64,000 bases of DNA from a virus. Its lineage: Duplodnaviria; Caudoviricetes. Below are positions 1 to 64,000 of the stretch, one piece after another. The first letter of the stretch is position 1; every line of letters starts with the position of its first letter. The translations under genes were made by a program, and so were the position numbers. Location of the stretch: the IMG/VR virus record IMGVR_UViG_3300032093_000005; one strand, written 5' to 3'. Below the pieces are notes generated by a model. That model did not search any database. It had not been told where the DNA came from and was given only the letters and a program-made list of their open reading frames with translations.

Positions 1-3000
1 GTAACAATACCAGTAATCAATGTATCACCAACAACATGAAGTTTTGATGTTGGACTTGCAGTTCCGATACCAACATTATCACTCTCATTGATAATAAATC
101 TTGGTGTGTAAGTTACAGAAGAACTATCAAAAACTGTTGTTCCTATTGGAGCAGTTGTAGTTGATGTTGGATTTGTAACAACAGTAACCTGGACACTATT
201 TGTAATATTATAAACAAGTTTTGTATATTGACTTGACTGATGTTGTGCCCAAATTTCAGTGGTATTATTCGTAGAAATACCAATAATTCTTGCCTCAGTT
301 TTTACTGAACCATAAGATTCATACTTATAATCAAAACCATCTCTGTTAGAGAAAGTCATTTTGAATGGAGTCATTGCGTCCTTGACCCATCCACCCATTA
401 CACCTTCGATGGTTAGATGGTCAAATGTTGCAGAAGATGTTTCAGGAAGTGTTGCTATCTTATAATAAGTTGTTGATGCAGGAGCAGCAACAATCCATCC
501 ATTACCAAATGTAGAGTTTGTATAATCACTTCCAAGATATGCTGATTTTGTTGCTACTAATGTTGATGCTGTTGCAATACCAGAAACATTTAACTGTTGA
601 GTTTGAAGTGTTCCATAAACCGTTGCACCATATCCAGTTGTTTCGAATTCTTTAGAGTTGTCATAATAGAGTTCTACTGCACCATCTGTGAGAAATTTTG
701 CGAGATTTTCATTTCCACTGGTTTTTTGTAAGATAATTCCAGCAGCATTACTTTGTAGATATAAATTACCAGTTCCAGAATCTTCAACAAAACTATTACT
801 TCCATCGTGATAAATTCTTAAATCATTTCCATCACCTAATAATATCTTATCATTATCCCCAAGATACACATCACTTTGGAATGTAGAAACACCCGTTACA
901 AGAGTATCACCGACAACATGAAGTTTTGATGTTGGATTTGTGGTTCCTATACCAACAGAACCATTAAAATATCCACCACTATTAACTTGAAGTAGTTGTG
1001 ATGCTGTACCTGTGAGAGTTGAAGAACCAATAACTAACTCACCACTACCTTTGAGGTCTGCGAGTTGTGTGGTTCCTGCATACCATTTGAATTGTGATCC
1101 GGAATCTTCAACAGAGGACCATAAAACATTAGCGTTAATACCAAATGCATAATCAACTTTAGAAGCACCAACACTGGGATATAAAACAATCTTGGTTCCT
1201 GCACTTCTTGTTGTAAATGTAGGAGCAGCAGCACCATTTGTATTAAAATCAATACGGTTTCCACTTGCCCCATTTAGGTAGATTTGTCCCCCACCAGTTG
1301 TTGCGGAGTTTGCACCATTTAGAGTAAGTCTTGAAGAGGTTGTGATACCTGATGCATTAATATTCCTTACAACTGCTAAATCACTTTCAGTAAATTGAAC
1401 GGCACCAGAAGCAAATCTGGTTCCTGTTGGGAATTGAGTTGAACCAATGCCAACAGCATAATTACTTAACCAAGCATCAGTTCCAAGTCCAGCAAAGGTT
1501 CCAGACTTGAACCACATAATTTTCTTATATGTGGCAGGGTTAGTTTCAATACCCGCAATGAATAACTGAACTAATGGAGTTCCTTCCGTAGAAGCAACTG
1601 CAACACCGCCGTGATTTGCTGTGTTATCGTTAGAAACATCATTACCATTTGCATCAGTTCTATAACCAAGAACAATATCTGGGTCAAATACATTTAATGA
1701 TTGTGAGAAAATTACAGCAGCGGTTCCACCAATCGTAATGTTACCATTAACATTTAAGTTACGATTGACTTGAAGATCTCTTGTAACTGTAACGTCTTCT
1801 GGAGCTGTAAATTGGTTTGGAACACTCAGAGTTGGTGTTGAACCTTCACCAGTTCCACTAGTGACTGTGATCTGGTTTGCAGTTCCAGAAATTGACTGAA
1901 CATAATCACCAGAAGTATAAGTACCAAGACCAATTGAATTTGGAGTAATTGTTGCGGCAAGAGCAACGTTTCCAGTACCATTAAATGAGATTGCAGTTGC
2001 AGTTACAAAATTTCCAGTAATTGAAAAATCTCTTGCATTTTGAAGTGCAGTTGCAGTTGTAGCATTACCACTAAAACTTGTTGCAGTTACCACTCCAGTA
2101 AACTTAGCATCACCAACAACATCAAGAACTGAAGTTGGTAGTAGACTGCCAATTCCAACATTATTAGTAGTATTGATGACTACAGTACCAACACCAGCAG
2201 TTGGCCCAATATTGATATTGGTAAAGGAACCAGAAAGACCACCAGTTCCTAAGTTAATTGTTTTAGTATTTCCAGAAGCAGTAGCACCTGCTTGAATATC
2301 AGTTGTTTGTGATGTTGTTGCTCTACCAAATGTAATCGTTCCAGTTCCAGAAGTTCCACCAAATGTTAGTGTTCCTGATGTTTGATTGGTTCCAAAAAGA
2401 TGAGTGCCTGAAGTATTACCACTTAATGATAATAAAGATGCAGCACTTAATGTTCCGTTGAATGTTTGTGTGTTAGTAAATGTCTGTGATATATTAAGAG
2501 CTGCTAGTGTATCAGTTGCAGTGATTACAGGTAAGTTGAGAGTTCTATTAGCAGTAATTGCACCACCAGTAATATTATATTGGAAAGTATCTGCTAGGTT
2601 TCTTATCTTGAGTCCTGATGATAAGAAGGTTCCTACACCAGCAACATATAAGTTATTAGCAGTAACAACACCAATTGTAGCGACACCAGAAACATTCAGT
2701 TGCGATACCGACGCAATACCACCTATAACACTTGTAGATATTCCTGATATAGTTGCAAATCCAGCAGTAGAAACAAAGTCTGCAAATGTAATAGTTGCAA
2801 TACCAGAAGGTCCTGTTCCAGCAACTGAAACAATATTACCAACAAAATTTAATTGAGAGAAACTATTCGCTGTACTGACAATCGTTCCTTCATCACGAAT
2901 TGTAAGACCAGTAATTGCGTTTGATGGAGCAGCATCAACCCAAGATGGAGGATTAGTTCCACCACTAGCTTGAAGAACTTGTCCTAAAGATCCATTTGCC

Positions 3001-4304
3001 AAAAATGCTGTTGTATCAGCAGCAGATTGATATACAATAGTTCCACCAGATCCACCCTTAAGATTCGTTGCGATTCCAGCGGTAGATGCATATCCTAATA
3101 AAGTTCCAGAAAAAGTTGTTGCAGTGACAACACCAGAAACTTTAACATCACCAACTACATCAAGTTTTGAAGTTGGATTTGTGCTTCCGATGCCAACAGA
3201 ACCAGAAACATAAGCACCACCAGTAACCTGAAGTCTTTGTGATGCGGTTCCTGTTGAGGTTCCAGAACCAATCAATACAGATCCATTAGTAAATGTAGAG
3301 ACACCGGTGACTTGAAGATCTGTGAACGTATTTGGTGCATTAGCAATAGCACTCTCGATCGTTGCAGTAGTTGTTGCATCAAGAGAAGCAATGTTTTGAA
3401 GTTGCCTTGCTGAACTAATGACTTGAGTGGCACCAATGTTTAATGATCCAACAGTACCAACACCAGAAACATTCAGTTGCGATACCGACGCAATACCACC
3501 TATAACACTTGTGGATATTCCTGATACAGTTGCAAATCCAGCAGTAGAAACAAAGTCTGCAAATGAAATTGTAATTGTTGCAATTCCAGCAGTTGCAGCT
3601 GCAGATACAGTTGATCCAACAAAATTTAACTGAGTAATACTATTGGCAGTGCCAATTATTGTTCCTTCATCACGAATTGTAAGACCAGTAATTGCGTTTG
3701 ATGGAGCAGCAGGAACCCAAGATGGAATACTACCAACTCCATTTGATTGAAGTATTGAACCTAAAGAACCATTTGCTAAAAATGCTGTTGTATCAGCAGC
3801 AGATTGATATGGAATATTACCAACAAGTCCACCTTTAAGATTCGTTGCGATTCCAGCGTTAGTTGCAAAAGTGGCAGTTGTAGCGTTACCACTAAATGTC
3901 GTTGCAGTGATAACACCAGAGACTTTAACGTCACCAACAACATCAAGTCTTGAGGTTGGTGATGTAGAGTTAATACCAAGATTTCCACTAGATGATAATA
4001 AGAATCTATCAGCGTCAGCAATTCTAAAATTAATGCCTGTTGGAGAATTTATAAAGAGACGACGATCAGCAGGTGATGAAATAAAGTTGTAATCACTATC
4101 AACAGTGCTATTGTTTAATGTAATTCCATTATATGTACTATAAACTTCACCAATTCTTATAAATCCATTTCCACCTTGAACATCTAATCTTTCTTGTGGA
4201 TTAGTAGATCCAACACCAATATTTCCTGCTGCAGTCGTGGTTAGAACTGTTGCACCTACACCTACTTCTAACCCACGTTTTACCCTAAAGTTCTGATCGG
4301 CCAA
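1..4304 (-). CDS. Tail fibre-like virion protein, 3' end runs off the window start
   Basis: Not in the ORF track. TTG start gives MADQNFRVKRGLEVGVGAT. Same frame verified at 1-60, 1261-1320 and 3850-4304. Repeated GNVGIGTxxPTSKLxVVGD motifs; shares modules with the neighbouring fibre gene. Confidence 0.8.
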   Translation of the reverse strand, partial: MADQNFRVKRGLEVGVGATVLTTTAAGNIGVGSTNPQERLDVQGGNGFIRIGEVYSTYNGITLNNSTVDSDYNFISSPADRRLFINSPTGINFRIADADRFLLSSSGNLGINSTSPTSRLDVVGDVKVSGVITATTFSGNATTATFATNAGIATNLKGGLVGNIPYQSAADTTAFLANGSLGSILQSNGVGSIPSWVPAAPSNAITGLTIRDEGTIIGTANSITQLNFVGSTVSAAATAGIATITISFADFVSTAGFATVSGISTSVIGGIASVSQLNVSGVGTVGSLNIGATQVISSARQLQNIASLDATTTATIESAIANAPNTFTDLQVTGVSTFTNGSVLIGSGTSTGTASQRLQVTGGAYVSGSVGIGSTNPTSKLDVVGDVKVSGVVTATTFSGTLLGYASTAGIATNLKGGSGGTIVYQSAADTTAFLANGSLGQVLQASGGTNPPSWVDAAPSNAITGLTIRDEGTIVSTANSFSQLNFVGNIVSVAGTGPSGIATITFADFVSTAGFATISGISTSVIGGIASVSQLNVSGVATIGVVTANNLYVAGVGTFLSSGLKIRNLADTFQYNITGGAITANRTLNLPVITATDTLAALNISQTFTNTQTFNGTLSAASLLSLSGNTSGTHLFGTNQTSGTLTFGGTSGTGTITFGRATTSQTTDIQAGATASGNTKTINLGTGGLSGSFTNINIGPTAGVGTVVINTTNNVGIGSLLPTSVLDVVGDAKFTGVVTATSFSGNATTATALQNARDFSITGNFVTATAISFNGTGNVALAATITPNSIGLGTYTSGDYVQSISGTANQITVTSGTGEGSTPTLSVPNQFTAPEDVTVTRDLQVNRNLNVNGNITIGGTAAVIFSQSLNVFDPDIVLGYRTDANGNDVSNDNTANHGGVAVASTEGTPLVQLFIAGIETNPATYKKIMWFKSGTFAGLGTDAWLSNYAVGIGSTQFPTGTRFASGAVQFTESDLAVVRNINASGITTSSRLTLNGANSATTGGGQIYLNGASGNRIDFNTNGAAAPTFTTRSAGTKIVLYPSVGASKVDYAFGINANVLWSSVEDSGSQFKWYAGTTQLADLKGSGELVIGSSTLTGTASQLLQVNSGGYFNGSVGIGTTNPTSKLHVVGDTLVTGVSTFQSDVYLGDNDKILLGDGNDLRIYHDGSNSFVEDSGTGNLYLQSNAAGIILQKTSGNENLAKFLTDGAVELYYDNSKEFETTGYGATVYGTLQTQQLNVSGIATASTLVATKSAYLGSDYTNSTFGNGWIVAAPASTTYYKIATLPETSSATFDHLTIEGVMGGWVKDAMTPFKMTFSNRDGFDYKYESYGSVKTEARIIGISTNNTTEIWAQHQSSQYTKLVYNITNSVQVTVVTNPTSTTTAPIGTTVFDSSSVTYTPRFIINESDNVGIGTASPTSKLHVVGDTLITGIV

Positions 4305-4335
4305 GGTTCACTATCCCCTATGGTTCACTTTTATC

Positions 4336-4342
4336 TATTTAT
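4336..4342 (-). promoter_or_regulatory. T4-type late promoter (ATAAATA)
   Basis: ATAAATA about 30 nt upstream of the TTG start at 4304. Confidence 0.6.
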
Positions 4343-7300
4343 CAAACTACAATCGATATGAAACTAACTTTAAATGTCGTTGAAGAAGCACTTGAAGGTG
4401 TAGCAAGTAACCTTAAGTTTTCTCCAGAAATATCTACATCATAACTTGCAACAGTTGCATTATTGTAGACAGTTCCATATTCAGTCAGATAAGCAGTGAC
4501 GCCATCGTGAATCACAAGTATCTTTGTTGAATGATAATTTGTTCCTCGTGTTCCTTGAACCATATATTCAACAGAACGATACAAGGATGTAGAAAGTCCA
4601 GTGTGAATTGCAGTCTGTGATGTTGTTGTAGTTGTTGAAGTTGCAGACCCTACTCTGGTCGATACAGTATCGTAAGTTGGTGATGTTGTAATACCAGAAA
4701 CATTAAGTCCTTGTGATTGTAGTGTTCCAAAGACAGTGGCACCATATCCAGCAGTTTCAAACTTTTTAGAGTTATCATGATAGAGTTCTACAGAACCGTC
4801 ACTATTATACTTTGCGAAATAATCTCCAGAAGTTGTACTTTGGAAGAATATACCATCATTACCATATATCAGTAATTTTCCAGTTCCAACGTCAGAAATT
4901 GTGCTATTAGATCCATCATGATAGATTTGTAAATCATTACCATCACCCAATATTAACTTATCATTATCACCAAGTTTTACATCACTCTGAAATGTAGATA
5001 CACCAGAAACATTTAATTGTCCTAATGTTCCAACAGAAGTCAGAGAAGAATTAACAACGCTACTTCCAAGAGTGGTAGAAGTTAAAACAGTGCTTGTGCC
5101 AGTTTTAAATGCTCCACCACTGGTCACACCAAGACCAATTGATGATTCTAGAGTATTTGCTGAGTTATTATAAGTAAATGTTTTACGAATATTAGCAGAA
5201 CCAATACCAATACCAGCACCATCAAGAAGTGTATTAGTTCCTACTGTTGATGCAATACCAACATTAAAGTCTGCTAATTCAATGGTTGTGGAGTTAACAA
5301 CAAACTGAGTTCCGTCAACATATAGGTCACCACGTATTCTAACAATACCACTAGTTGTACCAACTCCAACTGGTAGTGGATCAATAATAATTTCTTGAGG
5401 TCCACTGATTGTATTAGTTGTAAATCCAAGATTACCAGAACCAGTGGTAAATTGGGTTGCGGTTATAATACCAGTAGAATTAATATTAGTAATAGAAGAA
5501 TTCGTTACATTCAGTGTTGCAATGGTTCCAACACCACTGAAGTTTAAATTAGTTCCAGTTGCATTAGTAAGAGTAGAAACACCAGTATAATTAATATTAG
5601 TGCCACCTAGATTAGTAATTGTACCAACAGTGCTGTTCAGTGTTGCGATTGTACCAACACCACTGAAGTTTAGATTAGTTCCAGTTGCATTAGTAATTGT
5701 ACCAACAGTGCTGTTCAGTGTTGCGATTGTACCAACACCACTGAAGTTTAAATTAGTTCCAGTTGCGTTTGTAGTGGTGCTTGTTGTAACATTTAATGTG
5801 GTAATTGTAGCGATGCCAGAATTAATTTGTCCACTAAATGTCGTTGCAGTGACAACACCAGAGACTTTAACATCACCAACTACATCTAATTTTGATGTTG
5901 GTGTTGTAGAGTTGATGCCAACATTACCAGAAGTGTTAATTCTTACTGCTTCTGCACCGCCAGCACCCAAGGCCAATTGAACAGATGCTGCTGCTCTTAT
6001 AGTTGAAACAAGACTAGAGTGTGTAATACTAACATCACCTTGTCCTGAAGATACAAATCTTCCATCACCCTGAACCATTAATGTGCTAGTTGGATTTGTG
6101 TTACCAACTCCAAGATTACCATTAAAATATCCACCACTATTGACTTGGAATAATTGTGATGCAGTTCCTGTAGAATTTGCTGTTCCAACTAAAATTACAC
6201 CATTAGAATCAATACGATGTCTAAAAGTATTTTGAGTTAGAATATCAATTACTCCTGCATCTTGAGTAACTAACCTTAATGAACCAGTTCCACGATTAAT
6301 AATATTAAAATTGCCATTATCACCACCATCACGAATTAATCTTGTTGCATAATCCGAATATGTTGAATCTGCTCCATGAAAATCTAGGAATGTTGAAATA
6401 TTAGTAGCACCAATACCAATTTCTATATTTCTTCCATTATCACCACCAAATTGGACGGATGTTAGTGCGGTTCCTGCCTTTACAGTTCCAATAACATCTA
6501 AAGTTGTTGTCGGAGATGCAGAACCAATACCAACAAGACCAGCATTTGTAATTCTTAATCTTTCTGCGCTGTTAGTAAAAAATGTATAAGTTCCTGCTGC
6601 ATCATAGTTTGAAAATCTGAATACGTTTGAAGGACCTACATCAAGATAATAACCAGTGCTTCCATTAATGTATTCAAATGCAATTTCACCACCCTCGTTA
6701 GATTGATATGCTTTCAATCTTAAGAAGCTTCCAATACCAACACCAGAATTTCCAGTTGTTGTAATAATACCAGAAGCAATATTAATATTGTTGTTGAATG
6801 TTGATAATCCAGAAACATTCAGTTGTTGTGCTGTTAAACTAGTTGCACTTGTAATTCCAAGAGTGCTAATACCAGTTACATTCAGATCAGTAAATGTATT
6901 AGGTGCATTAGCAATTGCTGCTTCAATTGTTGCGGTTGTTGTTGCATCAAGTGAAGCAATGTTTTGAAGTTGCCTTGCTGAACTAATGACTTGAGTGGCA
7001 CCAATGTTTAATGATCCAACAGTTGCGATACCACTATAATTAACATTAGTTCCACCTAAATTAGTTATTGTTCCTACAGTACTATTAAATCTTGTAATCG
7101 TACCAATACCAGTATAATTGACATTGGTGCCACCTAAATTAGTAAGAGTTGCACTAGTGCTATTAAGTGTTGCAATAGTGCCAACACCACTAAAGTTTAG
7201 ATTAGTACCATTTACATTTGTAGTAGTGCTTGTTGTAGCATTAAATGTAGTAATGGTGCCAACACCACTATAATTTAAATTGGTTCCTTGTGCATTTGTA

Positions 7301-9975
7301 ATAACACCGGTAACAATATTTCCAATACTATAGTTTGCAGTAGTGCCATTAATTGTTGTAATGTTTCCAGTCGTTGCTGTAACAATACCAGAAGCATTAA
7401 TGTTTCTAACAACTGCTAAATCTCTTTCGCTAAATTGAACTGCACCAGCAGCAAGTCTAGTTCCTACTGGAAACTGTGTGCTACCAATACCAACCGCATA
7501 ATTAGATAACCAAGCATCGGTTCCAAGTCCAGCAAAAGTTCCTGCCTTAAACCACATAATTTTCTTATATGTGGCTGGATTTGTTTCAATGCCAGCAACA
7601 AACAGTTGAACTAATGGTGATCCTTCAGTGGATGCAAGAGCAACACCACCATGATTTGCTGTAGTGTCATTTGAAACATCATTACCATTTGCATCAGTTC
7701 TAAATCCAAGAATAATATCTGGATCAAATATGTTTAATGATTGTGAAAAAATTATTGCTGAAGTTCCACCAATTGTGACATTTCCAGTAACACTTAAATT
7801 ACGATTGACTTGAAGATCTCTAGTAACCGTTGCATCTTGTGGGATAGTAAATTGATTAGGGATACTTAAAGTAGGTGTTGAACCTTCTCCTGTTCCACTG
7901 GTAACGGTGATCTGGTTTCCAGTTCCACTAATTGACTGAACATAATCACCCGTTGTATCTGTACCAAGACCTACAGAATTTGGTTGAATTGTTGCAGCTA
8001 AAGATACGTTACCTGTACCATCAAAACTAATTGCAGATGCTATAACATCACCAGTAATTTGAAATGTTCTTGGAGTTACAAGTTGTGTTGCAGACGCTGC
8101 AATACCTGTTAAAGCACCGATAAATGTTGTTGCAGTGGCAACACCAGAAACAAAAAGTTGTGATGCAGTAACAACACCTAAAGTTGAAATACCAGAAACA
8201 ACTAATTGTGAAGTGGTTGTCAGTCCATTAACACCTAGTTGTGTTAAGGTTGTAATTCCAGAAGAATTGATATTAGTAATAATACCAGTAATAACTCTTA
8301 AAGTGGTGATTGTACCAATGGTTCCACTTAAATTCGTGATTGTTCCGTTTGTAGAACTTAAGGTGGTGATTGTACCAATGGTTCCACTTAAATTCGTAAT
8401 CGTTCCGTTTGTAGAACTTAAGGTGGTGATTGTACCAATGGTTCCACTTAAATTCGTAATCGTTCCGTTTGTAGAACTTAAGGTGGTGATTGTACCAATG
8501 GTTCCACTTAAATTCGTGATTGTTCCGTTTGTAGAACTTAAGGTGGTGATTGTACCAATGGTTCCACTTAAATTCGTAATCGTTCCGTTTGTAGAACTTA
8601 AGGTGGTGATTGTACCAATGGTTCCACTTAAATTCGTAATCGTTCCGTTTGTAGAACTTAAGGTGGTGATTGTACCAACACCAGTATAATTGATGTTAGT
8701 ACCACCCAAATTCGTGATTGTTCCGTTTGTAGAACTTAAGGTGGTGATTGTACCAATGGTTCCACTTAAATTCGTAATCGTTCCGTTTGTAGAACTTAAG
8801 GTGGTGATTGTACCAACACCAGTATAATTAATATTGGTTCCACTTAGATTTTGAATCGTACCAACATTACTATTCAATGTTGCTATAGTGCCAACACCAC
8901 TTATATCAATATTTGGAACCGTAAGTTGAGAAGAACTTAAAAGTGTGGCTCCATTAATTTTATAAACTTTGTCAGTTGTAAGGTCAAAATTTTCACTCGA
9001 TTTAAAAGCACTATCCCCATAATCCCATGTTAAAGTTTTACGAATATTTTGTGATCCGATTCCAATTCCAGCACCATCTAATAATAAATCATTTCCTACT
9101 GTTGTTGCAATACCAACATTAAAATCAGCAAGTTCAATCGTTGTAGAATTAACAATAAACTGAGTGCCATCAACATATAAGTCACCCTTAATTCTTACAG
9201 ATCCACTTGTTGTACCAACTCCAACTGGAAGTGGATCAATGATAATCTCTTGAGGTCCACTAATGGTATTTGTAGTAAATCCAAGATTACCAGAACCAGT
9301 GGTAAATTGTGTTGCAGTGATGATACCAGAAGAATTGATATTAGTAATAATACCAGTAATAACTCTTAAAGTGGTGATTGTACCAACACCAGTATAATTG
9401 ATGTTAGTGCCGTCTAAGTTAGTAAGAGTAGCGACGGTACTGTTAAGTCTTGCTATAGTGCCAACACCACTATAATTTACATTAGTACCACTGAGATTTG
9501 TAATGGAAGCAACGGTACTATTGAGTGTTGCAATCGTACCAACACCACTGTAATTAATGTTAGTACCACCAAGATTTGTAATTGTACCAACAGTATTTTT
9601 AAGCGTATCGATTGTAGCGATGCCTGTTATGTTTCCATTTCTTGCATTAAATTCATCAAATACTAAATCATCTGCAATATATAAATCTCCACCAACATAT
9701 AAATCTCCACCAGTTGTCGTAATACCACCATTTGCGGCAAGTGTGGTAATACCAGAAACATAAAGTTGAGAAAAAGAAGATGATGAACTTACATTAATGT
9801 TTGTTGCAGTAACTACACCCGTAAAATATCCATCGCCAACGACATAAAGTTTTGATGTTGCATTAGTAGTTGCAATACCAACATTTCCAATAACTTGAAT
9901 TGAAGTTAAATTTTCACTATAAGATGATATACCAACCTTAAGATTTTTTTGTCTGCCGCTGACGTACTTTGCCAT
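4342..9975 (-). CDS. Large Thr/Gly-rich tail fibre-like protein (1877 aa)
   Basis: ORF track; beta-repeat composition, internal duplications, C-terminal YRSVEYxVQ..HDG..YxTEYG domain typical of cyanomyophage fibres. Confidence 0.8.
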   Translation of the reverse strand: MAKYVSGRQKNLKVGISSYSENLTSIQVIGNVGIATTNATSKLYVVGDGYFTGVVTATNINVSSSSSFSQLYVSGITTLAANGGITTTGGDLYVGGDLYIADDLVFDEFNARNGNITGIATIDTLKNTVGTITNLGGTNINYSGVGTIATLNSTVASITNLSGTNVNYSGVGTIARLNSTVATLTNLDGTNINYTGVGTITTLRVITGIITNINSSGIITATQFTTGSGNLGFTTNTISGPQEIIIDPLPVGVGTTSGSVRIKGDLYVDGTQFIVNSTTIELADFNVGIATTVGNDLLLDGAGIGIGSQNIRKTLTWDYGDSAFKSSENFDLTTDKVYKINGATLLSSSQLTVPNIDISGVGTIATLNSNVGTIQNLSGTNINYTGVGTITTLSSTNGTITNLSGTIGTITTLSSTNGTITNLGGTNINYTGVGTITTLSSTNGTITNLSGTIGTITTLSSTNGTITNLSGTIGTITTLSSTNGTITNLSGTIGTITTLSSTNGTITNLSGTIGTITTLSSTNGTITNLSGTIGTITTLSSTNGTITNLSGTIGTITTLRVITGIITNINSSGITTLTQLGVNGLTTTSQLVVSGISTLGVVTASQLFVSGVATATTFIGALTGIAASATQLVTPRTFQITGDVIASAISFDGTGNVSLAATIQPNSVGLGTDTTGDYVQSISGTGNQITVTSGTGEGSTPTLSIPNQFTIPQDATVTRDLQVNRNLSVTGNVTIGGTSAIIFSQSLNIFDPDIILGFRTDANGNDVSNDTTANHGGVALASTEGSPLVQLFVAGIETNPATYKKIMWFKAGTFAGLGTDAWLSNYAVGIGSTQFPVGTRLAAGAVQFSERDLAVVRNINASGIVTATTGNITTINGTTANYSIGNIVTGVITNAQGTNLNYSGVGTITTFNATTSTTTNVNGTNLNFSGVGTIATLNSTSATLTNLGGTNVNYTGIGTITRFNSTVGTITNLGGTNVNYSGIATVGSLNIGATQVISSARQLQNIASLDATTTATIEAAIANAPNTFTDLNVTGISTLGITSATSLTAQQLNVSGLSTFNNNINIASGIITTTGNSGVGIGSFLRLKAYQSNEGGEIAFEYINGSTGYYLDVGPSNVFRFSNYDAAGTYTFFTNSAERLRITNAGLVGIGSASPTTTLDVIGTVKAGTALTSVQFGGDNGRNIEIGIGATNISTFLDFHGADSTYSDYATRLIRDGGDNGNFNIINRGTGSLRLVTQDAGVIDILTQNTFRHRIDSNGVILVGTANSTGTASQLFQVNSGGYFNGNLGVGNTNPTSTLMVQGDGRFVSSGQGDVSITHSSLVSTIRAAASVQLALGAGGAEAVRINTSGNVGINSTTPTSKLDVVGDVKVSGVVTATTFSGQINSGIATITTLNVTTSTTTNATGTNLNFSGVGTIATLNSTVGTITNATGTNLNFSGVGTIATLNSTVGTITNLGGTNINYTGVSTLTNATGTNLNFSGVGTIATLNVTNSSITNINSTGIITATQFTTGSGNLGFTTNTISGPQEIIIDPLPVGVGTTSGIVRIRGDLYVDGTQFVVNSTTIELADFNVGIASTVGTNTLLDGAGIGIGSANIRKTFTYNNSANTLESSIGLGVTSGGAFKTGTSTVLTSTTLGSSVVNSSLTSVGTLGQLNVSGVSTFQSDVKLGDNDKLILGDGNDLQIYHDGSNSTISDVGTGKLLIYGNDGIFFQSTTSGDYFAKYNSDGSVELYHDNSKKFETAGYGATVFGTLQSQGLNVSGITTSPTYDTVSTRVGSATSTTTTTSQTAIHTGLSTSLYRSVEYMVQGTRGTNYHSTKILVIHDGVTAYLTEYGTVYNNATVASYDVDISGENLRLLATPSSASSTTFKVSFISIVV
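5612..5767. repeat. Two tandem 78-bp coding repeats
   Basis: 5612-5689 and 5690-5767 are nearly identical. Confidence 0.9.
8303..8800. repeat. Tandem 60-bp coding repeat (TITTLSSTNGTITNLSGTIG): six units, one 78-bp variant, one more unit
   Basis: Visible as repeating 60-nt sequence lines 8281-8800. Confidence 0.97.
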
Positions 9976-9976
9976 T

Positions 9977-10318
9977 TTAGTTAAGTGTTTCTAGAATGCT
10001 TCCTAAAAATTTAATATCAGTATTGTTACTTGCAGATAATACAAGAACATCACCAGATTCCAGTGCTAATTTTCCTGAAAGTAGATTTGCCGTGTCACTT
10101 GCAGGAACTGGAAAATTCTTTAAAATTTCAGTTGTAACTGCAATTCCTAAAGTTGTTCTTTTATGGAAAAAAGATATTGTTTGAGTATCATTACCAATAT
10201 TTGCAACTTGTGCTAATAGAACCACCCCAGTATAACCAATTGGTGCAGTATAGATTCCAACTGGATCTGTAGTTGCAATTTTTGTAACTGTTCTGAATAC
10301 GTTAAGAGCAAGTGCCAT
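9977..10318 (-). CDS. Hypothetical virion-associated protein (113 aa)
   Basis: ORF track; tightly packed between fibre genes. Confidence 0.7.
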   Translation of the reverse strand: MALALNVFRTVTKIATTDPVGIYTAPIGYTGVVLLAQVANIGNDTQTISFFHKRTTLGIAVTTEILKNFPVPASDTANLLSGKLALESGDVLVLSASNNTDIKFLGSILETLN

Positions 10319-10322
10319 TCTT

Positions 10323-12470
10323 TTATTCTCCTCCTAATGCTAGAATAAATGGTGTCATTGTTGAGAACAAACTTTTTGAGTAAAATGTTCCAGAGATTGT
10401 TCCTGTCGTCTGATTAATCACAACACCATCACCAATTCTAAAATTACCAGATTGATCAGTGCTTGTGAAAACAACTAGACCACCATTTCTCATATCAATT
10501 TCATTGTCTTGAATCGAAACACCGCCTTGAGCAGGAAGAGCAGCATTGATATTTGTACCTGAACCAATATATTCAAAAGAATGTCCAGATGCTAATACTC
10601 GACTTTGCTTAAAGAATAAAACCGTAGTTCCAACACCAACTGCAAAAGGAACATTATCATTGACTGTAATTGTACAAATTCCAGAAGAAATTGGAGTCGA
10701 ATTCAGAATTGAATAATATGTTGGAAGTGTTTGTAAAGTAGCTGTTGCTGTATTTATTCCCACGTCAGGAGACGAAATTGTAATTGTTGGTGGTGATGTG
10801 TATCCTCTACCACTTGATACAATTTGAATATCTATTACAGAACCATTTGAAATCTCTGCAGCAGCAGTTGCTTGAATTCCCCATTCAGTCGATGGTGGAG
10901 AAATTGTCACAATAGGATTAGAATTATATCCAGTTCCTCCAGAACTGACTTGGATTTTGCCAACAGTGTAATATAGATTACCAAAGTAAACAACTTGCCC
11001 ATCAAAAGGTCGGACAACATTTATTTTTGCAAAACCACCTGCAACATAATTATGAGGAAGAGTTGAAACTCCAGTGTAAACTGAAAATGTTGTTGGACTT
11101 GATACAGACTGAACTTCAAACACATGTCCATAATTTCCGCTAGGGAACGTATATCCAACAAATTTTGCGGTTCCACCAGACACATAGGTATGAGGTAATG
11201 TTGATGGACCAACGTTTACGGTGAATTGATTAGATGCTGGAATCGAATCAAGTCTGAATACATACCCTTCCCTACCACTTGGATATGTCACAATACCAGG
11301 TCCAGAAGGACAAGTGAATCCAAGTCCAGCAAGACTAATTCCCATACCAACACTAAATTGATGGTTGGCAACAGAGGTTGTAACTGTAACAATTCCAGTC
11401 ACATTATCATAGACTGCATTAGTAACTACCCTTACAGGTATATCTGGTGGATCTCCAGTTGATGGGCAAAGGAATGCAAGATTCTTAATTGTAACTCCCA
11501 TTCCAACTTCAAACCCATGAGGAGTTGCAGTTGTGATTGTTGTAAGTCCAGTAGTATTGAAGTAGGTTGCTGTAGCGATTGCCACTGGTGAAGTTGATAC
11601 ATTAATAGTAAATGTATCACTATTAACTGCTGCAGATGTTGTTATAATTCCTGCATATTTTTTAGCACCAACTCCATCAGAAACTAAACCATAATTACCA
11701 AATGATGCGTTGGAGTTTGTTAGATCACATGCAGCACCAGATCCACAGAATACGGCAGTGTCTGGGCAGATTGTGAAGAGTGAAACTAACTGAGCATATC
11801 CTTCGTTCGTGATTGAGACTCCGATACCACCCTGATTGTACTGAGTATAGGAGTCAAGAACCATTGATTTGGTCGGACCAATTGAATGATTCCCATCAAT
11901 CTTCATTCCGATGCTGTTTGGAATGAAGTTGGTGCAGTTCTGAATGTATGGTGACTGATTGTTATAGACTGGTTTGGTTGGATTGAAGGCAAAAATGGCA
12001 CCTGTGTTTGCCGATCCCACAAATGACATTTCGGCAATGTAGTTTCCAGTGCCGACATAGAAAAGATCTCCCTGATTTTGTGGAGTAATGGAGACTTCTC
12101 TTAGACTATCACCTACAATACTGACTTGATTTGGAATTTCAATTGGATTATTTTCTACATAAGATCCAGCACTAACTCTAATAACGGAACCTGCTGTTGA
12201 TATTGCGACTGCTCCTGCAATGGTTCCTTTTGCGTCTCCGAGTTTGAGTCCTGTGTTTGTATCGTTTCCGTCTTTTGTGACATAAATGACATTGGTTACT
12301 GTTGCTCCTGCACCGATTCTAATAATGTCTGTGCCGATTCCCAGACGCTCTCTCTTCGCAGTTAGTTCGCCGTCGTAAGTATTATATGCTAATTCAGCAC
12401 TTAAAAGTTGGTCTACTGTGGGTCTTTTACCGGGTACGGCAGACCTTTTAATCCGAATCGGAGTTGCCAT
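10323..12470 (-). CDS. Virion structural/tail protein with Mtd_N-like N-terminus and beta-helix-like domain (715 aa)
   Basis: IRIKRS..GKRPT..ELAYNTYDGEL N-terminus; NVIYVTKDGNDTNTG..GSYVE pectin-lyase-like start; ATAAATA upstream. Confidence 0.7.
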   Translation of the reverse strand: MATPIRIKRSAVPGKRPTVDQLLSAELAYNTYDGELTAKRERLGIGTDIIRIGAGATVTNVIYVTKDGNDTNTGLKLGDAKGTIAGAVAISTAGSVIRVSAGSYVENNPIEIPNQVSIVGDSLREVSITPQNQGDLFYVGTGNYIAEMSFVGSANTGAIFAFNPTKPVYNNQSPYIQNCTNFIPNSIGMKIDGNHSIGPTKSMVLDSYTQYNQGGIGVSITNEGYAQLVSLFTICPDTAVFCGSGAACDLTNSNASFGNYGLVSDGVGAKKYAGIITTSAAVNSDTFTINVSTSPVAIATATYFNTTGLTTITTATPHGFEVGMGVTIKNLAFLCPSTGDPPDIPVRVVTNAVYDNVTGIVTVTTSVANHQFSVGMGISLAGLGFTCPSGPGIVTYPSGREGYVFRLDSIPASNQFTVNVGPSTLPHTYVSGGTAKFVGYTFPSGNYGHVFEVQSVSSPTTFSVYTGVSTLPHNYVAGGFAKINVVRPFDGQVVYFGNLYYTVGKIQVSSGGTGYNSNPIVTISPPSTEWGIQATAAAEISNGSVIDIQIVSSGRGYTSPPTITISSPDVGINTATATLQTLPTYYSILNSTPISSGICTITVNDNVPFAVGVGTTVLFFKQSRVLASGHSFEYIGSGTNINAALPAQGGVSIQDNEIDMRNGGLVVFTSTDQSGNFRIGDGVVINQTTGTISGTFYSKSLFSTMTPFILALGGE

Positions 12471-12526
12471 TTATTATGTTCGGTATTTACCAGGAAAGCA
12501 GTATATACTGCCTTTCATATATTTAT

Positions 12527-12898
12527 TCAAGAAGCATTATTACGTCTTGGACGATAAGCAAATAGATTCATTGGAGGATCTGGTTTCATCCATTCTTCTA
12601 TTTTATCAAATCTTTCTTCACTATAAAAGTCCTGCTGAACATACCATAGTTTCCAGTGCTCGTGTCCTTTTGACTGGTTACAATTGTGGCAACAGCAGAC
12701 TACATTCTTTGTAAAGTCCATTCCACCTTTGGACTGTGGGACAATATGATCTATTGTAAGGTTTTCTTCTGACCCACAATAGGCACACTTGTTGTCCCAA
12801 CTTTCTTTTATGTTTTGCCTCCACATTCGTTTCGCCTCCCCAGAACTTGTTGCGTGTAAATGAAACAAGTATTCTTTTGGAGAATGTAGAGGTCCCAT
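12527..12898 (-). CDS. HNH endonuclease
   Basis: CAYCG..LTIDHIVPQSKGG..NVVCCCHNCNQSKG. Confidence 0.9.
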   Translation of the reverse strand: MGPLHSPKEYLFHLHATSSGEAKRMWRQNIKESWDNKCAYCGSEENLTIDHIVPQSKGGMDFTKNVVCCCHNCNQSKGHEHWKLWYVQQDFYSEERFDKIEEWMKPDPPMNLFAYRPRRNNAS

Positions 12899-12901
12899 AA
12901 G

Positions 12902-13099
12902 TTACTGCGACTTATCAGTATTTATCTTCTTACAGGCACTTCGCGCCCAAGCACGACTCAAACTATCTACGTGAGAACAAGGTTTATTTTTCTGACCACA
13001 GTGAGGACACACGGCATCTTGTGGATCTTTAATATATCCTTCTGGTGTGTACACTTTGTTTTTCAGATTTTTTATTTGTTTGTGTTTTCTGTGATTCAT
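12902..13099 (-). CDS. Hypothetical protein with CxxC
   Basis: ORF track, operon packing. Confidence 0.55.
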   Translation of the reverse strand: MNHRKHKQIKNLKNKVYTPEGYIKDPQDAVCPHCGQKNKPCSHVDSLSRAWARSACKKINTDKSQ

Positions 13100-13410
13100 A
13101 CCTTCACAGGTTGTCCTTGACCTTCTGGAAGTTTGATCTGAGGTAGTTCATTAATCCTATCCACCATCCAATTATCTTGATGTTCTTGATATTCTCTAGT
13201 ATCAATTACAATCTCATTTGTCGGCAATGCCTTTGGAATCTCAACATCAATTACTGGACTCATCAGAGTTTTGTTTTTTACAATCTCACGATTTGGTCCA
13301 TCCAGATGCATCACCATTCTTGCATCTTCAAAATTTCCACAATCACAAATCTTTCTATGAGTTCTTCTTTCTCTTACTGTGTAGTAATCTTCACTGTTGT
13401 ACTTGTTCAT
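13096..13410 (-). CDS. Hypothetical protein (104 aa)
   Basis: ORF track, ATGA overlap with the next gene. Confidence 0.65.
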   Translation of the reverse strand: MNKYNSEDYYTVRERRTHRKICDCGNFEDARMVMHLDGPNREIVKNKTLMSPVIDVEIPKALPTNEIVIDTREYQEHQDNWMVDRINELPQIKLPEGQGQPVKV

Positions 13411-13519
13411 TATTAGATTCCTTTTTTTTATTATAAGATACTTTGGTAGGTCTGTAAAGTTGTGGCCAAGTATCTCTGATAATTTCTGCGAGTTTATAAG
13501 GTGTAGTTGAGGATATCAT
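13391..13519 (-). CDS. Small hypothetical protein MISSTTPYKLAEIIRDTWPQLY (42 aa)
   Basis: Hand translation; fills the gap in the operon. Confidence 0.55.
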   Translation of the reverse strand: MISSTTPYKLAEIIRDTWPQLYRPTKVSYNKKKESNNEQVQQ

Positions 13520-13581
13520 AATAGAGACATTATAAACATAAAGATTCCAAAAAGTTGGAAGAGAAGGAGGATGAGGAGCAT

Positions 13582-13605
13582 AAAAAAAGGAGTTCTGGGA
13601 ACTCC
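13582..13605 (-). terminator. Intrinsic terminator after psbD
   Basis: GGAGTT-cccag-AACTCC followed by T7. Confidence 0.8.
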
Positions 13606-13646
13606 TCTTATTTATTTTTAGGTTAAGATAAAGTCTTATATCTTAA

Positions 13647-14708
13647 TCAAAGGGCATTACCTCGTGGTAATACTTCTTCTGGGAATACAAAGTTTTCGTG
13701 TGGTTGATCAACTGGTGCCATCCAAGCACGAAGACCTTCATTTAGAAGAATATTCTTAGTGTAGAAGGTTTCAAATTCAGGATCTTCTGCTGCTCTAATC
13801 TCCTGACTTACAAAATCGTAGGCGCGAAGGTTAAGAGCGAGACCAATAATCCCAATAGAACTAGTCCAGAGACCCATAACGGGAACAAAGAGCATAAAGA
13901 AATGAAGCCAACGCTTATTGGAAAAAGCAATCCCAAAAATCTGCGACCAGAAACGGTTTGCAGTAACCATTGAATACGTTTCTTCTTCCTGTGTAGGTTC
14001 AAAAGCTTTGAAGGTGTTTGCTTGGTCTCCATCTTCAAAGAGGGTGTTTTCAACCGTTGCACCATGAATAGCACATAATAGAGCGCCTCCTAGTATACCA
14101 GCAACTCCCATCATGTGGAAGGGGTTGAGGGTCCAGTTGTGGAAACCCTGAAGGAACAAAAGGAACCTGAAGATTGCTGCCACACCAAAGGAGGGAGCAA
14201 AGAACCAACTGGATTGTCCCAGAGGGTACATCAGGAAGACGCTGACGAAGACTGCGATAGGACCAGAGAATGCAATTGCGTTATAAGGTCTGATGCCTAC
14301 CAGGCGGGCGATCTCAAACTGCCGAAGCATAAATCCAATCAGAGCGAAAGATCCGTGGAGCGCCACAAAAGTCCAGAGTCCCCCAAGTTGGCACCACCTG
14401 ACGAAATCCCCTTGAGACTCAGGACCCCAAAGTAGAAGAAGAGAATGACCCATAGAATCTGCAGGCGTTGACACAGCAGCCGTAAGGAAATTAGCGCCTT
14501 CAAGATAACTAGACGCCAACCCATGGGTGTACCAGCTTGTAACAAACGTTGTGCCAGTAAGCCAGCCACCAAGGGCAAGATAAGCAGTGGGAAAAAGTAA
14601 TAGTCCAGACCAACCCACAAATACAAAGCGATCTCGTTTAACCCAGTCATCAAGGACATCGAACCACCCCCTTTGTGAAATTGGTTGTGAAAGAGTTGAA
14701 GAAGTCAT
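13647..14708 (-). CDS. psbD: Photosystem II D2 protein
   Basis: [16 protein letters not shown]...EVLPRGNAL; start set at the ATG after GGAGG. Confidence 0.99.
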
Positions 14709-14772
14709 AACCTCCATTATCGTTTCTCATATTTATGTTAACATACCTTAACATAGAGGTCAATGAGTGTTT

Positions 14773-15027
14773 TTACTTATGTACTATTTCGTAAATATTT
14801 TTTGTATTTGGATTTTCAGATTCACCAATTACTTCTAATGATTCAAAAGCATTATCATAAGTTCCCTTGCGATTAGTATCTAGATATTTTACTTTTAGTT
14901 TACATGGAGAATGTGGAAAGTCACAAGACTTATCATACACAAATCCCAAAATTTCAAATGCTCTTCCATGCCTTTTTTGAATTGGATTATCAATTCTACA
15001 AATGTCACCTACTTTAAAATTAATCAT
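14773..15027 (-). CDS. Hypothetical protein (84 aa)
   Basis: ORF track. Confidence 0.55.
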   Translation of the reverse strand: MINFKVGDICRIDNPIQKRHGRAFEILGFVYDKSCDFPHSPCKLKVKYLDTNRKGTYDNAFESLEVIGESENPNTKNIYEIVHK

Positions 15028-15033
15028 AAATTT

Positions 15034-15129
15034 TTAACCCCAATAGATTACTGAAAGAGTGAAGACGACAAACACAATAACTGTAAATCCCATCATACCT
15101 ACTCCTGCCCAGATTACCCAATCTTCCAT
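15034..15129 (-). CDS. Small single-TM protein MEDWVIWAGVGMMGFTVIVFVVFTLSVIYWG (31 aa)
   Basis: Hand translation; fills the gap between flanking ORFs. Confidence 0.5.
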   Translation of the reverse strand: MEDWVIWAGVGMMGFTVIVFVVFTLSVIYWG

Positions 15130-15145
15130 AGGGTGGTGTTGATTA

Positions 15146-15526
15146 TTATGAGACATTTTCTTGGTGCTTCTGGAGGTATTTAACTGCATTAGTTAGTGTG
15201 CTGATATTATCTCCAACCAATCCAAGTGCGGTGTTGCAGTTGTTGCAGAGAACACCACGAACCTTATTTGTAGAATGGCAGTGGTCTATACATTTCTTGG
15301 TTAGTTCTACATTACATATCTCACAGTTTTCATTTTTCATTAGGTCATTATATTGGTCTTCTGTAAGTTTAAATCTACGCCTGGCATATTCGTGGGTCTT
15401 ATAATATTGCCTACGAACTTCCCGCTCACAATCCTTACACTTTGACTGAACCCCAGAAGGTCTACTACTTCTTTTAGAGAAACCATCAAGTTCTTTTGTT
15501 TCTCCGCATCTACTACAAGTTTTCAT
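15146..15526 (-). CDS. Endonuclease VII-motif homing endonuclease (F-CphI-like)
   Basis: CEIC..IDHCH..VRGVLCNNCNTALG motif; directly downstream of psbA; TATAAATA at 15553-15560. Confidence 0.85.
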   Translation of the reverse strand: MKTCSRCGETKELDGFSKRSSRPSGVQSKCKDCEREVRRQYYKTHEYARRRFKLTEDQYNDLMKNENCEICNVELTKKCIDHCHSTNKVRGVLCNNCNTALGLVGDNISTLTNAVKYLQKHQENVS

Positions 15527-15571
15527 TATGGTATGGAAGTTTGGTATGGAACTATTTATACATAATACCAT

Positions 15572-15598
15572 AAAAAAAGAGACCTGTAAAGGTCTCTT
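15572..15598 (-). terminator. Intrinsic terminator after psbA
   Basis: GAGACC-tttaca-GGTCTC followed by a T run. Confidence 0.85.
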
Positions 15599-15623
15599 CA
15601 TTCTTATTCAGTTTGTAAGAAAC

Positions 15624-16706
15624 TCAACCGATAGTAGGAGCAGTAAGAGCAACAGGAGTTGCTTCAGCAGCAGCCAAATCCAAAGGAAAATTATGTGCGT
15701 TTCTTTCGTGCATCACTTCGAGTCCGAGTCCAGCACGGTTAAGTACATCTGCCCAAGTGTTAATAACTTTACCTTGTCCATCAACGATAGATTGATTAAA
15801 GTTGAAGCCATTCAAATTGAAAGCCATCGTGGAAACGCCAAGAGCGGTGAACCAGATGCCTACCACAGGCCAGCTAGCAAGGAAGAAGTGAAGCGAACGG
15901 GAGTTATTAAAGGAAGCATATTGAAAAATAAGGCGTCCGAAATAACCGTGAGCAGCAACGATGTTATAAGTCTCTTCTTCTTGACCGAACTTGTAACCAT
16001 AGTTCTGTGACTCATTCTCGGTGGTTTCACGAACCAGTGAGGAAGTAACCAGAGAACCGTGCATAGCACTGAACAGAGAACCACCGAAGACACCAGCAAC
16101 TCCAAGCATGTGGAAGGGGTGCATCAGGATATTGTGCTCTGCCTGGAACACAAGCATGTAGTTGAAAGTACCAGAGATACCCAGAGGCATCGCATCAGAG
16201 AAAGAACCTTGACCAAAAGGATACACAAGGAACACTGCAGAAGCAGCAGCAACAGGTGCAGAGTAAGCAACGCAGATCCAAGGACGCATACCCAGACGGT
16301 AGGAAAGTTCCCACTCACGACCCATATAAGCATAGATGCCGATGAGGAAATGGAAGACTACCAATTGGAAAGGTCCACCGTTGTAAAGCCACTCATCAAG
16401 CGAAGCAGCTTCCCAGATGGGGTAGAAGTGCAGTCCAATTGCGTTGGACGAAGGAATCACAGCACCAGAGATGATGTTGTTTCCGTACATGAGTGAACCA
16501 GCAACTGGTTCACGAATACCATCGATATCAACTGGGGGAGCACCGATGAATGCGATGATGAAGCAGATTGTTGCAGCAAGCAGGCAGGGAATCATCAGGA
16601 CTCCAAACCACCCGACATAAATGCGGTTATCGGTTGAAGTTACCCAGTTGCAGAACTGTTCCCAAATATTCGATTGTGATTGTTGACGTGAAATTGTAGC
16701 AGTCAT
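15624..16706 (-). CDS. psbA: Photosystem II D1 protein, intronless, Glu130 form
   Basis: Full 360-aa D1; [13 protein letters not shown] plus 16-aa extension; GREWEL. Confidence 0.99.
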
Positions 16707-16790
16707 TTTTAAGAGAGTTAGATAAGAGTTCGGGGGGACGAACTGATTCTAGTATACCCCCACAGCACCCTCCACTGTGGGTATGAGAGA
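16707..16790 (-). ncRNA. PhotoRC-II-like psbA leader RNA
   Basis: Two hairpins (ATACC/CCACAG..CTGTGG/GGTAT and AGTTCG..CGAACT) immediately before the ATG; recalled similarity to the Rfam PhotoRC-II motif. Confidence 0.65.
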
Positions 16791-16874
16791 CGTGATTTAT
16801 ACTCCCCATAGGTCTCGGTTGATGGGAGTTGACAATGTTACAAGAAGTTTGCATTCCGTAACATTTGTTTACCT

Positions 16875-16907
16875 ATTTATCATACTACGGACTGCTGCTG
16901 GTGTCAA
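16875..16907 (-). promoter_or_regulatory. psbA promoter: TTGACA-N17-TATGAT with overlapping late ATAAATA
   Basis: Exact spacing read from the sequence. Confidence 0.8.
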
Positions 16908-17068
16908 GCCCTGTATTCGTCGATTTTGTCTAAGACCTTGTTGAGGTAATGGTGTGCTAACCATTTTGGGTCATATTCAGTTTTATTCATCCACTCTTTA
17001 TCCAAATCTCTTTTTATCTTAAGGACTTCACATTTTATTGTATCCTTATCCAAATGTCCTCTTGGCAT
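16904..17068 (-). CDS. Small hypothetical protein MPRGHLDKDTIKCEVLKIK (54 aa)
   Basis: Hand translation; TAAATA upstream. Confidence 0.6.
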   Translation of the reverse strand: MPRGHLDKDTIKCEVLKIKRDLDKEWMNKTEYDPKWLAHHYLNKVLDKIDEYRA

Positions 17069-17127
17069 AATACTAAAAAACTCTGCCCTATATTTAGAGC
17101 AGAGTTTGATTACTATTTTTTATTACT

Positions 17128-17655
17128 TCAAACTTGTGCTGTTTCCCTCACAGTTGTCTTCACATAATCGAAAACAACTTCTGGAGTAGTCGCTTCGTAA
17201 GGGTCGGTGTCTGCATTGTCCCGTTGCCCCACTTCAACGAATAGTTTTTCGATGATTCCGTTATCCACGACCGCAGCATAACGCCAAGAGCGATAACCGA
17301 AACCAAGGTTAGACTTGCTGACAAGCATACCCATAGAACGTGTGAAATATGCATTGCCGTCTGGGATGAGTTTTACTTTCTCAATGTTCTGGTCTTGTGC
17401 CCAGGCATTCATCACAAACCCATCATTAACAGAGATGCAGTAAATAGCGTCGATGCCGAGACCCAGAAAGTCGTCGTATTTCTCTTCGAATCCAGGTAAC
17501 TGATAGGCACTGCAAGTAGGAGTGAAAGCGCCAGGCAGACTAAAAATGACCACACGCTTTCCATTGAACAGTTCAGACGAAGTGCGAGTTACAAATTCAC
17601 CAGACTCACGAAACTGGAATTGGACTTCAGGAATTTGATATTGTTCTTTACGCAT
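17128..17655 (-). CDS. Peroxiredoxin (Prx5/type II)
   Basis: FSLPGAFTPTCS active-site motif; GGAGG RBS. Confidence 0.93.
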   Translation of the reverse strand: MRKEQYQIPEVQFQFRESGEFVTRTSSELFNGKRVVIFSLPGAFTPTCSAYQLPGFEEKYDDFLGLGIDAIYCISVNDGFVMNAWAQDQNIEKVKLIPDGNAYFTRSMGMLVSKSNLGFGYRSWRYAAVVDNGIIEKLFVEVGQRDNADTDPYEATTPEVVFDYVKTTVRETAQV

Positions 17656-17666
17656 TTTAACCTCCA

Positions 17667-17786
17667 TCAGAACAGTCCAGGTACAATTTGTCCAGTAAGG
17701 GCATAAGAGATAACCGCTGCAACGAAACCAAGCATTGCAAGACGGGAATTGAGGATTTCTGCCTCAGGGGTAAAACCAAATTTCAT
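17667..17786 (-). CDS. hli: High-light-inducible protein (39 aa)
   Basis: Hand translation [39 protein letters not shown]; ExxNxRxAM motif. Confidence 0.92.
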   Translation of the reverse strand: MKFGFTPEAEILNSRLAMLGFVAAVISYALTGQIVPGLF

Positions 17787-18058
17787 TTTTGTTCTCCTTG
17801 ATAAGGGTGTTGTTGTTTAAGTTCGGGATTGGGTTGGGAGAAGACCATAGGACTTCTGGTTTTATTTTTAATAACAATAAAAGCGTCGTTCTGATAAGAT
17901 ACGGTTCCAAATGGTTTTGCCCATTTTGGATTTGCATTTGGACTAGTAGCAGTTCCAGTGACTGCTACACCTCCAATTTCAACAGAGAGTTCATCATCAG
18001 AATCCCATCCAAGTTCTTGAAGGGCAAGAGCGAACTGCCCAAGCATACCAGCAGTCAC
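17783..18058 (-). CDS. Hypothetical protein (91 aa)
   Basis: ORF track; overlaps both neighbours by 4 nt. Confidence 0.7.
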
Positions 18059-18348
18059 AGGTTTTCTTCCTGTTCGGTGAGGATTACACAGTCACTAGTC
18101 GGATATGCCACGCAGGTGAGCACCCAGCCTTCTGCTTGTTGATCATCATCAAGGAACGATTGTTCTTCGTTGTCAACTGTGCCGCTAATGATCTTGCCAG
18201 CACAAGCGGAGCAGGCACCTGCTTTACACGAAGAAGGAAGGTCAACACCTGCTTCTTCAGCAGCTTCAAGAATGTATTGATCATCAGGGCACTGAATAGT
18301 GGTTTCAGTACCATCAGGGGATTGAAGAGTAACAGAATAAGTAGCCAT
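18055..18348 (-). CDS. petF: Plant-type [2Fe-2S] ferredoxin
   Basis: [24 protein letters not shown]. Confidence 0.97.
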
Positions 18349-18434
18349 CAGTAAGTCTCGCAAAGTTTTTCTACGGATGCTGCCAACAAAACAAAGAAGG
18401 CAACAGAGGTCATTGTAAACAAAATTGAAGTCAT
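18348..18434 (-). CDS. Small single-TM protein [28 protein letters not shown] (28 aa)
   Basis: Hand translation; TGATG coupling to petF. Confidence 0.55.
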
Positions 18435-18447
18435 TGTCAATCAGTTG

Positions 18448-18657
18448 TCAGAAGATTCCGAAGAAGAGTTTGCCAGTGAGAGCATAAGAAAGAGCCCCAG
18501 CAACAATACCGACCATTGCCCAGCGTCCATTCATTTTCTCCGCTTTCTCAGCATAAGGTTCGATGCCATAACGCTCAAGGTCTTCTTTAGTCATATACAT
18601 TGCAGGTTCTTTAGCAAACATATTCATTTGCCCGAACTCGTTTTTGGTTACAGTCAT
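18448..18657 (-). CDS. hli: High-light-inducible protein (69 aa)
   Basis: AEKMNGRWAMVG motif. Confidence 0.93.
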   Translation of the reverse strand: MTVTKNEFGQMNMFAKEPAMYMTKEDLERYGIEPYAEKAEKMNGRWAMVGIVAGALSYALTGKLFFGIF

Positions 18658-18685
18658 TGTTACATTCGTTAAGAATTGTTACACA

Positions 18686-18714
18686 ATTATATAGCAAAAA
18701 TAAAGGGGTGTCAA
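18686..18714 (-). promoter_or_regulatory. sigma70-type promoter TTGACA-N17-TATAAT for hli-petF-hli-prx
   Basis: Perfect consensus; the -35 lies in a terminator-like hairpin. Confidence 0.85.
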
Positions 18715-18754
18715 GCACCCCTTTGTTCGGATATCATAACATGAGTATAAATTA

Positions 18755-19555
18755 CTACTGATGAGAAACCTCAGGAGGAAGTCTACCAAGAAAAGGATCA
18801 TAATCAAATATATCATCCCAATTTTCAATTAGACTTGCTTGTTTTGACCAAAACTCACGCAAACCATCTCTACTTGGAACATGAAATGTATCAATATGAT
18901 TTTGATCCCATATCATAGAACTGGTATTCTCTGAAGAATAAAGGAACAATGGTATTGCAAATGAATTTCCAGATTCATAAATTAAGTGCTCTGAATTACA
19001 TCTTGGTTTTGCTTTATAATCTAGTTTATATTTTCCATCTCTACAACATAAATCTATTAATTTTTTTGCATGATGTCTAGTAATCAAGTAACATGCTGTT
19101 GAAAAATCATTTGCAAATCTTTTATGCATTTTAACATGAAGAGATCCAGGGTTAATCACCGCTAACTGAATCAAATCATAATCAAACGGTAGTTTAGAAT
19201 AAAATTCTTTCCAAGTAAATGGCCAACATTTAACAACTGATAAATCACAATCATCTTCCATAATGATTGCACAATTTGTATCAGAATTATTATACCAATA
19301 TTCAATTGCTTTCAAATGTGATGTACAACATCCAACATCTGTAGGACCCATATTATCTGGATACCTACCTTTCAATATGTCACCAAGATCATCATCACCA
19401 GTTCCATCATATCCAGATATTCTTGTGTAATCAGTAATTTCCCAATATTTAAATTGATCTTCCATATACTGTTTACGATCTTCACTCCTATCCAAATTAG
19501 TATAATAAATTGGAGGAAGACCTTTTAGTTTATATACAGATTTATTTTTGTCCAT
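18755..19555 (-). CDS. Glycosyltransferase family 25
   Basis: YYTNLDRSEDRK..ISGYDG..GCCTSHLKA..IIMEDD. Confidence 0.85.
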   Translation of the reverse strand: MDKNKSVYKLKGLPPIYYTNLDRSEDRKQYMEDQFKYWEITDYTRISGYDGTGDDDLGDILKGRYPDNMGPTDVGCCTSHLKAIEYWYNNSDTNCAIIMEDDCDLSVVKCWPFTWKEFYSKLPFDYDLIQLAVINPGSLHVKMHKRFANDFSTACYLITRHHAKKLIDLCCRDGKYKLDYKAKPRCNSEHLIYESGNSFAIPLFLYSSENTSSMIWDQNHIDTFHVPSRDGLREFWSKQASLIENWDDIFDYDPFLGRLPPEVSHQ

Positions 19556-20353
19556 TTACTTTTGAATAAAAACGTCGTTATAAAAAGATTCAGGAACTTT
19601 GTCCCAAAAAGTTGGTGTGACAACTTCTGCTTTACACCCACCGAACCACCAAGCAACTTCAGGAAATGTACTTCCAAAAGAACAAACTATTTTCTTTTGA
19701 CACTGCGATAAAAGATACATTTCAAGAAATGCTTCTTTAGTTTGCTGAACGTCATCAACAGATCCATCATTAGCAATTGTACTTACAGTTCTTGGAAGTG
19801 TAATTATTTGATTCGGATACTTTTCCTTATAATAGTTATTAATATTTAAATTATCGGAAGAAAAGAAAAACTTTTGATTTGATTCTAACTTCTGAACTTC
19901 TCTTTCAAATCCTTCAAAATCAACCCATACACTTCTTCCACAATTATCAATAGGTGGCAACCAACTGCGAATATTAATTCCCACCATATTTTCTTTGTCC
20001 CAATCCTTAGTTATATCGTCAATAACTTTTTGCAAATCTGATTTGAGTTTGAATTGCTTAAAAATTGGAACATATTTATCAACAAAATACTGTGGGACTT
20101 TTCCATAGAGAAAATCAATACTTTTTAGTTCATCAATGAGATGCTCTTCATTTTCATCCACAAGTAAACGCCAAACAGATCCTGTATGTGGATAATTTTG
20201 AATATCTTCTGGAGTTGCCAGTTCAAAGTTTTCAAACAAGTTGATATCAGTTGGTTTTTCAATCAACACTCGATCATATCTTGCCATATGAGAAGCATAT
20301 GATTTAATTCTGTTGCCAAGAGCAGCAGTTCTTAATACAACAAAAGTACTCAT
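19556..20353 (-). CDS. Putative fucosyltransferase-fold (GT23/NodZ-like) protein
   Basis: LGNRI N-terminus, GINIRSW, FFSSDN, EMYLLSQC..GSTF..VAWWFG. Confidence 0.55.
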   Translation of the reverse strand: MSTFVVLRTAALGNRIKSYASHMARYDRVLIEKPTDINLFENFELATPEDIQNYPHTGSVWRLLVDENEEHLIDELKSIDFLYGKVPQYFVDKYVPIFKQFKLKSDLQKVIDDITKDWDKENMVGINIRSWLPPIDNCGRSVWVDFEGFEREVQKLESNQKFFFSSDNLNINNYYKEKYPNQIITLPRTVSTIANDGSVDDVQQTKEAFLEMYLLSQCQKKIVCSFGSTFPEVAWWFGGCKAEVVTPTFWDKVPESFYNDVFIQK

Positions 20354-21246
20354 GAGTTTTCTTCTATCCATTTTTTTACATTAAACTTTGGTTGCCATCC
20401 AAAAGTGTTTCTTGCCTTATCGATACATGCAAGAGTTGTTCTTGCTTCCCCATCTCTTGGAGGAATATGAACATGCTCCTCAGAAATTTGATTTGCAATT
20501 TCTAAAATTGAAATATTTTCACCGTTTCCAATATTGTATATCTGTCCATAATGTTGATCTTCAAGATTTGCAATTGCCGCCATGATATTAGCAGATGCAA
20601 CATCCTGAACATGCACAAAATCTCTACGTTGTTCACCATCACCAACAATAGTAAGAGGTTGATTAGAATTTTTTTGTCGTAAGAAAATACCAATTACAGG
20701 AGCATACTGCCCAGTAGTTGGTGAACGTTCTCCATATACATTAAAGTATCTAAAGATGATTGTCTTAAGTCCATAAAGATTTGTATACATTTTGCACAAT
20801 TCTTCTCCAGCAACTTTGGAAACAGAATATGGATTAAGACAGTCATTTGGATCTATCTCATAATTTGGATATTTGTTTAAACCATAGGCAGAAGATGTTG
20901 AAGAATACATAACTTTCTTAACTTTTGCCTCTCTTGCACATTGTAAAACTGTGCAAGTACCTACAGCATTTTTTGTTACGGCATTAATTGGATTTTTAAT
21001 TGCTGGTTGAAGTCTAGATTCTGCAGCAAGATGAAAAACATAATCAACTCCAGTATAGAGAGAACGTGTTTTTTCATAATCACAAACGTCTAATTTATGA
21101 TTACTTGCTAGATCATTCCAATAAAATTTTTCATTACATTCTGCACTTTCATTATCAATTACAACGACTTCCCAGTTCATGTCTATCAATCGATCTACAA
21201 GATTCGATCCAATAAATCCTGCTCCACCAGTTACAAGTGCTTTCAT
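20350..21246 (-). CDS. NAD-dependent epimerase/dehydratase
   Basis: [21 protein letters not shown]. Confidence 0.9.
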   Translation of the reverse strand: MKALVTGGAGFIGSNLVDRLIDMNWEVVVIDNESAECNEKFYWNDLASNHKLDVCDYEKTRSLYTGVDYVFHLAAESRLQPAIKNPINAVTKNAVGTCTVLQCAREAKVKKVMYSSTSSAYGLNKYPNYEIDPNDCLNPYSVSKVAGEELCKMYTNLYGLKTIIFRYFNVYGERSPTTGQYAPVIGIFLRQKNSNQPLTIVGDGEQRRDFVHVQDVASANIMAAIANLEDQHYGQIYNIGNGENISILEIANQISEEHVHIPPRDGEARTTLACIDKARNTFGWQPKFNVKKWIEENS

Positions 21247-21247
21247 A

Positions 21248-21964
21248 TTATCTCCAAGATTTTGCAATTTTTCTTTTCAACTCTGTAGTTGAATAGTCAT
21301 GATCTCTATTAACAAAAACTATTTTAATTTTTTTATCTTTTCCAGTATAAGAACCATCACGATAGTCGTCTCCTAAGAAACGAATATCATAATCATCAAG
21401 ATATGAAAGAAAAGTGTCTTCTGCTTGATAGACCACAATATCATCCACATATTTAATTGCTCTTAATATCTCTTTCCGATCTTCTAGACTTTGAACTGGT
21501 GGTAGTTTATGTGGTCTGGCAAAAGAGGGATCTTCATGCAGTGCAACTGTAAGATGATTACAATGCTTTTTACAATCTACAAACATACGAACATATCCAG
21601 GATGAATCACATCAAATGCTCCTGCAATAATTCCCTTAACTTGAGGTTGTTTTGCTGCCCATACCATTGCATCAATACCTTTATCATCAATAAAAATATC
21701 TGCGGTTGGTTTACAAAACATTGGGAATAATTCATGATACTTATATCCCCAATCACTAAGTTGTTTCTTAGTCAGTTCTGTATGATCAATACCAGATCCT
21801 TTACCTCTAGCAGTCTGCATAATGATATAGTTACCTTCATCATACAAACGATTAACTTGCTCAACCATAAAAGGTAATGGTTGAGCATTTTCATAATCTG
21901 GTTTTCCTTTTTCATTGTTGGGAGTATGGCAAAGTGTCCCATCAATATCAAAACAATATCTCAT
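21248..21964 (-). CDS. Fusion of HAD phosphatase and cytidylyltransferase-fold nucleotidyltransferase
   Basis: FDIDGTL..TARG..IFIDDK then GAFDVIHPGY..YSTTELK. Confidence 0.85.
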   Translation of the reverse strand: MRYCFDIDGTLCHTPNNEKGKPDYENAQPLPFMVEQVNRLYDEGNYIIMQTARGKGSGIDHTELTKKQLSDWGYKYHELFPMFCKPTADIFIDDKGIDAMVWAAKQPQVKGIIAGAFDVIHPGYVRMFVDCKKHCNHLTVALHEDPSFARPHKLPPVQSLEDRKEILRAIKYVDDIVVYQAEDTFLSYLDDYDIRFLGDDYRDGSYTGKDKKIKIVFVNRDHDYSTTELKRKIAKSWR

Positions 21965-22464
21965 ACAACTCCATGAAGAAAAATCTGGTGACAACATTCA
22001 ACAACACCATAATCAGTGCTATTGATATAATAGTTCCAGAGAGCACTAGATGCATTTTTTCTTAAAGTGTTACCAGGAGCAAATCCACTCAGAACACCAT
22101 AAGAAATTTTATTTTGCTCACACCATTCTTGAGCATTTAACATATTCTTAGATTCTCCACCAGAACTCATGATGATTACAAGAGTATCTTTCTCAACGTA
22201 ATATTCCAAAAACTTTTGATATGCATTCTCATATCCAAAATCATTGGTCAGCATTGTGATCATTGAAGGATCAGAAAGGATAGAAACTTTCTTTTTATGA
22301 AACTTCATGTAATCCTGAGAGATATGAGATGCTACAGAATTGCTACCCCCATTACCAAGAATGATAATTCTTTCATAAGAGTCAAATGCTCTACAAAACT
22401 TTTCAAACTCTTCTTCAATATGAGCACCTTGAAGAACTTCAATGTATTCAGAAAATGGATTCAT
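21961..22464 (-). CDS. gmhA: SIS-domain phosphoheptose isomerase-like protein
   Basis: GNGGSNSVASH..NDFGYE..SSGGESKN..YGVVECCH. Confidence 0.75.
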   Translation of the reverse strand: MNPFSEYIEVLQGAHIEEEFEKFCRAFDSYERIIILGNGGSNSVASHISQDYMKFHKKKVSILSDPSMITMLTNDFGYENAYQKFLEYYVEKDTLVIIMSSGGESKNMLNAQEWCEQNKISYGVLSGFAPGNTLRKNASSALWNYYINSTDYGVVECCHQIFLHGVV

Positions 22465-23222
22465 AGTTTCTTTTTAAGACAGAAGAAAATGCTATTTCCA
22501 TAAGTGGTGTGCATTCTGAACATTGCATCACCAAAAAGATAACCAAAGAAAAGACCTTGAGGGCGAGCAGCAACACCTTCGGGAATACCGGGATGGTGAG
22601 GATATTGAATTCCTACAGGAGTAGGAGGCCATGAAGGATTATATGCTAATTCAAATCCATAATCAAAAATTAGATTGATCCACTTAGCAGCATTAAAAAC
22701 AGATTGATGCCTGCGGAGAAATTTACCATCGACCCAACCAACATCATCAGATACTACAGATACTGAACAACAAAAAACACCATCATCTTTTAAGTGATTG
22801 CGAATTTGTCCAAAAAAGGTACTAAGATCTTCCTCTGCAATATGTTCAACTACTTCCCAAGTGGTAATGAAATCAAATTGCATCTTCTCATCGTTTTCAT
22901 ATAGTTGATAAGGCTTGGACAAATCAACAGTAAAAAGATTTTTATCTCCATACTTATCCCAATTATGCTTTCCAGCACCCCGTTCTCTTGCGTGGGAAGA
23001 ACCTTCTAATCCAACACCAACATCTCCCCGATCAATAAAATCTGCAATTAATTGACCACCAGCACACCCAAGATCAAGAACTCGAATTTGCTCATTATTA
23101 AAATATTCCTTTACCGCATTAATATAATCAATGTCAGTTGTATTATCATCTACAGTTCCAACAGGTGCAATATGATCTGGAGATTCAATTGCAACGGGAT
23201 GTTTTGTTTCTAATCTAATCAT
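22461..23222 (-). CDS. Class I SAM-dependent methyltransferase
   Basis: VLDLGCAGG..FDFITTWEVVEHI. Confidence 0.88.
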   Translation of the reverse strand: MIRLETKHPVAIESPDHIAPVGTVDDNTTDIDYINAVKEYFNNEQIRVLDLGCAGGQLIADFIDRGDVGVGLEGSSHARERGAGKHNWDKYGDKNLFTVDLSKPYQLYENDEKMQFDFITTWEVVEHIAEEDLSTFFGQIRNHLKDDGVFCCSVSVVSDDVGWVDGKFLRRHQSVFNAAKWINLIFDYGFELAYNPSWPPTPVGIQYPHHPGIPEGVAARPQGLFFGYLFGDAMFRMHTTYGNSIFFCLKKKL

Positions 23223-24166
23223 AGTTTTTTACCTTTTACTCCATCGGAAGATACATTAATTTTAACAGAAGAATATGGCAATGTCAATTTACCTTTTTCG
23301 GAAAAGGTTAAAAAGAATCCACCATTACCTGCCCCACATAATTTATGTGAGATAACAAGTGGATTATTTGACAAATATTCATCTATATTTTTTATCGTTT
23401 GATTCTCAACTATTGAAGAACTTGTTTGTTTTTTCTGTTCCCAACTCTTATTTAAATGATATAAAAACTCATCATAATTTTTTTGAAGTAAGCAATCATA
23501 AGCAACTTCTAAAGTATCAAGTAGTGGTGTGATCTTATCAATATTTTCACTAACATCTTTCAAAATATTTTTTGAATTTCTAGTTACTCCAGTGAATACT
23601 AAATGTGCATCATAATTATTGAAGAGATCCGTAGATTGAAAATCATATTTTACTATTCCACCTTTTTGAAATTCAATTCTTTTAAACCCACCAATTCCAC
23701 AACCATAAGGATCCTGATATCCACAATATGGATTAAAATCTCTTTCAAGTTTATAAGATAAAGAACATATTTCAATATCTGTCATTTCTATATCTTTAGA
23801 CATAGAAATTGCTTTGATTAAACTGATGATATATGAAGATGATGATGCAAGTCCACTACCTTGCGAATACGCATCACTCGTCATACTAATAGTACTAGGA
23901 AGACAATCAAAGTAACTCAATACTCCCCGAACTACTTCATTTTTAATATCTTCAATAAATTCAGTTTCTTCTCGTTTTGAATAATTAATGATGTACTTAT
24001 TCCCTTGCATATTATATCCAACCTTATCTTCATGTAAGGTTATATACGTTTTTAGATCACAAGTAAAACTAATTACTGCACCATATCCATATTTTTCAAC
24101 AAAAAATGGATTGTCTGTAGATCCACCAAACAAGGATACTCTTAGAGGACAAGAAGAAACATACAT
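23219..24166 (-). CDS. hddA: GHMP sugar kinase (HddA-like heptose-7-phosphate kinase)
   Basis: PLRVSLFGGSTD, GSGLASSSS, GYQD..GGF, KLCGAGNGGF. Confidence 0.8.
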   Translation of the reverse strand: MYVSSCPLRVSLFGGSTDNPFFVEKYGYGAVISFTCDLKTYITLHEDKVGYNMQGNKYIINYSKREETEFIEDIKNEVVRGVLSYFDCLPSTISMTSDAYSQGSGLASSSSYIISLIKAISMSKDIEMTDIEICSLSYKLERDFNPYCGYQDPYGCGIGGFKRIEFQKGGIVKYDFQSTDLFNNYDAHLVFTGVTRNSKNILKDVSENIDKITPLLDTLEVAYDCLLQKNYDEFLYHLNKSWEQKKQTSSSIVENQTIKNIDEYLSNNPLVISHKLCGAGNGGFFLTFSEKGKLTLPYSSVKINVSSDGVKGKKL

Positions 24167-25023
24167 CAGATAACAATCCAATCTTCAAGATAAAGATCTG
24201 TGGTATCTTTGTCAGCATAAACTGGACCAAACCACATTTTTGGAGCAACTATTTTTTTGTTTGGATTGGATTGCAACCAAGCGCCCCACCAACTCATAGT
24301 GCTATTTGCAATTATAGCATGAGAACAAAGAGACATCAAACATAGATCAACATACGGTAAATAAGATCCATCACCGTATTTTTCTTGCGGTTCTGAGATA
24401 AAAAAGCGATCACCATCAAAAAATTCTTGTTGCTTAACCCATTCTGGAGAATCAGAAAAAACAATTACTGGTTGATCATCATCAAAATGTTTTAAAGCTT
24501 CTTGATAATATTCTAGTGATTGAACAGGATGCTGATCAGAACAATTTACATATGCCCATTTAAATCCACGAGGATCTACAAGATTTGGATCTCCTCTACG
24601 AACATGAAGCATGATTGGTTCTTGACCATCAAATTGAGAAATGAACTCTTTACAGGGTTCTAAATGTTCATCTAAAAAAGTAAAGTCTTTACGAATCTCA
24701 TCAGAGATATGTTGAAAATACTTTTCACTTTGAAAAAATCCATGAAAACTTACATTGTCTGGACAATTTTCAAATAGTTCTTCATCAAAATGAAAAAATC
24801 TTTCTTGAATATATTGAATATTTTCAATATAATTTAAATTTTTATCTTCTACAGACTCCAATTTAAAACATTGATGTAAACTATAATTTTCAATACCTTT
24901 TACATGAAATGGAGGAATGCACCAGGAATATCCATGTTTTGCTGCGATGCCTCTTAAAGTTGCATACTCAAACATTTGATTTCCAAGTCTACCAAGATTC
25001 CCAATTTGATTAAATGCTAACAT
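24166..25023 (-). CDS. Alpha-1,2-fucosyltransferase, GT11
   Basis: GRLGNQMFEY, HVRRGD, IIANSTMSWWGAWL. Confidence 0.92.
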   Translation of the reverse strand: MLAFNQIGNLGRLGNQMFEYATLRGIAAKHGYSWCIPPFHVKGIENYSLHQCFKLESVEDKNLNYIENIQYIQERFFHFDEELFENCPDNVSFHGFFQSEKYFQHISDEIRKDFTFLDEHLEPCKEFISQFDGQEPIMLHVRRGDPNLVDPRGFKWAYVNCSDQHPVQSLEYYQEALKHFDDDQPVIVFSDSPEWVKQQEFFDGDRFFISEPQEKYGDGSYLPYVDLCLMSLCSHAIIANSTMSWWGAWLQSNPNKKIVAPKMWFGPVYADKDTTDLYLEDWIVI

Positions 25024-25837
25024 ATTTTTTCAGATAAGATTGTGTTGAATAGTATTCAAGTAATTGTTCTCTATTCATTTTTTGAATAGTTTCCCACAAT
25101 TCAAGGTTATTTCTCATATATGGATTTCCATGCATAGAAGTTGGCCAGGAATTAGAACCTCTACTATGCTCCAAGTGATAGATCAGATTATTAATTCTTC
25201 CTACATTATATCCTAAAGTAGTAAATCTATAAAATCTTTCTTTATCTTCAGGTGAAGAACCTTTAAAGTTTTCATTTTCCATTCCACCATCAATATAAAC
25301 TTGACGATTAAAAAATTGAACCCAACCAAAGTCTGATGACCAAATATTAGATTTTCTATCTAAAATAGAAAAATCAAAATCATTATTTAAAAAGTCTGAT
25401 ACTAATTCATCAGTTGCATGTATTTGTTTTTGGTAATTTCCAGATCCAAATGGATATATAACGTCACATTCTTTATTCAAAATAGAATTATATGAACTTA
25501 CATAAGATTCTACTGGAAGAAGAACATCACAATCATAATTAATTACCACATCGGTTTTACTCATCGCAAGCATTTCATTTAGAATATGCATACGATAAAA
25601 AACAGGATCATCAGATTTTTCAAATATATGAGTTATGTGAGAATCTTTCCCTAAAAATTCATGTATTTGTGGAATAACTTCCTCTATAAAAACTGAAGAT
25701 TTGTCTACTTCTTTTACAATAATTTTAGTATCAAAATTTCCCAGTAAAAAACAAAGGACTGTAATAATATTTCTGAGTCTATCTTCAGATTCTATTCTCA
25801 ATGGAATTATAAAAGTTGCATTTGACAAATCAATCAT
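25010..25837 (-). CDS. Glycosyltransferase (GT-A fold, GT7C-like C-terminus)
   Basis: FIIP..DCD..GGMENENFKG..EDKE..YHLEH. Confidence 0.75.
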   Translation of the reverse strand: MIDLSNATFIIPLRIESEDRLRNIITVLCFLLGNFDTKIIVKEVDKSSVFIEEVIPQIHEFLGKDSHITHIFEKSDDPVFYRMHILNEMLAMSKTDVVINYDCDVLLPVESYVSSYNSILNKECDVIYPFGSGNYQKQIHATDELVSDFLNNDFDFSILDRKSNIWSSDFGWVQFFNRQVYIDGGMENENFKGSSPEDKERFYRFTTLGYNVGRINNLIYHLEHSRGSNSWPTSMHGNPYMRNNLELWETIQKMNREQLLEYYSTQSYLKKYVSI

Positions 25838-26582
25838 TTGGATATTCCCAATTTTCAAAAAAGTCTTTATGTTTTTCTTTAAGATAATCTAATTCACTTT
25901 GAATAAATTGCCATGCAGTTCCATCACCTTCTATCACAATATCAAAATTAAGTTTTGATGTTGTGTTATTATTATGTAGTCTACTTGTTGTTAACACATT
26001 TTCAGAAATTAATGGCATACCATATTTCATACGAAGACGATGATACCATTCATGATCCATACTTGTTTGAGTATTAATATCAAAATATTCTATAGTTTGA
26101 TTTCTGATCGTTACATTGGTTGGACACCCAAGAAGATTATTTCCAACTAACAAATGATCTGGGTAAGTTGGAATTCTAGAATCAAAAAAATTTTTTCCAT
26201 CGTAAGAGTGATTAAAACCATTTACTAACCAATAGTTATCACTAGAATCAAGACAATCTATAATAATTTTTAAAGCATCAAAAGAATACAAGAAATCATC
26301 GCAATGGAGAATTTTAATATATTCTCCCTTACACAAATCCATTACAACATTTGAGTTGGCAGACATTCCAATATGATCAAGATTTTTCTTATAAGTTAAT
26401 AAAAACTTATCATGATATTGATTGCAAAGATTTTCTACTAGATTGTTTGAAGAATTATCCGAAACAACTACTTCATAATCAGTAAAAGATTGTTGGACAA
26501 TTCTATCAAAAGATTCTTTCAAGTATAGTAAATCAGTTTTATCTTTAACATATGCTGGAATGGCGATGGAAATTTTAGGCAT
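25830..26582 (-). CDS. Glycosyltransferase family 2
   Basis: ISIAIPAY..VVVSDNSS..KILHCDD. Confidence 0.88.
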   Translation of the reverse strand: MPKISIAIPAYVKDKTDLLYLKESFDRIVQQSFTDYEVVVSDNSSNNLVENLCNQYHDKFLLTYKKNLDHIGMSANSNVVMDLCKGEYIKILHCDDFLYSFDALKIIIDCLDSSDNYWLVNGFNHSYDGKNFFDSRIPTYPDHLLVGNNLLGCPTNVTIRNQTIEYFDINTQTSMDHEWYHRLRMKYGMPLISENVLTTSRLHNNNTTSKLNFDIVIEGDGTAWQFIQSELDYLKEKHKDFFENWEYPND

Positions 26583-27427
26583 TAAATACGCTCCCACCTC
26601 TCAGGAATGAGGTCACTATCATCAACAGTGGCGGCAGAACCATACCATACTTTAGGAGCAACAATTGGTTGAGTTGGATTTTCAATTAACCATGCACCCC
26701 ACCAACTCATAGAACTATTGGCAATAATTCCACCAGAACATAAGGACATTAGACACAAATCAATATAAGGAATCAAAGAATGCCTCATTTGACCATCAGC
26801 ATCAAGATGAACATGTCCATACCTTTCATTGTTTTCTGAAAGAAGAAATCTATCAGAACTAAAAATGCTCTGTTTAGAACACCATGCAATATCATCAGAA
26901 AATACAAGAACAGAAATGTCTTTATCAAACTTTTCTAATGCTCGTTCATAATACTCAAGTTCACATACAGGATGATAATATTGAAGATTTACATAGTCAC
27001 CTCTGCGAACATGTAAGAAAATAACATTACCAATTTCAGAAATAAAATTCTTACATAGTTCCAAATGCTCAGACTTAAAAGTAAAATCTTGTTTGATTTC
27101 ATTCTTAATATGAGCAAAATACTTTTCTGTTTGAAAATAATCTTCAAGATTACAATTATCTGGGCAAGAATTAAAAAATTCCTCATCAAATGCACCAGTG
27201 CTTGCTTTGTAAGTTGGAAAATTACTGGAAACTAATCCAAGATTTTTTTCACCAACACAACTCATCTCAAAACAATCGAAAAGACCATAGTTAGTTTGAT
27301 GTGGTCCTTCGGGAGAAGGAACAACCCAATCATATCCGTGTTGTGCAGCAATACCACGAAGAGCAGCATACTGAAACATCTGATTTCCAAGACGCCCGTT
27401 AGAACCGAGCCTATTATAACCGATCAT
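26582..27427 (-). CDS. Alpha-1,2-fucosyltransferase, GT11
   Basis: GRLGNQMFQY, HVRRGDY, IANSSMSWWGAWL. Confidence 0.92.
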   Translation of the reverse strand: MIGYNRLGSNGRLGNQMFQYAALRGIAAQHGYDWVVPSPEGPHQTNYGLFDCFEMSCVGEKNLGLVSSNFPTYKASTGAFDEEFFNSCPDNCNLEDYFQTEKYFAHIKNEIKQDFTFKSEHLELCKNFISEIGNVIFLHVRRGDYVNLQYYHPVCELEYYERALEKFDKDISVLVFSDDIAWCSKQSIFSSDRFLLSENNERYGHVHLDADGQMRHSLIPYIDLCLMSLCSGGIIANSSMSWWGAWLIENPTQPIVAPKVWYGSAATVDDSDLIPERWERI

Positions 27428-27429
27428 AA

Positions 27430-28134
27430 TTAGTCCTCTATTGTAATTGTAGGGGGGAGATTAAAATGAAAACCAAATGGGATTAATCCTTGATTTTCTG
27501 GAATTGCTGTTTCATATGAAAATCTTGCAGCAATTTCAACTGAAGGAAACTTACATCCTTCTTCAATAAACATATGTCTATTGTGTACGCAAATGTTTCC
27601 ATCTTCTGCAAAGTTATTTGCGTTAAAGTGCTTGTAGAAATCTCCAGTGGTGCAATTAAAAGGTATTTCTCTTTTCAAAGGAACCTCCAGAAGTTTTTTA
27701 CTTCTCAAAGAGAATCCACCATTTCCAACTCTAATGTGTTCACCAAATGGAGTTACATAAGAGTTTTCTTGATATGGCCAAGGAGCACCAATATAATCAT
27801 ATTCATAAAACTCATCAGACCATGCATCTGGATTAATAATAAAAGCATGATCATGAACCATCAAACAATAATCTTTATCTATATGTCTGTGAAGTTCATA
27901 TAAACAATACTTACTATACTCATCAATATTAGTAATTGGAAAAACCATTTCCTCTATTACAATACCATCATCCAATAGAGAATCATGATATTGATCTTTT
28001 ATTTTTTTTGATGTAATAAGTTTTACTGAACCAAATTTTGCTTGTTCAATACAAGTGAAAATTGCTTTGATAGTTCCACTTACTCTGGATGTATTGTCTA
28101 CAGCAACTAAAGTTACTCTGGATAAATCAAGCAT
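27430..28134 (-). CDS. DUF5672-like putative glycosyltransferase
   Basis: YDYIGAPW..VGNGGFSLRSKKLL..ED. Confidence 0.7.
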   Translation of the reverse strand: MLDLSRVTLVAVDNTSRVSGTIKAIFTCIEQAKFGSVKLITSKKIKDQYHDSLLDDGIVIEEMVFPITNIDEYSKYCLYELHRHIDKDYCLMVHDHAFIINPDAWSDEFYEYDYIGAPWPYQENSYVTPFGEHIRVGNGGFSLRSKKLLEVPLKREIPFNCTTGDFYKHFNANNFAEDGNICVHNRHMFIEEGCKFPSVEIAARFSYETAIPENQGLIPFGFHFNLPPTITIED

Positions 28135-29428
28135 TGATAAACAAATCAACTACACTTTCAATATAATCAATCATATTCTGATTAATTGTTGGAGAGCATC
28201 CAAGAAAGAATACTTTATTCAAAACTTGGTTTGCTTTTGGATATTTAGTTGCATCATCAAGGTGACTATATCCAGGATGGAGAAGAACGTTTCCTGCAAA
28301 ATAATTACGAGTTTGAATCTTATTACTTTCCAAATGAGCAACAAGAGTTCTCTTTAGATCTTTATCTTCACATACAATAGGAACACCAAACCAACTTGTT
28401 TCTGCACCTTCACGTTCATTAACAACTCGGGTTCCAGGAATTTTCTCAATAATCTTTTGAATTTTTTCTTTATTACTTCTACGCAGTTGATGAATTTCTT
28501 CAAACTTTTGAAGTTGAATTAACCCAACAGCACCTTGCATATCAAGAGGTTTGAGATTATATCCCATAGTTGAAAAAACATACTTATGATCAACTATGTC
28601 TTCGTAGTTTTCTAACCAAGTATCAAAACGTTTTCCACAAACACCATTAGAAAGAAGATTTTGCTGACCAACACAATAACATCCACGACCCCACCAAGCA
28701 AAACTACGAGCAAGGTCAATAATTCCTTTTTCATTTGAAGAAACCATACCTCCTTCCATCGTGCAAATGTGATGTGCAGGATAGAATGAGCAGGAAGCAG
28801 CAACTGCATAATCAGTCAGATAATTACCATGCCACTTGCTTCCAAGACTATCACAGTTATCTGCAATCAAAGCAATACTCTTGCGGCGGCAAAGATCAAC
28901 GAACTTGTTCATGTTGTAGGGATTGCCAAGAACAGGCGATGAAATGGCACCAACAGTTCTTTCAGTAATTTTGTTCTCAACCTGATCCAAATCCCAGTTA
29001 AGATCTTCCCAATCAATATCAACAAAAACAGGTTTCAAACCACACTGAACAATTGGTGCAATTGTAGTAACGAATCCACATGCACACACAATAATTTCAT
29101 CACCATCTTTCCACCCAAAATACTTTTTGAGTGCAGCGAACATTACAAGGTTGGCAGAACTTCCAGAGTTCACCATCACAGAATGCTTGAAGTTGAACTT
29201 CTTTGAGAACTCACGCTCAAACTTATTAACTTGCTCACCAGAAGAAAGCCACTTTCCTTTCATAGTGGAGTGAATAAGTTCCCTAACCTCCAGGTCATCC
29301 CAGTAGGGACCAGAATAATATACATTATCTTCACCACCAACAAACTCTTTTTTATTTGCTAGATATGGGAATACATCCTTATCCACTTCTTTGGCAGATT
29401 GAATAAAACTGTCAATTAGGTCGTACAT
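28127..29428 (-). CDS. rfbH: RfbH/DdhC-like CDP-4-keto-6-deoxyglucose 3-dehydrase (DegT family)
   Basis: VNSGSSANL, DNCDSLGS, SFYPAHH replacing the Lys site, MGYNLKP. Confidence 0.85.
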   Translation of the reverse strand: MYDLIDSFIQSAKEVDKDVFPYLANKKEFVGGEDNVYYSGPYWDDLEVRELIHSTMKGKWLSSGEQVNKFEREFSKKFNFKHSVMVNSGSSANLVMFAALKKYFGWKDGDEIIVCACGFVTTIAPIVQCGLKPVFVDIDWEDLNWDLDQVENKITERTVGAISSPVLGNPYNMNKFVDLCRRKSIALIADNCDSLGSKWHGNYLTDYAVAASCSFYPAHHICTMEGGMVSSNEKGIIDLARSFAWWGRGCYCVGQQNLLSNGVCGKRFDTWLENYEDIVDHKYVFSTMGYNLKPLDMQGAVGLIQLQKFEEIHQLRRSNKEKIQKIIEKIPGTRVVNEREGAETSWFGVPIVCEDKDLKRTLVAHLESNKIQTRNYFAGNVLLHPGYSHLDDATKYPKANQVLNKVFFLGCSPTINQNMIDYIESVVDLFINA

Positions 29429-30234
29429 AGTTGTTTAATAATTTCTTCTGTTGAAATTGATTGAGTAAATCCAAGTGTTTGTAACTTTGTTGTATCAAGC
29501 CAAAAATCTTTTGCTTGAACAATCTGATGAAATTCAGGTGCTTCTTTAAATTTTATAACTGATTTAGAACCCAGATACTCCTTTGCTTTACCAATTATAT
29601 CACCAATAGAGGTTGGTTGTCCACTCCCAACATTATAAATTTCATTTATGTTTCCTTCATCACAGATAAGTTTTATTGCTTTACATACATCATCAAGGTG
29701 CATTACATCACGAACTGGAGTTCCCTCATCATATAAGTAAACATCTTCATCTTGCTTAAGAAGATTGATCATATGTACAAGAGCATTCTTTTTAAGAGAT
29801 GCTTTGTTGTCACTCTTTCCCAAAACATTACACAAGCGTATAATTCTATACTTAACATTATAAGTTTTGCAAAAAGAAATCAGTAAATCTTCTGCTGCTT
29901 TTTTTGTAATGGAATAGAACCCTGTTGGTTTGCAGATGTATTCTTCTTTTGCTGGTAATTCAGTTTCCCCGTATACGAACCAAGAACTGATAAAATTGAA
30001 GACAATATCAGAATCTCTACAAAAATCCAAAACTTCACAAAGAACTTTGAGGTTGGTTTCGACATCGAGGGTAATATTGGTATGTACGTTGTAATTGTCT
30101 ACTGTTGAAATTAAATAAAGAATACTTTTTGTTTTTGGTTTTCTCTCTTCTCGATCTTGCTTAAGGACTAGATCTGGGTAGAGACTGCAGAATCTACCAC
30201 CCACAAATCCAGAAGCACCATATACACTAATCAT
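29416..30234 (-). CDS. NAD-dependent epimerase/dehydratase
   Basis: GASGFVG, YSITK, RLCNVLG. Confidence 0.85.
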   Translation of the reverse strand: MISVYGASGFVGGRFCSLYPDLVLKQDREERKPKTKSILYLISTVDNYNVHTNITLDVETNLKVLCEVLDFCRDSDIVFNFISSWFVYGETELPAKEEYICKPTGFYSITKKAAEDLLISFCKTYNVKYRIIRLCNVLGKSDNKASLKKNALVHMINLLKQDEDVYLYDEGTPVRDVMHLDDVCKAIKLICDEGNINEIYNVGSGQPTSIGDIIGKAKEYLGSKSVIKFKEAPEFHQIVQAKDFWLDTTKLQTLGFTQSISTEEIIKQLCTT

Positions 30235-30248
30235 AAATTTTTTTGTTC

Positions 30249-30998
30249 TTAATTAGAAATAATTTTATTATATAATTGAGGAGCAATTTCTTTTTTAATT
30301 GCAACCATATTACATCCACTACCTTCAATCATGTATTTTTTAATTGTAGTATATAATTCTATTGTTAATGGTATCAACAATGGCATAGATTCAAAATAAA
30401 AAGGATGTCTTGGATCAACTTTTTGTAAGAAAATATCAAATTTACTATTATCAAAACATCTAAGCAAATCTTCAGGTGATACTCCTCTATCTAACATACA
30501 AGATCCAAATTCAAATTGAATTATATCAGTATTACTAAGAATATTTTTTCCACCATTAAAGACATCTATTTCCATACCTTCAATATCTATTTTTAGAAAA
30601 TCAATTTTTTTTATATTGTTATCTTTACAATAACTATCTAAAGTTTTAACAGGAAAGGAAATTCCAACATCTTCAGAAGTTGCCAAATATGTTCTAAAAA
30701 CAAATGATTGAGTATTTGGATAATATGTAAAAATACCTTCTTTATCACCCAGTCCAAAACAATTAAGATATATTAAATTTTCTACATTTTCAGTATCTTC
30801 TAATTGTTTAATTTGATTTTCAATTTGTGTCAAAAATTTTGGATCAGGTTCAAATAAATGAAACTCTCTTGATTTATCATAAGAATTTTTTAAATAATCA
30901 ATATCATCCCTAGATCCAATATCAAAAATAACTTTAACATTTTCTTTAATTAAATTAAAAAAATCTACTTCATCTTTTGGAAAAATATCAAATGGCAT
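30249..30998 (-). CDS. FkbM-family methyltransferase
   Basis: IFDIG..FEP..IDFLKIDIEGMEIDV. Confidence 0.85.
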   Translation of the reverse strand: MPFDIFPKDEVDFFNLIKENVKVIFDIGSRDDIDYLKNSYDKSREFHLFEPDPKFLTQIENQIKQLEDTENVENLIYLNCFGLGDKEGIFTYYPNTQSFVFRTYLATSEDVGISFPVKTLDSYCKDNNIKKIDFLKIDIEGMEIDVFNGGKNILSNTDIIQFEFGSCMLDRGVSPEDLLRCFDNSKFDIFLQKVDPRHPFYFESMPLLIPLTIELYTTIKKYMIEGSGCNMVAIKKEIAPQLYNKIISN

Positions 30999-32130
30999 TT
31001 TTATTTCCTCTAATTTGATTAAGTAACATTTTTAATGATTCTGTTTTTTTAGAATTATAATTTTCCCCCATCCAAATGTGACTATTACTTGCATTTTTAT
31101 AATGAAAAATAAAGGATTCTTCAATATCATCAGATTCTAATTTTATTAGATCTACAAAAGATGGTTTAGGAAAATTAAATTTTACTAAAAATTTATCAAT
31201 AATATATTGGAACATATTTTTAAAATACTCCCAATAATTATCCCTTTTTGTTTGATATGGATAACTTCTATCATCAGCATAATAAGCACCCCCCTTTATT
31301 GTAGGTGCATAAGTTTCAAAAGGAAGAATCAAATCCTTTTCATTATCATATTCAAGTAAAACTGCCAAAGAACCATTTATCCCGACTTCAATTTGATTTT
31401 GATTTTTAGGTATTGTATGAGGATCATTTTCAACATAAGAATCTCTTTGAATAGAAATTTGGTCAAAATATTTAATTTTCAATTGATCTTTATACTTATT
31501 CATATACGTTAGACATTCTCCACCAACATCACATGTTATTCCATTGTAATTTGCAAGTCCCCAACTCAATTCATGAGGATTTGGCATATTAGGTATATTT
31601 GCAACTACAAACCCATTCCATGGATAACTAAAGGCAAATTCTCCTGGTTCACTTTCACTTTTAAAATAACTTAAGTACCTATAATGAGGTACAAAAGCAA
31701 AATTATGTTCTTTCATCATATTAGAAAAAGATACATCTTTAATAAAAAACATATCAGAATCAATCATTATGGATACGGATTTATCTCTTGAAATGTAATG
31801 TTTCCACCCCCAAGTAAATGCATATGAACAAGCATAACTTCCACCTAAAGCAAATGACCCATTATTATCATATTGCAAATATCCATTAATATATTTTAAT
31901 TCAGGATCCAATTCAACTCGTATACATTTAATATTTAATTCATTACATATATTAAAAATTTGATCTAATCTTTCTGAAGAATACCCACTACCTGGATCAC
32001 CACCAGGACGTTCATTATTAAACACAATAAACTCAAAATCATCTTTGACGTGGCGTTTAATTGATTCGTACTGAAGTTGAATAAAGTCAGGACGATTATG
32101 GGAATAGGTATAAATTTTAACCTTGCTCAT
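30988..32130 (-). CDS. Hypothetical protein, possible GT-A glycosyltransferase (380 aa)
   Basis: ORF track; IDSDMF DxD-like motif; cluster context. Confidence 0.55.
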   Translation of the reverse strand: MSKVKIYTYSHNRPDFIQLQYESIKRHVKDDFEFIVFNNERPGGDPGSGYSSERLDQIFNICNELNIKCIRVELDPELKYINGYLQYDNNGSFALGGSYACSYAFTWGWKHYISRDKSVSIMIDSDMFFIKDVSFSNMMKEHNFAFVPHYRYLSYFKSESEPGEFAFSYPWNGFVVANIPNMPNPHELSWGLANYNGITCDVGGECLTYMNKYKDQLKIKYFDQISIQRDSYVENDPHTIPKNQNQIEVGINGSLAVLLEYDNEKDLILPFETYAPTIKGGAYYADDRSYPYQTKRDNYWEYFKNMFQYIIDKFLVKFNFPKPSFVDLIKLESDDIEESFIFHYKNASNSHIWMGENYNSKKTESLKMLLNQIRGNKNAI

Positions 32131-33098
32131 TTGATGCTCCTATAAAATTGATTTATTTCTTTGTATTCTTCATACTCTTCCCTACAATCAGCACCAGTCA
32201 TCAGATCACCATCACGATCCAACCAATACCAATCATCCACAATAGATTCGTGAGGTCTCCACCAACCATTGGAAGTTTTATAATCAAACCAATACTTAGG
32301 AGCAATCACGTCACAATCTTTATTTGTCCAAACTGGCCAAAATGCAAAAGTAGAAGAAGAAATAATAACGTTTTTTGCAGTATTGAGAATTGAATAATCA
32401 ACACCAACTGGCCCACCTGGATAGGCATACCAACCAATACTTCCTTGATATGGATCTTTTTCTTCCATTATAGCAGAACCAACAACTTCGGCAAATGGAA
32501 TGAATTGTCTTGCATGTTCTGGGTCATCAGTGACACAGACAAATTTCATATCTGGATTTTTGTCCAGCATATGTTTTGCTGCGGTCTGATAATACTCTGG
32601 AGGAACCCAAGAAGCACCGGTCAAATAATCACCGCCACGAAATTGAATTACACAAATATCATCAGAAGAATAGTCGGTGATTTTGTTGTCATAGTCCAAC
32701 CATTTAATAATATCATCCCTACGATGACTAATGTATGACATATTTTGAAAGTATCCCTCAACCTTTGTGTTATCAGGAAGTTCACTCCAGAGGTGATCAT
32801 CAAACACATTCATCTCCTCTCCTCCCATGTAGGAAGGATACCTCTGCCTACGCTCAAGGTAATAGTTATTGATTCCTTCGGGCAGTTCAACTGGAGGTCC
32901 ACCCTCAGGACCATGACCACCAATGACGGGTTTACCCATATCAAAGTTAGTCATAAATGCACATGCTTTGAAAGGGGTAGTTGGTTTCTTTTGAATACCC
33001 CAATCATACCCCATTCTTTCAGCAATGATTCTTGGAACAAGAATGTGCCAAAGTTGGTTCCCAATACCAGAACCATCATAAATTTCAGAAACAATCAT
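32127..33098 (-). CDS. GT11-like fucosyltransferase
   Basis: GIGNQL, FRGGDY, VTDD, SSSTFAFW. Confidence 0.8.
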   Translation of the reverse strand: MIVSEIYDGSGIGNQLWHILVPRIIAERMGYDWGIQKKPTTPFKACAFMTNFDMGKPVIGGHGPEGGPPVELPEGINNYYLERRQRYPSYMGGEEMNVFDDHLWSELPDNTKVEGYFQNMSYISHRRDDIIKWLDYDNKITDYSSDDICVIQFRGGDYLTGASWVPPEYYQTAAKHMLDKNPDMKFVCVTDDPEHARQFIPFAEVVGSAIMEEKDPYQGSIGWYAYPGGPVGVDYSILNTAKNVIISSSTFAFWPVWTNKDCDVIAPKYWFDYKTSNGWWRPHESIVDDWYWLDRDGDLMTGADCREEYEEYKEINQFYRSIK

Positions 33099-33934
33099 TT
33101 GATTAAACTTGTAAACTTCTCTTTGTTATCAAGGATATATTGTGGGTAAGAATCATCTACAGGTACAGTTTGATAAATTGCATAGTCTCTTCCCAATGGA
33201 TCTTTGTTATCTTTGACTCTGGCAACATTCCGTTTGATTTGATCATTGTTTAACTCAGAATGAGCAGCACACTCAATCTTTTTTAACACTCTCTCCTCAA
33301 CAGAAAGTCCTTCACTTCCAACATAACTCCAGTGCCACCCACCAGGAAAAATTCTATAATTTTTTTCATTTTCCTGTTTACTACGCAATTCAGATAAAGT
33401 ATATTTGTTAAGAATTGATTTACTGAATAATTTAGTGCCCAACCATCTTGGCCTATCTTCATAATCCCAATCGGTTGTCATAGCACGAATTATACCACCA
33501 ACTTCAACAAGATTCAAGTATCCCATACAATTTTCTTGGGCAAAATGAAAAATTGCTTCCTGTTGAAAATAAGTGTTTAGTTTTTCAATTGCTTCTGGAT
33601 TAGGAACTTCATCAACGTCACTCCAAATAATTGCATCTTCATCAGATATATTTTGTAAAATGCAATTCTTAATATTATCCTTTTGAAAAACATCTCTTTG
33701 ATATGGATGAAGTTCTGGTGATGTTGTATCCTCAACAATGTTGTGAATGATTTTATGGTTGAACTTTTCAAACCTGCCTTTATTTTCTTGATAGTAAAGT
33801 GGTTTATCCAGACCAGAAAATGTTTTTGTTGCTTCACTTAAAATAAAGAAATCAACATAAGGATCAAGAATATTCAATCTAATTTCTAAGATATCCAATT
33901 CATTGAAAAAAGGAAATACATCAATTACTCTCAT
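33095..33934 (-). CDS. Glycosyltransferase family 17 (MGAT3-like)
   Basis: FFNELDILEIRL..SDVDEVP..GGWHWSY. Confidence 0.85.
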   Translation of the reverse strand: MRVIDVFPFFNELDILEIRLNILDPYVDFFILSEATKTFSGLDKPLYYQENKGRFEKFNHKIIHNIVEDTTSPELHPYQRDVFQKDNIKNCILQNISDEDAIIWSDVDEVPNPEAIEKLNTYFQQEAIFHFAQENCMGYLNLVEVGGIIRAMTTDWDYEDRPRWLGTKLFSKSILNKYTLSELRSKQENEKNYRIFPGGWHWSYVGSEGLSVEERVLKKIECAAHSELNNDQIKRNVARVKDNKDPLGRDYAIYQTVPVDDSYPQYILDNKEKFTSLIK

Positions 33935-34778
33935 ACTCCTCCTTCATCGCATTAAAGACTTTTGAAATTCCTTCTTGAATAGATGTTTTTGGCATCCACC
34001 ATTTCATAATAAAAGTATCTGCTTGATTTCTTTTGTCTAATTGAACAGAATCCTTTTCTTCTGATGGTTTAACTATAACATCATGATTTCCAATCAAAGA
34101 AAACTGCCCATTGATCATACTTGCAATATCTCTAATTTTCGTATAGTGAAAACTAGTAATATGAAGATTGTCTTCTGGAGTAAAATCAGTGAAATTTTCC
34201 ATTACCGTTTCAAGTGCTTCGCAGCAATCTTCAGCATAGAGAAAATCACGTTGTTCTTCACCATCAGTAAGCATATCAATTACACCAGTTTCAAATCCTT
34301 TACGAATGAAGTCTGTAATAACATGTGCCTTCTCATGATTTTTTTCAATACCATAGACATTCCAGAACTTAACAATCAGTCCGTTCAAAGATTTTGTATA
34401 AAGTTCTCCAACATTTTTCAAAACACCATATGGAGAGTAACTCATATTACTCATTTGAGACGATGCAAATACAAATCTCACATTATATTTCTGGAGAAGA
34501 GTAAATGCATTTGCCATCAAACGACAATTGTTATTAATAAACTGGAAAGTATGTTGATACTTTTTCAGATATCGTGATCCACCCACATCAAAAGCAAGGA
34601 AAAATACAAAGTCAGAATCAGAAATTCTTTCTTCCAAAAGAGGATTTGGAATAGTTGTCATGTCTTCATCTGAGGTATTCACCAAATCAAATTCATGAAC
34701 TTGATGTCCCTTGTTACGCAAATACTCCGTCAGATAAGCACCGATTTGCCCACTGGAACCCAATACTGTAATTTTCAT
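33921..34778 (-). CDS. NAD-dependent epimerase/dehydratase
   Basis: GSSGQIG, YGVLK, KFWNVYG. Confidence 0.85.
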   Translation of the reverse strand: MKITVLGSSGQIGAYLTEYLRNKGHQVHEFDLVNTSDEDMTTIPNPLLEERISDSDFVFFLAFDVGGSRYLKKYQHTFQFINNNCRLMANAFTLLQKYNVRFVFASSQMSNMSYSPYGVLKNVGELYTKSLNGLIVKFWNVYGIEKNHEKAHVITDFIRKGFETGVIDMLTDGEEQRDFLYAEDCCEALETVMENFTDFTPEDNLHITSFHYTKIRDIASMINGQFSLIGNHDVIVKPSEEKDSVQLDKRNQADTFIMKWWMPKTSIQEGISKVFNAMKEEYESN

Positions 34779-34779
34779 A

Positions 34780-35853
34780 TCAAACAGGGTGATGGAAAGG
34801 AACGTAGGTTTCGTTTTCTAACTGAGAATTAATCCAATGATAAGTTTTTGAGATACCCTCTTCAAGACTCATCGAATAATCCCACTGAAGTTTTTCACGA
34901 ATCAAACTATTATTTGAATTACGACCACGAACTCCAAGAGGTCCATCAATATGCTTTTTAGTAATTTTCTTACCTGCTACCTTTGCAGCAATATCAGCAA
35001 GTTGATTAATGGTTACCATCTCTTCAGAACCAATATTGACTGGACCCATGAAGTCTGACTGAACCAGACGATAGGTTGCCTCAACACATTCATCAATATA
35101 AAGAAATGAGCGTGTCTGCTCACCATCTCCCCAAATTTCAACTTCACCACCTTCTACAGGAAGTTCTGCTACTTTACGACAAATTGCTGCTGGTGATTTT
35201 TCTTTACCACCTCTCCAAGTTCCTTCTGGACCAAAAATATTATGGTAGCGAGCAACTCTGACTGGGATACCATAATTTCGATTATAAGCAAAGAAAAGAC
35301 GTTCAGAAAACAATTTTTCCCACCCATATTCACTGTCTGGTCCAGCAGGATAAGCGTCATTTTCTTTTAATCCAGGATTTTCAGCGTCCATCTGAATATG
35401 CTCTGGATACATACAAGCAGATGATGAAAAGAAAATTTTAGTTCTATTTACACCTAACCTTTCATTCAAATCTTTGACTGAACGAAGAATATTTAAATTA
35501 ATAGTAGCAGAATTATTCATCACATCTGCATCATGATCACCTGTAAAAATATACCCTGCTCCACCCATATCAGCAGCAAACTGATAGATTTCATCAAAAG
35601 TTCCAATATATCTTGATGGAACAAACTTATAAAAGTTATTTCCATATCCTCTAAATTGAACAACTTTTTCTACAAGGTTTTGATCTGTTAGATCACCTTG
35701 AATAAATTCATCTGCTTCAGTTTTAGAATGTTCTGGTCTTTTTACATCTACACCACAAACCCAATAACCTTCCTTTTTAAGTCTTTTTACCATGTGACTT
35801 CCAATAAAGCCACCTGCACCAAGAACAAGTGCTCTCTTTATATAATTTGCCAT
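34780..35853 (-). CDS. GDP-mannose 3,5-epimerase-like protein
   Basis: GAGGFIGSH, AADMGGAGYI, SSACMYPE, YGWEKL, GGKEKSPAAICRK. Confidence 0.85.
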   Translation of the reverse strand: MANYIKRALVLGAGGFIGSHMVKRLKKEGYWVCGVDVKRPEHSKTEADEFIQGDLTDQNLVEKVVQFRGYGNNFYKFVPSRYIGTFDEIYQFAADMGGAGYIFTGDHDADVMNNSATINLNILRSVKDLNERLGVNRTKIFFSSSACMYPEHIQMDAENPGLKENDAYPAGPDSEYGWEKLFSERLFFAYNRNYGIPVRVARYHNIFGPEGTWRGGKEKSPAAICRKVAELPVEGGEVEIWGDGEQTRSFLYIDECVEATYRLVQSDFMGPVNIGSEEMVTINQLADIAAKVAGKKITKKHIDGPLGVRGRNSNNSLIREKLQWDYSMSLEEGISKTYHWINSQLENETYVPFHHPV

Positions 35854-35891
35854 AAACAAGTCAATAATCTCCTAGTATATATTATAGCATA

Positions 35892-36824
35892 TCAAAGCAA
35901 GTTTTTCTTATACCACTCATACGTTTGAGTGATTCCTTGACGAAGTTCAACTTGAGGTTCCCAACCAAGAGATTTAATTTTATCTACATTTAAAACTTTA
36001 CGGGGAGTTCCATTTGGTTTTGTTGTGTCCCAATTAATATCATGTTCATAACCAACAATATCAGCAATTGTTTCTGCTAATTGTTTAATAGTTACATCCT
36101 CACCCGTTCCAATATTAATATGTTCTTCACCTTCATAGTTTTGCATACAAATGAAACATGCTTCGGCAAGATCATCAACATATAGAAACTCGCGCATTGC
36201 TGATCCATCTCCCCACAATTTGACCTCCCAGTATTTACTATGGTTTAAAGCAGAATGAAACTTAGCAAGCATCGCAGGAAGAACATGAGATGTTTCTAAA
36301 TTAAAGTTATCATAAGGTCCATAAAGATTGGTTGGCATCAGTGAGATTGCATTAAATCCATATTGTCTCCGATACGCCTGACACATTTTAATTCCAGCAA
36401 TCTTTGCAATCGCATAAGAATCATTTGTCGTTTCTAGAGGTCCGGTAAGAAGTTGATCTTCTGTAATTGGAAGATTTGGATATTTTGGATAAATGCAAGA
36501 AGATCCTAGAAAGAGTAGTTTTTTTATTCCAAAATTATAAGATGTATTGATAATATTTGATTGAATCATCAAATTATCATATATGAAATTGGCAGGATAA
36601 GTTTTATTTGCCATAATTCCACCTGCTTTGGCAGCGGCAAGAAAAACATATTCCGGTTCCTCAGAACAAAAATAACGCTCAACTTCACCTTGATTTCTAA
36701 AATCAACATCATCACGAGTACCTTTGATGATATTAGTATATCCCTTCCCTTCAAGGTTTCTGACAATTGCCCTACCAACCATTCCGTTAGCACCGGCAAC
36801 TAAAATTCTAGAATTGTTTTTCAT
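35892..36824 (-). CDS. fcl: GDP-L-fucose synthase
   Basis: [33 protein letters not shown]. Confidence 0.95.
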
Positions 36825-37818
36825 TAGTACACATATCCTCAACTAATTGTTCGAAAGAAATTTTAGGTTCCCAACCTAATTTTTGTTTTGCTTTTGTATA
36901 ATCTCCAAGAAGAGAATCTACTTCTGCTGGACGAAAATACTTTGGATCTACCATAATACGAACTAGTCCCGTATTTGTATCAATCCCAATCTCAGTTCCT
37001 TTATCTGTGAACTGCCATTCAATGTTCATTCCAAAATAAGGTGCTGCCATCTCAACAAACTGACGGACAGAATATTGTTTTCCAGTAGCAATCACATAAT
37101 CATCTGGTTCTTTTTGTTGTAGCATAATCCACATTGCTTCAACATAATCCTTAGCGTGTCCCCAATCACGCTTAGCATCAAGGTTACCTAACTTGAGAAC
37201 TGTCTGTTTTTCTTCAGATAATGCCTTAAATCCTTTAGTAATTTTACGGGTTACAAATGTTTCTCCTCTTCTAGGAGATTCGTGATTAAAAAGGATACCT
37301 GTACAAGCATACATTCCATATGCTTCACGATAGTTCTTAGTAATCCAGTATGCGTATAGTTTTGCTACCCCATAAGGAGAGCGGGGATAAAAAGGAGTAG
37401 TTTCACGTTGAGGAACTTCTTGAACAAGACCATAAAGTTCGCTTGTAGAAGCTTGATAGATGCGAACACGATCTTCCATACCCAATAAACGCACTGCTTC
37501 AAGAACCCGAAGAGTACCCATACCATCCACATCAGCAGTGTATTCAGGCATCTCAAAGGATACTTTGACGTGACTCTGAGCACCAAGATTATAAATTTCA
37601 TCTGGTTGAACTTTTTGAATAACTCTAACTATATTAGTTGAATCTGTTAAATCTCCATAATGTAATTTAATATTTTGAAATATATGATCAATACGATAAG
37701 TATTGATCATAGAAGAACGTCTAATGATGCCATGAACTTCATATCCTTTTTCCAAAAGAAATTCAGCAAGATATGATCCATCTTGTCCAGTAATACCTGT
37801 AATTAGAGCAACTTTCAT
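36808..37818 (-). CDS. gmd: GDP-mannose 4,6-dehydratase
   Basis: [30 protein letters not shown]. Confidence 0.97.
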
Positions 37819-38747
37819 TATTTTAAAATTAATTTTTTATACCACTCAATTGTTTTATCTAAACCATCTTCGAAAGAAACTCTAGGAGACCAACCAAGTT
37901 GATTTTTAATTTTAGATATATCTGTTGAATAACGACGATCATGTCCAGGTCTATCATTTACATATTCTATCATGTCATCCCCCATATTCATATGATTCAA
38001 TATAGAGCGAACAAGATCGATATTTTTCATCTCACAATTTCCACCTATATTATATTTTTGCCCCTCTTTCCCCTTTAACCATACTTCAATCAATGCTTCA
38101 CAATGATCCTGGACATATAACCAATCACGAATTTGTTGCCCATCACCATAGACAGGAACCTTTTTACCAGACAGCAGATTAGTTATAGCTTTAGGAATCA
38201 TTTTTTCTTGATATTGTCTAGGACCATAGTTATTTGAACAATTTGTAATTATTGTAGACAAACCATAAGTGTTGTGATATGCCATTACAAAATGATCACT
38301 TGCTGCCTTTGATGCTGAGTATGGATTTCTAGGAGAATAGTTAGAATTTTCTGTGAAGTATCCTTCTTCAATTGATCCATAAACTTCATCGGTGGAAATA
38401 TGAATGAACTTTCCAACTTCATATTTCAAAGCAAGATTCAATAGATTAACAGTTCCACTAATATTGGCGTGAATAAATGGTGAGCAATCTTCTATTGAAT
38501 TATCTACATGACTTTCTGCGGCAAAATGAAAGACAGTTGAAGGTTTATATTTTTTAAACACAAACTCACAACTATGTTTATCTGCAATATCCGTAGTGTA
38601 TAATTTAACAGGATCTGGAATATTATGCCAATCGGCAGCATAAGTTAAATTATCAATACAAATAATTTCTTCTGTTGTACATTTAATAAGATGATGAAGA
38701 AAATTACTGCCTATAAATCCTGCACCACCTGTAACTAATATAGTCAT
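37818..38747 (-). CDS. rfbB: dTDP-glucose 4,6-dehydratase
   Basis: [31 protein letters not shown]. Confidence 0.93.
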
Positions 38748-39235
38748 TTTTGACCGTACCTTTCTAGAAGTTCTGGAGAATATTGTTGAATATCTTTTAT
38801 ATTTTTTTCTTCTCTTTTAGCATTCTCAAGATCATAAACTCTATTTCTAAGTTCTGTAGTTGAATATTGATGTCTTCTCATATGATAATGAATTTCTATA
38901 CCATTATCAATGCAGTATTGTTTTCCAGTAACTTCAACATCTCTATATTCTTCACTCAAAAAACGAATGTGAAAAGTTTGAGTCTTGATAAGATTTAAGA
39001 GATCTGCTTCAGTATCGTAAACAAGAATTTCATCCACATATTTACACGCCTGTACCTGAGCATATCTTTCGTAGATAGACTGTACTGGTTTATTTTTTAA
39101 ACCAGGTCTATCTATAGTAGGATCAACTTGAAGTGCTACTTTTAAATAATCGCACATTTCCTTTTCCATTTTGAGCATTGTAACATGTCCAGCATGAAAA
39201 AGATCAAAACAACTACAATTAAATCCGATTTTCAT
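38744..39235 (-). CDS. TagD-like cytidylyltransferase
   Basis: FDLFHAGH..YVDE..YSTTELR. Confidence 0.85.
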   Translation of the reverse strand: MKIGFNCSCFDLFHAGHVTMLKMEKEMCDYLKVALQVDPTIDRPGLKNKPVQSIYERYAQVQACKYVDEILVYDTEADLLNLIKTQTFHIRFLSEEYRDVEVTGKQYCIDNGIEIHYHMRRHQYSTTELRNRVYDLENAKREEKNIKDIQQYSPELLERYGQK

Positions 39236-39254
39236 ACGAATATACTTTTTTATC

Positions 39255-39292
39255 ATTATACTAAAAAAGGTGGGTTTATGCAACCCACCTTT
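39255..39292 (-). promoter_or_regulatory. Terminator hairpin overlapping promoter TTGCAT-N17-TATAAT for the sugar cluster
   Basis: AAAGGTGGGT/ACCCACCTTT stem plus T run; spacing counted. Confidence 0.65.
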
Positions 39293-39295
39293 ATG

Positions 39296-39445
39296 TGCTC
39301 AGGCTCGCCACCAATTCTTTGACTGGAAATTGGAAACCAGGCGGGAGAGAGTCCCATCCGCACCAACGTCATTTTAGAGATGCCGTAAACTCAAATAGGG
39401 TCATATTTGACTCCACCAGTATAAGTTTTAAGTCGTTCCAGGACT
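39296..39445 (-). ncRNA. manA RNA motif (or related wcaG RNA)
   Basis: TGGTGCGGATGGG..CCCGCCTGGTTTCCAATTTCCAGTCAAAGAATTGGTGGCGAGCCTG; recalled match to cyanophage Rfam motifs; pseudoknot pairings visible. Confidence 0.7.
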
Positions 39446-39664
39446 AATGTAAAGTTGGGTTAACTTTGATATCTCAGTAATACCAAAAAATGCTATTAGA
39501 AATAACACGTCCCAAAGTTTAAGTTTGATAGCAAAAGGAATGCCGAGTAATCCCCCAACAAACTTTATCATCAAACCACTTTTAAAATCTCCCCACAACA
39601 TAACTTGATAACCAAGTAGAAGGAGAAGGTTCCCAAGATACCTCAGGACACTTGTTTTAGACAT
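39428..39664 (-). CDS. Hypothetical membrane protein (78 aa)
   Basis: ORF track; hydrophobic. Confidence 0.65.
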   Translation of the reverse strand: MSKTSVLRYLGNLLLLLGYQVMLWGDFKSGLMIKFVGGLLGIPFAIKLKLWDVLFLIAFFGITEISKLTQLYISPGTT

Positions 39665-39692
39665 AAGGGGTTTTCATCACCGACCAGTGCTG

Positions 39693-39947
39693 TTATAGAC
39701 CATCCGTGTCTTCTTCGTCATCTTTTACATAACAAGGAACTCTATCTGGATCTAACCAAAGCGCATAGTTGAAATCTTCCATTGCAGTAGAGCATTGTAG
39801 ACCATTATCAAAAAGATAAATGTCATTCCAGCGTTTGGTATAGTAATTTTGCTTTTGCATACGGTAATCGGGTTTACCGTTGAGTTCAATAATACCTGCT
39901 TCTACAAAACGGTATTCTCCACGCTCCAGAAGAACTTTGGGTTTCAC
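39693..39947 (-). CDS. Hypothetical protein (84 aa)
   Basis: ORF track, GTG start overlapping the upstream stop. Confidence 0.65.
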   Translation of the reverse strand: MKPKVLLERGEYRFVEAGIIELNGKPDYRMQKQNYYTKRWNDIYLFDNGLQCSTAMEDFNYALWLDPDRVPCYVKDDEEDTDGL

Positions 39948-40156
39948 GCTTCAACTGCCTCAAGATCGCTGGCGACATACTCCATAAGCATTTCGTAGTC
40001 GTCAAGGGGGTCACCAGAAAATACTACTCCTTCATTTTCGTAGAAGCGGCGCACCTTTTTATAAAGTTTCGGACTCTTTACGTCAAGGTAGATTTCCCCG
40101 TTAGCAGCAAGACGAAGAGTGCTAACATCTTTTTTGAACTTTTGAATCAGAGACAT
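39944..40156 (-). CDS. Hypothetical protein MSLIQKFKKDV (70 aa)
   Basis: Start moved downstream of the promoter at 40179-40207. Confidence 0.65.
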   Translation of the reverse strand: MSLIQKFKKDVSTLRLAANGEIYLDVKSPKLYKKVRRFYENEGVVFSGDPLDDYEMLMEYVASDLEAVEA

Positions 40157-40178
40157 TGTTTTGAATGTTGACCTTAGT

Positions 40179-40230
40179 ATTATAAGGGTTTGAGACTTTT
40201 GTGTCAAGTGTGCCAGTGAAGTAACTGGCA
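40179..40230 (-). promoter_or_regulatory. Early-type promoter TTGACA-N17-TATAAT with upstream GCCAGT-N6-ACTGGC inverted repeat
   Basis: Consensus and spacing read directly; TGTCAAGTGTGCCAGT recurs at 48833-48848. Confidence 0.75.
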
Positions 40231-40231
40231 A

Positions 40232-40307
40232 TCGGAGTATTCGGATTTGAACCGAAATTATTCCTGCTCCCAAAGCAGGTGCCATGACCAAGTTAGGCGA
40301 TACTCCG
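40232..40307 (-). tRNA. tRNA-Pro(TGG)
   Basis: Cloverleaf; CCTGC-TTTGGGA-GCAGG; no encoded CCA. Confidence 0.92.
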
Positions 40308-40649
40308 TAGTTCCAACTCACCAGAATGAACTGCTGCGTGGCAACAAGCACATAATAGCACACATCCCTTTATTTCGTCAAGAATGCGTTCGTGACTCCA
40401 TCCACGAATCCCATGAAATTTAGCATCTTTTTGAGAAGGGTCTAAGTGATGAACTTGAAGTGCTGATGAATATTTATCATATCCACAAGAAACACATTTA
40501 CCTCCCATTTCTTCTATAATAAAACTTCTTTTTTTCTGCCCCAACTCTAATCTATATTTGTTATGGCAGGCACCACATACTGATTTTTTATGTCCATAAA
40601 ATTTAGATGGGTCGGTTTCTCCACAATGCCCACATTTATGCGTTCTCAT
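40293..40649 (-). CDS. HNH endonuclease; stop codon inside tRNA-Pro
   Basis: GGKCVSCGY..HHLDP..LLCACCH; ATAAATA plus hairpin leader. Confidence 0.88.
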   Translation of the reverse strand: MRTHKCGHCGETDPSKFYGHKKSVCGACHNKYRLELGQKKRSFIIEEMGGKCVSCGYDKYSSALQVHHLDPSQKDAKFHGIRGWSHERILDEIKGCVLLCACCHAAVHSGELELRSIA

Positions 40650-40674
40650 TTTGGTAGAATAAGTTTATCTACCA

Positions 40675-40824
40675 TTATTTATGTTTTTTGTCAAGCGGTT
40701 CCCAGTGCTGCCAGTTGTATTTATGAATTGCCCAGATACCCATAATCGGTGGAACAATCAAAAGATAACAAATAATTCCCAAAGTAAAAGGAGTTTCTAA
40801 TACCCACCTTGAAAAATGTAACAT
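40675..40824 (-). CDS. Small membrane protein MLHFSRWVLETP (49 aa)
   Basis: Hand translation; coupled to the upstream stop. Confidence 0.6.
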   Translation of the reverse strand: MLHFSRWVLETPFTLGIICYLLIVPPIMGIWAIHKYNWQHWEPLDKKHK

Positions 40825-41021
40825 CAATATCCTCTCCAAGTTTTAAACTCATAATAAAAATACTGATCAACAATCCAATTATCTAATGGAGCATTCTCTT
40901 CTCTTTGTGCCCATTCAATACAAAAATCTACAATCTTATGATCATTCAATGATTTGTGCCCCCACATTCTTACAAATGCAGAGGCTGCAAAGTGATATTT
41001 TTGTTTAATGTGCGGTCCCAT
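40824..41021 (-). CDS. Hypothetical protein (65 aa)
   Basis: ORF-track frame with start moved to limit overlap with ndhP. Confidence 0.55.
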   Translation of the reverse strand: MGPHIKQKYHFAASAFVRMWGHKSLNDHKIVDFCIEWAQREENAPLDNWIVDQYFYYEFKTWRGY

Positions 41022-41127
41022 TTCCCTTATAATCTTTGGAGTCATAATATCCTCCTCGTGTTCCGAAGTAGAGTGTTGATAAAACAAACGGGATTGAAAC
41101 GAATAGAAGTGCTTTTGCTAATAACAT
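41005..41127 (-). CDS. ndhP: NDH-1 subunit NdhP (40 aa)
   Basis: Hand translation MLLAKALLFVSIPFVLSTLYFGTRGGYYDSKDYKGNGTAH; FGTR.G.YD...Y.GNG.AH signature. Confidence 0.85.
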   Translation of the reverse strand: MLLAKALLFVSIPFVLSTLYFGTRGGYYDSKDYKGNGTAH

Positions 41128-41294
41128 TATAAAAACATTCCTGGTTTATAATCTACTATTTGTTGAATCTCATCAAGTAGTGCTCCATACTCTTTAAACT
41201 TTCTATCTCCTGCAATAAAATGTCTTTGTCTTATCCAAACAGCATCTGCAAGTAGTTTCAGTTCATACTCCGATAAATCTTTAAAACGTTCCAT
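41127..41294 (-). CDS. Small hypothetical protein MERFKDLSEYELKLL (55 aa)
   Basis: Hand translation; RBS; TAATG coupling to ndhP. Confidence 0.65.
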   Translation of the reverse strand: MERFKDLSEYELKLLADAVWIRQRHFIAGDRKFKEYGALLDEIQQIVDYKPGMFL

Positions 41295-41306
41295 TGTAAA
41301 TCTCCT

Positions 41307-42329
41307 TTATCTAACGTGATGACCACCAAACATATAACGCATCCCGTTCAAGATTTTTGCTCCGAATGATCCGAGATTGCGTGAGTTAAATCTTTCAAAT
41401 AGGGCAGTAGTAATGACAGGAGCGGGAACCCCCAAATCCACAGCGGCAGAAACAGTCCAACGACCCTCACCGCTATCGGAAACTCCACCAGAGAAGCGTT
41501 TAAGGCTACCATCCCTGCGTAGCACATCAGCAGTAAGATCAAGTAACCAACTACCAACCACGCTACCACGACGCCATAACTCAGCAACCTCAGCAACATC
41601 AATATCGTAGCAATAGGATTCTGGGTCTGCCATTGGTGCAACTTCTGCGTCTCCTTCTCTGACATACTGAGCACCTAGATTAGCGTTCTTCAAAATATTG
41701 AATCCTTCTGCATATGCCTGCATAATGCCATATTCAATTCCATTGTGAACCATTTTTACAAAGTGTCCTGCACCAGGGCCACCACAATGCAACCAACCAA
41801 ACTCCGCAGAGGTTACGTCCGAGTCAAACTGAGTCCTCGGGGCAGCGGTGATTCCTGGAGCGAGGGCATCAAAAATCCTTGCACAAGTGGCGACCGCAGT
41901 ATTTCCGCCACCAACCATAAGACAGTATCCACGATCCAAACCATAAACACCACCGCTAGTGCCACAATCAATATATTGGATACCAAGTTTTGCCAGGCGT
42001 TCTGCTCTTTTCCGACTGTCTTTAAAATTGCTATTGCCATGATCAATAATAATATCTCCTTCACCACAATATCGTAGTAACTCATTGATTGTCTCCTCTA
42101 CTGTTTCTGCAGGAACAACCATTTGGAAGATACCTGGTTGTTTTCCATCTTTTACTATTTGAACAAGGCTTTGTATAGAAGTTGTAACACCATTAACATA
42201 TCCGTTTTCATATGCTTCTTGTGCCTTTTCATAATTTCTTCTGTATCCCCAAACTTCTATACCTGCTTTCATCATACGGCGAGACATACCTTCGCCCATT
42301 CTTCCAAGTCCAATTAATCCTACTTTCAT
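41307..42329 (-). CDS. gnd: 6-phosphogluconate dehydrogenase (short type)
   Basis: GLGRMG, IDHGNS, GTSGG, KMVHNGIEYG, DSGEGRW. Confidence 0.97.
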   Translation of the reverse strand: MKVGLIGLGRMGEGMSRRMMKAGIEVWGYRRNYEKAQEAYENGYVNGVTTSIQSLVQIVKDGKQPGIFQMVVPAETVEETINELLRYCGEGDIIIDHGNSNFKDSRKRAERLAKLGIQYIDCGTSGGVYGLDRGYCLMVGGGNTAVATCARIFDALAPGITAAPRTQFDSDVTSAEFGWLHCGGPGAGHFVKMVHNGIEYGIMQAYAEGFNILKNANLGAQYVREGDAEVAPMADPESYCYDIDVAEVAELWRRGSVVGSWLLDLTADVLRRDGSLKRFSGGVSDSGEGRWTVSAAVDLGVPAPVITTALFERFNSRNLGSFGAKILNGMRYMFGGHHVR

Positions 42330-42337
42330 ATATTCTC

Positions 42338-42430
42338 CTATTGTGGATATGCGTTGTTAAGTCCCCATACAACAAAAAATCCAATCGTACCAAAAATAGT
42401 TAATGCGCTAAAAAGTAAATTAGTATTCAT
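42338..42430 (-). CDS. NdhQ-like small membrane protein (30 aa)
   Basis: Hand translation MNTNLLFSALTIFGTIGFFVVWGLNNAYPQ; ungapped match to recalled NdhQ SAVLILGFIAGLIWWALHTAY. Confidence 0.55.
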   Translation of the reverse strand: MNTNLLFSALTIFGTIGFFVVWGLNNAYPQ

Positions 42431-42533
42431 CATCATCCTCATAAGTTGATGGTTCTTCAAATAGTTCATCTAACTTTTGCTGTAAAACTCTTTCTTGAAG
42501 TTCTTGTAGGTCTTTGTCTGTTAAAACTATCAT
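42420..42533 (-). CDS. Small acidic protein MIVLTDKDLQELQ (37 aa)
   Basis: Hand translation, operon packing. Confidence 0.55.
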   Translation of the reverse strand: MIVLTDKDLQELQERVLQQKLDELFEEPSTYEDDDEY

Positions 42534-42709
42534 TTGTCCTTTAATAGTTCCTCCACTCTTTTACGCATATTAGTACTATCTTGTTTGAGATAATCCCTCA
42601 AAGAATAACCACGCCGTCCACGCATAATACAAGTGCCTTGATAAAACATCGTGGCAGCAAACACCAACAGAAAAGCAATGCCAATTATTTCAGAGTAATG
42701 TTGAGCCAT
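42530..42709 (-). CDS. Small membrane protein MAQHYSEIIG (59 aa)
   Basis: Hand translation, ATGA coupling. Confidence 0.55.
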   Translation of the reverse strand: MAQHYSEIIGIAFLLVFAATMFYQGTCIMRGRRGYSLRDYLKQDSTNMRKRVEELLKDK

Positions 42710-42888
42710 GGAAGCAATGGTGGGATAACTCCAATCAACCTTAAAAGTCCCTCAGCAAATAAAGCAAGAACCACCCAACCGACGCACATACTAATGATGC
42801 TAGCATTACGGTTGTGTCGTCGTATTGCTGCATCGATCATCTCCTTAACTTCGGAACGGGTTACATAATCATCATCAAAAGGTTCCAT
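42685..42888 (-). CDS. Hypothetical membrane protein (67 aa)
   Basis: ORF track. Confidence 0.65.
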   Translation of the reverse strand: MEPFDDDYVTRSEVKEMIDAAIRRHNRNASIISMCVGWVVLALFAEGLLRLIGVIPPLLPWLNITLK

Positions 42889-43037
42889 CATTTCTCATCT
42901 CCAAGAAACTTCGCAAGAGGATCTCTCCTCGTTTTGACTATTTCAACTGCTCTCTTGTAGAACATATTATCTGTGTTCCCAGAGGCTTCAAAAGTTTCCT
43001 TGATCTTCACCCAATTGTCGTAGGTGTGCTGATCCAT
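42888..43037 (-). CDS. Small hypothetical protein MDQHTYDNWVKIK (49 aa)
   Basis: Hand translation; promoter-like TTGACA upstream. Confidence 0.6.
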   Translation of the reverse strand: MDQHTYDNWVKIKETFEASGNTDNMFYKRAVEIVKTRRDPLAKFLGDEK

Positions 43038-43151
43038 AAGGTTTAAGGTTGAATACTACTAGTTATACTAGTGAGTATTTTTAAACTGTCAAGTTTGTGT
43101 TGATACAAAAATATAGATTAAGAGAATCTAAAATTTTGTAATATTTCTAAA

Positions 43152-43234
43152 CGGAGAGAACAGGAATCGAACCTGCGAAGCTTTTAAACCCAGCCGCTTT
43201 CAAGGCGGTGTCCTCGACCAACCGGACTCTCTCC
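43152..43234 (-). tRNA. tRNA-Ser(TGA)
   Basis: Cloverleaf with long variable arm, loop CTTGAAA, G73. Confidence 0.9.
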
Positions 43235-43244
43235 AAATAAGTCC

Positions 43245-43502
43245 TCAACGGACTTCAAAATCTAATCGTTTAACTTTACGTTGACGACGTGCTTCTTGCC
43301 ACTGAATATCTTCATTGGTAAGAACACTAGATTTTGTTTTTGTATGATAAGAGTTTAGCATAACAACATTAGATAAGTCAACTGCTGAGATCTTATCACC
43401 ACGAATAGTCGCCATATTTGGACAACCACATGTTACAGTTTTACTATGATACCCTTCTAACTCCCTACCACAGGAGCGGCATCTGATTCTTAAGTTTTCC
43501 AT
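43245..43502 (-). CDS. Hypothetical zinc-ribbon protein (85 aa)
   Basis: CxxC..CxCxN. Confidence 0.65.
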   Translation of the reverse strand: MENLRIRCRSCGRELEGYHSKTVTCGCPNMATIRGDKISAVDLSNVVMLNSYHTKTKSSVLTNEDIQWQEARRQRKVKRLDFEVR

Positions 43503-43521
43503 TGTATTATAAGTTTAATTT

Positions 43522-43956
43522 TTATTCAGTAAATGATCTCAAAAACCAAACAAACTTTCCGTGTGCCTCATTGAGATCATCAAGTAAATTTGTTGTACCT
43601 CTTGAATTAAGTTCTTCTGCGATCTTTGCTGCTTCTCCAAACATTTCAATTATTGTAGTATGACATTTCAAGAGATCTTTAATCATCTCCATTTCAGAGA
43701 GACCACTTTTTGCTTCTGATACTCTGGATACTTCTGCAACTCTTGAGAGAGCACTAACTGGTTTAGCACCAAGAAATCTCATATGCTCGGAGATTCTATC
43801 AATCTCTTCAAAGAGTGCAGTATATTGCTCACCAAACATTGTATGAACTTGATAGAAATCAGGTCCAGTAATATGCCAATGATATACCCAAGTCTTTTGG
43901 AAAAGTACAAAAAGACTTGCTTGAGTATCAGAAAGTATTTTATATAGTTTTTCCAT
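43522..43956 (-). CDS. dps: Dps-family ferritin-like protein
   Basis: HWHITGPDFYQVH..EQY..IDRISEH ferroxidase residues; HGKFVWFL. Confidence 0.92.
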   Translation of the reverse strand: MEKLYKILSDTQASLFVLFQKTWVYHWHITGPDFYQVHTMFGEQYTALFEEIDRISEHMRFLGAKPVSALSRVAEVSRVSEAKSGLSEMEMIKDLLKCHTTIIEMFGEAAKIAEELNSRGTTNLLDDLNEAHGKFVWFLRSFTE

Positions 43957-43983
43957 TATACCATATTTTTTAGGTATTTATAA

Positions 43984-44056
43984 TGGGCAATCGCAGATTC
44001 GAACTGCGGACTTTCTGCGTGTAAAGCAGACACTCTAACCGCTGAGTTAATCGCCC
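43984..44056 (-). tRNA. tRNA-Val(TAC)
   Basis: Canonical cloverleaf. Confidence 0.95.
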
Positions 44057-44062
44057 AAGAAA

Positions 44063-44227
44063 TTAAATCTTGGTCATCATATATTCTACGGTATTTGCTA
44101 CATCATTCATAGCATCCCGTAGATTTTCCCGTTGACCCGACTCCTGCCTAACGACTGGGCGATGATCATCGGTTAAAGTCCAACGCCACTGTTTCATATC
44201 AGAGCAATACCAAAGATTAATTTTCAT
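44063..44227 (-). CDS. Small hypothetical protein MKINLWYCSDMKQWRW (54 aa)
   Basis: Hand translation. Confidence 0.6.
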   Translation of the reverse strand: MKINLWYCSDMKQWRWTLTDDHRPVVRQESGQRENLRDAMNDVANTVEYMMTKI

Positions 44228-44387
44228 TCTTCTGATATTCTAGTTTAATCCAGTTTAGAAGAGCATTGACTTCCATAGAAGAATGATGTGGTTCTCCAAG
44301 ATAATACTCAGTTGTTGCTACATCAGCAGCATACTTTTCAAGTGCTGCAATAGCGACTTCTCTATCACGTTGGGAAATAAGAGACAT
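44217..44387 (-). CDS. Small hypothetical protein MSLISQRDRE (56 aa)
   Basis: Hand translation; AGGAGG RBS; promoter upstream. Confidence 0.65.
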   Translation of the reverse strand: MSLISQRDREVAIAALEKYAADVATTEYYLGEPHHSSMEVNALLNWIKLEYQKNEN

Positions 44388-44464
44388 AAACCTCCTAACT
44401 CGTTATCTATAATACACTAAAAAGGGGGTCTTGTCAACCCCCAATTTACACTATGTAGGAATTA

Positions 44465-45982
44465 TCAGAACGTAAACTTCGTCTGAATCACACCACCATA
44501 GTTGGAAGATGCACCAGCAAATGCCTGATTGTTAGAGGCATAGAACACTGCAGGAGTTACAGTGATATTGTCGGACACCTTATACTTGTAGAAGACTTCC
44601 CACATCGTTGCATCCTTATCCAGTCCTTCCGCGTTACCAGGTTGACCGATGGCGAAACCAGCAGAGTTACCCTTAGCAAACACATTAGACCACTGGAGAC
44701 CAGCATACCAAGTCTGTGAATCGGTAGCACCAGCAGGAGTTGCCTGACCTGCTGCATCCAGACTTACGGTGTTCCAACCATAACCAGCACTCACAGAAGG
44801 AATGATACCAGAAGTCTTGGGTTGCCAATAAGCACTCAGGGCATAACCATTAGAGGTTTGTCCAGGAGCAAGGGCACCAGACTTACCAGCAAGTGCGTTG
44901 AAAGTACGAACACGAGTACCTTCAGTACCATAACGGTAACCGAATGCAGCACCCCACTGAGGAGCACGATAACCAATTTGCGCCAGAGTATTCAGAGCAC
45001 CAGATTCGTTGAACTCACCTTTGGTGGAATCACCACCATTTTGAGCAACATAGTTCACACCAGCAACGAAACCACCTTTACCTTTCTTGGTAGGTTGTGC
45101 CCACTGAGCACCGAAACCAGCACCAGTTGCTTTGTTATAAACACCAGGAGCACCAGCAAGTTGGAAGAAATCAAGGATTTCAGACTTATATGCGGTAGGA
45201 ACCCAAGTCATCTCAGTGTTGCGAACCAGAGCACCAGCAGTCAGAGTTACACCCTTAGCAAGTGCAGGGAACTGGTAGTAAAGGCGGTCAAGAGTAACTG
45301 CGTTTGCAGTGCTCTCTGCCTTATCCAGTTTGAACAGGGAAGAAGATGAACCGAAGGGTTGACTGGAGAAGTTACCCGAACGCAGACGAGTGCGGAGCAG
45401 GTCTTTACCAGTGAACGAAGTATCAAAGTTCAGACGGAGATCGTAGTTGAATGCAGTGTTACCAACATTCGTGCTAGCAGGAGCCTTGGAAGTACCAGGA
45501 GTCCAAGCATTATCTACACCACCAAGAACAAAGTTTACTTCACCTTTCAGTTTAGTGGTAGTAGAGAAACGGGTTGCTTCCAGAGCACCCACTTTTGCTT
45601 CCAGAGTAGATACACGACCACGAATCACGGCAAGTTCATCAGAGAACTCGTTAGCAAGACGCTTCAGTTCATCAGTAACTTCAGTCACACGGTCAAGGCA
45701 AGCATTCAGAAGTGCTGCTGCCTCATAACGGGACATTGCCTTACCACCAGCAAAAGTGCCGTTGGGGTAACCAGCAACGCAACCATAACGCTCTACAAGG
45801 TTGCTGAGTGCCTGATATGCCCAATCAGTGGGTTGCACATCAGAAAGTTGTGAGACACTTGTAACCTGCTCAGTGGAAGAGTACTGGTTGACTGCTGCCA
45901 TATTAAGGTCTGCGGCATTCGCAGCAACAGGAGCAACCATTCCCAGAGCAACAGGTGCAAGCATCAGTTGTTTGAGTTTCAT
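44465..45982 (-). CDS. Cyanobacterial outer-membrane porin (SLH plus OprB-like barrel, SomA/B type)
   Basis: Signal peptide, SDVQPTDWAYQAL SLH motif, FSTTTKLKGEV, terminal QTKFTF. Confidence 0.93.
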   Translation of the reverse strand: MKLKQLMLAPVALGMVAPVAANAADLNMAAVNQYSSTEQVTSVSQLSDVQPTDWAYQALSNLVERYGCVAGYPNGTFAGGKAMSRYEAAALLNACLDRVTEVTDELKRLANEFSDELAVIRGRVSTLEAKVGALEATRFSTTTKLKGEVNFVLGGVDNAWTPGTSKAPASTNVGNTAFNYDLRLNFDTSFTGKDLLRTRLRSGNFSSQPFGSSSSLFKLDKAESTANAVTLDRLYYQFPALAKGVTLTAGALVRNTEMTWVPTAYKSEILDFFQLAGAPGVYNKATGAGFGAQWAQPTKKGKGGFVAGVNYVAQNGGDSTKGEFNESGALNTLAQIGYRAPQWGAAFGYRYGTEGTRVRTFNALAGKSGALAPGQTSNGYALSAYWQPKTSGIIPSVSAGYGWNTVSLDAAGQATPAGATDSQTWYAGLQWSNVFAKGNSAGFAIGQPGNAEGLDKDATMWEVFYKYKVSDNITVTPAVFYASNNQAFAGASSNYGGVIQTKFTF

Positions 45983-46177
45983 AAAGATTTGTTTTTAGTA
46001 CTAAACGACATGGTACTTCAGGGTTATTTAAACCCTTTGTATATGGGTCACATAATTGGTGCGAGTAGTTGGGGCACCAATTATGCAAGGTTATTTAGAG
46101 AATCTTAAGCAAAACTTAAGTTCGAGGATTATCATAGTATAGTTTTGTTCTTCTGTCAACTAAGGTTTCTTTAAGAA

Positions 46178-46249
46178 AGCGGAGTATCGGATTCGAACCG
46201 ACGACGAACTGCTTGGAAGGCAGCCATTCTACCACTGAATTAACTCCGC
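46178..46249 (-). tRNA. tRNA-Gly(TCC)
   Basis: Canonical cloverleaf, U73. Confidence 0.95.
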
Positions 46250-46326
46250 AAATGATGGAGGATTTCTCCTCCATGCACACTTCCTTCACACAAAAGAAAG
46301 TATAAGACATAAAGAGTATTATGTCA

Positions 46327-46398
46327 AGCCCCCGACAAGATTCGAACTTGCGACCAGCGGTTTACAAAACCGCTGCTCTACCACTGAGCTACAAGGGC
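46327..46398 (-). tRNA. tRNA-Thr(TGT)
   Basis: Canonical cloverleaf. Confidence 0.95.
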
Positions 46399-46401
46399 AA
46401 A

Positions 46402-46502
46402 TGGGTAACGAGTGCCCGTCACCCGCAGGAGACACTTCCTGCAAGTTTCACTGCATTAGAGGGCAGTGAATAAAACGTTTCTAATAGCCTCTCTTACCTC
46501 CC
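46402..46502 (-). ncRNA. Unassigned structured RNA (three hairpins, complementary loops)
   Basis: Stems at 46447-46470, 46425-46442 and 46403-46424. Confidence 0.6.
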
Positions 46503-46505
46503 ATA

Positions 46506-46599
46506 AGGAAGATGTAGGTATCGAACCTACAAAAGACAGTCCCTAAGAACTGCTGGGAATTCCACCCAGAACGTAGTTTAGAAGAACCAAAGTCCTTCC
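46506..46599 (-). ncRNA. Non-canonical tRNA-like RNA (94 nt)
   Basis: GTAGG-TTCGATA-CCTAC T-arm, GGAAGG/TCTTCC closing stem, 5-bp/7-nt arm, long variable-arm-like hairpin. Confidence 0.6.
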
Positions 46600-46601
46600 A
46601 A

Positions 46602-46674
46602 CTGGGGCGGCAGGGATCGAACCTGCGACCTAGATGTTAACAGCATCCCGCTACTACCGCTGAGCTACACCCCA
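46602..46674 (-). tRNA. tRNA-Asn(GTT)
   Basis: Canonical cloverleaf, G73. Confidence 0.93.
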
Positions 46675-46967
46675 TTATGTTGTTCGTGATGTATTTCTCT
46701 ATGGCAATTAGCACACACAAGAATACATTTATCTGCTTCTGCTTTTTGTTTTTCTATGGCAGCGGTGGTTCCAAGATTTTTTGTTTCTTTGGTAGTGGGA
46801 TCAAGATGATGAAACTCTAATGCAGAAATGCATTTATTGTAACCACATCTTTCACACTTACCACCTTTATATTCTACTAGAAGAAGTTTGTTTTGCTTGC
46901 GTCTTTTAATGACACTTGCTTTATTTGCTTCTCTACGATCAGCATAGGTTCTGGTTTCCTTAGTCAT
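46665..46967 (-). CDS. HNH endonuclease; stop codon inside tRNA-Asn
   Basis: GGKCERCGY..HHLDP..LVCANCHREIH; TATAAATA plus hairpin leader. Confidence 0.88.
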   Translation of the reverse strand: MTKETRTYADRREANKASVIKRRKQNKLLLVEYKGGKCERCGYNKCISALEFHHLDPTTKETKNLGTTAAIEKQKAEADKCILVCANCHREIHHEQHNGV

Positions 46968-47014
46968 AAGGTAGAAGTTTTATTGTTCTACCATTATTTA
47001 TAAGGGAATAAATG

Positions 47015-47091
47015 TGCCGTTGTGGGGGAATCGAACCCCTACTTCTCCAACTCCCTTGTCGGGGTGTCCTGACCACTAGACTACCAACGGC
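47015..47091 (-). ncRNA. tRNA-like RNA or pseudo-tRNA with aberrant anticodon arm
   Basis: GCCGTTG/CAACGGC acceptor, Glu/Asp-type D arm, GGGG-TTCGATT-CCCC T arm, 5-nt loop GACAA. Confidence 0.65.
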
Positions 47092-47095
47092 TTGA

Positions 47096-47172
47096 TGGAG
47101 TAAGTGTGATATATCTCATAAGGATATAACAGGGACTTACCCTCTATCAGTTTATATATGGAGATAAACTCC
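47096..47172 (-). ncRNA. Unassigned structured RNA with anticodon-like loop CTTATGA
   Basis: AGTTTAT/ATAAACT, GGGTAAGT/ACTTACTC and TATATC/GATATA stems. Confidence 0.5.
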
Positions 47173-47175
47173 AAG

Positions 47176-47249
47176 CGGGTTAGGAGGGACTCGAACCCCC
47201 GACCAACAAATTAGAAGTTTGTGGCTCTATCCATCTGAGCTACTAACCC
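47176..47249 (-). tRNA. tRNA-Arg(TCT)
   Basis: Canonical cloverleaf. Confidence 0.95.
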
Positions 47250-47342
47250 AAGAGACCTCCTGGTTTGTGCATCGTTGAGAGGCATAGGAGGGGCGGGACT
47301 TATAGGAGGGTTGGAACCTCGCCTGCCCATGAGAATATTATA

Positions 47343-47747
47343 CTACTCCTTCGGGCAGTCGTCAACCCAGACTGCACAGATTCTCATTTCTCCACCAAGC
47401 AGTCTCTGTGCCTCACTGCCGTCTGGTGGTTTCTCAACATATTTTTGTTTATATTTCTTATCATAATCGGAAATAATCCGATCATACTCTGGTGTTACAG
47501 CATCAATCGCACGATCCACATCACGCTTAACTCTACGTTCTACTGCATGAGGATCTTGAAGAATAAGTTCATTAATAATAGTTTGCGGGAAATATTTTCT
47601 CTGAACCTCATCCAGTAAATCCCAAAGTCCATTTTCGGAAATTCCCGTGCATTGTGAGAGTGCTGCAATAAGACTTGATAATACTAAACCAACTATAAGC
47701 AGTTGTTTCTTATCTGTTTTCTTTTTACCAAAGTTAAAATTAAACAT
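47343..47747 (-). CDS. Hypothetical membrane-anchored protein (134 aa)
   Basis: ORF track. Confidence 0.7.
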   Translation of the reverse strand: MFNFNFGKKKTDKKQLLIVGLVLSSLIAALSQCTGISENGLWDLLDEVQRKYFPQTIINELILQDPHAVERRVKRDVDRAIDAVTPEYDRIISDYDKKYKQKYVEKPPDGSEAQRLLGGEMRICAVWVDDCPKE

Positions 47748-47772
47748 AAGAGCGCAGCACTCTTAATATGTA

Positions 47773-47964
47773 TCAGTCCTCTTCGGTAAATTCTGCAGGA
47801 GTTTCTTCTGTTAGTTCTGGTTCTGGAAGAGTAACTCCAATTTGAGTTAGATACTCAATTGCACCCTGAACTTTCCAAAAAAGTTCTCTACTTTGATTCA
47901 TTTGTTGTTCTAGAGTAATTCTTTGCTCTAAAAGATTTTTAAGATGTTCTTGCTGTTCAGTCAT
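47773..47964 (-). CDS. Hypothetical coiled-coil protein (63 aa)
   Basis: ORF track. Confidence 0.65.
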   Translation of the reverse strand: MTEQQEHLKNLLEQRITLEQQMNQSRELFWKVQGAIEYLTQIGVTLPEPELTEETPAEFTEED

Positions 47965-48016
47965 TTTCCTATAAAAAGTAAAAAGTAAAGGGGAGTCATT
48001 CCACTCCCCTTATATA

Positions 48017-48685
48017 TCAAACTTCTACCGTGATCAGTTTGGAAGCATATTCATGAGCATACGAAGTGCGGGCACCATGATGTCCCCAACCAATCCAACT
48101 ATACGCATAGTCCATGTAACGATTGATAGACTTACCAGGAGTTTTCATCCTATCTTCAATACGTTGCCATTGAACTTCAGTCGTTAGATAACGAAGTTGC
48201 GTGTGAAGTTCTGATGGAGAACCACCATACTTCTTAGCAAAATCACCCAATCCATAATAACGATTGGCAGATGTCCATTGAATCAGTCCGTAACCGCGAC
48301 CGCAGTTACCCCAACTGGTTCTACTACCACCTTCACAAATGTTAGGAACAAAAGTTGATTCCTGACGAATGTTACCCATGATGGTAGCAAGGGCGTTTCT
48401 GTCTTTAATACCACGATTCTGGAAAAATGCCAGAGTAGCATTCTCATGTTCATTACACCCTTTACAAATTAACCTTGTCTCTTTAGGTTTTGCGGGAGCA
48501 ACCTCGCGGATTGCTGTCTTCTTTTCATCTACAAGATTAAACTCTTTGATAATAGCAAATGGTTTGGTCGTTGGTTCCACTGGTGGTGGAGGACCTTGCA
48601 TCTTGTAGTTGACGAATGGCAGTGATGCCGTACTGGTTGTAACCGTTGCCAGAAGAGGCAGGGCTACTGTAAAGATAGATTGCAT
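48017..48685 (-). CDS. Secreted cell-wall hydrolase, phage tail lysozyme-like
   Basis: IMGNIRQES..GYGLIQWT..QLRYL; N-terminal signal-like segment. Confidence 0.75.
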   Translation of the reverse strand: MQSIFTVALPLLATVTTSTASLPFVNYKMQGPPPPVEPTTKPFAIIKEFNLVDEKKTAIREVAPAKPKETRLICKGCNEHENATLAFFQNRGIKDRNALATIMGNIRQESTFVPNICEGGSRTSWGNCGRGYGLIQWTSANRYYGLGDFAKKYGGSPSELHTQLRYLTTEVQWQRIEDRMKTPGKSINRYMDYAYSWIGWGHHGARTSYAHEYASKLITVEV

Positions 48686-48809
48686 TAATTTTAATTGAAC
48701 TCTACATCCCAATAGAAAGGGGGTATACCACCCCTCTCGGGGGGCACTTTCCTGGGCTCTAATATCACATCAAATTCTCATGATGCAATCCCTGTGTGAG
48801 GGATTTTTC

Positions 48810-48871
48810 ATAATAAGTTAATATTTAGGATATGTCAAGTGTGCCAGTCTAGAAAGTGTCTCTCCTAAATA
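48810..48871. promoter_or_regulatory. Divergent promoters: minus-strand TTGACA-N17-TATTAT and plus-strand late TAAATA (48866-48871)
   Basis: Read directly. Confidence 0.7.
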
Positions 48872-48896
48872 AGCTAGGTTTATCATCTCTAGAACA

Positions 48897-49358
48897 ATGA
48901 AAAGACTTCTACTAGCCTTTTCGTTATTCTTCACTACTCCTGTCTTTGCAGGTGAAATTACATCCAAAATTGTTGATTCCGTTCAATTAAGCGTTCAGGG
49001 TGCAGCGGTTCAATCAACTAGAGTCGGTGGTCAGTATACCGTCTCTGGTACTAACATCAACGTCACAACTCTTGGAGGAGTTGGATCTGCAGGTTCTTAT
49101 AACATCAATACCAATGGTGCGGCATTTAGTTTTAGTGAATCTACAATTACTGCTGATACAGTTGTCTCCTCTCAGTCGGCAGCTAATGGAACAATTGCCG
49201 CTCCCAACCTTTATAGCGACTCTACTACTCAGTTAGGTGGCTCTGCAGGTTCTCTTGCAGGAACTCTGAGTTCAACTGGCGTTCCTACCATCACTGCTGG
49301 TGGTCCTGGAAGCACTGGTACAGCACAAAGAACCGTTGAGTTAAGCGTATTCAAGTGA
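48897..49358 (+). CDS. Secreted beta-rich hypothetical protein (153 aa)
   Basis: Signal peptide with VFA cleavage site; plus-strand operon. Confidence 0.75.
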   Translation: MKRLLLAFSLFFTTPVFAGEITSKIVDSVQLSVQGAAVQSTRVGGQYTVSGTNINVTTLGGVGSAGSYNINTNGAAFSFSESTITADTVVSSQSAANGTIAAPNLYSDSTTQLGGSAGSLAGTLSSTGVPTITAGGPGSTGTAQRTVELSVFK

Positions 49359-49717
49359 AACACATAACTCCCGTTTTGCTGCTGGCAACGGGACTTATAT
49401 CTCCTTGTTTTGCAGCACCTGTCACTCCTAATTTTACGAGTGGCACGATTACTTCTGAGACCAAAACTCGCACTGAGGTGGTTGAAGTTATCAAACAAAT
49501 AGAATATACAACTGGGACATCTTATACTGTCACTGGTACTAATATCAATATACCTGACCGTCCTGGTCCAGGTGCGAACTACACAATTCAAACGCAAGGT
49601 GCTCCGTTCCAGTTTAGTGAAACTCACTTGACTCCTGGAATTGCGAAAGAAACATGGATAGATCGCAAAACGGTAGAAGAGTCTACCACAAATTCATTAT
49701 CGGTCTTCACGCAATAG
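49355..49717 (+). CDS. Secreted hypothetical protein (120 aa)
   Basis: Signal-peptide-like N-terminus; GTGA overlap. Confidence 0.75.
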   Translation: MKHITPVLLLATGLISPCFAAPVTPNFTSGTITSETKTRTEVVEVIKQIEYTTGTSYTVTGTNINIPDRPGPGANYTIQTQGAPFQFSETHLTPGIAKETWIDRKTVEESTTNSLSVFTQ

Positions 49718-50250
49718 TATTTGCCTTACCAGCAACTGCTCAGCAAGCACCGTCTAATACTAACATAGCAGGACCCTCAGCATCTGCAACTGGTAATGTG
49801 ACGAACCAGGCTGTGCAAGTTTTACAGGGTCCTTTCGCTATGAATACTTATGGTTCTGGTGTATCTTGTCAGGGTCCAACTCTGAACCTTCAGACCTTTG
49901 GATATAATAGTTTATCCAATAATAGTGATCCCACATCATATCAACAAAATTCCTTCAACGGAGGCATCTCTGCTGGGTTCTCTATTCCCCTTGACGGGTC
50001 TTTTCAGGAACTATGCAAAGCACGAGTCAGAACTGAAATCACAAGACAGCAGGCGGAAGCAGACAAGGCACGACTTGATTTTGAACTTGTAAGACTCTTG
50101 AAGTGTGGTGAAGCAATCAAGTCTGGTATCTCATTTCACCCACAATCACCATACGCAAAGATATGTGCTGATGTTGTTGTGAAGTATCCAAAAGTACAGG
50201 ATGTAGTCAATGGAAATACCACCAATCAAGTCAGCGTCCGTAAGAATTGA
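49654..50250 (+). CDS. Secreted or outer-membrane hypothetical protein (198 aa)
   Basis: Signal-like ATA site, GISAGFSIPLD strand, coiled coil, four Cys. Confidence 0.7.
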   Translation: MDRSQNGRRVYHKFIIGLHAIVFALPATAQQAPSNTNIAGPSASATGNVTNQAVQVLQGPFAMNTYGSGVSCQGPTLNLQTFGYNSLSNNSDPTSYQQNSFNGGISAGFSIPLDGSFQELCKARVRTEITRQQAEADKARLDFELVRLLKCGEAIKSGISFHPQSPYAKICADVVVKYPKVQDVVNGNTTNQVSVRKN

Positions 50251-50890
50251 TGCACCACGCATCATTCCTACAATAGAACCTCCTGTCACAAAAAGAACTG
50301 AAAGAAACGTTACATTCAGTTTGGAACTTCCAATTATTAATGTTCCAAACCCATCATTCAACTATCCAGTTGTTGATGTTCCGACTCAAGAAGAGTTTGA
50401 TGCTGCGGTGAGAGCAGAACAAAAGAAACAAGAAGAATCACAAGAAGAAAAGTCTAGAGGACTTCCTGATAGTAAACCTGTATTAGCACAAGTCCAAGTT
50501 CCTCAAGAATCAATACAAGACAAAATAATCAAAGAGACAAACACCAATACAAATTTAGGAGTGCCCGTCATTGAAGTTCCAATCATCGGGGAAGTTCCAG
50601 TTCCTCCAAAAGAACAGGTTATTCTTGCTGGCACCACTGCTACTGCTTCTGTTGCTGCGGCTCTTATTGGCAAATCTTTGGTGGAGTGGATGGTAAAGAA
50701 AATGAAACCTATCGTTCAACAAATATTTGTAAGGGGTAAAAAACTCTTGAACAGAGACCTTACCCCTTATGAACTTCAGGTATATTTTGCGTTTGAGAAG
50801 AGTGACTCTCTCAAAAAAGTCAATAAACTATTAAAGAAGGAACAGAAGAAAGATAAACAAAGACAATACAAAGAGTTTCACGAGAAGTGA
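50210..50890 (+). CDS. Pro-rich membrane-anchored hypothetical protein (226 aa)
   Basis: ORF track; one hydrophobic segment. Confidence 0.7.
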   Translation: MEIPPIKSASVRIDAPRIIPTIEPPVTKRTERNVTFSLELPIINVPNPSFNYPVVDVPTQEEFDAAVRAEQKKQEESQEEKSRGLPDSKPVLAQVQVPQESIQDKIIKETNTNTNLGVPVIEVPIIGEVPVPPKEQVILAGTTATASVAAALIGKSLVEWMVKKMKPIVQQIFVRGKKLLNRDLTPYELQVYFAFEKSDSLKKVNKLLKKEQKKDKQRQYKEFHEK

Positions 50891-51304
50891 TTACTTCTTA
50901 CGCTTGGCATCCAGTTCAGCAAAGTTCTTCTTCTTGGTGCCGCCATCGTATTCCCATGCAAAACCGGAAACTATCATCTGTTCGTTCAGTGATGTTGCTT
51001 CGTTATTGATAAACAGGTGCCCGATGATTCTTCCATACTTCTCTGTGCTGTCTGGAAGTTCGGTTTTGATAATAATATCTTTAGCAAATTGTAACCTATT
51101 CTTCAACCACTCTTTTGATTCAAGTCCAAGTTTCTTTTCATACTCGTCCTTCGTGCGACTCTCAGGAGTATCAACCCCAGCAAGGCGAATGCGTTTTTCC
51201 AAACTTATAGAAAATCCTAAATCAATATCAGCATCAATCGTATCCCCATCAACTACCCTTAAAATATTTTTAATCCTGTAAATATATGGGTCTCTGTCCG
51301 CCAT
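50891..51304 (-). CDS. Thermonuclease (SNase-like) nuclease
   Basis: VVDGDTI..RLAGVDTPE..KYGR. Confidence 0.9.
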   Translation of the reverse strand: MADRDPYIYRIKNILRVVDGDTIDADIDLGFSISLEKRIRLAGVDTPESRTKDEYEKKLGLESKEWLKNRLQFAKDIIIKTELPDSTEKYGRIIGHLFINNEATSLNEQMIVSGFAWEYDGGTKKKNFAELDAKRKK

Positions 51305-51317
51305 TTATTTAAAGCAA

Positions 51318-51902
51318 TTAACTCTTACTATATATTCTCCCCAATACCCATTCACATCCAGGAGTTTCATTATTAGCAAAAAGTTTTTCAACTTCACCAT
51401 TATTCCACCACTTTCTACCAGTCATATAATTTTTTCTTTTATCTTTAAATTCTTGGGAACGAGTTGCCCCTTTTTTATTTTGTGGTAGTTTTTCTATATG
51501 CTCTTTTGATTTTTTCTTACCAGATAAAGCATTACTTATATTTTCTCTATGGGACTTTGGAGCAATTTTACCATAGAAAGGATGATTTACACCACTCATT
51601 TTTAAACTTTGAATTTCTTTCTGTTCTTCACTTACAATCCTACCAGAAGTTCCTTCACCTCCATCGGTAAGATTTCTTAAAATACCAGTCCCATTATCTT
51701 TTCTACCATAAACATCAATCATATAAACTTCGTGTTTGATTGCTTCTTGTTCTGTTAGGTTTCTTTTTAGATATATTATTCTATCTCTACTTGGTAAAGG
51801 CACAATTCTTTTTTTAACATACATTCTAAACCCCTTACCTTTACCGATGTAATAAGGAGTTCTATCCTCACGCAAATATGCGTAGGTGTAATAGTTATTC
51901 AT
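51318..51902 (-). CDS. GIY-YIG homing endonuclease with NUMOD3-like repeats
   Basis: YTYAY..YYIGKG..R; HRENISNALSG. Confidence 0.85.
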   Translation of the reverse strand: MNNYYTYAYLREDRTPYYIGKGKGFRMYVKKRIVPLPSRDRIIYLKRNLTEQEAIKHEVYMIDVYGRKDNGTGILRNLTDGGEGTSGRIVSEEQKEIQSLKMSGVNHPFYGKIAPKSHRENISNALSGKKKSKEHIEKLPQNKKGATRSQEFKDKRKNYMTGRKWWNNGEVEKLFANNETPGCEWVLGRIYSKS

Positions 51903-51904
51903 AC

Positions 51905-51988
51905 TGCTTTATGTGTGGTAATACTATTTATACAAGAAAAGAGGCATTTCTGCCTCCAATCTTTTGCTTAGGTTACCACACATAAGCA
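51905..51988 (-). promoter_or_regulatory. RNA hairpin enclosing the late promoter TATAAATA (51925-51932)
   Basis: Near-perfect 16-bp inverted repeat 51905-51921/51973-51988 with inner GAAA hairpin. Confidence 0.8.
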
Positions 51989-51995
51989 TCACTAT

Positions 51996-52208
51996 TTAGA
52001 AAGGAAACTTAATACTCCCAGTATTTAGTTTCGGAATAGGAAGTTTTTCAAATGCCTTATTCACTTGATTCTCTACAACCTTACCAACAAACTGCTCTGG
52101 ATTGTTTAAGATTGCTTCTGCTTTTTTATAAGTCACATAAGCACCATAACAAAGTGCTCCACTAATGAGAAGACTTGTCGTTGATAGAATGAGTGCTAGG
52201 TTCTTCAT
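51996..52208 (-). CDS. Small membrane protein (70 aa)
   Basis: ORF track. Confidence 0.65.
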   Translation of the reverse strand: MKNLALILSTTSLLISGALCYGAYVTYKKAEAILNNPEQFVGKVVENQVNKAFEKLPIPKLNTGSIKFPF

Positions 52209-52317
52209 TTTTCATTTCCTCGTTTGCTAATTTTAGTATGTAGTAAATGATATACAATACAAATATAAGTCCTGGTCCAAGAATCGACATTACTCCCCAA
52301 GGAAAATCTTGCGGCAT
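52162..52317 (-). CDS. Small membrane protein MPQDFPWGVM (51 aa)
   Basis: Hand translation; TAATG coupling. Confidence 0.5.
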   Translation of the reverse strand: MPQDFPWGVMSILGPGLIFVLYIIYYILKLANEEMKNEEPSTHSINDKSSH

Positions 52318-53063
52318 TAGTATTTACCTTCTACACAATAATCAGACTTCTTGTTGGGAACATATTCCTTATAACCCTCTTGTGGTTTCATCCACCCACA
52401 ACCAATCAACCATTCCATTGTCATAGGAGTAGGTCTTACTTGATCCCAAAGTGGTCCATTAGCACACATTTCCAGTTTTTGTGCAGTTACATTAGACTGT
52501 TCCTCTGCCCAATTAGCATCTGCTTCCCATGGAACAGCACGACTTTGACCCATACTCTCATAAGCAAGACGAGTTGACTTCATAACCCAAGCAGGAATCT
52601 CAGTGTCTTGATGAACCTGTGCCATAAAGGAGGTTTTGAGTCCACCACCCATACAGTCCTGAACAACATGCCATCCTTCGTGTCTCATCGTTCCTAGAAA
52701 TTCTCTAGGGTCTTTAAGCAATTCTTCATTTACAAAAAACCGATTGTATTCCGGTTTATATAAACCGATTGTTCTTGGAGTGAAGTATCGTGCTGGTCCA
52801 ACATAAACAGGAACTCCAAGTTTTTCAAGACCAGCAAGAATCTTTTGTATCTCTTCTCTAAAAGTATCAAACTCTTTTCCTTTAATTAGTGAAGAGTCTA
52901 CAGTGAGTTGTTCTACACCATCAGTACATTCCTTTAAAATCATACAACCCATCGATGCCAGGCTATATGCTGGAACGGTGGGTTGTTTCTTTGCAACTGT
53001 ATTAGCACTTGTAGGTAATGCTAAAGATATTGACAGACTAATTGCAGTAAAAAGTTTTTTCAT
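52317..53063 (-). CDS. Secreted putative zinc metallopeptidase (HExxH)
   Basis: Signal peptide; MRHEGWHVVQDC; downstream WEADA. Confidence 0.65.
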   Translation of the reverse strand: MKKLFTAISLSISLALPTSANTVAKKQPTVPAYSLASMGCMILKECTDGVEQLTVDSSLIKGKEFDTFREEIQKILAGLEKLGVPVYVGPARYFTPRTIGLYKPEYNRFFVNEELLKDPREFLGTMRHEGWHVVQDCMGGGLKTSFMAQVHQDTEIPAWVMKSTRLAYESMGQSRAVPWEADANWAEEQSNVTAQKLEMCANGPLWDQVRPTPMTMEWLIGCGWMKPQEGYKEYVPNKKSDYCVEGKY

Positions 53064-53260
53064 TCATTCCACCAACCTTCCTCTTTATGTATCCATACTT
53101 TTAGGTCTTTTACATACTTTCTTAATATTTCTGCTTGAGAAAGGTGCCACTCATCACCTGTCAATAGATGCTGCCGAGTATGTTCATCGACAGCATCTAG
53201 ACACTTCTTAATTATCGGGTTCCAAGGTTCCCGAATAGGAGTATTCCATTCTCTTGGCAT
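53060..53260 (-). CDS. Hypothetical protein (66 aa)
   Basis: ORF track. Confidence 0.65.
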   Translation of the reverse strand: MPREWNTPIREPWNPIIKKCLDAVDEHTRQHLLTGDEWHLSQAEILRKYVKDLKVWIHKEEGWWNE

Positions 53261-53266
53261 AATACC

Positions 53267-53389
53267 TCATTTTTTCTTGCCACCATTTTTTGCCTTGTTT
53301 GCATTCGCATTACCAGAGTTCTGCTTTTTGTTATTGGCAGAACCTGCACCACCAGAACCTTTCTTTCCCTTGTTTGCGGATTTAGACAT
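53267..53389 (-). CDS. Small basic Lys/Gly/Asn-rich protein (40 aa)
   Basis: Hand translation MSKSANKGKKGSGGAGSANNKKQ; TAATG coupling. Confidence 0.6.
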   Translation of the reverse strand: MSKSANKGKKGSGGAGSANNKKQNSGNANANKAKNGGKKK

Positions 53390-53730
53390 TACGCTCCAGT
53401 GCGAGGTGTAACTTGACCTTCTTCAAGTGCTTCAACTCTTTCTTCAAGAGATGGTTCTGCAACAGCAACTTCTGGTGCTGGTGGTTCTGGAGTGGGTTCA
53501 ATTACCACTTCTCTACGTGGTTCTTCTTTCTTTTCATCTTCATCACCACCCTTCTTCATTGTGTTAATACCGAAAGTTGCAGCAGATGCAGTGAAGACAG
53601 TTGCAATAAAAGTGGGGTCCATCTTAGATAGAGCCCCAGCATAACTAGCAGTAAGAAGAGCAGCGGACCAACCCAAGATCGCAATACGAATAACAGTACT
53701 CATACATTTACCTTTCTTGTCGTTTTCCAT
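53389..53730 (-). CDS. Two-TM membrane protein (holin-like candidate)
   Basis: Two hydrophobic segments, charged C-terminal tail, near lysins. Confidence 0.5.
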   Translation of the reverse strand: MENDKKGKCMSTVIRIAILGWSAALLTASYAGALSKMDPTFIATVFTASAATFGINTMKKGGDEDEKKEEPRREVVIEPTPEPPAPEVAVAEPSLEERVEALEEGQVTPRTGA

Positions 53731-53766
53731 CAGTTCCGTGTGATGAAGTCTGTCTTATTTAGGTTT

Positions 53767-55380
53767 TTAGAACCTAAACTTAACATTTGCGGAAACTGCA
53801 GTGTTACTTACACCATTATTAATCTGATGAATTCCTTGAACACTAACAATCTCTTTGTAGTCAAGAGTTGCAGATGCTTCAATAGCATTATCAGTTGCAT
53901 AAGAACCTTCAATACTTAAACCAAATAAATCTTTTTTCTTACCACCAAAACGAGTTTCAAGTCTCAGACCTGCTTCACCGACGTGATAAGTTTCATTGAT
54001 ACCACCAACACTTCTTACTGATTCAGGAGAACCAGTTTCACTGAATGCGTTTCTTGTATAATTACGAACAGTATATCCAACGAAAGGAGTTATATTCTTA
54101 TGAGCATGAATGAAAAGTCTATTGCTGACCCACCACTCTTGTCCAGAAGTCTGACTTTCATTTTTGAAAACTCCAGCAACATTTCTAGATACATTATAGT
54201 TATTTTGAGCAAGACCAGCATTCGTCAGAAGTGATAAAGTATTACCTCTCAACATATTAAAGACGCCATAGTGACTCTTCAGAAGTTTAGAAGTGCTATC
54301 GGTTCCATTCAGATTTAGAGTTATATTATTATACTGACCACCAATCGTCCAGGTTGGTTTGATATCAATCTCTACACCACCACCATAGATGAATGAAGTT
54401 CCAGAGTAACCATTCTCTCCATGTGACCAGGCATAGTAATTTTTACTGAACACTTTGATTTTTTCTTTTGACTTAGTTGGTTCGTGATTGAGAAGTCCTT
54501 GCAATCCTTCACCAATCTTATCCATAACTTCGTACTGATCTACACGACCATAGAAGTCAGCATATTCGTGAGTAGTTGCAACTGTGCTTGCTTGTGATGT
54601 GGTTACAACAGCAGTTCCATTTGTAACTACCGTTGAATTATCACTATAAGTATCGGTTGTAACTGGTGTTGTAGTGATGGTTGTAACAGAAGTTGTTGTT
54701 ACATCAGTTTGATTGTGGCGGTTGATTCTTTGTCTTCCACCATCTTCTGTTGCTGTGTGAGTAACAGTTGTTTCGGATACTGGAGTAAGAACAGCAACAG
54801 TTGAAGATACATTATTAGCAGTATTAGAACTTACCAGAGTTGGTGCTGGTGGTGCAATTGGTTGTCCAGTTGTATCATTAATACCATCACCATCAGCATC
54901 ACCAGAAAGTGCTGCAGCGGTAAGAACTACAGTACTAGAAAGGATGACATTATCCATAGGCATCCAATTAGCTGTTGGAGCTCCAGCAGCATTGTAAGTG
55001 AATTGATAATCTCCAGCACCAAGTCCAGTAAAAGTTACACCCTGCCAAGTTGATGATACCTGACTATTGCTACCATAAGCAACTAATTGTGATCCGTTAG
55101 AAGTAAAATAGTTTGTACCATCAATCAATCCATCCGGTCTTGTTGCTGAAAGTAAAGTCCAGTTAACGGTTGTTGCAGAAAAATTAGTTCCGTTGATACC
55201 TTGTAACGTTAAAGTCCCTTCGTTAAAGGTAGTTCCTGGATGCCAGTTACCATACCAGAAAGTAACTGATCCATTACCACCACCAACATATCCGATGGAG
55301 TTGGTGTGAGATAATGCTGCAGTTGGCACTCCAAGTAAGAGCGCAGACGCTGCAGCCAGCGCCTTTTGCGTGTAAGACAT
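53767..55380 (-). CDS. Autotransporter-like outer-membrane beta-barrel protein (537 aa)
   Basis: Signal peptide, Thr-rich linker, alternating strands, terminal VKFRF. Confidence 0.7.
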   Translation of the reverse strand: MSYTQKALAAASALLLGVPTAALSHTNSIGYVGGGNGSVTFWYGNWHPGTTFNEGTLTLQGINGTNFSATTVNWTLLSATRPDGLIDGTNYFTSNGSQLVAYGSNSQVSSTWQGVTFTGLGAGDYQFTYNAAGAPTANWMPMDNVILSSTVVLTAAALSGDADGDGINDTTGQPIAPPAPTLVSSNTANNVSSTVAVLTPVSETTVTHTATEDGGRQRINRHNQTDVTTTSVTTITTTPVTTDTYSDNSTVVTNGTAVVTTSQASTVATTHEYADFYGRVDQYEVMDKIGEGLQGLLNHEPTKSKEKIKVFSKNYYAWSHGENGYSGTSFIYGGGVEIDIKPTWTIGGQYNNITLNLNGTDSTSKLLKSHYGVFNMLRGNTLSLLTNAGLAQNNYNVSRNVAGVFKNESQTSGQEWWVSNRLFIHAHKNITPFVGYTVRNYTRNAFSETGSPESVRSVGGINETYHVGEAGLRLETRFGGKKKDLFGLSIEGSYATDNAIEASATLDYKEIVSVQGIHQINNGVSNTAVSANVKFRF

Positions 55381-55481
55381 AGAAAAACAGTGAGTCGGTG
55401 GTTTGAGATTCTCTAGAACCTACAAATCACAACTCACTGCGGTGGTGGAGTTGCTTCAACTCAACGGTTGAAACTATTTAG

Positions 55482-56150
55482 TCATCCCTTCTTCCAAGAT
55501 TCACCTTCTGTCTTTCTTCTACGCGCCAATCCTGCTTCTACATTTGAACCAGGATTTCTGTAGAGGTATAAAGCATCTGGAACTAAGTCCCATTCTTTAT
55601 TCTTCAGGCGTTTAGTAATAGTATTAAAGTTATCACCACCGTAAAAACCGGCACCAAGATTATAAGCAAAGCTGAGCAAAGCTCCTCTTTTTCCATCTGA
55701 CATTTCACTCCAATGTGGGATTTTACGCAATGCAGGAAGGAACTCTTTCTTACATTGTTCGATGAGAAGATCATCTGCTTCTGCTTGCGAAAGAGTATCG
55801 CCAAGTTTAAATGCTGAACCATCCTTCTTACGGGTTGAACCCCAACCAATTGTGATTGGAAGTCCACCAGTCAGAGGGTCTGGATATGCCTTAAGATGAC
55901 ATCCTTCAAACTCTTTGATTAACTTGATTCCCATCTGTGGGAGATCATCACCACCAACTACAGGCGCTGCAGCAGCAGGGGTTGCTGGTGCAGCACTAGT
56001 CTTTTTTCCGCGATAAATCTCTGCCCAGTCTACATTATCTTCCAGATACTTAACTGGGAGATTATCTTCTAACCACTGAACTGCTTTAACATGATTAGGG
56101 TTTCTTTCATCATAGAACTGAAAGAAATTATGAAGATCGATTTTTGCCAT
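55482..56150 (-). CDS. Lysozyme (GH24) endolysin
   Basis: IKEFEG..AYPD..TIGWG, ALLSFAYNLG, GLARRR. Confidence 0.92.
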   Translation of the reverse strand: MAKIDLHNFFQFYDERNPNHVKAVQWLEDNLPVKYLEDNVDWAEIYRGKKTSAAPATPAAAAPVVGGDDLPQMGIKLIKEFEGCHLKAYPDPLTGGLPITIGWGSTRKKDGSAFKLGDTLSQAEADDLLIEQCKKEFLPALRKIPHWSEMSDGKRGALLSFAYNLGAGFYGGDNFNTITKRLKNKEWDLVPDALYLYRNPGSNVEAGLARRRKTEGESWKKG

Positions 56151-56235
56151 TGTTGTCTCCGAAATAACGTTGATAAAGTTCGTTTGCTTCTAGATGCTTT
56201 CCATGATTAGTAAGTTCTTTAATCACCTTAAGCAT
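56128..56235 (-). CDS. Small hypothetical protein MLKVIKELTNHGKH (35 aa)
   Basis: Hand translation. Confidence 0.45.
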   Translation of the reverse strand: MLKVIKELTNHGKHLEANELYQRYFGDNNGKNRSS

Positions 56236-56248
56236 CTTTGCCTTAAAT

Positions 56249-56920
56249 CTAGTCGAAGATTCTACCCCATCCATCGTTGCCTCCTGGACACCAACGGTGC
56301 TTGAGAACTGCTTTGGTGTAAATTGTTTTCTTACCGTTAGTCACAGGTCCAGTATAGTTATCATTCAATGAACCATATGGATCATTCACAAAATATCCCT
56401 TACCATCTGGAGTCTTACCAATTACAACACACATATGCCCACCAGTAGGTGCAGAAAGAGAACCCCTATGGAGTATGCCAATAACAACGGGCTTTCCAGC
56501 ATCCAAACTTTTATCAATATCAGCAAAAGATAGATTGTAACTAAAGTGTGACTTAACACCATAACCTGCCAGAACTTTCGTCTGTACGGCATGATCAGTT
56601 GTATCACCAATTGCAAATACTTTCTTGACATACTCATCATCGCCCTTAATGCTTCCTGGCTTAAGGAAAGCAAGGCACATAGCGCACGATGAACTGTTAC
56701 AAGTTCTATGTGCATCTCGGTAATTGTCTACTTGATTGAAATATGGAACATTCAGAACTGCTGGTGTAGGTGGTTTGGTTCTAAAAATTCCAATCCAATC
56801 GGTTTCTGAATCGTCAAGGAATTGAGCAGGTAGGTTATCTTCTAACCATTGAACTGCTGCTACATGATTTGAGTTAGTGTCGTCGTAAAACTTAAAAAAG
56901 TTATGAAGATCCAATGTCAT
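56249..56920 (-). CDS. C39-like cysteine peptidase
   Basis: LNVPYFNQ..CNSSSCAM..GH..V.G..VNDP. Confidence 0.85.
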   Translation of the reverse strand: MTLDLHNFFKFYDDTNSNHVAAVQWLEDNLPAQFLDDSETDWIGIFRTKPPTPAVLNVPYFNQVDNYRDAHRTCNSSSCAMCLAFLKPGSIKGDDEYVKKVFAIGDTTDHAVQTKVLAGYGVKSHFSYNLSFADIDKSLDAGKPVVIGILHRGSLSAPTGGHMCVVIGKTPDGKGYFVNDPYGSLNDNYTGPVTNGKKTIYTKAVLKHRWCPGGNDGWGRIFD

Positions 56921-57101
56921 CTTCTTCTCCTATGTACTCTAATGAAAATACATCATGCTCTGGAATATCGGGATTCAACCATTCACTAAATTCAGATTGA
57001 ATCGCATGGGCATTTTCAATATTTTTTTGTTCACATAGGAAATGCATCCTGTCAATTGCCCAATCGTGTGATTGACGAAGAGTAGTTTCAAGTGTCACCA
57101 T
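56901..57101 (-). CDS. Hypothetical protein MVTLETTLRQSHDW (66 aa)
   Basis: Start moved to the ATG after TAAATA to avoid overlap with the plus-strand gene. Confidence 0.65.
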   Translation of the reverse strand: MVTLETTLRQSHDWAIDRMHFLCEQKNIENAHAIQSEFSEWLNPDIPEHDVFSLEYIGEEDDIGSS

Positions 57102-57185
57102 AGTATTTAGAAAATCATTATCTTTTTTTAGTATAGCACTCCTGGTCTTTGACTGCAAATCTAAATAGTCAAATAAAGAATTCTT

Positions 57186-57611
57186 ATGGATTGGCAATAT
57201 AATGGAGAAGTCTTTACCGATGTTCCCAAAGGGATGGAAGGGTTTGTTTATATAATTACGAATCTTACGAACAATAAAAAATACATTGGTAAAAAACATT
57301 TCTGGACAAGACAAAAGAACAAAAAAACAGGAAGAAGAAAGACCGAAGAGTCTGATTGGAAAAACTACTTCGGATCTTGTGATGAACTTAATGAAGATGT
57401 AAAGAAATTAGGTAGAGAACATTTTCTTCGTGAAATCCTCTACCTATGTCCTCATAAGAAATCTATGAGTTATTATGAAACTTATGAACAGTTTAATCGT
57501 AATGTACTGATGAGTGAAGAATATTATAATACAAATATTGGTGGAACCTTTTATATGAGCGAATCTGAAAGAATTTATGGCATCGTTCTTAAGTCTTCTA
57601 AGATTAGCTAA
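57186..57611 (+). CDS. GIY-YIG-like nuclease-domain protein
   Basis: GFVY.ITN..N.KKYIGKK..YYE..YYN; TAAATA upstream. Confidence 0.75.
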   Translation: MDWQYNGEVFTDVPKGMEGFVYIITNLTNNKKYIGKKHFWTRQKNKKTGRRKTEESDWKNYFGSCDELNEDVKKLGREHFLREILYLCPHKKSMSYYETYEQFNRNVLMSEEYYNTNIGGTFYMSESERIYGIVLKSSKIS

Positions 57612-57694
57612 AGCCTCATCTTCAACCGGGACAAAGGTAGTCTAGACAAAAAAAGGGGACTTGTCAAGCCCCCTTTGAAGATGTTATAATGTGA

Positions 57695-59155
57695 TCAATT
57701 CTGAGTTACATAATACTCAACCATATCATCCCAGGTATATTGTGAAAGATCATAACCTTCCTCTACAAGACCATTCACCCACTCTTGAATTTCTTCAGCA
57801 AGTAAATAATCCTCATATTGTTCCATGATTGTACCAATTGCAGTTTCATCCATTTCCATCATAATGTAATTTGCTTCGTCTAAGGTGTCTGCATGACCCT
57901 CAGACAGCAAGTAATTTAAAACAACATCGTAAGGTTGATATGATTCTTTTGCAGTTACAGGGGTTTTATTTTGCTGTTCCAATTTTTTCTGTTGCCTTTC
58001 TTGTTCTGCCTTTAAAGCATCTTCTACTGCTTTAGTATCAATTTTTCCAGGACCTTCCGGACCACCCATCAATTCTCCCTGACGCTGCTTAGATCTGTTG
58101 CCCATTTTACGAAGTTCTTCAGCATCTTTTTCCATTTGACTTTGACCAGTGCCCCTTTGAGTGCCATCTGGGTTTAGTTTAGCAGCAAGTTCTGGTTTTG
58201 CCTTTGCCCAAGTTTTTAGTCCTAGTTCTTCTGCTTCTTTAGTTTTTCCTTGTTTAATGAGTTCTTTATACTTAGAAGTTACAGAATCAGACTTTGGTTT
58301 TGTAGGTGTTGCAGTAGATCCTCCTCCACCACCGCCAGATCCAGAAGGTGTTGCAGGTGGTTTCGGTGATGCTGTTGGTGCTGCTGGTGTTGTTGTAGCT
58401 GGTTGTGGTGATCCTGTTGGTTTTGATCCAGAACCTGCACCTCCAAGTTTTGCTCCCATATATCCAGCAAGAACACCAGTACCTCCGATTAATGCACCTT
58501 TAGCAATTCCTGGAAGTACTGCTTTTGCTTTTGAAGCAACATCCTTTACTTTTTGAGTTGCTTGACTTAGTTTTGCCTTTGAAAGTAATTCTGCAGACTG
58601 CTTACCAGTCATTGGTTTTCCACCATCAACTGGTGATTTTGTTGGACTATATCCACCAACATTTCCTTTTCTCGCTTCCTTTTGAGCAAGATTTTGTATT
58701 CTTCTTCTTGCTACTTCAGGTCTTTTGGAATTTTGAATTATATTTGCAACTTTTTTTCTTGCAGGTTTTGATGCTATTCTTCCCGCAAGTTTAATGGCAC
58801 CACCTAACAATTTATCTGCCAAACCCTCATAAATTGCAACATCAAAAAGTTCTAATTGTTCTTGAATATAATCTTCAGAAACTACACTTTCGGTAAGAAT
58901 ACTTTCATCAAAACTCAAATACTTTTCAATAATTGTTTCTTCTGAAGAATCTGCAAGAAATCCAATAATACCTTCAGCACTATATCCTTCATAAACCATT
59001 GAAGTTGAAATAGTAGCAAGAATATCCTCTACTATTTCTGCTGCTTCCGCATCATAATATTGAGAATCTTCATTCAAAAAATCTTCCTGTTGGATATTGA
59101 TTTCTTCATACAAATACCCAACAGAATTAATGAAGTCTTGCGAAATTCTAGACAT
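57695..59155 (-). CDS. Low-complexity putative internal head protein (486 aa)
   Basis: Acidic EGY motifs, basic Pro/Ala core, TATAAATA 59186-59193. Confidence 0.6.
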   Translation of the reverse strand: MSRISQDFINSVGYLYEEINIQQEDFLNEDSQYYDAEAAEIVEDILATISTSMVYEGYSAEGIIGFLADSSEETIIEKYLSFDESILTESVVSEDYIQEQLELFDVAIYEGLADKLLGGAIKLAGRIASKPARKKVANIIQNSKRPEVARRRIQNLAQKEARKGNVGGYSPTKSPVDGGKPMTGKQSAELLSKAKLSQATQKVKDVASKAKAVLPGIAKGALIGGTGVLAGYMGAKLGGAGSGSKPTGSPQPATTTPAAPTASPKPPATPSGSGGGGGGSTATPTKPKSDSVTSKYKELIKQGKTKEAEELGLKTWAKAKPELAAKLNPDGTQRGTGQSQMEKDAEELRKMGNRSKQRQGELMGGPEGPGKIDTKAVEDALKAEQERQQKKLEQQNKTPVTAKESYQPYDVVLNYLLSEGHADTLDEANYIMMEMDETAIGTIMEQYEDYLLAEEIQEWVNGLVEEGYDLSQYTWDDMVEYYVTQN

Positions 59156-59198
59156 GGTTATGATTTTAATACCTTTTTATAAAGATATTTATAAAAAA

Positions 59199-60743
59199 TC
59201 ACTTACCAGGAAGTGCTTTTACCCCAAGTTTCTTATTGCGAGCAGCATCATTTTGTCTTGCTTTTTGAAGTGCTTGTTGTGCTTTTACAGCATCATGCTT
59301 CTTGTATGCACCTGCAAACATAGTTCTTCCAATTCTTTCTAATGGATTAGAAGAAGTTTTAGCAAGAGATTGAGCACTTGGCCCTGCCTTATAAACTGCT
59401 TTACCATCCTTAAACGCAAGATGTCCTGCTGTTGATTGCCCACCTCTTTGAACTACACCAGTTTTAGCAAGTTGAACAGTTTTTCTTTGTGATCCAGAAC
59501 CAGTTGACATAAATGCAGGACCACCTGGTTTTTTCTGACTAAATGATGTTTGTCCACCAATACCTTTAATTGCAGTTCCTGCTTGCTTTTGACGATTTGC
59601 TGTTGCCATTGCTTTTCTTTCAACCGCATTAGCACCAGCAACAACATCAAATGCCTTAGATGCTGCCATTGCAGCACCGGTTCCTGCTGCAAGAGATCCT
59701 ACTGGAGTAAGTGGAGCGCCTGCTGCTGCACCTAAAGCACCAGCACCACCAACTACAGCAGCTTTAAGTCCTGATCTCAACCAACCAGAACCTTTTGCTC
59801 TTTCATCAGCAACATCAAGTGCTGCTGCTGCAGGTCCAAGAAGTTTTCCACCGATTCTTCCAGCTCGTTTAAGTCCTGATGGAATTTTAATTTTTGGTCC
59901 AGTAGGTGGTTTTCCTCCAGTTTGTCCAACCGCAGGAAGTGCTGGTGGTTTTCCTCCAGAACCTCCAGAAGATGTTCTGGGTGTAGACGCTTTATCATAT
60001 GCACCTCTCATCATAGCTTCTGGGGGTGCCTGTGGATTAGTTCCACGAGTTGCTAATTTGCCGGCAGGTTGCTTGGCATCGTATGCTGCTGCTCTTGCTT
60101 CTTTTGCTGCTGCTCTGTTTCTTCGCTCAGCTGCTTCAAGTTCTGGAGTAAATTCTCGCCTACCACGACTACTAGTTGATCCTGAAGCAGGTAAAGCAAG
60201 TCTTGAAGGAGTTCCAGAAAGTGTTCTATTTCCATAAGGAACTCTACTTGAAGGTGGTTCTGGAGTTCCATATTTTTTTGGCGGGTTTCCAGGAAACTGT
60301 TGCCAAGCATCAGCAGCAGCTCCTGACGGTTTTCTTGCAGGACTTGCTACTGTAGTTGTTTTTCCTTGAGGACTTACTTCTGGTTGAGTTGTTTGAGATG
60401 CAATTTTATTAGTTTGCGAAACTTCTGGTGCTGCATTTGCCGATGCTCTTGCTCTTGCACTTCTAATTGCAGGAGCTCCTGCAGATCCTCGCAATGGTTG
60501 TCTCTGTCTCCCTAAAGCAGAAGGACCACCTAATCTTTGCTTGCTTCTGTTTGGTAGACTATTATATGTATCTCTATCTAATCTATCATCCAATCTTTTT
60601 AGTGGATCATTATTACCTAAAGCAACTGATCCTGCAAGAGGGGTAGTTGCAGCTGCTAATGCTGCTGCAGCTTCAAGATCTCTTTTCTTTTTTTCATCTT
60701 CATTCAAATATGACTCTTGTAAAAACTGACTAAAAGACTTCAT
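59199..60743 (-). CDS. Putative internal head protein with capsid-targeting-like N-terminus (514 aa)
   Basis: MKSFSQFLQESYLNE resembles T4 IP MKTYQEFIAE; TATAAATA 60764-60771. Confidence 0.6.
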   Translation of the reverse strand: MKSFSQFLQESYLNEDEKKKRDLEAAAALAAATTPLAGSVALGNNDPLKRLDDRLDRDTYNSLPNRSKQRLGGPSALGRQRQPLRGSAGAPAIRSARARASANAAPEVSQTNKIASQTTQPEVSPQGKTTTVASPARKPSGAAADAWQQFPGNPPKKYGTPEPPSSRVPYGNRTLSGTPSRLALPASGSTSSRGRREFTPELEAAERRNRAAAKEARAAAYDAKQPAGKLATRGTNPQAPPEAMMRGAYDKASTPRTSSGGSGGKPPALPAVGQTGGKPPTGPKIKIPSGLKRAGRIGGKLLGPAAAALDVADERAKGSGWLRSGLKAAVVGGAGALGAAAGAPLTPVGSLAAGTGAAMAASKAFDVVAGANAVERKAMATANRQKQAGTAIKGIGGQTSFSQKKPGGPAFMSTGSGSQRKTVQLAKTGVVQRGGQSTAGHLAFKDGKAVYKAGPSAQSLAKTSSNPLERIGRTMFAGAYKKHDAVKAQQALQKARQNDAARNKKLGVKALPGK

Positions 60744-60820
60744 CTTCTTCTTACTTTTTTAGTTATTTATAAAAAAAGAGGGTTGGTTAGACCCTCTGAT
60801 AAACTATTTAAAAAATTGTA

Positions 60821-61900
60821 TCACGCACCTCTTACTTGTGAAGATGCTCCAGAACTACCCTTTTTTTCTTGCTCAATCTTTTTTCTCTCATCCTCACGCA
60901 CTTTTAAAGTTGCTCTTCTTTGCAGTTCTGCACCAGCCATATTAGCACCGAAAGAACCATAAGCTTCCACAATACTTTGTCTCCATTCTTCACTCATATT
61001 TGCCATAATGACTGCTGCTGCTTCTTCAGTTTCAGCATAACCTTCGTCAATTAGATAACCTTGAACGATATCGAATAGGTCTAAGTCCATATTCAATCTG
61101 CGCTGTCTAATTTGCTGTTGAAGATTTGGTTTTGATGTAGTAGCAGCAGGAGCAGGAGTTGTTGCCGCAGCAGGAGCAGATGTTGTAGGTCTAGTTGCAA
61201 GTGCTCCAGTACCAGTCAAGTTTGCACCTGTTGCTCTAAGTTGCTGTGCTTGTCTAAGTTCAGCAGAAGTTGGAGTTCTTCTTTCAATACCACCGACTAA
61301 TGGTTTACCTGTTGGTCCTAGTTGTGGTTTAGGAGCAGGTGCAGAAGCAGGTCTTGTAGATGTTTGTACTGCAGGTCTTGCAGGTGCAGAAGCAGGTGCT
61401 TGTGTTGCAGGTCTTGCTGGTGCTTGCACTACAGGTCTCGTAGGTGCTGGTTGTCCAGGTCTCTGGAAAATAGGAGACATTCCTGGTTGAACTGGTTTAC
61501 CTTGAATATTAAAACCACCAGGACCAATTGTAAGTCCACGAAGATTTTGTGCAGATGCAGGTCTTGTGGATGCTTGTGCCTTTTGTCTTTGAAGATATTC
61601 ACCAGTAGTAGAAACTCTTCTATTTGCTTCTACTCCACCAATTCCTTGACGCATCAATTGTTGAACTTTTGCTTTTCCACCACCGGCATCAAATGCAGTT
61701 AATTCATTCAAATATTCTTCATACATATCTTCCCAAGTATATTCACTGAGGTCATAACCTTCTTCTACAAGTGAATTTACCCAGTTCTCAAAGTCCTCTT
61801 GAACTTGCTCTTCAGTCAGTTCAACCTCTTCTTGAGGAGCATAAACATTATTATATGCTTCCATCATATTAAAAGCATCAGTTCCAGTAATTCTAGACAT
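60821..61900 (-). CDS. Low-complexity putative internal head protein (359 aa)
   Basis: Shares acidic motifs with 57695-59155; TATAAATA 61929-61936. Confidence 0.6.
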   Translation of the reverse strand: MSRITGTDAFNMMEAYNNVYAPQEEVELTEEQVQEDFENWVNSLVEEGYDLSEYTWEDMYEEYLNELTAFDAGGGKAKVQQLMRQGIGGVEANRRVSTTGEYLQRQKAQASTRPASAQNLRGLTIGPGGFNIQGKPVQPGMSPIFQRPGQPAPTRPVVQAPARPATQAPASAPARPAVQTSTRPASAPAPKPQLGPTGKPLVGGIERRTPTSAELRQAQQLRATGANLTGTGALATRPTTSAPAAATTPAPAATTSKPNLQQQIRQRRLNMDLDLFDIVQGYLIDEGYAETEEAAAVIMANMSEEWRQSIVEAYGSFGANMAGAELQRRATLKVREDERKKIEQEKKGSSGASSQVRGA

Positions 61901-61949
61901 TTTTTCTTTTATGATTTTTCTATAATTTTATTTATAAAAAAAGAGGGTC

Positions 61950-62096
61950 TTAACGACCCTCTAACCATTCTTTCTTAAAATCATAATCACCAAACAGAAA
62001 CTCATCAGATTCTGCTGCTTCCTTATATGCGTTCAGGATTTCCTGTTCACACCATTCATCATAGTTGGAATCATCTTTGAGTATTTTAGGATTCAT
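61950..62096 (-). CDS. Small acidic protein MNPKILKDDSNYDEWCEQ (48 aa)
   Basis: Hand translation. Confidence 0.55.
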   Translation of the reverse strand: MNPKILKDDSNYDEWCEQEILNAYKEAAESDEFLFGDYDFKKEWLEGR

Positions 62097-62553
62097 TTTT
62101 TATAAATCTACCACTCTCATCTCTGGGAAGTTTTTTTCTTTTTCCTTCTGCCCAAACTTTTTTCATTGATTCACGCTTTCTTTCAATTTCCTCTGGAGTT
62201 TGTTTTCCAGGTCTTCCCATTTTATGAGCAGAGTTTGATTGCTTTTCTCTTATTTCTGGAGTTCTTTCATAAGGAGTATATAAATTTTTATATTGTTTTG
62301 GTGGTTTATCCCCACCATCAGTTTTATTTTCTAGAATTCCAGTTTTATTATTTAATCTGCCCCATTTAGAAATTAAATTAATTTCTTCATTTAATGCAGT
62401 TTCTTCATCAACATTTTGTAATGGAAAAATAACTCTTTCTGGTGGTGGAACCTCTACACTATGGGATTTTTGTTTCCACCTATCATTTTTCCCCTTACCA
62501 ACATAGTAGGGGGTTCCATCCTCTTTCAAATAAACATAAACATAATAATTCAT
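62086..62553 (-). CDS. GIY-YIG homing endonuclease
   Basis: YYVYVY..YYVGKG..RW; ATGA overlap with the nrdB stop. Confidence 0.82.
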   Translation of the reverse strand: MNYYVYVYLKEDGTPYYVGKGKNDRWKQKSHSVEVPPPERVIFPLQNVDEETALNEEINLISKWGRLNNKTGILENKTDGGDKPPKQYKNLYTPYERTPEIREKQSNSAHKMGRPGKQTPEEIERKRESMKKVWAEGKRKKLPRDESGRFIKNES

Positions 62554-63731
62554 AACTGAAATCCCGAGAAAGTGTCTTTAGTGACATCTTGTTTGATTCC
62601 ACCAACCACATAACTCTCCACTTCCGTTTCCTGGGGTGCCACTTGTAAATTTTTGGAATCAATCCAATGAGAAGTCCAAGGAAGAGGGTTATTCTTCGCA
62701 GGAATATCATAAAGTGGTTTGAGTCCAATTGCCTTCATTCTACGGTTTGCAATCCATTCGACATACTGTTGTAATAGTTTGTCATTAAGACCAATCATCG
62801 AACCATCCTTGAACAGATACTCTGCCCAAAGTTTTTCTTGGTTCACAGCGTTTTCAAAGGTCTTATAGAACCACTGCTCTTCTTCTTTACTGATACGTGC
62901 CATCTCAGGATCATCACCTTCTTTCCACTTGTTCAGAATGTTTTGAGTGATAACCAGATGCTGGTTCTCATCACGAGCAATCAGTGAGATGATCTTTGCA
63001 CTTCCTTCCATAAGCTTGAGTTCGCCAAACGCAAAACTACAAGCGAAGCTGACGTAAAAGCGAATACCTTCAAGAATATTAACGTTTGCAACTGCTCTGA
63101 ATAGTTTTCTCTTGAGTTCATACCTTGCTTCTCGTGCGTATGGTACTTGTTCTAATGCGTGAACCCACTCATTTGAATTGTCATACTGATGAGCACTATT
63201 GATGAAATCGTTGTATGCCTGAGTCACACTCACGGCACGTTCCATAATGCGGTCTTCTTTGAGAATGGTATCAAAAACTTCAGATGGGTCTGAGTAAACA
63301 TTCTTGATGATATAGGTGTATGAACGGGAATGGATCATCTCCATAAACTCCCATACCTTCATACACGCTTCCAGTTCAGGAAGTGAACAGTATGGAGCAA
63401 ATGCCATACCAGGTCCACGACCCTGAACGGAATCCAGCATTACCTGATACTTCAAGTTGCTGGTGAAGATGTGCTTTTGCTCTGGGCGTAGCATATGATA
63501 ATCACTACGATCTTTTTGAAGAGATACCTCTTCGGGTCTCCAGAAATAACCCAGTTGTTGTGTTGTTAGTTTATCAAAAATTGGATACTTGTAAGAGTCA
63601 TACCTTTGAATTCCTAATGGAGCGCCAAAAAACATTGGTTGTTTTTTAGTATCTACTTCATGAGGATTAAAAACGGTCATTGAATCGACCATTGGTTTAT
63701 CCTCCAAACCTGTTTTAAAACTAAATGTCAT
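62550..63731 (-). CDS. nrdB: Ribonucleotide reductase class Ia beta subunit
   Basis: FWRPEE, EMIHSRSY, LEGIRFY, RDENQH, QVAPQETE. Confidence 0.98.
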   Translation of the reverse strand: MTFSFKTGLEDKPMVDSMTVFNPHEVDTKKQPMFFGAPLGIQRYDSYKYPIFDKLTTQQLGYFWRPEEVSLQKDRSDYHMLRPEQKHIFTSNLKYQVMLDSVQGRGPGMAFAPYCSLPELEACMKVWEFMEMIHSRSYTYIIKNVYSDPSEVFDTILKEDRIMERAVSVTQAYNDFINSAHQYDNSNEWVHALEQVPYAREARYELKRKLFRAVANVNILEGIRFYVSFACSFAFGELKLMEGSAKIISLIARDENQHLVITQNILNKWKEGDDPEMARISKEEEQWFYKTFENAVNQEKLWAEYLFKDGSMIGLNDKLLQQYVEWIANRRMKAIGLKPLYDIPAKNNPLPWTSHWIDSKNLQVAPQETEVESYVVGGIKQDVTKDTFSGFQL

Positions 63732-63775
63732 AATTCTCCCTACTAAACTAACTCACACTGTAATATTTAACGAAG

Positions 63776-64000
63776 TTAAATTTTGCAACTTTCACAATCA
63801 TCATCACCACTCATAATGTCATCAAGAAGAGATTGAAGTTGTTGTTTTGGTTCTTCAACTTCGTCATTTTTCATATCGTGGGTATTTTGGTAATATGCTG
63901 TTTTCCAACCATAGCGATAACAAGTCAAAAGGTCCTGTGCCATCACTGAAGTAGGAACTTCATTATCGGCATAATTTTCTGGATTATACGACCAGTTTCC
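63776..64000 (-). CDS. nrdA: Ribonucleotide reductase alpha subunit, C-terminal fragment
   Basis: Hand translation GNWSYNPENY..YGWKTAYYQNT..DDCESCKI*. Confidence 0.95.
   Translation of the reverse strand, partial: GNWSYNPENYADNEVPTSVMAQDLLTCYRYGWKTAYYQNTHDMKNDEVEEPKQQLQSLLDDIMSGDDDCESCKI

Follow-up and report, generated by a model that had tools for sequence, protein, structure and literature searches.

Two HNH endonuclease genes in the window, a 64,000-nucleotide contig of a T4-like freshwater cyanophage, end inside the tRNA genes that follow them, and we consider it probable that both are free-standing homing-endonuclease cassettes of the PHROG 2255 family, docked at the 5' ends of the tRNAs, their shared stop codons being a tolerated by-product. 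Both HNH genes and both tRNAs lie on the minus strand. HNH1 (40293 to 40649 including the stop, 118 amino acids) reaches 15 nucleotides into tRNA-Pro(UGG) (40232 to 40307; ARAGORN): tRNA positions 1 to 15 (40307 to 40293) double as its final four sense codons (RSIA) and its TAA, which was read from the sequence at 40295 to 40293, tRNA positions 13 to 15. HNH2 (46665 to 46967 including the stop, 100 amino acids) reaches 10 nucleotides into tRNA-Asn(GUU) (46602 to 46674; ARAGORN, with Rfam in agreement), whose positions 1 to 10 (46674 to 46665) supply the third base of an Asn codon, a Gly and a Val codon, and the TAG (46667 to 46665) at U8-A9-G10. The two proteins are related (35% identity, BLASTP E 6e-18), contain the common core GGKCxxCGYxK...HHLDP, and are preceded by a common leader, ATAAATAATGGTAGA...TCTACC; the first-pass annotation, which had described two related HNH genes stopping inside the downstream tRNA and sharing this core and leader, was borne out on each of these points.

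The assignment of both ORFs, taken from the ORF list, to the HNH nucleases draws on several lines of evidence. Both match PHROG 2255, "HNH endonuclease" (E 4e-24 for HNH1 and 2e-26 for HNH2), and the Pfam HNH model matches HNH2 only (22.6 bits versus a cut-off of 21.4). In an alignment of 22 sequences the pattern CxxC...HH...CxxCH...H is invariant, comprising H67, H68, H104, and H108, as in the HNH (His-Me finger) fold, and C52, C55, C100, and C103, the two CxxC pairs of a structural zinc site. For HNH1, an AlphaFold model (pLDDT 87.8) had as its best Foldseek PDB matches HNH nucleases throughout (Cap5, McrA, Gme HNH, and Cas9 HNH), with E values of 0.017 or weaker. Strong purifying selection acts on the ORFs: dN/dS is about 0.085 for the Asn lineage, and the Pro lineage has a median of 0.12. 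Nuclease activity and its target are predictions.

Each gene is preceded by a promoter-like motif and a hairpin. In cassette 2, an exact T4-type late promoter motif, TATAAATA (46995 to 47002, minus strand), stands at a hairpin predicted by folding (AUAA.GGUAGAA / UUCUACCUUAU; 46966 to 46997, minus strand), the 3' arm of which (UUCUACCUUAU) pairs the A and U of the HNH2 start codon. This hairpin has a folding energy of -8.2 kcal/mol (z -3.1); the predicted late transcript, starting at about 46989 and hence inside the 5' arm, has 0 kcal/mol, where the spacing from motif to +1 is borrowed from T4 and all start sites here are predictions. In cassette 1, the corresponding motif is CATAAATA (40676 to 40683, minus strand), one mismatch from the T4 TATAAATA, and its 7-bp hairpin UGGUAGA/UCUACCA (40652 to 40674, minus strand) ends 2 nucleotides ahead of the ATG, with a folding energy of -8.5 kcal/mol (z -3.8) compared with -1.7 kcal/mol and a different, weak fold for the predicted late transcript. 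The cassette 1 stem is conserved or covarying among relatives, some of which (e.g., L096) have the exact TATAAATA in place of CATAAATA. That HNH1 itself has only a near-consensus promoter counts to some degree against our preferred reading. Across the family, TATAAATA with at most one mismatch was found in 71% of tRNA-adjacent homologues versus 1.8% of shuffles, with a positional peak at -36 to -29 from the ATG, and the long leader had a mean minimum free energy of -11.4 kcal/mol, compared with -0.85 kcal/mol for the late transcript as predicted. This stem position in the leader is taken by at least four unrelated sequences, and the stems covary between lineages. The motif is placed where late transcription would be expected to leave out the 5' arm of the hairpin that hides the start.

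On the 5' side of cassette 1 is a small membrane-protein ORF (40675 to 40839, minus strand; ORF list and sequence reading), the TAA of which (40677 to 40675) falls within CATAAATA; in HNH-less relatives, homologues of this ORF stop flush with tRNA-Pro +1. Directly 5' of cassette 2 is a tRNA-like gene (47016 to 47090, minus strand) whose 3' end lies 48 nucleotides ahead of the HNH2 ATG; Rfam scores it as tRNA at 30.3 bits (gathering score 29), and ARAGORN makes no call there. Farther upstream, tRNA-Arg(UCU) (47175 to 47249, minus strand; ARAGORN and Rfam), a recurrent neighbor of this HNH family, is 208 nucleotides from the HNH2 ATG in the window and 37 to 49 nucleotides from the ATG in at least 15 other loci. 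Two loci (L189 and L214) show the HNH-less form of the window arrangement: a homologue of the tRNA-like gene, with compensatory stem changes, then 8 nucleotides, then tRNA-Asn.

Taken as homing cassettes, the two genes have the following build and predicted behavior. Each sits in the narrow gap immediately 5' of its tRNA gene and combines a T4-type late promoter, a hairpin that buries the region of the start codon, and a compact HNH ORF; it brings neither a terminator nor, in most cases, its own stop codon. Docked flush at tRNA +1, the ORF reads a few codons into the tRNA and takes its stop from conserved positions, U8-A9-G/A10 in most tRNAs and the D-loop TAA in tRNA-Pro; in this reading the tRNA would serve as a fail-safe stop and the shared codon would be a by-product of the docking. 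Read-through transcripts from upstream would fold the hairpin and be poorly translated, and late transcripts beginning within or past the 5' arm would be translatable, as for I-TevI, mobE, and segB. The nuclease would presumably cut HNH-less tRNA loci of co-infecting relatives, repair would copy the cassette in, and the tRNA 5' flank would thereby become a recombination hot spot. Cleavage by RNase P at +1 would, as a likely side effect, leave stop-less processed mRNAs and a low yield of nuclease. One feature of the alleles sits awkwardly with this scheme: HNH-containing and HNH-less alleles have identical tRNA 5' halves and similarly A/T-rich positions -1 to -6, and because they are alike at the tRNA 5' end, how a carrier would escape self-cleavage is not evident.

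The overlap, for which the first-pass annotation had proposed a survey of orthologues, proved to be conserved: it is present in 34 of 36 HNH1 relatives and in all 26 close HNH2 relatives whose locus retains a tRNA. When unique ORF-tRNA junctions from about 340 related viral loci were compared, the ORF ended inside the tRNA at 67 of 80 HNH junctions and at 14 of 154 junctions involving other ORFs (Fisher p 4e-31), or at 20 of 28 versus 11 of 67 when counted by family and tRNA unit; these loci were sampled via HNH homologues and the two tRNAs, and the control ORFs are therefore not an unbiased set. The overlap is more frequent than chance. Such enrichment bears against the by-product reading, since it could mean that the overlap is selected. 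On that account the shared stop would be a governor of expression: RNase P at tRNA +1 would strip the stop, ribosomes would stall, tmRNA would rescue them, and the tagged nuclease would be degraded, leaving active enzyme only from the first ribosomes on nascent, unprocessed RNA and protecting a phage whose own tRNA genes can be targeted. The limit on expression by tRNA maturation and trans-translation that the first-pass annotation had proposed is a coherent physical inference, given a stop codon 3' of the RNase P site; with the stop 7 to 12 nucleotides beyond that site, its loss would be unavoidable wherever RNase P cuts. The account also draws on the overlap being 5 to 10 times commoner in HNH genes than in other tRNA-adjacent ORFs, on the HNH frames in use being those that give the earliest stop, and on the overlap recurring among nuclease lineages and hosts that are not related (hegC and hegD of T5, ORF44 of Felix O1, and a second HNH in the tRNA-Pro slot). 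The authors of the SegB study, moreover, argued that tight negative control is needed since T4's own tRNA genes are cleavable, and proposed stop loss via tRNA-Arg processing.

We nevertheless regard a selected governor as unlikely. Homologue stops lie mostly at tRNA positions 8 to 10 (U8-A9-R10) or 0 to 7 nucleotides ahead of +1, and a stop triplet is present at positions 8 to 10 in 44% of 1,148 unique phage tRNAs. Three homologues (L109, L119, and L314) have their own stop flush with tRNA +1, one base (TAA versus CAA or GAA) from close relatives, and this state persists within lineages (L109 and L119 versus L110; L314 versus L310); a quick tree gave at least 15 switches between the overlapping and own-stop states. 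HNH ORFs in a different frame simply run on to the next stop, and ordinary phage ORFs use the same tRNA stops: the non-HNH ORFs ending inside tRNAs include NDVANTVEY..NGV*, a 133-amino-acid ORF at tRNA-Arg, and a 160-amino-acid ORF at tRNA-Pro. Given own-stop relatives, unrelated non-nuclease ORFs on the same stop, and ORFs in other frames that run on, the overlap is apparently neither required nor specially designed; a stop abutting +1, or 5 nucleotides upstream as in T4 segB, would survive RNase P, and overlap is thus not needed for persistence. A broader version, in which stop-less cassettes are an evolved general device whereby many unrelated phage (and bacterial) homing genes dock at +1, take their stop from the near-universal U8-A9-R10, and have every processed transcript turned into non-stop mRNA by host RNase P, strikes us as similarly doubtful. 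If true, it would amount to a built-in, host-enforced dose limiter: active nuclease would come from nascent RNA only, and the enzyme held in check would be one that can also attack the tRNA genes of its carrier.

Presence and absence of the cassettes among close relatives point to mobility. The nearest isolate, S-SRM01, has the identical tRNA order and neither HNH gene, and its homology to the window picks up exactly at tRNA +1. An identical tRNA-Asn body occurs in 20 contigs with and 46 without the HNH gene, and tRNA-Pro in 19 with and 92 without; occurrence at the same site is thus sporadic, as is characteristic of homing genes. The HNH-bearing tRNA-Asn alleles have at least five distinct upstream contexts and a constant downstream context, a second HNH lineage occupies the tRNA-Pro slot in the same frame, and HNH-less alleles at L165 and at L283 and L289 retain part of the promoter or of the 5' hairpin arm as deletion scars. 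When homologues were grouped into 64 clusters at 80% identity, about 36 of these carried a tRNA on the same strand just 3' of the HNH gene; at least 12 tRNA species follow homologues in this way (Asn, Pro, Val, Arg, Gly, Lys, Leu, Asp, Thr, Ile, Ala, and Gln). The idea of a tRNA-homing cassette family, already put forward in the first-pass annotation, is well supported by the plus and minus alleles at identical tRNAs, the many tRNA species, the promoter and hairpin leader, and the purifying selection.

The same distribution bears on whether the mobile unit might be larger, comprising the HNH gene and its downstream tRNA as cargo or replacement copy, with the shared stop lying inside one block-inserting element. 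An invariant HNH-tRNA junction with a varying upstream side, and the same HNH-tRNA-Asn block in at least five contexts, would suit such an element. We think it very unlikely, since the same tRNA-Asn and tRNA-Pro sequences are found without the HNH gene in the same and in other contexts, the tRNA-Asn 3' flank is mostly constant and hence not a cassette boundary, and there are no orphan tRNA halves beside either cassette in the window. Two loci (L004 and L005) with otherwise identical flanks join near-identical HNH genes (96 to 97% amino acid identity) to very different tRNA-Asn alleles, which suggests incongruent HNH and tRNA phylogenies and recombination tracts ending between the two. In one cluster of at least 80% identity, tRNA-Arg is constant on the upstream side and the downstream tRNA varies among Gly, Val, Asn, and Thr. 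The cassette sits at a mosaic boundary where neighboring tRNA alleles have been swapped. Such shuffling of tRNA alleles and upstream contexts, together with dN/dS values of about 0.09 to 0.12, could also be read as the mark of a domesticated nuclease whose breaks aid exchange or amplification of the tRNA island (e.g., in escape from host anticodon or tRNA nucleases), or of a cassette whose late promoter, which necessarily co-transcribes the downstream tRNA, boosts late expression of that tRNA; SegB was shown to cause the amplification of a tRNA-Tyr segment, which defeats the Septu defence (PMC13096335). We hold this reading to be very unlikely: the gene is missing from most contigs with the same tRNAs (46 of 66 and 92 of 111) and deletion scars occur, a pattern that a cycle of gain and loss explains better than a fixed beneficial gene, and the window contains no tandem amplification of the tRNA segment. 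It is in any case compatible with the homing-cassette explanation that we favor.

Clusters of tRNA genes in which a nuclease ORF shares the strand of the tRNAs and stops at or inside the next one are already known, and the window has this arrangement in common with T5 hegC and hegD and T4 segB; the layout is also that of Felix O1 and S-WAM2. Nor is it new to propose that nuclease expression is limited by tRNA processing, as was done in print for T4 SegB in 2008: maturation of tRNA-Arg was proposed to cut segB mRNA between the last sense codon and the stop, and the T5 tRNA-region endonucleases were cited likewise (PMC2330249). The SegB gene lies between tRNA-Ile and tRNA-Arg. Like the window genes, it belongs to a tRNA cluster, adjoins the downstream tRNA, has a start-occluding hairpin, and is absent from close relatives; homing by SegB is proven, the enzyme recognizes a conserved motif of tRNA genes, and its association with tRNAs is widespread (PMC2330249, PMC13096335). 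It faces the same self-cleavage problem as the HNH cassettes, for which its authors invoked low expression (PMC2330249). In contrast to the window genes, known from their sequences, SegB has experimentally established activity and homing, a GIY-YIG fold, and a TAA 5 nucleotides before tRNA-Arg +1 with no overlap of the mature tRNA (T4 record). T5 hegC (T5.064) and hegD (T5.061), of the F-TflI/II/IV group, are likewise free-standing HNH genes on the tRNA strand of a tRNA cluster, and end inside the next tRNA (hegC TAG at tRNA-Ser2 positions 12 to 14, hegD TAA at tRNA-Gln2 positions 21 to 23). The T5 proteins have about twice the length of those in the window, with NUMOD-type domains according to the record's notes, and their genes are without the T4-type late promoter and hairpin leader and overlap deeper in the tRNA, off U8-A9-R10. 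HNH2 has no detectable similarity to HegC (BLASTP E 0.99). Orthology to HegC/HegD or, given the GIY-YIG fold, to SegB was rejected, and the layouts are analogous. For the leader, the closest parallels are I-TevI, I-TevII, I-TevIII, and Aeh1 mobE, homing endonuclease genes that lie within transcription units expressed earlier, before which TATAAATA yields late transcripts without the 5' arm of an RBS-sequestering hairpin (PMC2988022); the window differs in that its hairpin covers the start codon and the preceding A/T-rich stretch with no clear Shine-Dalgarno sequence, and in that the cyanophage start sites are predicted. GenBank also contains members of the same protein family with the same layout at 47 to 54% identity, in the Synechococcus phages S-WAM2 and S-H38 and the Salmonella phage Felix O1. 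In Felix O1, the TGA of ORF44 forms tRNA-Ile positions 5 to 7, an overlap on which the Felix O1 paper does not comment; in S-H38, an ORF unannotated in the record ends on tRNA-Asn positions 8 to 10; and in S-WAM2, the CDS ends 10 nucleotides into tRNA-Asn.

Both HNH endonuclease open reading frames (ORFs), HNH1 and HNH2, lie on the minus strand and, as the first-pass annotation had claimed, end on stop codons inside the tRNA gene that follows. HNH1 (40649..40293; 118 amino acids) ends at a TAA formed by positions 13 to 15 of tRNA-Pro(UGG), and HNH2 (46967..46665; 100 amino acids) at a TAG formed by positions 8 to 10 of tRNA-Asn(GUU), the U8-A9-G10 triplet. The proposed relatedness of the two was confirmed by 35% protein identity (E 6e-18) and by their common membership of PHROG 2255 (“HNH endonuclease”). 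A CxxC...HH...CxxCH...H pattern was invariant in a 22-sequence alignment, and the best PDB matches to an AlphaFold model (pLDDT 87.8) were all HNH nucleases, but weak ones (E of 0.017 or more). HNH1 had no significant match in Pfam or in a PDB sequence search, and an NCBIfam search yielded nothing useful. Purifying selection acts on the ORFs: dN/dS is ~0.085 in the Asn lineage and has a median of 0.12 in the Pro lineage.

The window comes from a 96.5-kb IMG/VR viral contig and has the gene content of a T4-like cyanomyovirus, including gnd, genes for Dps/ferritin and an SLH-OprB porin, and seven minus-strand tRNAs. Among named phages, S-SRM01, a freshwater Synechococcus phage, is closest to it (~80% nucleotide identity), and the two have the tRNA order Pro-Ser-Val-Gly-Thr-Asn-Arg in common. 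Host-like genes for 6-phosphogluconate dehydrogenase (gnd) and a full-length SLH plus OprB-type porin sit between the window tRNAs (41307-42329 and 44465-45982, both minus); S-SRM01 has the porin, while another gene takes the gnd position. A full-length match to the abiF RNA motif (Rfam; 49.3 bits versus a gathering score of 37) was found directly upstream of tRNA-Arg(UCU), at 47255-47291 on the minus strand.

Upstream of both ORFs, a (T/C)ATAAATA motif was followed by a hairpin, GGUAGA...UCUACC, reaching the start codon, in agreement with the common late-promoter leader containing TCTACC described earlier. The hairpins fold at -8.2 kcal/mol (HNH2) and -8.5 kcal/mol (HNH1), with z scores of -3.1 and -3.8, respectively. 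T4 late transcripts begin six bases after the promoter motif. When the RNA was started at that point, a start site assumed from T4, both hairpins were gone: the truncated HNH2 leader folded at 0 kcal/mol and that of HNH1 at -1.7 kcal/mol, into a different weak fold only. Among unique leaders of tRNA-adjacent homologues, 71% had the promoter motif with at most one mismatch, versus 1.8% of shuffled leaders, and its position peaked at -36 to -29. The promoter was placed either just 5' of the 5' arm of the hairpin or within its loop, and the hairpin slot was filled by at least four unrelated stem sequences. A leader mini-ORF from the ATG of TAATGG was considered and dropped because its length and end differ between the two cassettes. 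Exact copies of TATAAATA occurred seven times in the window, all on the minus (coding) strand; one of them (43975-43982) lies directly after tRNA-Val and before a Dps/ferritin-like ORF (43522-43956).

Both HNH genes were missing from S-SRM01, where the shared spacer continues directly into the tRNA at the Asn site and similarity starts exactly at the first tRNA base (+1) at the Pro site. Two further viral loci (L189 and L214) had the window arrangement without the HNH gene, namely, a tRNA-like gene, 8 nt, and then tRNA-Asn. Exact matching of 35 nt from the tRNA-Asn body gave 66 usable viral contigs, of which 20 carried an HNH gene and 46 did not; the tRNA-Pro body was found 19 times with an HNH1-type gene and 92 times without. 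In several of these 92 loci, the slot was occupied by a second HNH lineage in the same frame, and in many others a 38-amino-acid ORF for a membrane protein, a homologue of window ORF 40675-40839, abutted tRNA +1. Members of the second lineage (L339, L271, L310, and L314) had the C terminus ...CANCHQIHH.. and the same TAA at positions 13 to 15, the exception being L314, with its own TAA flush with +1. Some alleles without an HNH gene retained leader remnants, either part of TATAAATA or a promoter-like motif together with the hairpin's 5' arm (L165, L192, and L200 for tRNA-Asn; L283 and L289 for tRNA-Pro). These remnants resemble scars left by the deletion of a nuclease gene, and the CTTATAA remnant of L165 is compatible with deletion between short ATAA repeats. 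Empty sites, presence/absence polymorphism, apparent scars, and purifying selection together support the tRNA-homing cassette family put forward in the first-pass annotation. Anatomy, distribution, and selection thus support reading these genes as free-standing homing-endonuclease cassettes that sit at the 5' ends of tRNAs and would rely on promoter and hairpin for late expression.

At least seven divergent tRNA-Asn alleles were found attached to near-identical HNH2-type genes; therefore, nuclease and tRNA are not one fixed unit. Likewise, two loci (L004 and L005) had both flanks in common and different tRNAs, and the 3' flank of tRNA-Asn was mostly constant while its 5' flank fell into more than 10 contexts, at least 5 of them with HNH-bearing alleles. 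The idea that HNH gene and tRNA form a composite mobile unit is mostly rejected by these observations and seems highly improbable. Two other ideas were also discarded. A 7-nt direct repeat (ATAATGG) bounding cassette 2, which had looked like an insertion signature, was absent from cassette 1 and other lineages and consists largely of promoter and tRNA start; a junction-spanning target site as the basis of self-immunity failed because upstream flanks of empty sites varied too much and resembled occupied junctions too closely. The tRNA-like gene of the window (47016-47090, minus) scored 30.3 bits against the Rfam tRNA model (gathering score, 29) and was not called by ARAGORN. In its L189 and L214 homologue, the acceptor and T stems carried compensatory changes and the anticodon region was abnormal and quite different, which suggests a conserved non-decoding tRNA-shaped RNA.

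Across 160 homologous loci (64 clusters at 80% identity), a same-strand tRNA lay just downstream in ~36 clusters, the tRNAs being those for Asn, Pro, Val, Arg, Gly, Lys, Leu, Asp, Thr, Ile, Ala, and Gln. The stop fell within the tRNA in ~20 clusters, mostly at positions 8 to 10, and 0 to 7 nt before +1 in ~10 more. Since tRNA-Arg(UCU) was the upstream neighbor in at least 15 loci, ending 37 to 49 nt before the ATG, the cassette usually occupies an inter-tRNA spacer. For ORFs of at least 60 amino acids, none crossing another tRNA, 67 of 80 HNH junctions ended inside a tRNA versus 14 of 154 other ORFs (p 4e-31), although the control ORFs are no unbiased set, their loci having been gathered via HNH homologues and two tRNAs. 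Counted by family and tRNA unit, the contrast was 20/28 versus 11/67 (p 4e-7), with at least 4 of the 11 overlapping non-family units being other HNH subfamilies. A stop triplet occupies positions 8 to 10 in 44% of 1148 unique phage tRNAs, and a stop is reached by position 10 in 45% of tRNAs in that frame, compared with 6% and 18% for the two alternative frames; thus, the frames in use add the fewest residues.

The overlap, whose conservation the first-pass annotation had proposed to survey, was common among these clusters and junctions but missing from variants with their own stop. At the +1 junction, L109 and L119 have TAA directly before the tRNA, where L110 has CAA and reads through to the TAA of the tRNA; the second Pro-slot lineage shows the same kind of difference (TAA in L314 versus GAA in L310). 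A one-base shift in L069 lets the ORF run on to tRNA position 21. At least 15 switches between own-stop and tRNA-stop states were counted, a rough minimum only from a quick tree of short proteins. The shared-stop overlap is not obligatory. Non-nuclease ORFs ending on tRNA stops were also found: the NDVANTVEY family, a 133-amino-acid ORF (tRNA-Arg), and a 160-amino-acid ORF (tRNA-Pro). Of two small minus-strand ORFs of the window, 44063-44227 stops 5 nt before tRNA-Val and 43245-43502 stops 7 nt before tRNA-Ser. Homologues of the first, the NDVANTVEY family, precede tRNA-Asn instead in L173, L207, and L212, with either their own stop or a read-in ending on U8-A9-G10; therefore, the tRNA after a given ORF varies among phages.

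No terminator fits into the junctions, so transcription from the late promoter must continue into the tRNA, and because the stop lies 7 to 12 nt 3' of the RNase P site, any processed transcript is without a stop codon. Such stop loss would likely lower nuclease yield, and a reading that combines RNase P with trans-translation is plausible on these grounds; it is not new, having already been proposed for analogous genes. Whether the shared stop was selected as such a limit on nuclease expression is a separate matter. Enrichment of the overlap in nuclease genes speaks for that, but variants with their own stop exist and ordinary ORFs also end on tRNA stops, and we regard such selection as doubtful. 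It is rather probable that the homing cassettes are docked flush against tRNA +1, with the tRNA supplying a fail-safe stop. Domestication, with the genes serving tRNA-island exchange, amplification, or late expression of tRNAs, would be compatible with flush docking and is given very little credence. Two freshwater metatranscriptome runs, as assembled contigs only, contained small shares of the region and no contig bridging an HNH-tRNA junction and are uninformative on transcript starts and ends and on RNase P cutting.

A large mobile HNH family has colonized the tRNA islands of T4-like cyanophages, in the way that SegB and Heg genes have colonized those of T4 and T5, which helps explain the mosaic tRNA sets and flanks of the cyanophages. 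Annotation misses or truncates ORFs that end inside tRNAs. In S-H38 (MW117965; L343 644-1009), a 121-amino-acid HNH ORF ending in tRNA-Asn has no coding sequence in the record; in S-WAM2 (KU686211; L344 698-1009), the coding sequence is annotated from an internal ATG (755), which looks too short, as a METRTYAE start at 698 follows a promoter and hairpin leader. Natural own-stop/tRNA-stop pairs and the cultured S-WAM2, S-H38, Felix O1, and T5 offer systems for testing a tRNA-maturation throttle on homing-endonuclease expression.

Among known systems, the leader layout of the window cassettes matches the promoter/hairpin control logic published for T4 I-TevI and I-TevII plus I-TevIII and for Aeh1 mobE and suggested for segB (PMC2988022). 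T4 SegB, a GIY-YIG enzyme encoded between tRNA-Ile and tRNA-Arg and absent from relatives, has as its recognition site a T-arm motif conserved in tRNA genes. In the proposal of its authors, who cited the T5 enzymes likewise, maturation of tRNA-Arg would sever the mRNA after its last sense codon and ahead of the stop codon (PMC2330249). In the T4 record, however, the segB TAA lies 5 nt before tRNA +1, unlike the stops of HNH1 and HNH2. T5 hegC and hegD are HNH genes that, like these two, end inside tRNAs (tRNA-Ser2 positions 12 to 14 and tRNA-Gln2 positions 21 to 23, T5 record), although HegC has no sequence similarity to HNH2. Two hypothetical T5 ORFs without nuclease annotation, T5.069 and T5.057 (NC_005859, L346; 34006-34524 and 28108-28191), overlap tRNA-Asn by 24 nt and tRNA-Met by 6 nt, in each case at the 5' end of the tRNA. 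The genes of S-WAM2 (annotated) and S-H38 (unannotated) and ORF44 of Felix O1 belong to the same HNH family as those of the window and have the same ORF-tRNA layout; the ORF44 TGA forms tRNA-Ile positions 5 to 7, an overlap that goes unmentioned in the Felix O1 paper. A 2026 publication (PMC13096335) described both the association of SegB with tRNAs and the amplification of tRNA loci that SegB drives, and the literature searched yielded no description of systematic tRNA stop-codon use by the PHROG 2255 HNH family. The window cassettes are a well-documented further case of an already known type of element.

What the first reader, a model, noticed from the sequence alone, without database searches (positions are those of the whole stretch)
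41005..42430. NdhP and an NdhQ-like micro-ORF flank gnd
Both lie below the ORF-track cutoff. The NdhP signature is clear, and phage ndhP has, as I recall, been noted before. The 30-aa ORF just upstream of gnd aligns without gaps to the NdhQ helix (SA..I.G.I.....W.L..AY) but lacks its N-terminal arm. NdhP and NdhQ are the small subunits associated with NDH-1L (NdhD1/F1). Inference: the phage couples oxidative pentose-phosphate NADPH production to a stabilised or retuned NDH-1L for cyclic/respiratory flow.
Basis: partly seen in the sequence, partly recalled or inferred. Interest (0 to 1): 0.75.

Follow-up and report, generated by a model that had tools for sequence, protein, structure and literature searches.

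The report
Cyanophage NdhQ and NdhP genes bracketing gnd
A freshwater cyanophage carries tiny copies of both host genes (NdhP, already known in phages, and NdhQ, which I found in no paper) for the two one-helix subunits that clamp the host's NDH-1L energy complex together, and in related phages this gene pair brackets a swappable slot for sugar-oxidation and plastoquinol-oxidase genes.

Summary
Both micro-ORFs are real and sit at the stated coordinates on the minus strand.

- **NdhP.** The 40-aa ORF (41005-41127) matches the solved T. elongatus NdhP chain at E 2.7e-8.
- **NdhQ.** The 30-aa ORF (42338-42430) belongs to a conserved phage micro-ORF family that ends in WGLxNAYP.
  - A profile of that family hits only NdhQ chains in the whole PDB.
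  - It finds a single locus in host picocyanobacterial genomes, and NCBI names that locus's protein NdhQ.
  - It aligns to a canonical NdhQ profile at 96% hhalign probability.
  - In 1.84 billion representative proteins it retrieves, apart from one repetitive 974-aa protein, only phage-type copies and picocyanobacterial NdhQ.
  - It keeps the helix and C-terminal motif but lacks most of the N-terminal arm.
- **Gene order.** In 18 related viral contigs the two genes are directly adjacent. Elsewhere ptoX, gnd, talC or zwf lie between them, so gnd here is a variable insert.
- **Function (inferred).** The phage supplies both NDH-1L "glue" subunits to keep the NdhD1/NdhF1 module attached during infection.
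This is not supported, because NDH-1L takes electrons from ferredoxin.

Phage ndhP is published. No searchable paper mentions a phage ndhQ. This scan reached the same reading earlier on another genome.

The parts
42338..42430 (-). ndhQ-like micro-gene. It encodes 30 aa: one transmembrane helix ending in the motif VWGLNNAYP plus one residue.
   Evidence: - ORF and start.
- Phage family alignments A1 and A6.
- Its only PDB hits are NdhQ chains.
- A single hit in each of two host genomes, at the ndhQ locus.
- hhalign 97.9% against marine NdhQ and 96% against canonical NdhQ.
- The library-wide search retrieves only this family and picocyanobacterial NdhQ, plus one repetitive outlier.
41307..42329 (-). 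gnd, 6-phosphogluconate dehydrogenase (340 aa). It is variable cargo between the two ndh micro-genes.
   Evidence: - Pfam NAD_binding_2 and 6PGD; NCBIfam NF007161 at E 6e-114; phrog_1319.
- Absent from this slot in 18 directly adjacent ndhQ-ndhP loci.
41127..41294 (-). 55-aa ORF of unknown function (phrog_2064). It travels with the cassette.
   Evidence: - phrog_2064 at E 1.3e-17.
- Found between ndhQ-like and ndhP or ptoX in relatives.
- No PDB relative.
41005..41127 (-). ndhP, 40 aa. It has one helix plus the C-terminal motif FGTRGGYYD..Y.GNGTAH.
   Evidence: - E 2.7e-8 to chain P of T. elongatus NDH-1L, 6khi_P.
- phrog_2173 at E 9e-21.
- tblastn relatives in 386 phage records.
42420..42533 (-). 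37-aa upstream ORF whose stop overlaps the ndhQ-like start. It is the last of a conserved chain of small ORFs: 42888-43037, 42685-42891, 42530-42709 and this one.
   Evidence: -.
- The same order, p49-p68-p59-p37-Q, is seen in most IMG/VR relatives.

Best explanation
**Shown**

The phage encodes homologs of both NDH-1L-specific single-helix subunits.
- It has a full-length NdhP.
- It has an N-terminally shortened NdhQ, derived from a picocyanobacterial (Synechococcus/Cyanobium/Prochlorococcus-type) ndhQ.
- The two genes form a conserved pair. In some relatives they are directly adjacent. In others they bracket a variable slot that holds ptoX, gnd, talC and/or zwf.

**Inferred**

- Both peptides are made during infection and insert into the thylakoid membrane.
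- They occupy the NdhP and NdhQ sites on opposite faces of host NdhD1.
- There they keep the NdhD1/NdhF1 module attached to NDH-1M while host protein synthesis declines.
- That would sustain ferredoxin-driven cyclic and respiratory electron flow, and hence ATP supply, for phage replication.
- The cargo genes in the slot act on the same redox network (NADPH supply, plastoquinol oxidation) but are not mechanistically tied to the pair.
For: **NdhP**
- E 2.7e-8 to the solved NdhP chain, with the whole C-terminal motif kept.

**NdhQ homology**
- The phage profile A1 hits only NdhQ chains in 177,635 PDB sequences. The best is E 0.014, and the C-termini align.
- A six-frame search of two host genomes gives one strong hit each (E 3.9e-8 and 8.2e-7), in a 39-44 aa ORF between thiE-like and ribF-like genes. 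A protein 92% identical to that ORF, P0014, is named 'NADH dehydrogenase subunit NdhQ' by NCBI.
- hhalign gives 97.9% probability for phage versus marine NdhQ (E 3.7e-13). It gives 96% for phage versus canonical NdhQ (E 4.1e-9).
- The canonical set is NdhQ by E 7e-24 to 6khi_Q.
- As a negative control, the phage profile versus an NdhP alignment gives 1.4% probability.
- The phage-only profile's best whole-genome hit is the ndhQ locus in 4 of 5 diverse cyanobacteria (same coordinates).
- An exhaustive HMMER search of 1.84 billion representatives gave 34 hits at E<=1e-3. I read 33 of them: all are 29-37 aa phage-type peptides (three sit at the end of longer called ORFs) or picocyanobacterial NdhQ. 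The one I did not read is a repetitive 974-aa protein matched in nine short stretches.

**It is a coding gene**
- 28 distinct phage nucleotide versions keep the frame, the start and a stop 1-4 codons after AY.
- Raw pN/pS is 0.53.
- Starts and stops are tightly coupled to the neighbouring genes.

**Pairing with ndhP**
- ndhP starts 4-5 nt after the ndhQ-like stop in 18 IMG/VR loci.
- The pair brackets cargo in the window, Sf-CH3, S-SCSM2R and other loci.

**Known biology**
- NdhP and NdhQ sandwich NdhD1.
- Single deletions dissociate about half of NDH-1L, and the double deletion dissociates nearly all (PMC6992706, PMC7021789, PMC11794437).

**Predicted complex of the 30-aa peptide with Synechococcus WH7803 NdhD (NU4C_SYNPW)**
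- The verdict was weak support: score 0.53, best of 3 controls 0.00.
- The mark was reached by 51 of 78 solved complexes and 2 of 108 mismatched pairs. At 0.60 or under it was reached by only 5 of those 78, and by all 4 mismatches that passed (of 180).
- The runs agree in at least 96% of contacts, and the partner's pLDDT is at least 79.
- A like complex is solved, so the pass may come from memory.
Against: - No direct evidence of translation, membrane insertion or incorporation into NDH-1L.
- The phage copy lacks the N-terminal arm. That arm is invariant in most cyanobacteria, though already reduced in the host clade, so function could be altered.
- Pfam and NCBIfam returned no match for either peptide, so no curated threshold could be applied.
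- The single sequence alone does not reach NdhQ in the PDB.
- E-values for 25-residue hydrophobic matches are fragile.
- ndhQ-like also occurs without ndhP. In five complete genomes of the petE-linked subfamily no ndhP was found, and the positive control worked. ndhP is also far commoner (386 records versus about 30 by tblastn). The two are therefore not an obligate pair.
- The complex prediction gave only weak support.
Confidence: 0.62

Rival explanations
1. Remodelling or interference. The N-terminally shortened NdhQ competes with host NdhQ for its site on NdhD1. That would weaken or retune NDH-1L, for example by shifting the balance between NDH-1L and the CO2-uptake forms, rather than stabilising it.
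For: - The phage copy lacks the arm that is invariant in canonical NdhQ.
- The truncation is conserved across the whole phage family.
- ndhQ-like occurs without ndhP in some complete genomes.
Against: - It is paired with a full-length, motif-complete ndhP, whose only known role is stabilisation (PMC4131877, PMC11794437).
- The host clade's own NdhQ has already lost most of the canonical arm, so the arm is not essential there.
- The conserved residues are in the helix and C-terminal motif, the part retained.
Confidence: 0.13
2. gnd and the two ndh micro-genes form one functional unit that channels oxidative pentose-phosphate NADPH into NDH-1L.
For: - The genes are tightly packed and translationally coupled in this window.
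- The same Q-gnd-p55-P order recurs in L042 and, with ptoX added, in L097 and L098.
- The cargo genes all touch NADPH or the plastoquinone pool.
Against: - 18 relatives have the pair with nothing between. Others have ptoX only (L014; with p55 in L094), or talC or zwf as well.
- The NDH-1L donor is ferredoxin, not NADPH (PMC6992706).
- Many phages have gnd with ndhP but no detectable ndhQ-like gene.
Confidence: 0.15
3. A conserved phage membrane micropeptide of unrelated function, whose likeness to NdhQ is convergent or a chance similarity between hydrophobic helices.
For: - The match is short (about 25 residues) and hydrophobic.
- The best PDB E-value is only 0.014.
- No curated family model exists to apply.
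Against: - NdhQ is the only PDB hit.
- There is a single genomic hit per host genome.
- The library-wide search is nearly exclusive to this family and NdhQ.
- The C-terminal register is identical.
- The clade-specific WGLxNAYP signature is shared with picocyanobacterial NdhQ.
- It is linked to ndhP.
- The negative control scored 1.4%.
Confidence: 0.06
4. Not translated: a conserved non-coding or regulatory stretch upstream of gnd.
For: - Unannotated in most GenBank phage records.
- Below the usual ORF cut-offs.
Against: - Frame, start and stop are conserved across 28 distinct nucleotide versions in different gene contexts.
- pN/pS is below 1.
- It is homologous to a host protein that is resolved in cryo-EM structures.
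Confidence: 0.03

Closest known systems
NdhQ, the single-helix oxygenic-photosynthesis-specific subunit of cyanobacterial NDH-1L (chain Q of 6KHI, 6L7O, 6HUM; Nowaczyk et al. 2011)
   Same: - One transmembrane helix.
- The same C-terminal register, W-x-L-x-x-A-Y, at the helix end.
- Profile-level homology.
- Closest to the picocyanobacterial form, which shares WGLxNAYP.
   Different: - 30 aa versus 39 aa in marine hosts and 45-46 aa in other cyanobacteria.
- The N-terminal arm (MSDLNRGIMKFxGAD in canonical NdhQ, MENGGSES in the host clade) is missing.
- It is phage-encoded.
- Association with NDH-1L is untested.
NdhP, the single-helix NDH-1L subunit (chain P of 6KHI; Synechocystis Sml0013), and its cyanophage copies
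   Same: - Full length.
- Complete C-terminal motif.
- E 2.7e-8.
- Phage ndhP is already reported (PMC12801897, PMC10452541).
   Different: Nothing notable. The gene is far more widespread in phage genomes (386 records) than PMC12801897 states ('uncommon'), because it is mostly unannotated and PHROG 2173 is labelled 'unknown function'.
Cyanophage auxiliary metabolic genes of the photosynthetic electron chain and pentose-phosphate pathway (psbA, petE, ptoX, ndhI, ndhD, talC, zwf, gnd, cp12)
   Same: - A host-derived gene carried in the hypervariable AMG region of T4-like cyanomyophages.
- It neighbours gnd, ptoX, talC, zwf and petE.
   Different: - It is a 30-aa gene below annotation cut-offs.
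- Together with ndhP it forms the two borders of a slot in which other AMGs are exchanged.

Membership tests
NdhQ | Significant sequence or profile similarity to experimentally identified NdhQ | tested here: met
   - Phage profile against the PDB: only NdhQ chains are hit, E 0.014.
- hhalign 96% against a canonical NdhQ profile that itself matches 6khi_Q at E 7e-24.
- Library-wide E 2e-5 to 5.5e-4 to picocyanobacterial NdhQ.
- The single sequence alone fails.
NdhQ | Single transmembrane helix ending in the conserved W-x-L-x-x-A-Y motif near the C-terminus | tested here: met
   W22, L24, A27 and Y28 of the 30-aa peptide align without gaps to W, L, A and Y of T. elongatus NdhQ residues 38-44. 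The stop follows 2 codons later, as in the hosts.
NdhQ | Conserved N-terminal arm (MSDLNRGIMKFxGAD, invariant in 17 of 17 canonical sequences) | tested here: not met
   The phage family has only 3-8 residues before the helix. The arm is also largely replaced in host picocyanobacterial NdhQ, where only M-x-x-G-S-[DE]-S remains.
NdhQ | Physical subunit of NDH-1L bound to NdhD1 (and NdhF1) | tested here: inconclusive
   Predicted complex with NU4C_SYNPW: weak support, score 0.53 against best control 0.00. A like complex is solved, so the pass may come from memory. No biochemical data.
NdhQ | Loss destabilises NDH-1L (genetic function) | not testable with these tools
   Needs complementation of an ndhQ deletion, or a phage knock-out.
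NdhP | Single helix followed by the C-terminal FGTRxGxYD...Y.GNG.AH motif, with significant similarity to solved NdhP | tested here: met
   E 2.7e-8 to 6khi_P, residues 6-40 against 10-44, with the motif intact.
NdhP | Physical subunit of NDH-1L | not tested

The most novel reading that the evidence does not exclude
The ndhQ-like/ndhP pair is an ancestral two-gene phage module for NDH-1L. It also serves as the fixed border of an exchange slot in which redox AMGs (ptoX, gnd, talC, zwf) are gained and lost. The arm-less phage NdhQ, together with phage NdhP and (in S-SCSM2R) a phage NdhD, builds a phage-specific variant of the distal NDH-1L module with altered stability or regulation, rather than merely replacing host subunits.
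Probability: 0.2. Interest if true: 0.75.

Novelty: new member of a known kind. Interest (0 to 1): 0.6.

Why it matters
- NDH-1L drives cyclic electron flow and respiration, and so the ATP supply of infected cyanobacteria.
- Phages were known to carry ndhP, ndhI and ndhD. A phage ndhQ would mean that some cyanophages encode both of the small subunits that clamp NdhD1. Their joint loss almost abolishes NDH-1L (PMC11794437).
- The gene is missed by annotation in cultured phages, including S-SCSM2R, S-CAM9 and S-MbCM7. AMG inventories therefore undercount it.
- The bracket arrangement gives a concrete, testable picture of how redox AMGs are shuffled at one locus.
- It gives a simple experimental handle, two genes of 30 and 40 codons, for asking whether phages actively maintain cyclic electron flow.

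Tried and rejected
- **Pfam and NCBIfam.** Scans of both micro-ORFs gave nothing useful. No NdhP or NdhQ model matched.
- **Single-sequence PDB search.** phmmer with the 30-aa ORF gave only chance CP43 hits at E>3.
  - With a 43-aa first row it found only two phage-type proteins.
- **NdhP scan of genome contigs.** It returned only two loci. They served as handles to host genomes.
- **tblastn of host NdhQ (P0014) against phages.** No match. The low-complexity filter was on, so this says nothing.
- **Nowaczyk et al. 2011 (PMC3040284).** The paper is not held.
- **RNA evidence.**
  - Four metatranscriptome runs were laid as contigs at 90% likeness.
  - Contigs of relatives cover parts of gnd, the 3' half of the ndhQ-like gene (one bin, run X17) and the 5' part of ndhP.
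  - A loose end at the gnd/ndhQ-like boundary (42327) may read into a p55-type gene.
  - Contigs in RNA libraries do not prove transcription and may contain DNA. This is inconclusive and is not used as support.
- **Neighbouring small ORFs.** The ORFs at 42530-42709, 42685-42891 and 41127-41294 have no credible PDB relatives.
- **Selection estimate.** pN/pS of 0.53 is only weakly informative. Loci were found through the C-terminal motif, and synonymous sites are near saturation.
- **zwf.** Not found in the 96.5-kb genome fragment. The record is about 46% complete, so absence from the phage is not shown.
Full report
**Anatomy**

The window is part of a 96.5-kb fragment of a T4-like cyanomyophage.
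- Its nearest cultured relatives are Synechococcus phages at 75-79% identity over gnd.
- The DNA occurs in freshwater and lake metagenomes.

On the minus strand, a run of tightly packed genes reads as follows:
- Four small ORFs: 42888-43037, 42685-42891, 42530-42709 and 42420-42533.
- The 30-aa ORF at 42338-42430.
- gnd at 41307-42329.
- A 55-aa ORF at 41127-41294.
- The 40-aa ORF at 41005-41127.
- An 87-aa ORF that overlaps the 40-aa ORF's 3' end.

The junctions are tight:
- The 30-aa ORF's ATG overlaps the stop of the preceding ORF.
- Its own stop lies inside an AGGAG, 8 nt before the gnd ATG.
- The 55-aa ORF's stop shares a base with the ndhP ATG.

**NdhP**

- The 40-aa ORF matches chain P of the T. 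elongatus NDH-1L structures at E 2.7e-8 over residues 6-40. The FGTRxGxYD...Y.GNG.AH motif is intact.
- It belongs to phrog_2173, which is labelled 'unknown function'.
- It has tblastn relatives in 386 phage records, often beside gnd or zwf and mostly unannotated.
- Phage ndhP is already reported (PMC12801897, PMC10452541).

**The 30-aa ORF is a conserved gene**

- tblastn finds it in about 30 cultured cyanophage records, nearly always unannotated.
- A motif-restricted scan of IMG/VR gave 51 more loci.
- All copies are 26-34 aa: one hydrophobic helix ending in (F/I)V.WG(L/I/V).(N/H)AYP, with a stop 1-4 codons later.
- 28 distinct phage nucleotide versions keep the frame. Raw pN/pS is 0.53. I treat this as weak, because the loci were found through the motif.
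- Relatives that lack the upstream in-frame ATGs fix the start at 42430.

**It is an NdhQ homolog**

The sequence alone does not reach NdhQ in the PDB. The family profile does. Its only hits among 177,635 PDB sequences are the three NdhQ sequences (E 0.014, 0.037 and 2.5), aligned to the C-terminal helix in the same register.

A six-frame search of a Prochlorococcus genome and a Synechococcus genome with the phage profile gave one strong hit each (E 3.9e-8 and 8.2e-7).
- Each hit is a 39-44 aa ORF between thiE-like and ribF-like genes.
- A protein 92% identical to the Synechococcus ORF (P0014) is named 'NADH dehydrogenase subunit NdhQ [Synechococcus sp. WH 8101]' by NCBI.

Using that marine family (A4) as a query across 121 genomes of the phylum recovered one full-length hit in about 35 genomes.
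- These are the canonical 45-46 aa proteins that begin MSDLNRGIMKF.
- A profile of them (A7) matches 6khi_Q at E 7e-24.

Profile-profile comparisons link the three sets:

| Comparison | hhalign probability |
|---|---|
| Phage vs marine NdhQ | 97.9% (E 3.7e-13) |
| Phage vs canonical NdhQ | 96% (E 4.1e-9) |
| Marine vs canonical NdhQ | 97% |
| Phage vs NdhP alignment (negative control) | 1.4% |

Two further specificity tests agree.
- The phage-only profile's best whole-genome hit is the ndhQ locus in 4 of 5 diverse cyanobacteria.
- An exhaustive HMMER search of 1.84 billion representatives with the phage-only profile gave 34 proteins at E<=1e-3. I read 33 of them. All are phage-type peptides, or picocyanobacterial NdhQ with its MENGGSES-type N-terminus. 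The remaining one is a repetitive 974-aa protein matched in nine short stretches.

The WGLxNAYP signature is shared by the phage family and picocyanobacterial NdhQ. Other cyanobacteria read WALQSAYA instead. This points to a donor in the host clade.

**What differs from NdhQ**

| Form | Length | Residues before the helix |
|---|---|---|
| Canonical NdhQ | 45-46 aa | About 19; the MSDLNRGIMKFxGAD part is invariant in 17 of 17 |
| Host-clade NdhQ | 39 aa | About 11 |
| Phage copy | 30 aa here | About 4 |

The arm is therefore missing, but most of it was already gone in the likely donor.

**Gene neighbourhood**

- In 18 IMG/VR loci the ndhQ-like stop lies 4-5 nt before the ndhP start.
- In other relatives the gap between the two genes holds:
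  - the 55-aa ORF only (L013);
  - ptoX, alone (L014) or with the 55-aa ORF (L094);
  - gnd plus the 55-aa ORF (this window, L042);
  - gnd plus ptoX (L097);
  - talC plus gnd (L043, L044);
  - talC, zwf and gnd (L035, L040).
- In the marine phage S-SCSM2R an unannotated ndhQ-like ORF sits just upstream of talC, and the annotated NdhP lies 5 kb downstream, after zwf and gnd. That phage is also reported to carry ndhD (PMC12801897).
- In S-CAM9, S-MbCM7 and two IMG/VR contigs (L062, L063), ndhP precedes the ndhQ-like ORF by about 0.2-0.4 kb.
- A separate subfamily follows petE. It occurs in genomes where no ndhP was found: 5 of 5 complete genomes searched, and the positive control worked.

The pairing is therefore frequent but not obligate, and gnd is a variable insert rather than a fixed partner.

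**Mechanism**

Published structures place NdhP and NdhQ on opposite faces of NdhD1.
- They contact NdhF1, lipids and beta-carotene (PMC6992706, PMC7021789).
- Single deletions dissociate about half of NDH-1L into NDH-1M, and the double deletion dissociates nearly all (PMC11794437).

The best-supported reading is that the phage supplies both clamps to keep NDH-1L assembled during infection.

A predicted complex of the 30-aa peptide with Synechococcus WH7803 NdhD gave weak support.
- The score was 0.53, and the best of 3 controls was 0.00.
- The mark was reached by 51 of 78 solved complexes and 2 of 108 mismatched pairs.
- At 0.60 or under it was reached by only 5 of those 78, and by all 4 passing mismatches (of 180).
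- The runs agree in at least 96% of contacts, and the partner's pLDDT is at least 79.
- A like complex is solved, so the pass may reflect memory of that structure.

- The complex's donor is ferredoxin (PMC6992706).
- gnd is optional at this site.

A looser link remains plausible: all the cargo genes act on NADPH or the plastoquinone pool.

**Novelty**

- Of the 28 papers in the searchable library that mention NdhQ, none links it to a phage.
- The S-SCSM2R paper lists ndhP and ndhD but not this ORF.
- This scan has met the same arrangement on other genomes, and one follow-up reached the same reading (e1-5377437, and the ptoX-bracketing notes e1-5406631 and e1-5406639). I tested those leads independently here.
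- I class the finding as a new member of a known kind: a phage copy of a known host subunit, in the known category of photosynthetic AMGs. The bracket arrangement is the less expected feature.

Noticed in passing
window 40824-41087 (-) overlapping ndhP 41005-41127 (-): An 87-aa ORF (phrog_593, E 9e-15) starts inside the 3' part of ndhP in another frame. The same overlap is kept in the IMG/VR relatives (p87 hits begin about 40 nt after the ndhP start). The true start and the meaning of the overlap are unclear.
   Followed up: partly
window 44465-45982 (-): A 505-aa ORF has an SLH domain plus an OprB carbohydrate-selective porin domain (Pfam). This is the architecture of cyanobacterial outer-membrane porins, and a porin-like gene is unusual in a phage.
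   Followed up: no
window 43522-43956 (-): A 144-aa ferritin/Dps-like protein (Pfam PF00210, E 3.6e-22). It is conserved upstream of the micro-ORF chain in many relatives.
   Followed up: no
window 36808-39283 (-): A GDP-mannose 4,6-dehydratase, a second epimerase/dehydratase and a cytidylyltransferase-like gene lie in a row. Together they form a sugar-nucleotide module. A GDP-mannose dehydratase is also annotated in DSL-LC03 near its ndhQ-like ORF.
   Followed up: no
window 42420-43037 (-): A chain of four coupled small ORFs (49, 68, 59 and 37 aa; the 59- and 68-aa ones each have a hydrophobic stretch that could be a helix) always precedes the ndhQ-like gene in relatives, in the same order. 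The two largest have no credible PDB relatives. Function unknown.
   Followed up: partly
L006/L099 (Synechococcus phage S-SCSM2R, PQ898602.1 about 182744-182848): An unannotated 34-aa ndhQ-like ORF lies immediately upstream of talC, in a published genome whose paper reports ndhP and ndhD but not this gene.
   Followed up: yes
phage records in general: ndhP-like ORFs are present in 386 phage records but are mostly unannotated or labelled 'hypothetical'. The statement in PMC12801897 that ndhP is uncommon in cyanophages looks like an annotation artefact.
   Followed up: partly
L040:4387-5085 and L035:3323-4024: The zwf ORF called here starts at Pfam G6PD_C position 48 and has no N-terminal NAD-binding domain in the same frame. 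It may be a frameshifted or split zwf, or a mis-set start.
   Followed up: no

Follow-up and report, generated by a model that had tools for sequence, protein, structure and literature searches.

A conserved RNA hairpin lies within the tRNA operon of this cyanophage, in the 77-nt spacer between a tRNA-Arg gene and a tRNA-like gene. Its 55-nt core is best explained as a member of an RNA family of T4-like cyanophages (Kyanoviridae) that mostly occurs once per genome and for which no earlier description was found; the family may sit under a number in the IMG/VR csRNA catalogue (PMC10690425). At the level of sequence, comparison among relatives demonstrates that the RNA family exists, that selection acts on its fold as read from the tRNA strand, that many of its unpaired bases are conserved, and that the unit travels between different neighbours. 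Ever since species 1 and 2 of T4, phage tRNA clusters have been known to contain small RNAs other than tRNAs, and to our knowledge these have never been explained. The core is a well-supported new addition to this class of embedded small RNAs, and culturable isolates with their hosts make the family tractable for asking what such RNAs do. As a covariation-supported hairpin that is absent from Rfam and from genome annotations, it can be added to RNA catalogues at once. As we read the sequences, a large share of what looks like 'spacer' DNA in the tRNA arrays of cyanophages would be functional RNA.

The window (the whole stretch of DNA that was analysed, 64,000 nucleotides) is a fragment of a T4-like freshwater cyanophage. 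The closest named phage over the stretch is Synechococcus phage S-SRM01, with 89.6% identity. All tRNA genes and spacer features are carried on the minus strand. The whole operon is most likely driven by a sigma-70-type promoter called at 47337..47365 (TTGACG-17-TATAAT, 11/12). An abiF RNA motif (Rfam RF03085) is found at 47255..47291, scoring 49.3 bits where the gathering score is 37, just upstream of tRNA-Arg(UCU) at 47175..47249. This tRNA is called by both ARAGORN and Rfam, which place its end at 47175 and 47176, respectively. The spacer occupies 47172-47096 and is followed by the tRNA-like gene at 47016..47090, which has a non-canonical anticodon region; the Rfam tRNA model matches it with 30.3 bits (47090-47016), while ARAGORN makes no call on it. 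The distances given in the first-pass annotation, 3 nt after tRNA-Arg and 4 nt before the tRNA-like gene, are borne out, with 2-3 nt and 4-5 nt found here. Further along the operon there is an ORF for a 100-aa HNH homing endonuclease (46665..46967; phrog_2255, E 9e-26), whose stop codon lies 10 nt inside tRNA-Asn. At the matching junction S-SRM01 has neither the HNH ORF nor the tRNA-like gene, and its core abuts tRNA-Asn. Relative to S-SRM01, the window has the tRNA-like gene and the HNH gene inserted exactly after the core.

Comparison of IMG/VR loci divides the spacer into three parts, and the conserved unit is 47148-47094 only. The first part, defined by comparison with relatives, is a weak tRNA-trailer hairpin at 47160..47172 (GGAG-loop-CUCC, -3.7 kcal/mol). 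Its stem is retained in some relatives, with a GAAG/CUUC variant and covarying extensions, and in others the hairpin is replaced by a TTGACA-N17-TAnnnT promoter. The second part is an A/U-rich single-stranded linker at 47149..47159 that lines up with the -10 region and the discriminator of those relatives that have a promoter. In the window this -10 is disabled, having CC where the relatives have TA, and from the aligned columns the linker is best explained as a decayed promoter -10 region. The 5' hairpin and the linker form a module that is separate from the core and can be replaced. The third part is the 55-nt core hairpin itself (47094..47148), delimited by a covariance model and by alignments. 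An extended helix running to the ACUCCA end of the spacer had been proposed earlier; that end is located at 47101-47096, as claimed, and a structured hairpin is indeed present, but the 77 nt do not form a single helix.

In the alignment-based fold, all on the minus strand, the core has an outer helix P1 of 8 bp (47142-47135 with 47105-47098) and an inner helix P2 of 6 bp (47128-47123 with 47115-47110), which closes an apical loop of 7 nt, CUUAUGA, at 47122-47116. This inner stem-loop is the one that the first-pass annotation had noticed, and its position and size are correct. Between P1 and P2 there is an internal loop, C-N-C opposite C, followed by 2 bp and a U-U mismatch. When folded as a single sequence, the element is only mildly better than its shuffles (z -2.1 for the 77 nt and z -2.0 for the 55 nt); that the fold is no product of chance is shown by comparison among relatives. 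The covariance model scores the core of the window at 88 bits and matched more than 100 related loci. Two alignments were used, one of 62 distinct cores aligned with MAFFT (A1), and one of 49 distinct sequences, mostly from a loop-free scan and from named isolates, fitted to the model (A2). In A1, 99.1% of cells are paired, with double changes in 5 of 16 pairs. In A2 about 99% are paired (99.1-99.2% across sets), and compensatory changes, for which the first-pass annotation had suggested looking, are present in 8 of the 16 pairs. The double-change count was reached by none of 500 shuffles, and slid controls were only 32-44% paired. RNAalifold, unaided, gives the identical fold plus four closing pairs in which a conserved 5' GAUAG meets a 3' CCAUC. 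Further compensatory pairs in P1 are found in the marine phages S-RIM8 and S-RIM32 and in S-SZBM1.

The strand on which selection acts can be read from the wobble pairs. U-G pairs at 25:35 (26 and 31 rows) and G-U pairs at 19:42 (14 and 12 rows) are frequent and would be A-C mismatches on the opposite strand. They are legal only on the tRNA strand, and the transcript is therefore the selected molecule. Many unpaired bases of the loops and bulges are also conserved in the core, and conservation in the internal loop is no lower than in the apical loop. Part of the conservation of the flanks is due to ascertainment, since the search patterns fixed some flank columns. Many of the sequences are closely related, and the identity of about 90% among cores may in part be due to a recent spread by recombination and not to constraint.

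These relatives come from IMG/VR, which was scanned with the loop sequence and then with a flank-anchored pattern that leaves the loop free. Together the two scans gave about 190 loci, 184 of them with a profile match, and the family is present in more than 180 cyanophage contigs of IMG/VR. The core is also found in five named Kyanoviridae (S-SRM01, S-RIM8, S-CREM1, S-SZBM1 and S-RIM32), at one copy per complete genome, and the full 96.5-kb IMG/VR record of the window likewise has one copy. Two copies occur in 9 of 184 contig pieces. Locus L154 has two tandem cores 6 nt apart (3869-3985, plus strand), both with the loop CUGAUGA and with a compensatory G-C in P2, and downstream of them comes a short ORF rather than a tRNA. 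The core is unannotated in all five named isolate genomes, and the S-CREM1 paper gives only Rfam-derived RNAs (PMC9964418). Over 47094-47172 no Rfam 15 family matched, whether 10 kb were searched at E<=1 or 301 nt at E<=10, and likewise none for the core in S-SRM01 or at locus L028. A full-text search on words for the core sequence returned nothing relevant. A host origin was looked for in 185,579 bacterial and archaeal species genomes (one per species), where the only matches were one judged to be due to chance and two on tiny MAG contigs that look like phage.

The neighbours of the core were counted in 134 distinct contexts. In 58 of these a sigma-70-like -10 ends 3-9 nt (mostly 7-8) before the first base of the core, in 49 the hairpin form lies upstream as it does in the window, and a single context has a T4-late-like TATAAATA there. 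The first base of the core in relatives lies either near +1 of a consensus sigma-70 promoter or directly behind a tRNA. There is no promoter call adjoining the core in the window; transcription of this copy probably runs in from the promoter at 47365. Where a tRNA precedes the core (84 contexts), it is tRNA-Arg(tct) in most cases. Downstream, an ARAGORN tRNA is found 0-6 nt after the core in 64 of the 134 contexts, and several more are tRNAs that were missed; they include Asn, Leu, Gly, Ala, Gln, Ser, Pro, Met and His-type tRNAs. The core of S-RIM32 starts 2 nt behind tRNA-Thr, with a tRNA-like RNA 6 nt beyond its end; tRNA-processing sites thus bracket it exactly. In 31 contexts the next element is a domain of about 95 nt that is closed by GUAGGA/UCCUAC, has an encoded CCA end and matches no Rfam family. 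In 10 contexts what follows is a conserved ORF of 65-67 aa, without a PHROG match, behind a CA-rich leader and a strong SD sequence.

The reading that we lean towards, by a small balance of probability, is that the core is cut out by tRNA punctuation as a small RNA, which would bind a specific partner. A discrete RNA product is favoured by the single copy, by the frequent presence of its own promoter with +1 at the first bases, by tRNA-processing sites at its ends, and by ends that are closed by helices together with conserved unpaired bases. In the window, one transcript from the promoter at 47365-47337 would carry the core together with the abiF motif and tRNA-Arg. RNase Z, which processes tRNA 3' ends, would then cut after tRNA-Arg, and an RNase P cut at the 5' end of the tRNA-like gene would close the spacer RNA; RNase E may also cleave in the A/U linker. 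In those relatives that have a promoter, the 5' end would be set directly by it. With a helix closing it at either end, the product would be expected to build up as a small stable RNA, in the way that RNAD and RNAC do in T4, where they follow tRNA-Arg(UCU). The core would probably act by sequence-specific protein binding through its conserved internal and apical loops. The first-pass annotation had seen the tRNA operon as a processing platform for non-canonical RNAs. This general idea is supported, in that a structured non-tRNA RNA does lie in the operon, along with the abiF motif and the tRNA-like RNA, and the tRNA-processing sites on its two sides would release it.

Some of the same observations fit equally well with a role in cis. 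The core never has a terminator of its own and is always immediately upstream of a same-strand gene, it starts at about +1 of promoters, and its downstream partners are of every kind, from tRNAs and another ncRNA to the 65-67-aa ORF with its CA-rich leader and SD. It could therefore be a leader or processing hairpin for the downstream RNA, namely a 5' stabiliser or a signal for RNase E or T7-type RNase III, with no role once it is cut off. RNase III sites in the early region of T7 are irregular helices of about 20 bp with an internal loop, and the core resembles them in geometry (about 12 bp, an internal loop and about 9 bp), while the A/U linker between the two hairpins resembles an RNase E site. 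Against such a role, a generic signal should recur, yet there is one copy per complete genome despite many promoters and up to dozens of tRNAs, and the conservation of loops and bulges far exceeds what a stabilising helix or RNase III needs. A leader in cis accounts for the invariable place just upstream of another gene but leaves the single copy and the loop conservation unexplained, and we consider it the main rival, less likely than the excised small RNA but far from negligible. The preferred reading has weaknesses of its own, in that the missing terminator and the constant downstream gene do not speak for it, the recombination spread mentioned above could account for part of the ~90% identity, and the parallel to T4 RNAD and RNAC is positional only.

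That parallel is as follows. In T4, a non-tRNA RNA also comes directly after tRNA-Arg(UCU) in the tRNA cluster, the order being the homing endonuclease segB, tRNA-Arg(UCU), RNAD and RNAC, with the two RNAs ending the tRNA block. RNAD starts 1 nt after the tRNA and consists of a short hairpin and then a long irregular hairpin, and RNAC has a T-arm, as does the tRNA-like gene of the window. There are differences too, since RNAD and RNAC are 119 and 139 nt long as opposed to 55-77 nt for the cyanophage element, and many of the cyanophage copies have their own early-type promoter. The covariance model, run on the T4 region with filters off, gave no match on RNAD/RNAC (70908-71171), and Rfam does not include these two RNAs. 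The likeness is an analogy of place and architecture and does not imply membership in one family. The function of RNAD (species 2) and RNAC (species 1) is unknown (PMC3014915, PMC9697503).

A more specific version of the preferred reading would make the excised hairpin a trans-acting, protein-binding anti-defence decoy, expressed from one operon with a tRNA mimic that does not decode and with the abiF antitoxin motif, which is an orphan here. Taken as a whole this is a speculative and rather improbable proposal. An anti-defence role for the RNAs of the operon is conceivable because the abiF motif is, in bacteria, the RNA antitoxin of AbiF (PMC12373285). No AbiF gene is found near the motif in the window, and the phage copy may be a counter-defence decoy. 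The motif is shared with S-SRM01, and S-SZBM1 has a similar sequence between its core and tRNA-Ala. The abiF motif resembles the core in being a small hairpin RNA in the slot between promoter and tRNA of the same operon. It is unrelated to the core in sequence and fold, and in bacteria it is found next to a toxin gene, whereas the core was found in no bacterial genome save for the two phage-like scraps. If the decoy proposal were true, cyanophage tRNA arrays would double as counter-defence RNA islands, and there would be a testable function for the RNAs of the T4 RNAD/RNAC class, which have lacked an explanation for about 50 years.

It is also necessary to consider that the block might matter as DNA. 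T4-type phages have composite cassettes of a stem-loop and an early promoter called PeSLs (Arbiol 2010, Comeau 2014; PMC2839356, PMC4122927), and the core could be a similar shuffling cassette, a recombination point at which tRNA and homing endonuclease modules are swapped, with the RNA structure being secondary. The conserved block does lie at junctions of different modules, HNH genes flank many of the loci, and the comparison with S-SRM01 puts the inserted tRNA-like gene and HNH gene exactly after it. The relatives also match the PeSL description in their upstream stem-loop and near-consensus sigma-70 promoter (TTGACA-N17-TAnnnT) at module boundaries of a plastic region, while the window retains the stem-loop and a decayed -10, the promoter being absent at the window copy and present in the 58 related contexts. 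However, PeSLs are multi-copy, with many per genome, and lack a conserved structured RNA downstream. The core is found once in each of the five complete genomes and in the full record of the window, is doubled only in the 9 of 184 pieces, and is a transcribed, covarying hairpin downstream of the promoter, a part that is missing from PeSLs. The compensatory and strand-specific G-U changes show selection on RNA, and a DNA-level cassette is accordingly highly improbable as the main explanation.

The first-pass annotation had interpreted the P2 stem-loop as a mimic of the tRNA-Ile(UAU) anticodon arm, or a decoy for an anticodon nuclease or modification enzyme. The commonest variant of the core does look like one, with a loop of seven bases of which the second is U and the sixth a purine. 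Its CUUAUGA fits the pattern Y32-U33-NNN-R37-N38, the variants at 'position 34' are still NAU, and counteracting anticodon nucleases is a known role of phage tRNA clusters. Loop statistics were taken from 49 distinct homologues that had been ascertained independently of the loop. Of these, 32 have CUUAUGA and 7 have CUGAUGA, while CUCAUGA and CUUAUAA occur in one each; these 7-nt loops make up 41 of the 49, and the remaining 8 (16%) have loops of 4-5 nt, mostly CUUGA. The short loop is carried by the marine isolates S-RIM8 and S-RIM32. 'Position 34' may thus be U, G, C or deleted, 'position 35' can be deleted as well, and the fixed features are CU...UGA and the closing C-G pair. The triplet varies and the loop shortens in 8 of 49, so that the 'anticodon' bases are the least constrained part; the loop variability that the first-pass annotation itself had named as counter-evidence is largely what is found. 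At 'position 37' there is a G in 47 of the 49, where tRNAs with NAU anticodons, which read codons starting with A, carry A37 (t6A). P2 has 6 bp plus a variable seventh pair instead of the 5 bp of an anticodon arm, it forms part of a longer helix with an internal loop of equal conservation, and RNAalifold pairs bases 1 and 6 of the loop. With stem length, loop length, position 37 and triplet conservation all differing from a tRNA anticodon stem-loop, mimicry is barely credible, and judged by this pattern of variation the core hairpin is not an anticodon mimic.

Several other identities for the spacer were tried and rejected. A cloverleaf or tRNA remnant of 77 nt with a GGAGU/ACUCC acceptor does not hold, as the 5' GGAG is replaced by promoters in relatives and the pairing is not conserved. 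An AGGG/CCCU mini-hairpin is broken by a variable middle C, and its G-to-U changes covary with the 3' strand instead. Coding (a 32-aa ORF at 47174-47076, with an AUG in the loop) is excluded by 2-nt indels in the loop, by unrelated downstream sequence and by the compensatory changes. The CUGAUGA variant recalls a hammerhead or a C-box, but most copies have U at the variant position and there is no Rfam match. Matches to Y-RNA/YrlA are weak only and driven by tRNA-Arg. A kink-turn was rejected by inspection only, the internal loop being C-N-C opposite C between U-A and G-C pairs, with no G-A tandem.

The odd anticodon region of the tRNA-like gene, a C/G stem of 3-4 bp with a GACAA loop, is nearly unchanged in marine S-RIM8 and estuarine S-SZBM1. 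Because it is kept in these two phages, the tRNA-like gene is regarded as a conserved non-decoding tRNA-like RNA and not a decayed gene. Besides the window, the loci concerned are L197 (2355-2420) and L199 (2427-2495). At L011, L052 and L063, ARAGORN calls the relatives of the tRNA-like gene as tRNA-His(AUG).

Some further features of these loci are worth recording. The ~95-nt domain takes the place of the tRNA-like gene of the window, as for example at L028 (1120-1208, minus strand) and at about 30 other loci. The 65-67-aa ORF starts with MTPYELRFEIF and is seen at L009 (1818-2018, plus strand) and at least 9 other loci. At L007 and L011 there are HNH genes just upstream of the unit of promoter and core. 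In S-CREM1, the pair of core and tRNA-Ala is directly followed by a gene for a 713-aa 'RNA binding protein' (L198, 2710-4851, plus strand), in which no Pfam domain was found at E<=0.01, and then by a MoxR ATPase gene. In the window itself, a full-length wcaG RNA motif (RF01761, 98 bits) lies at 39297-39394 on the minus strand, 8 kb from the spacer.
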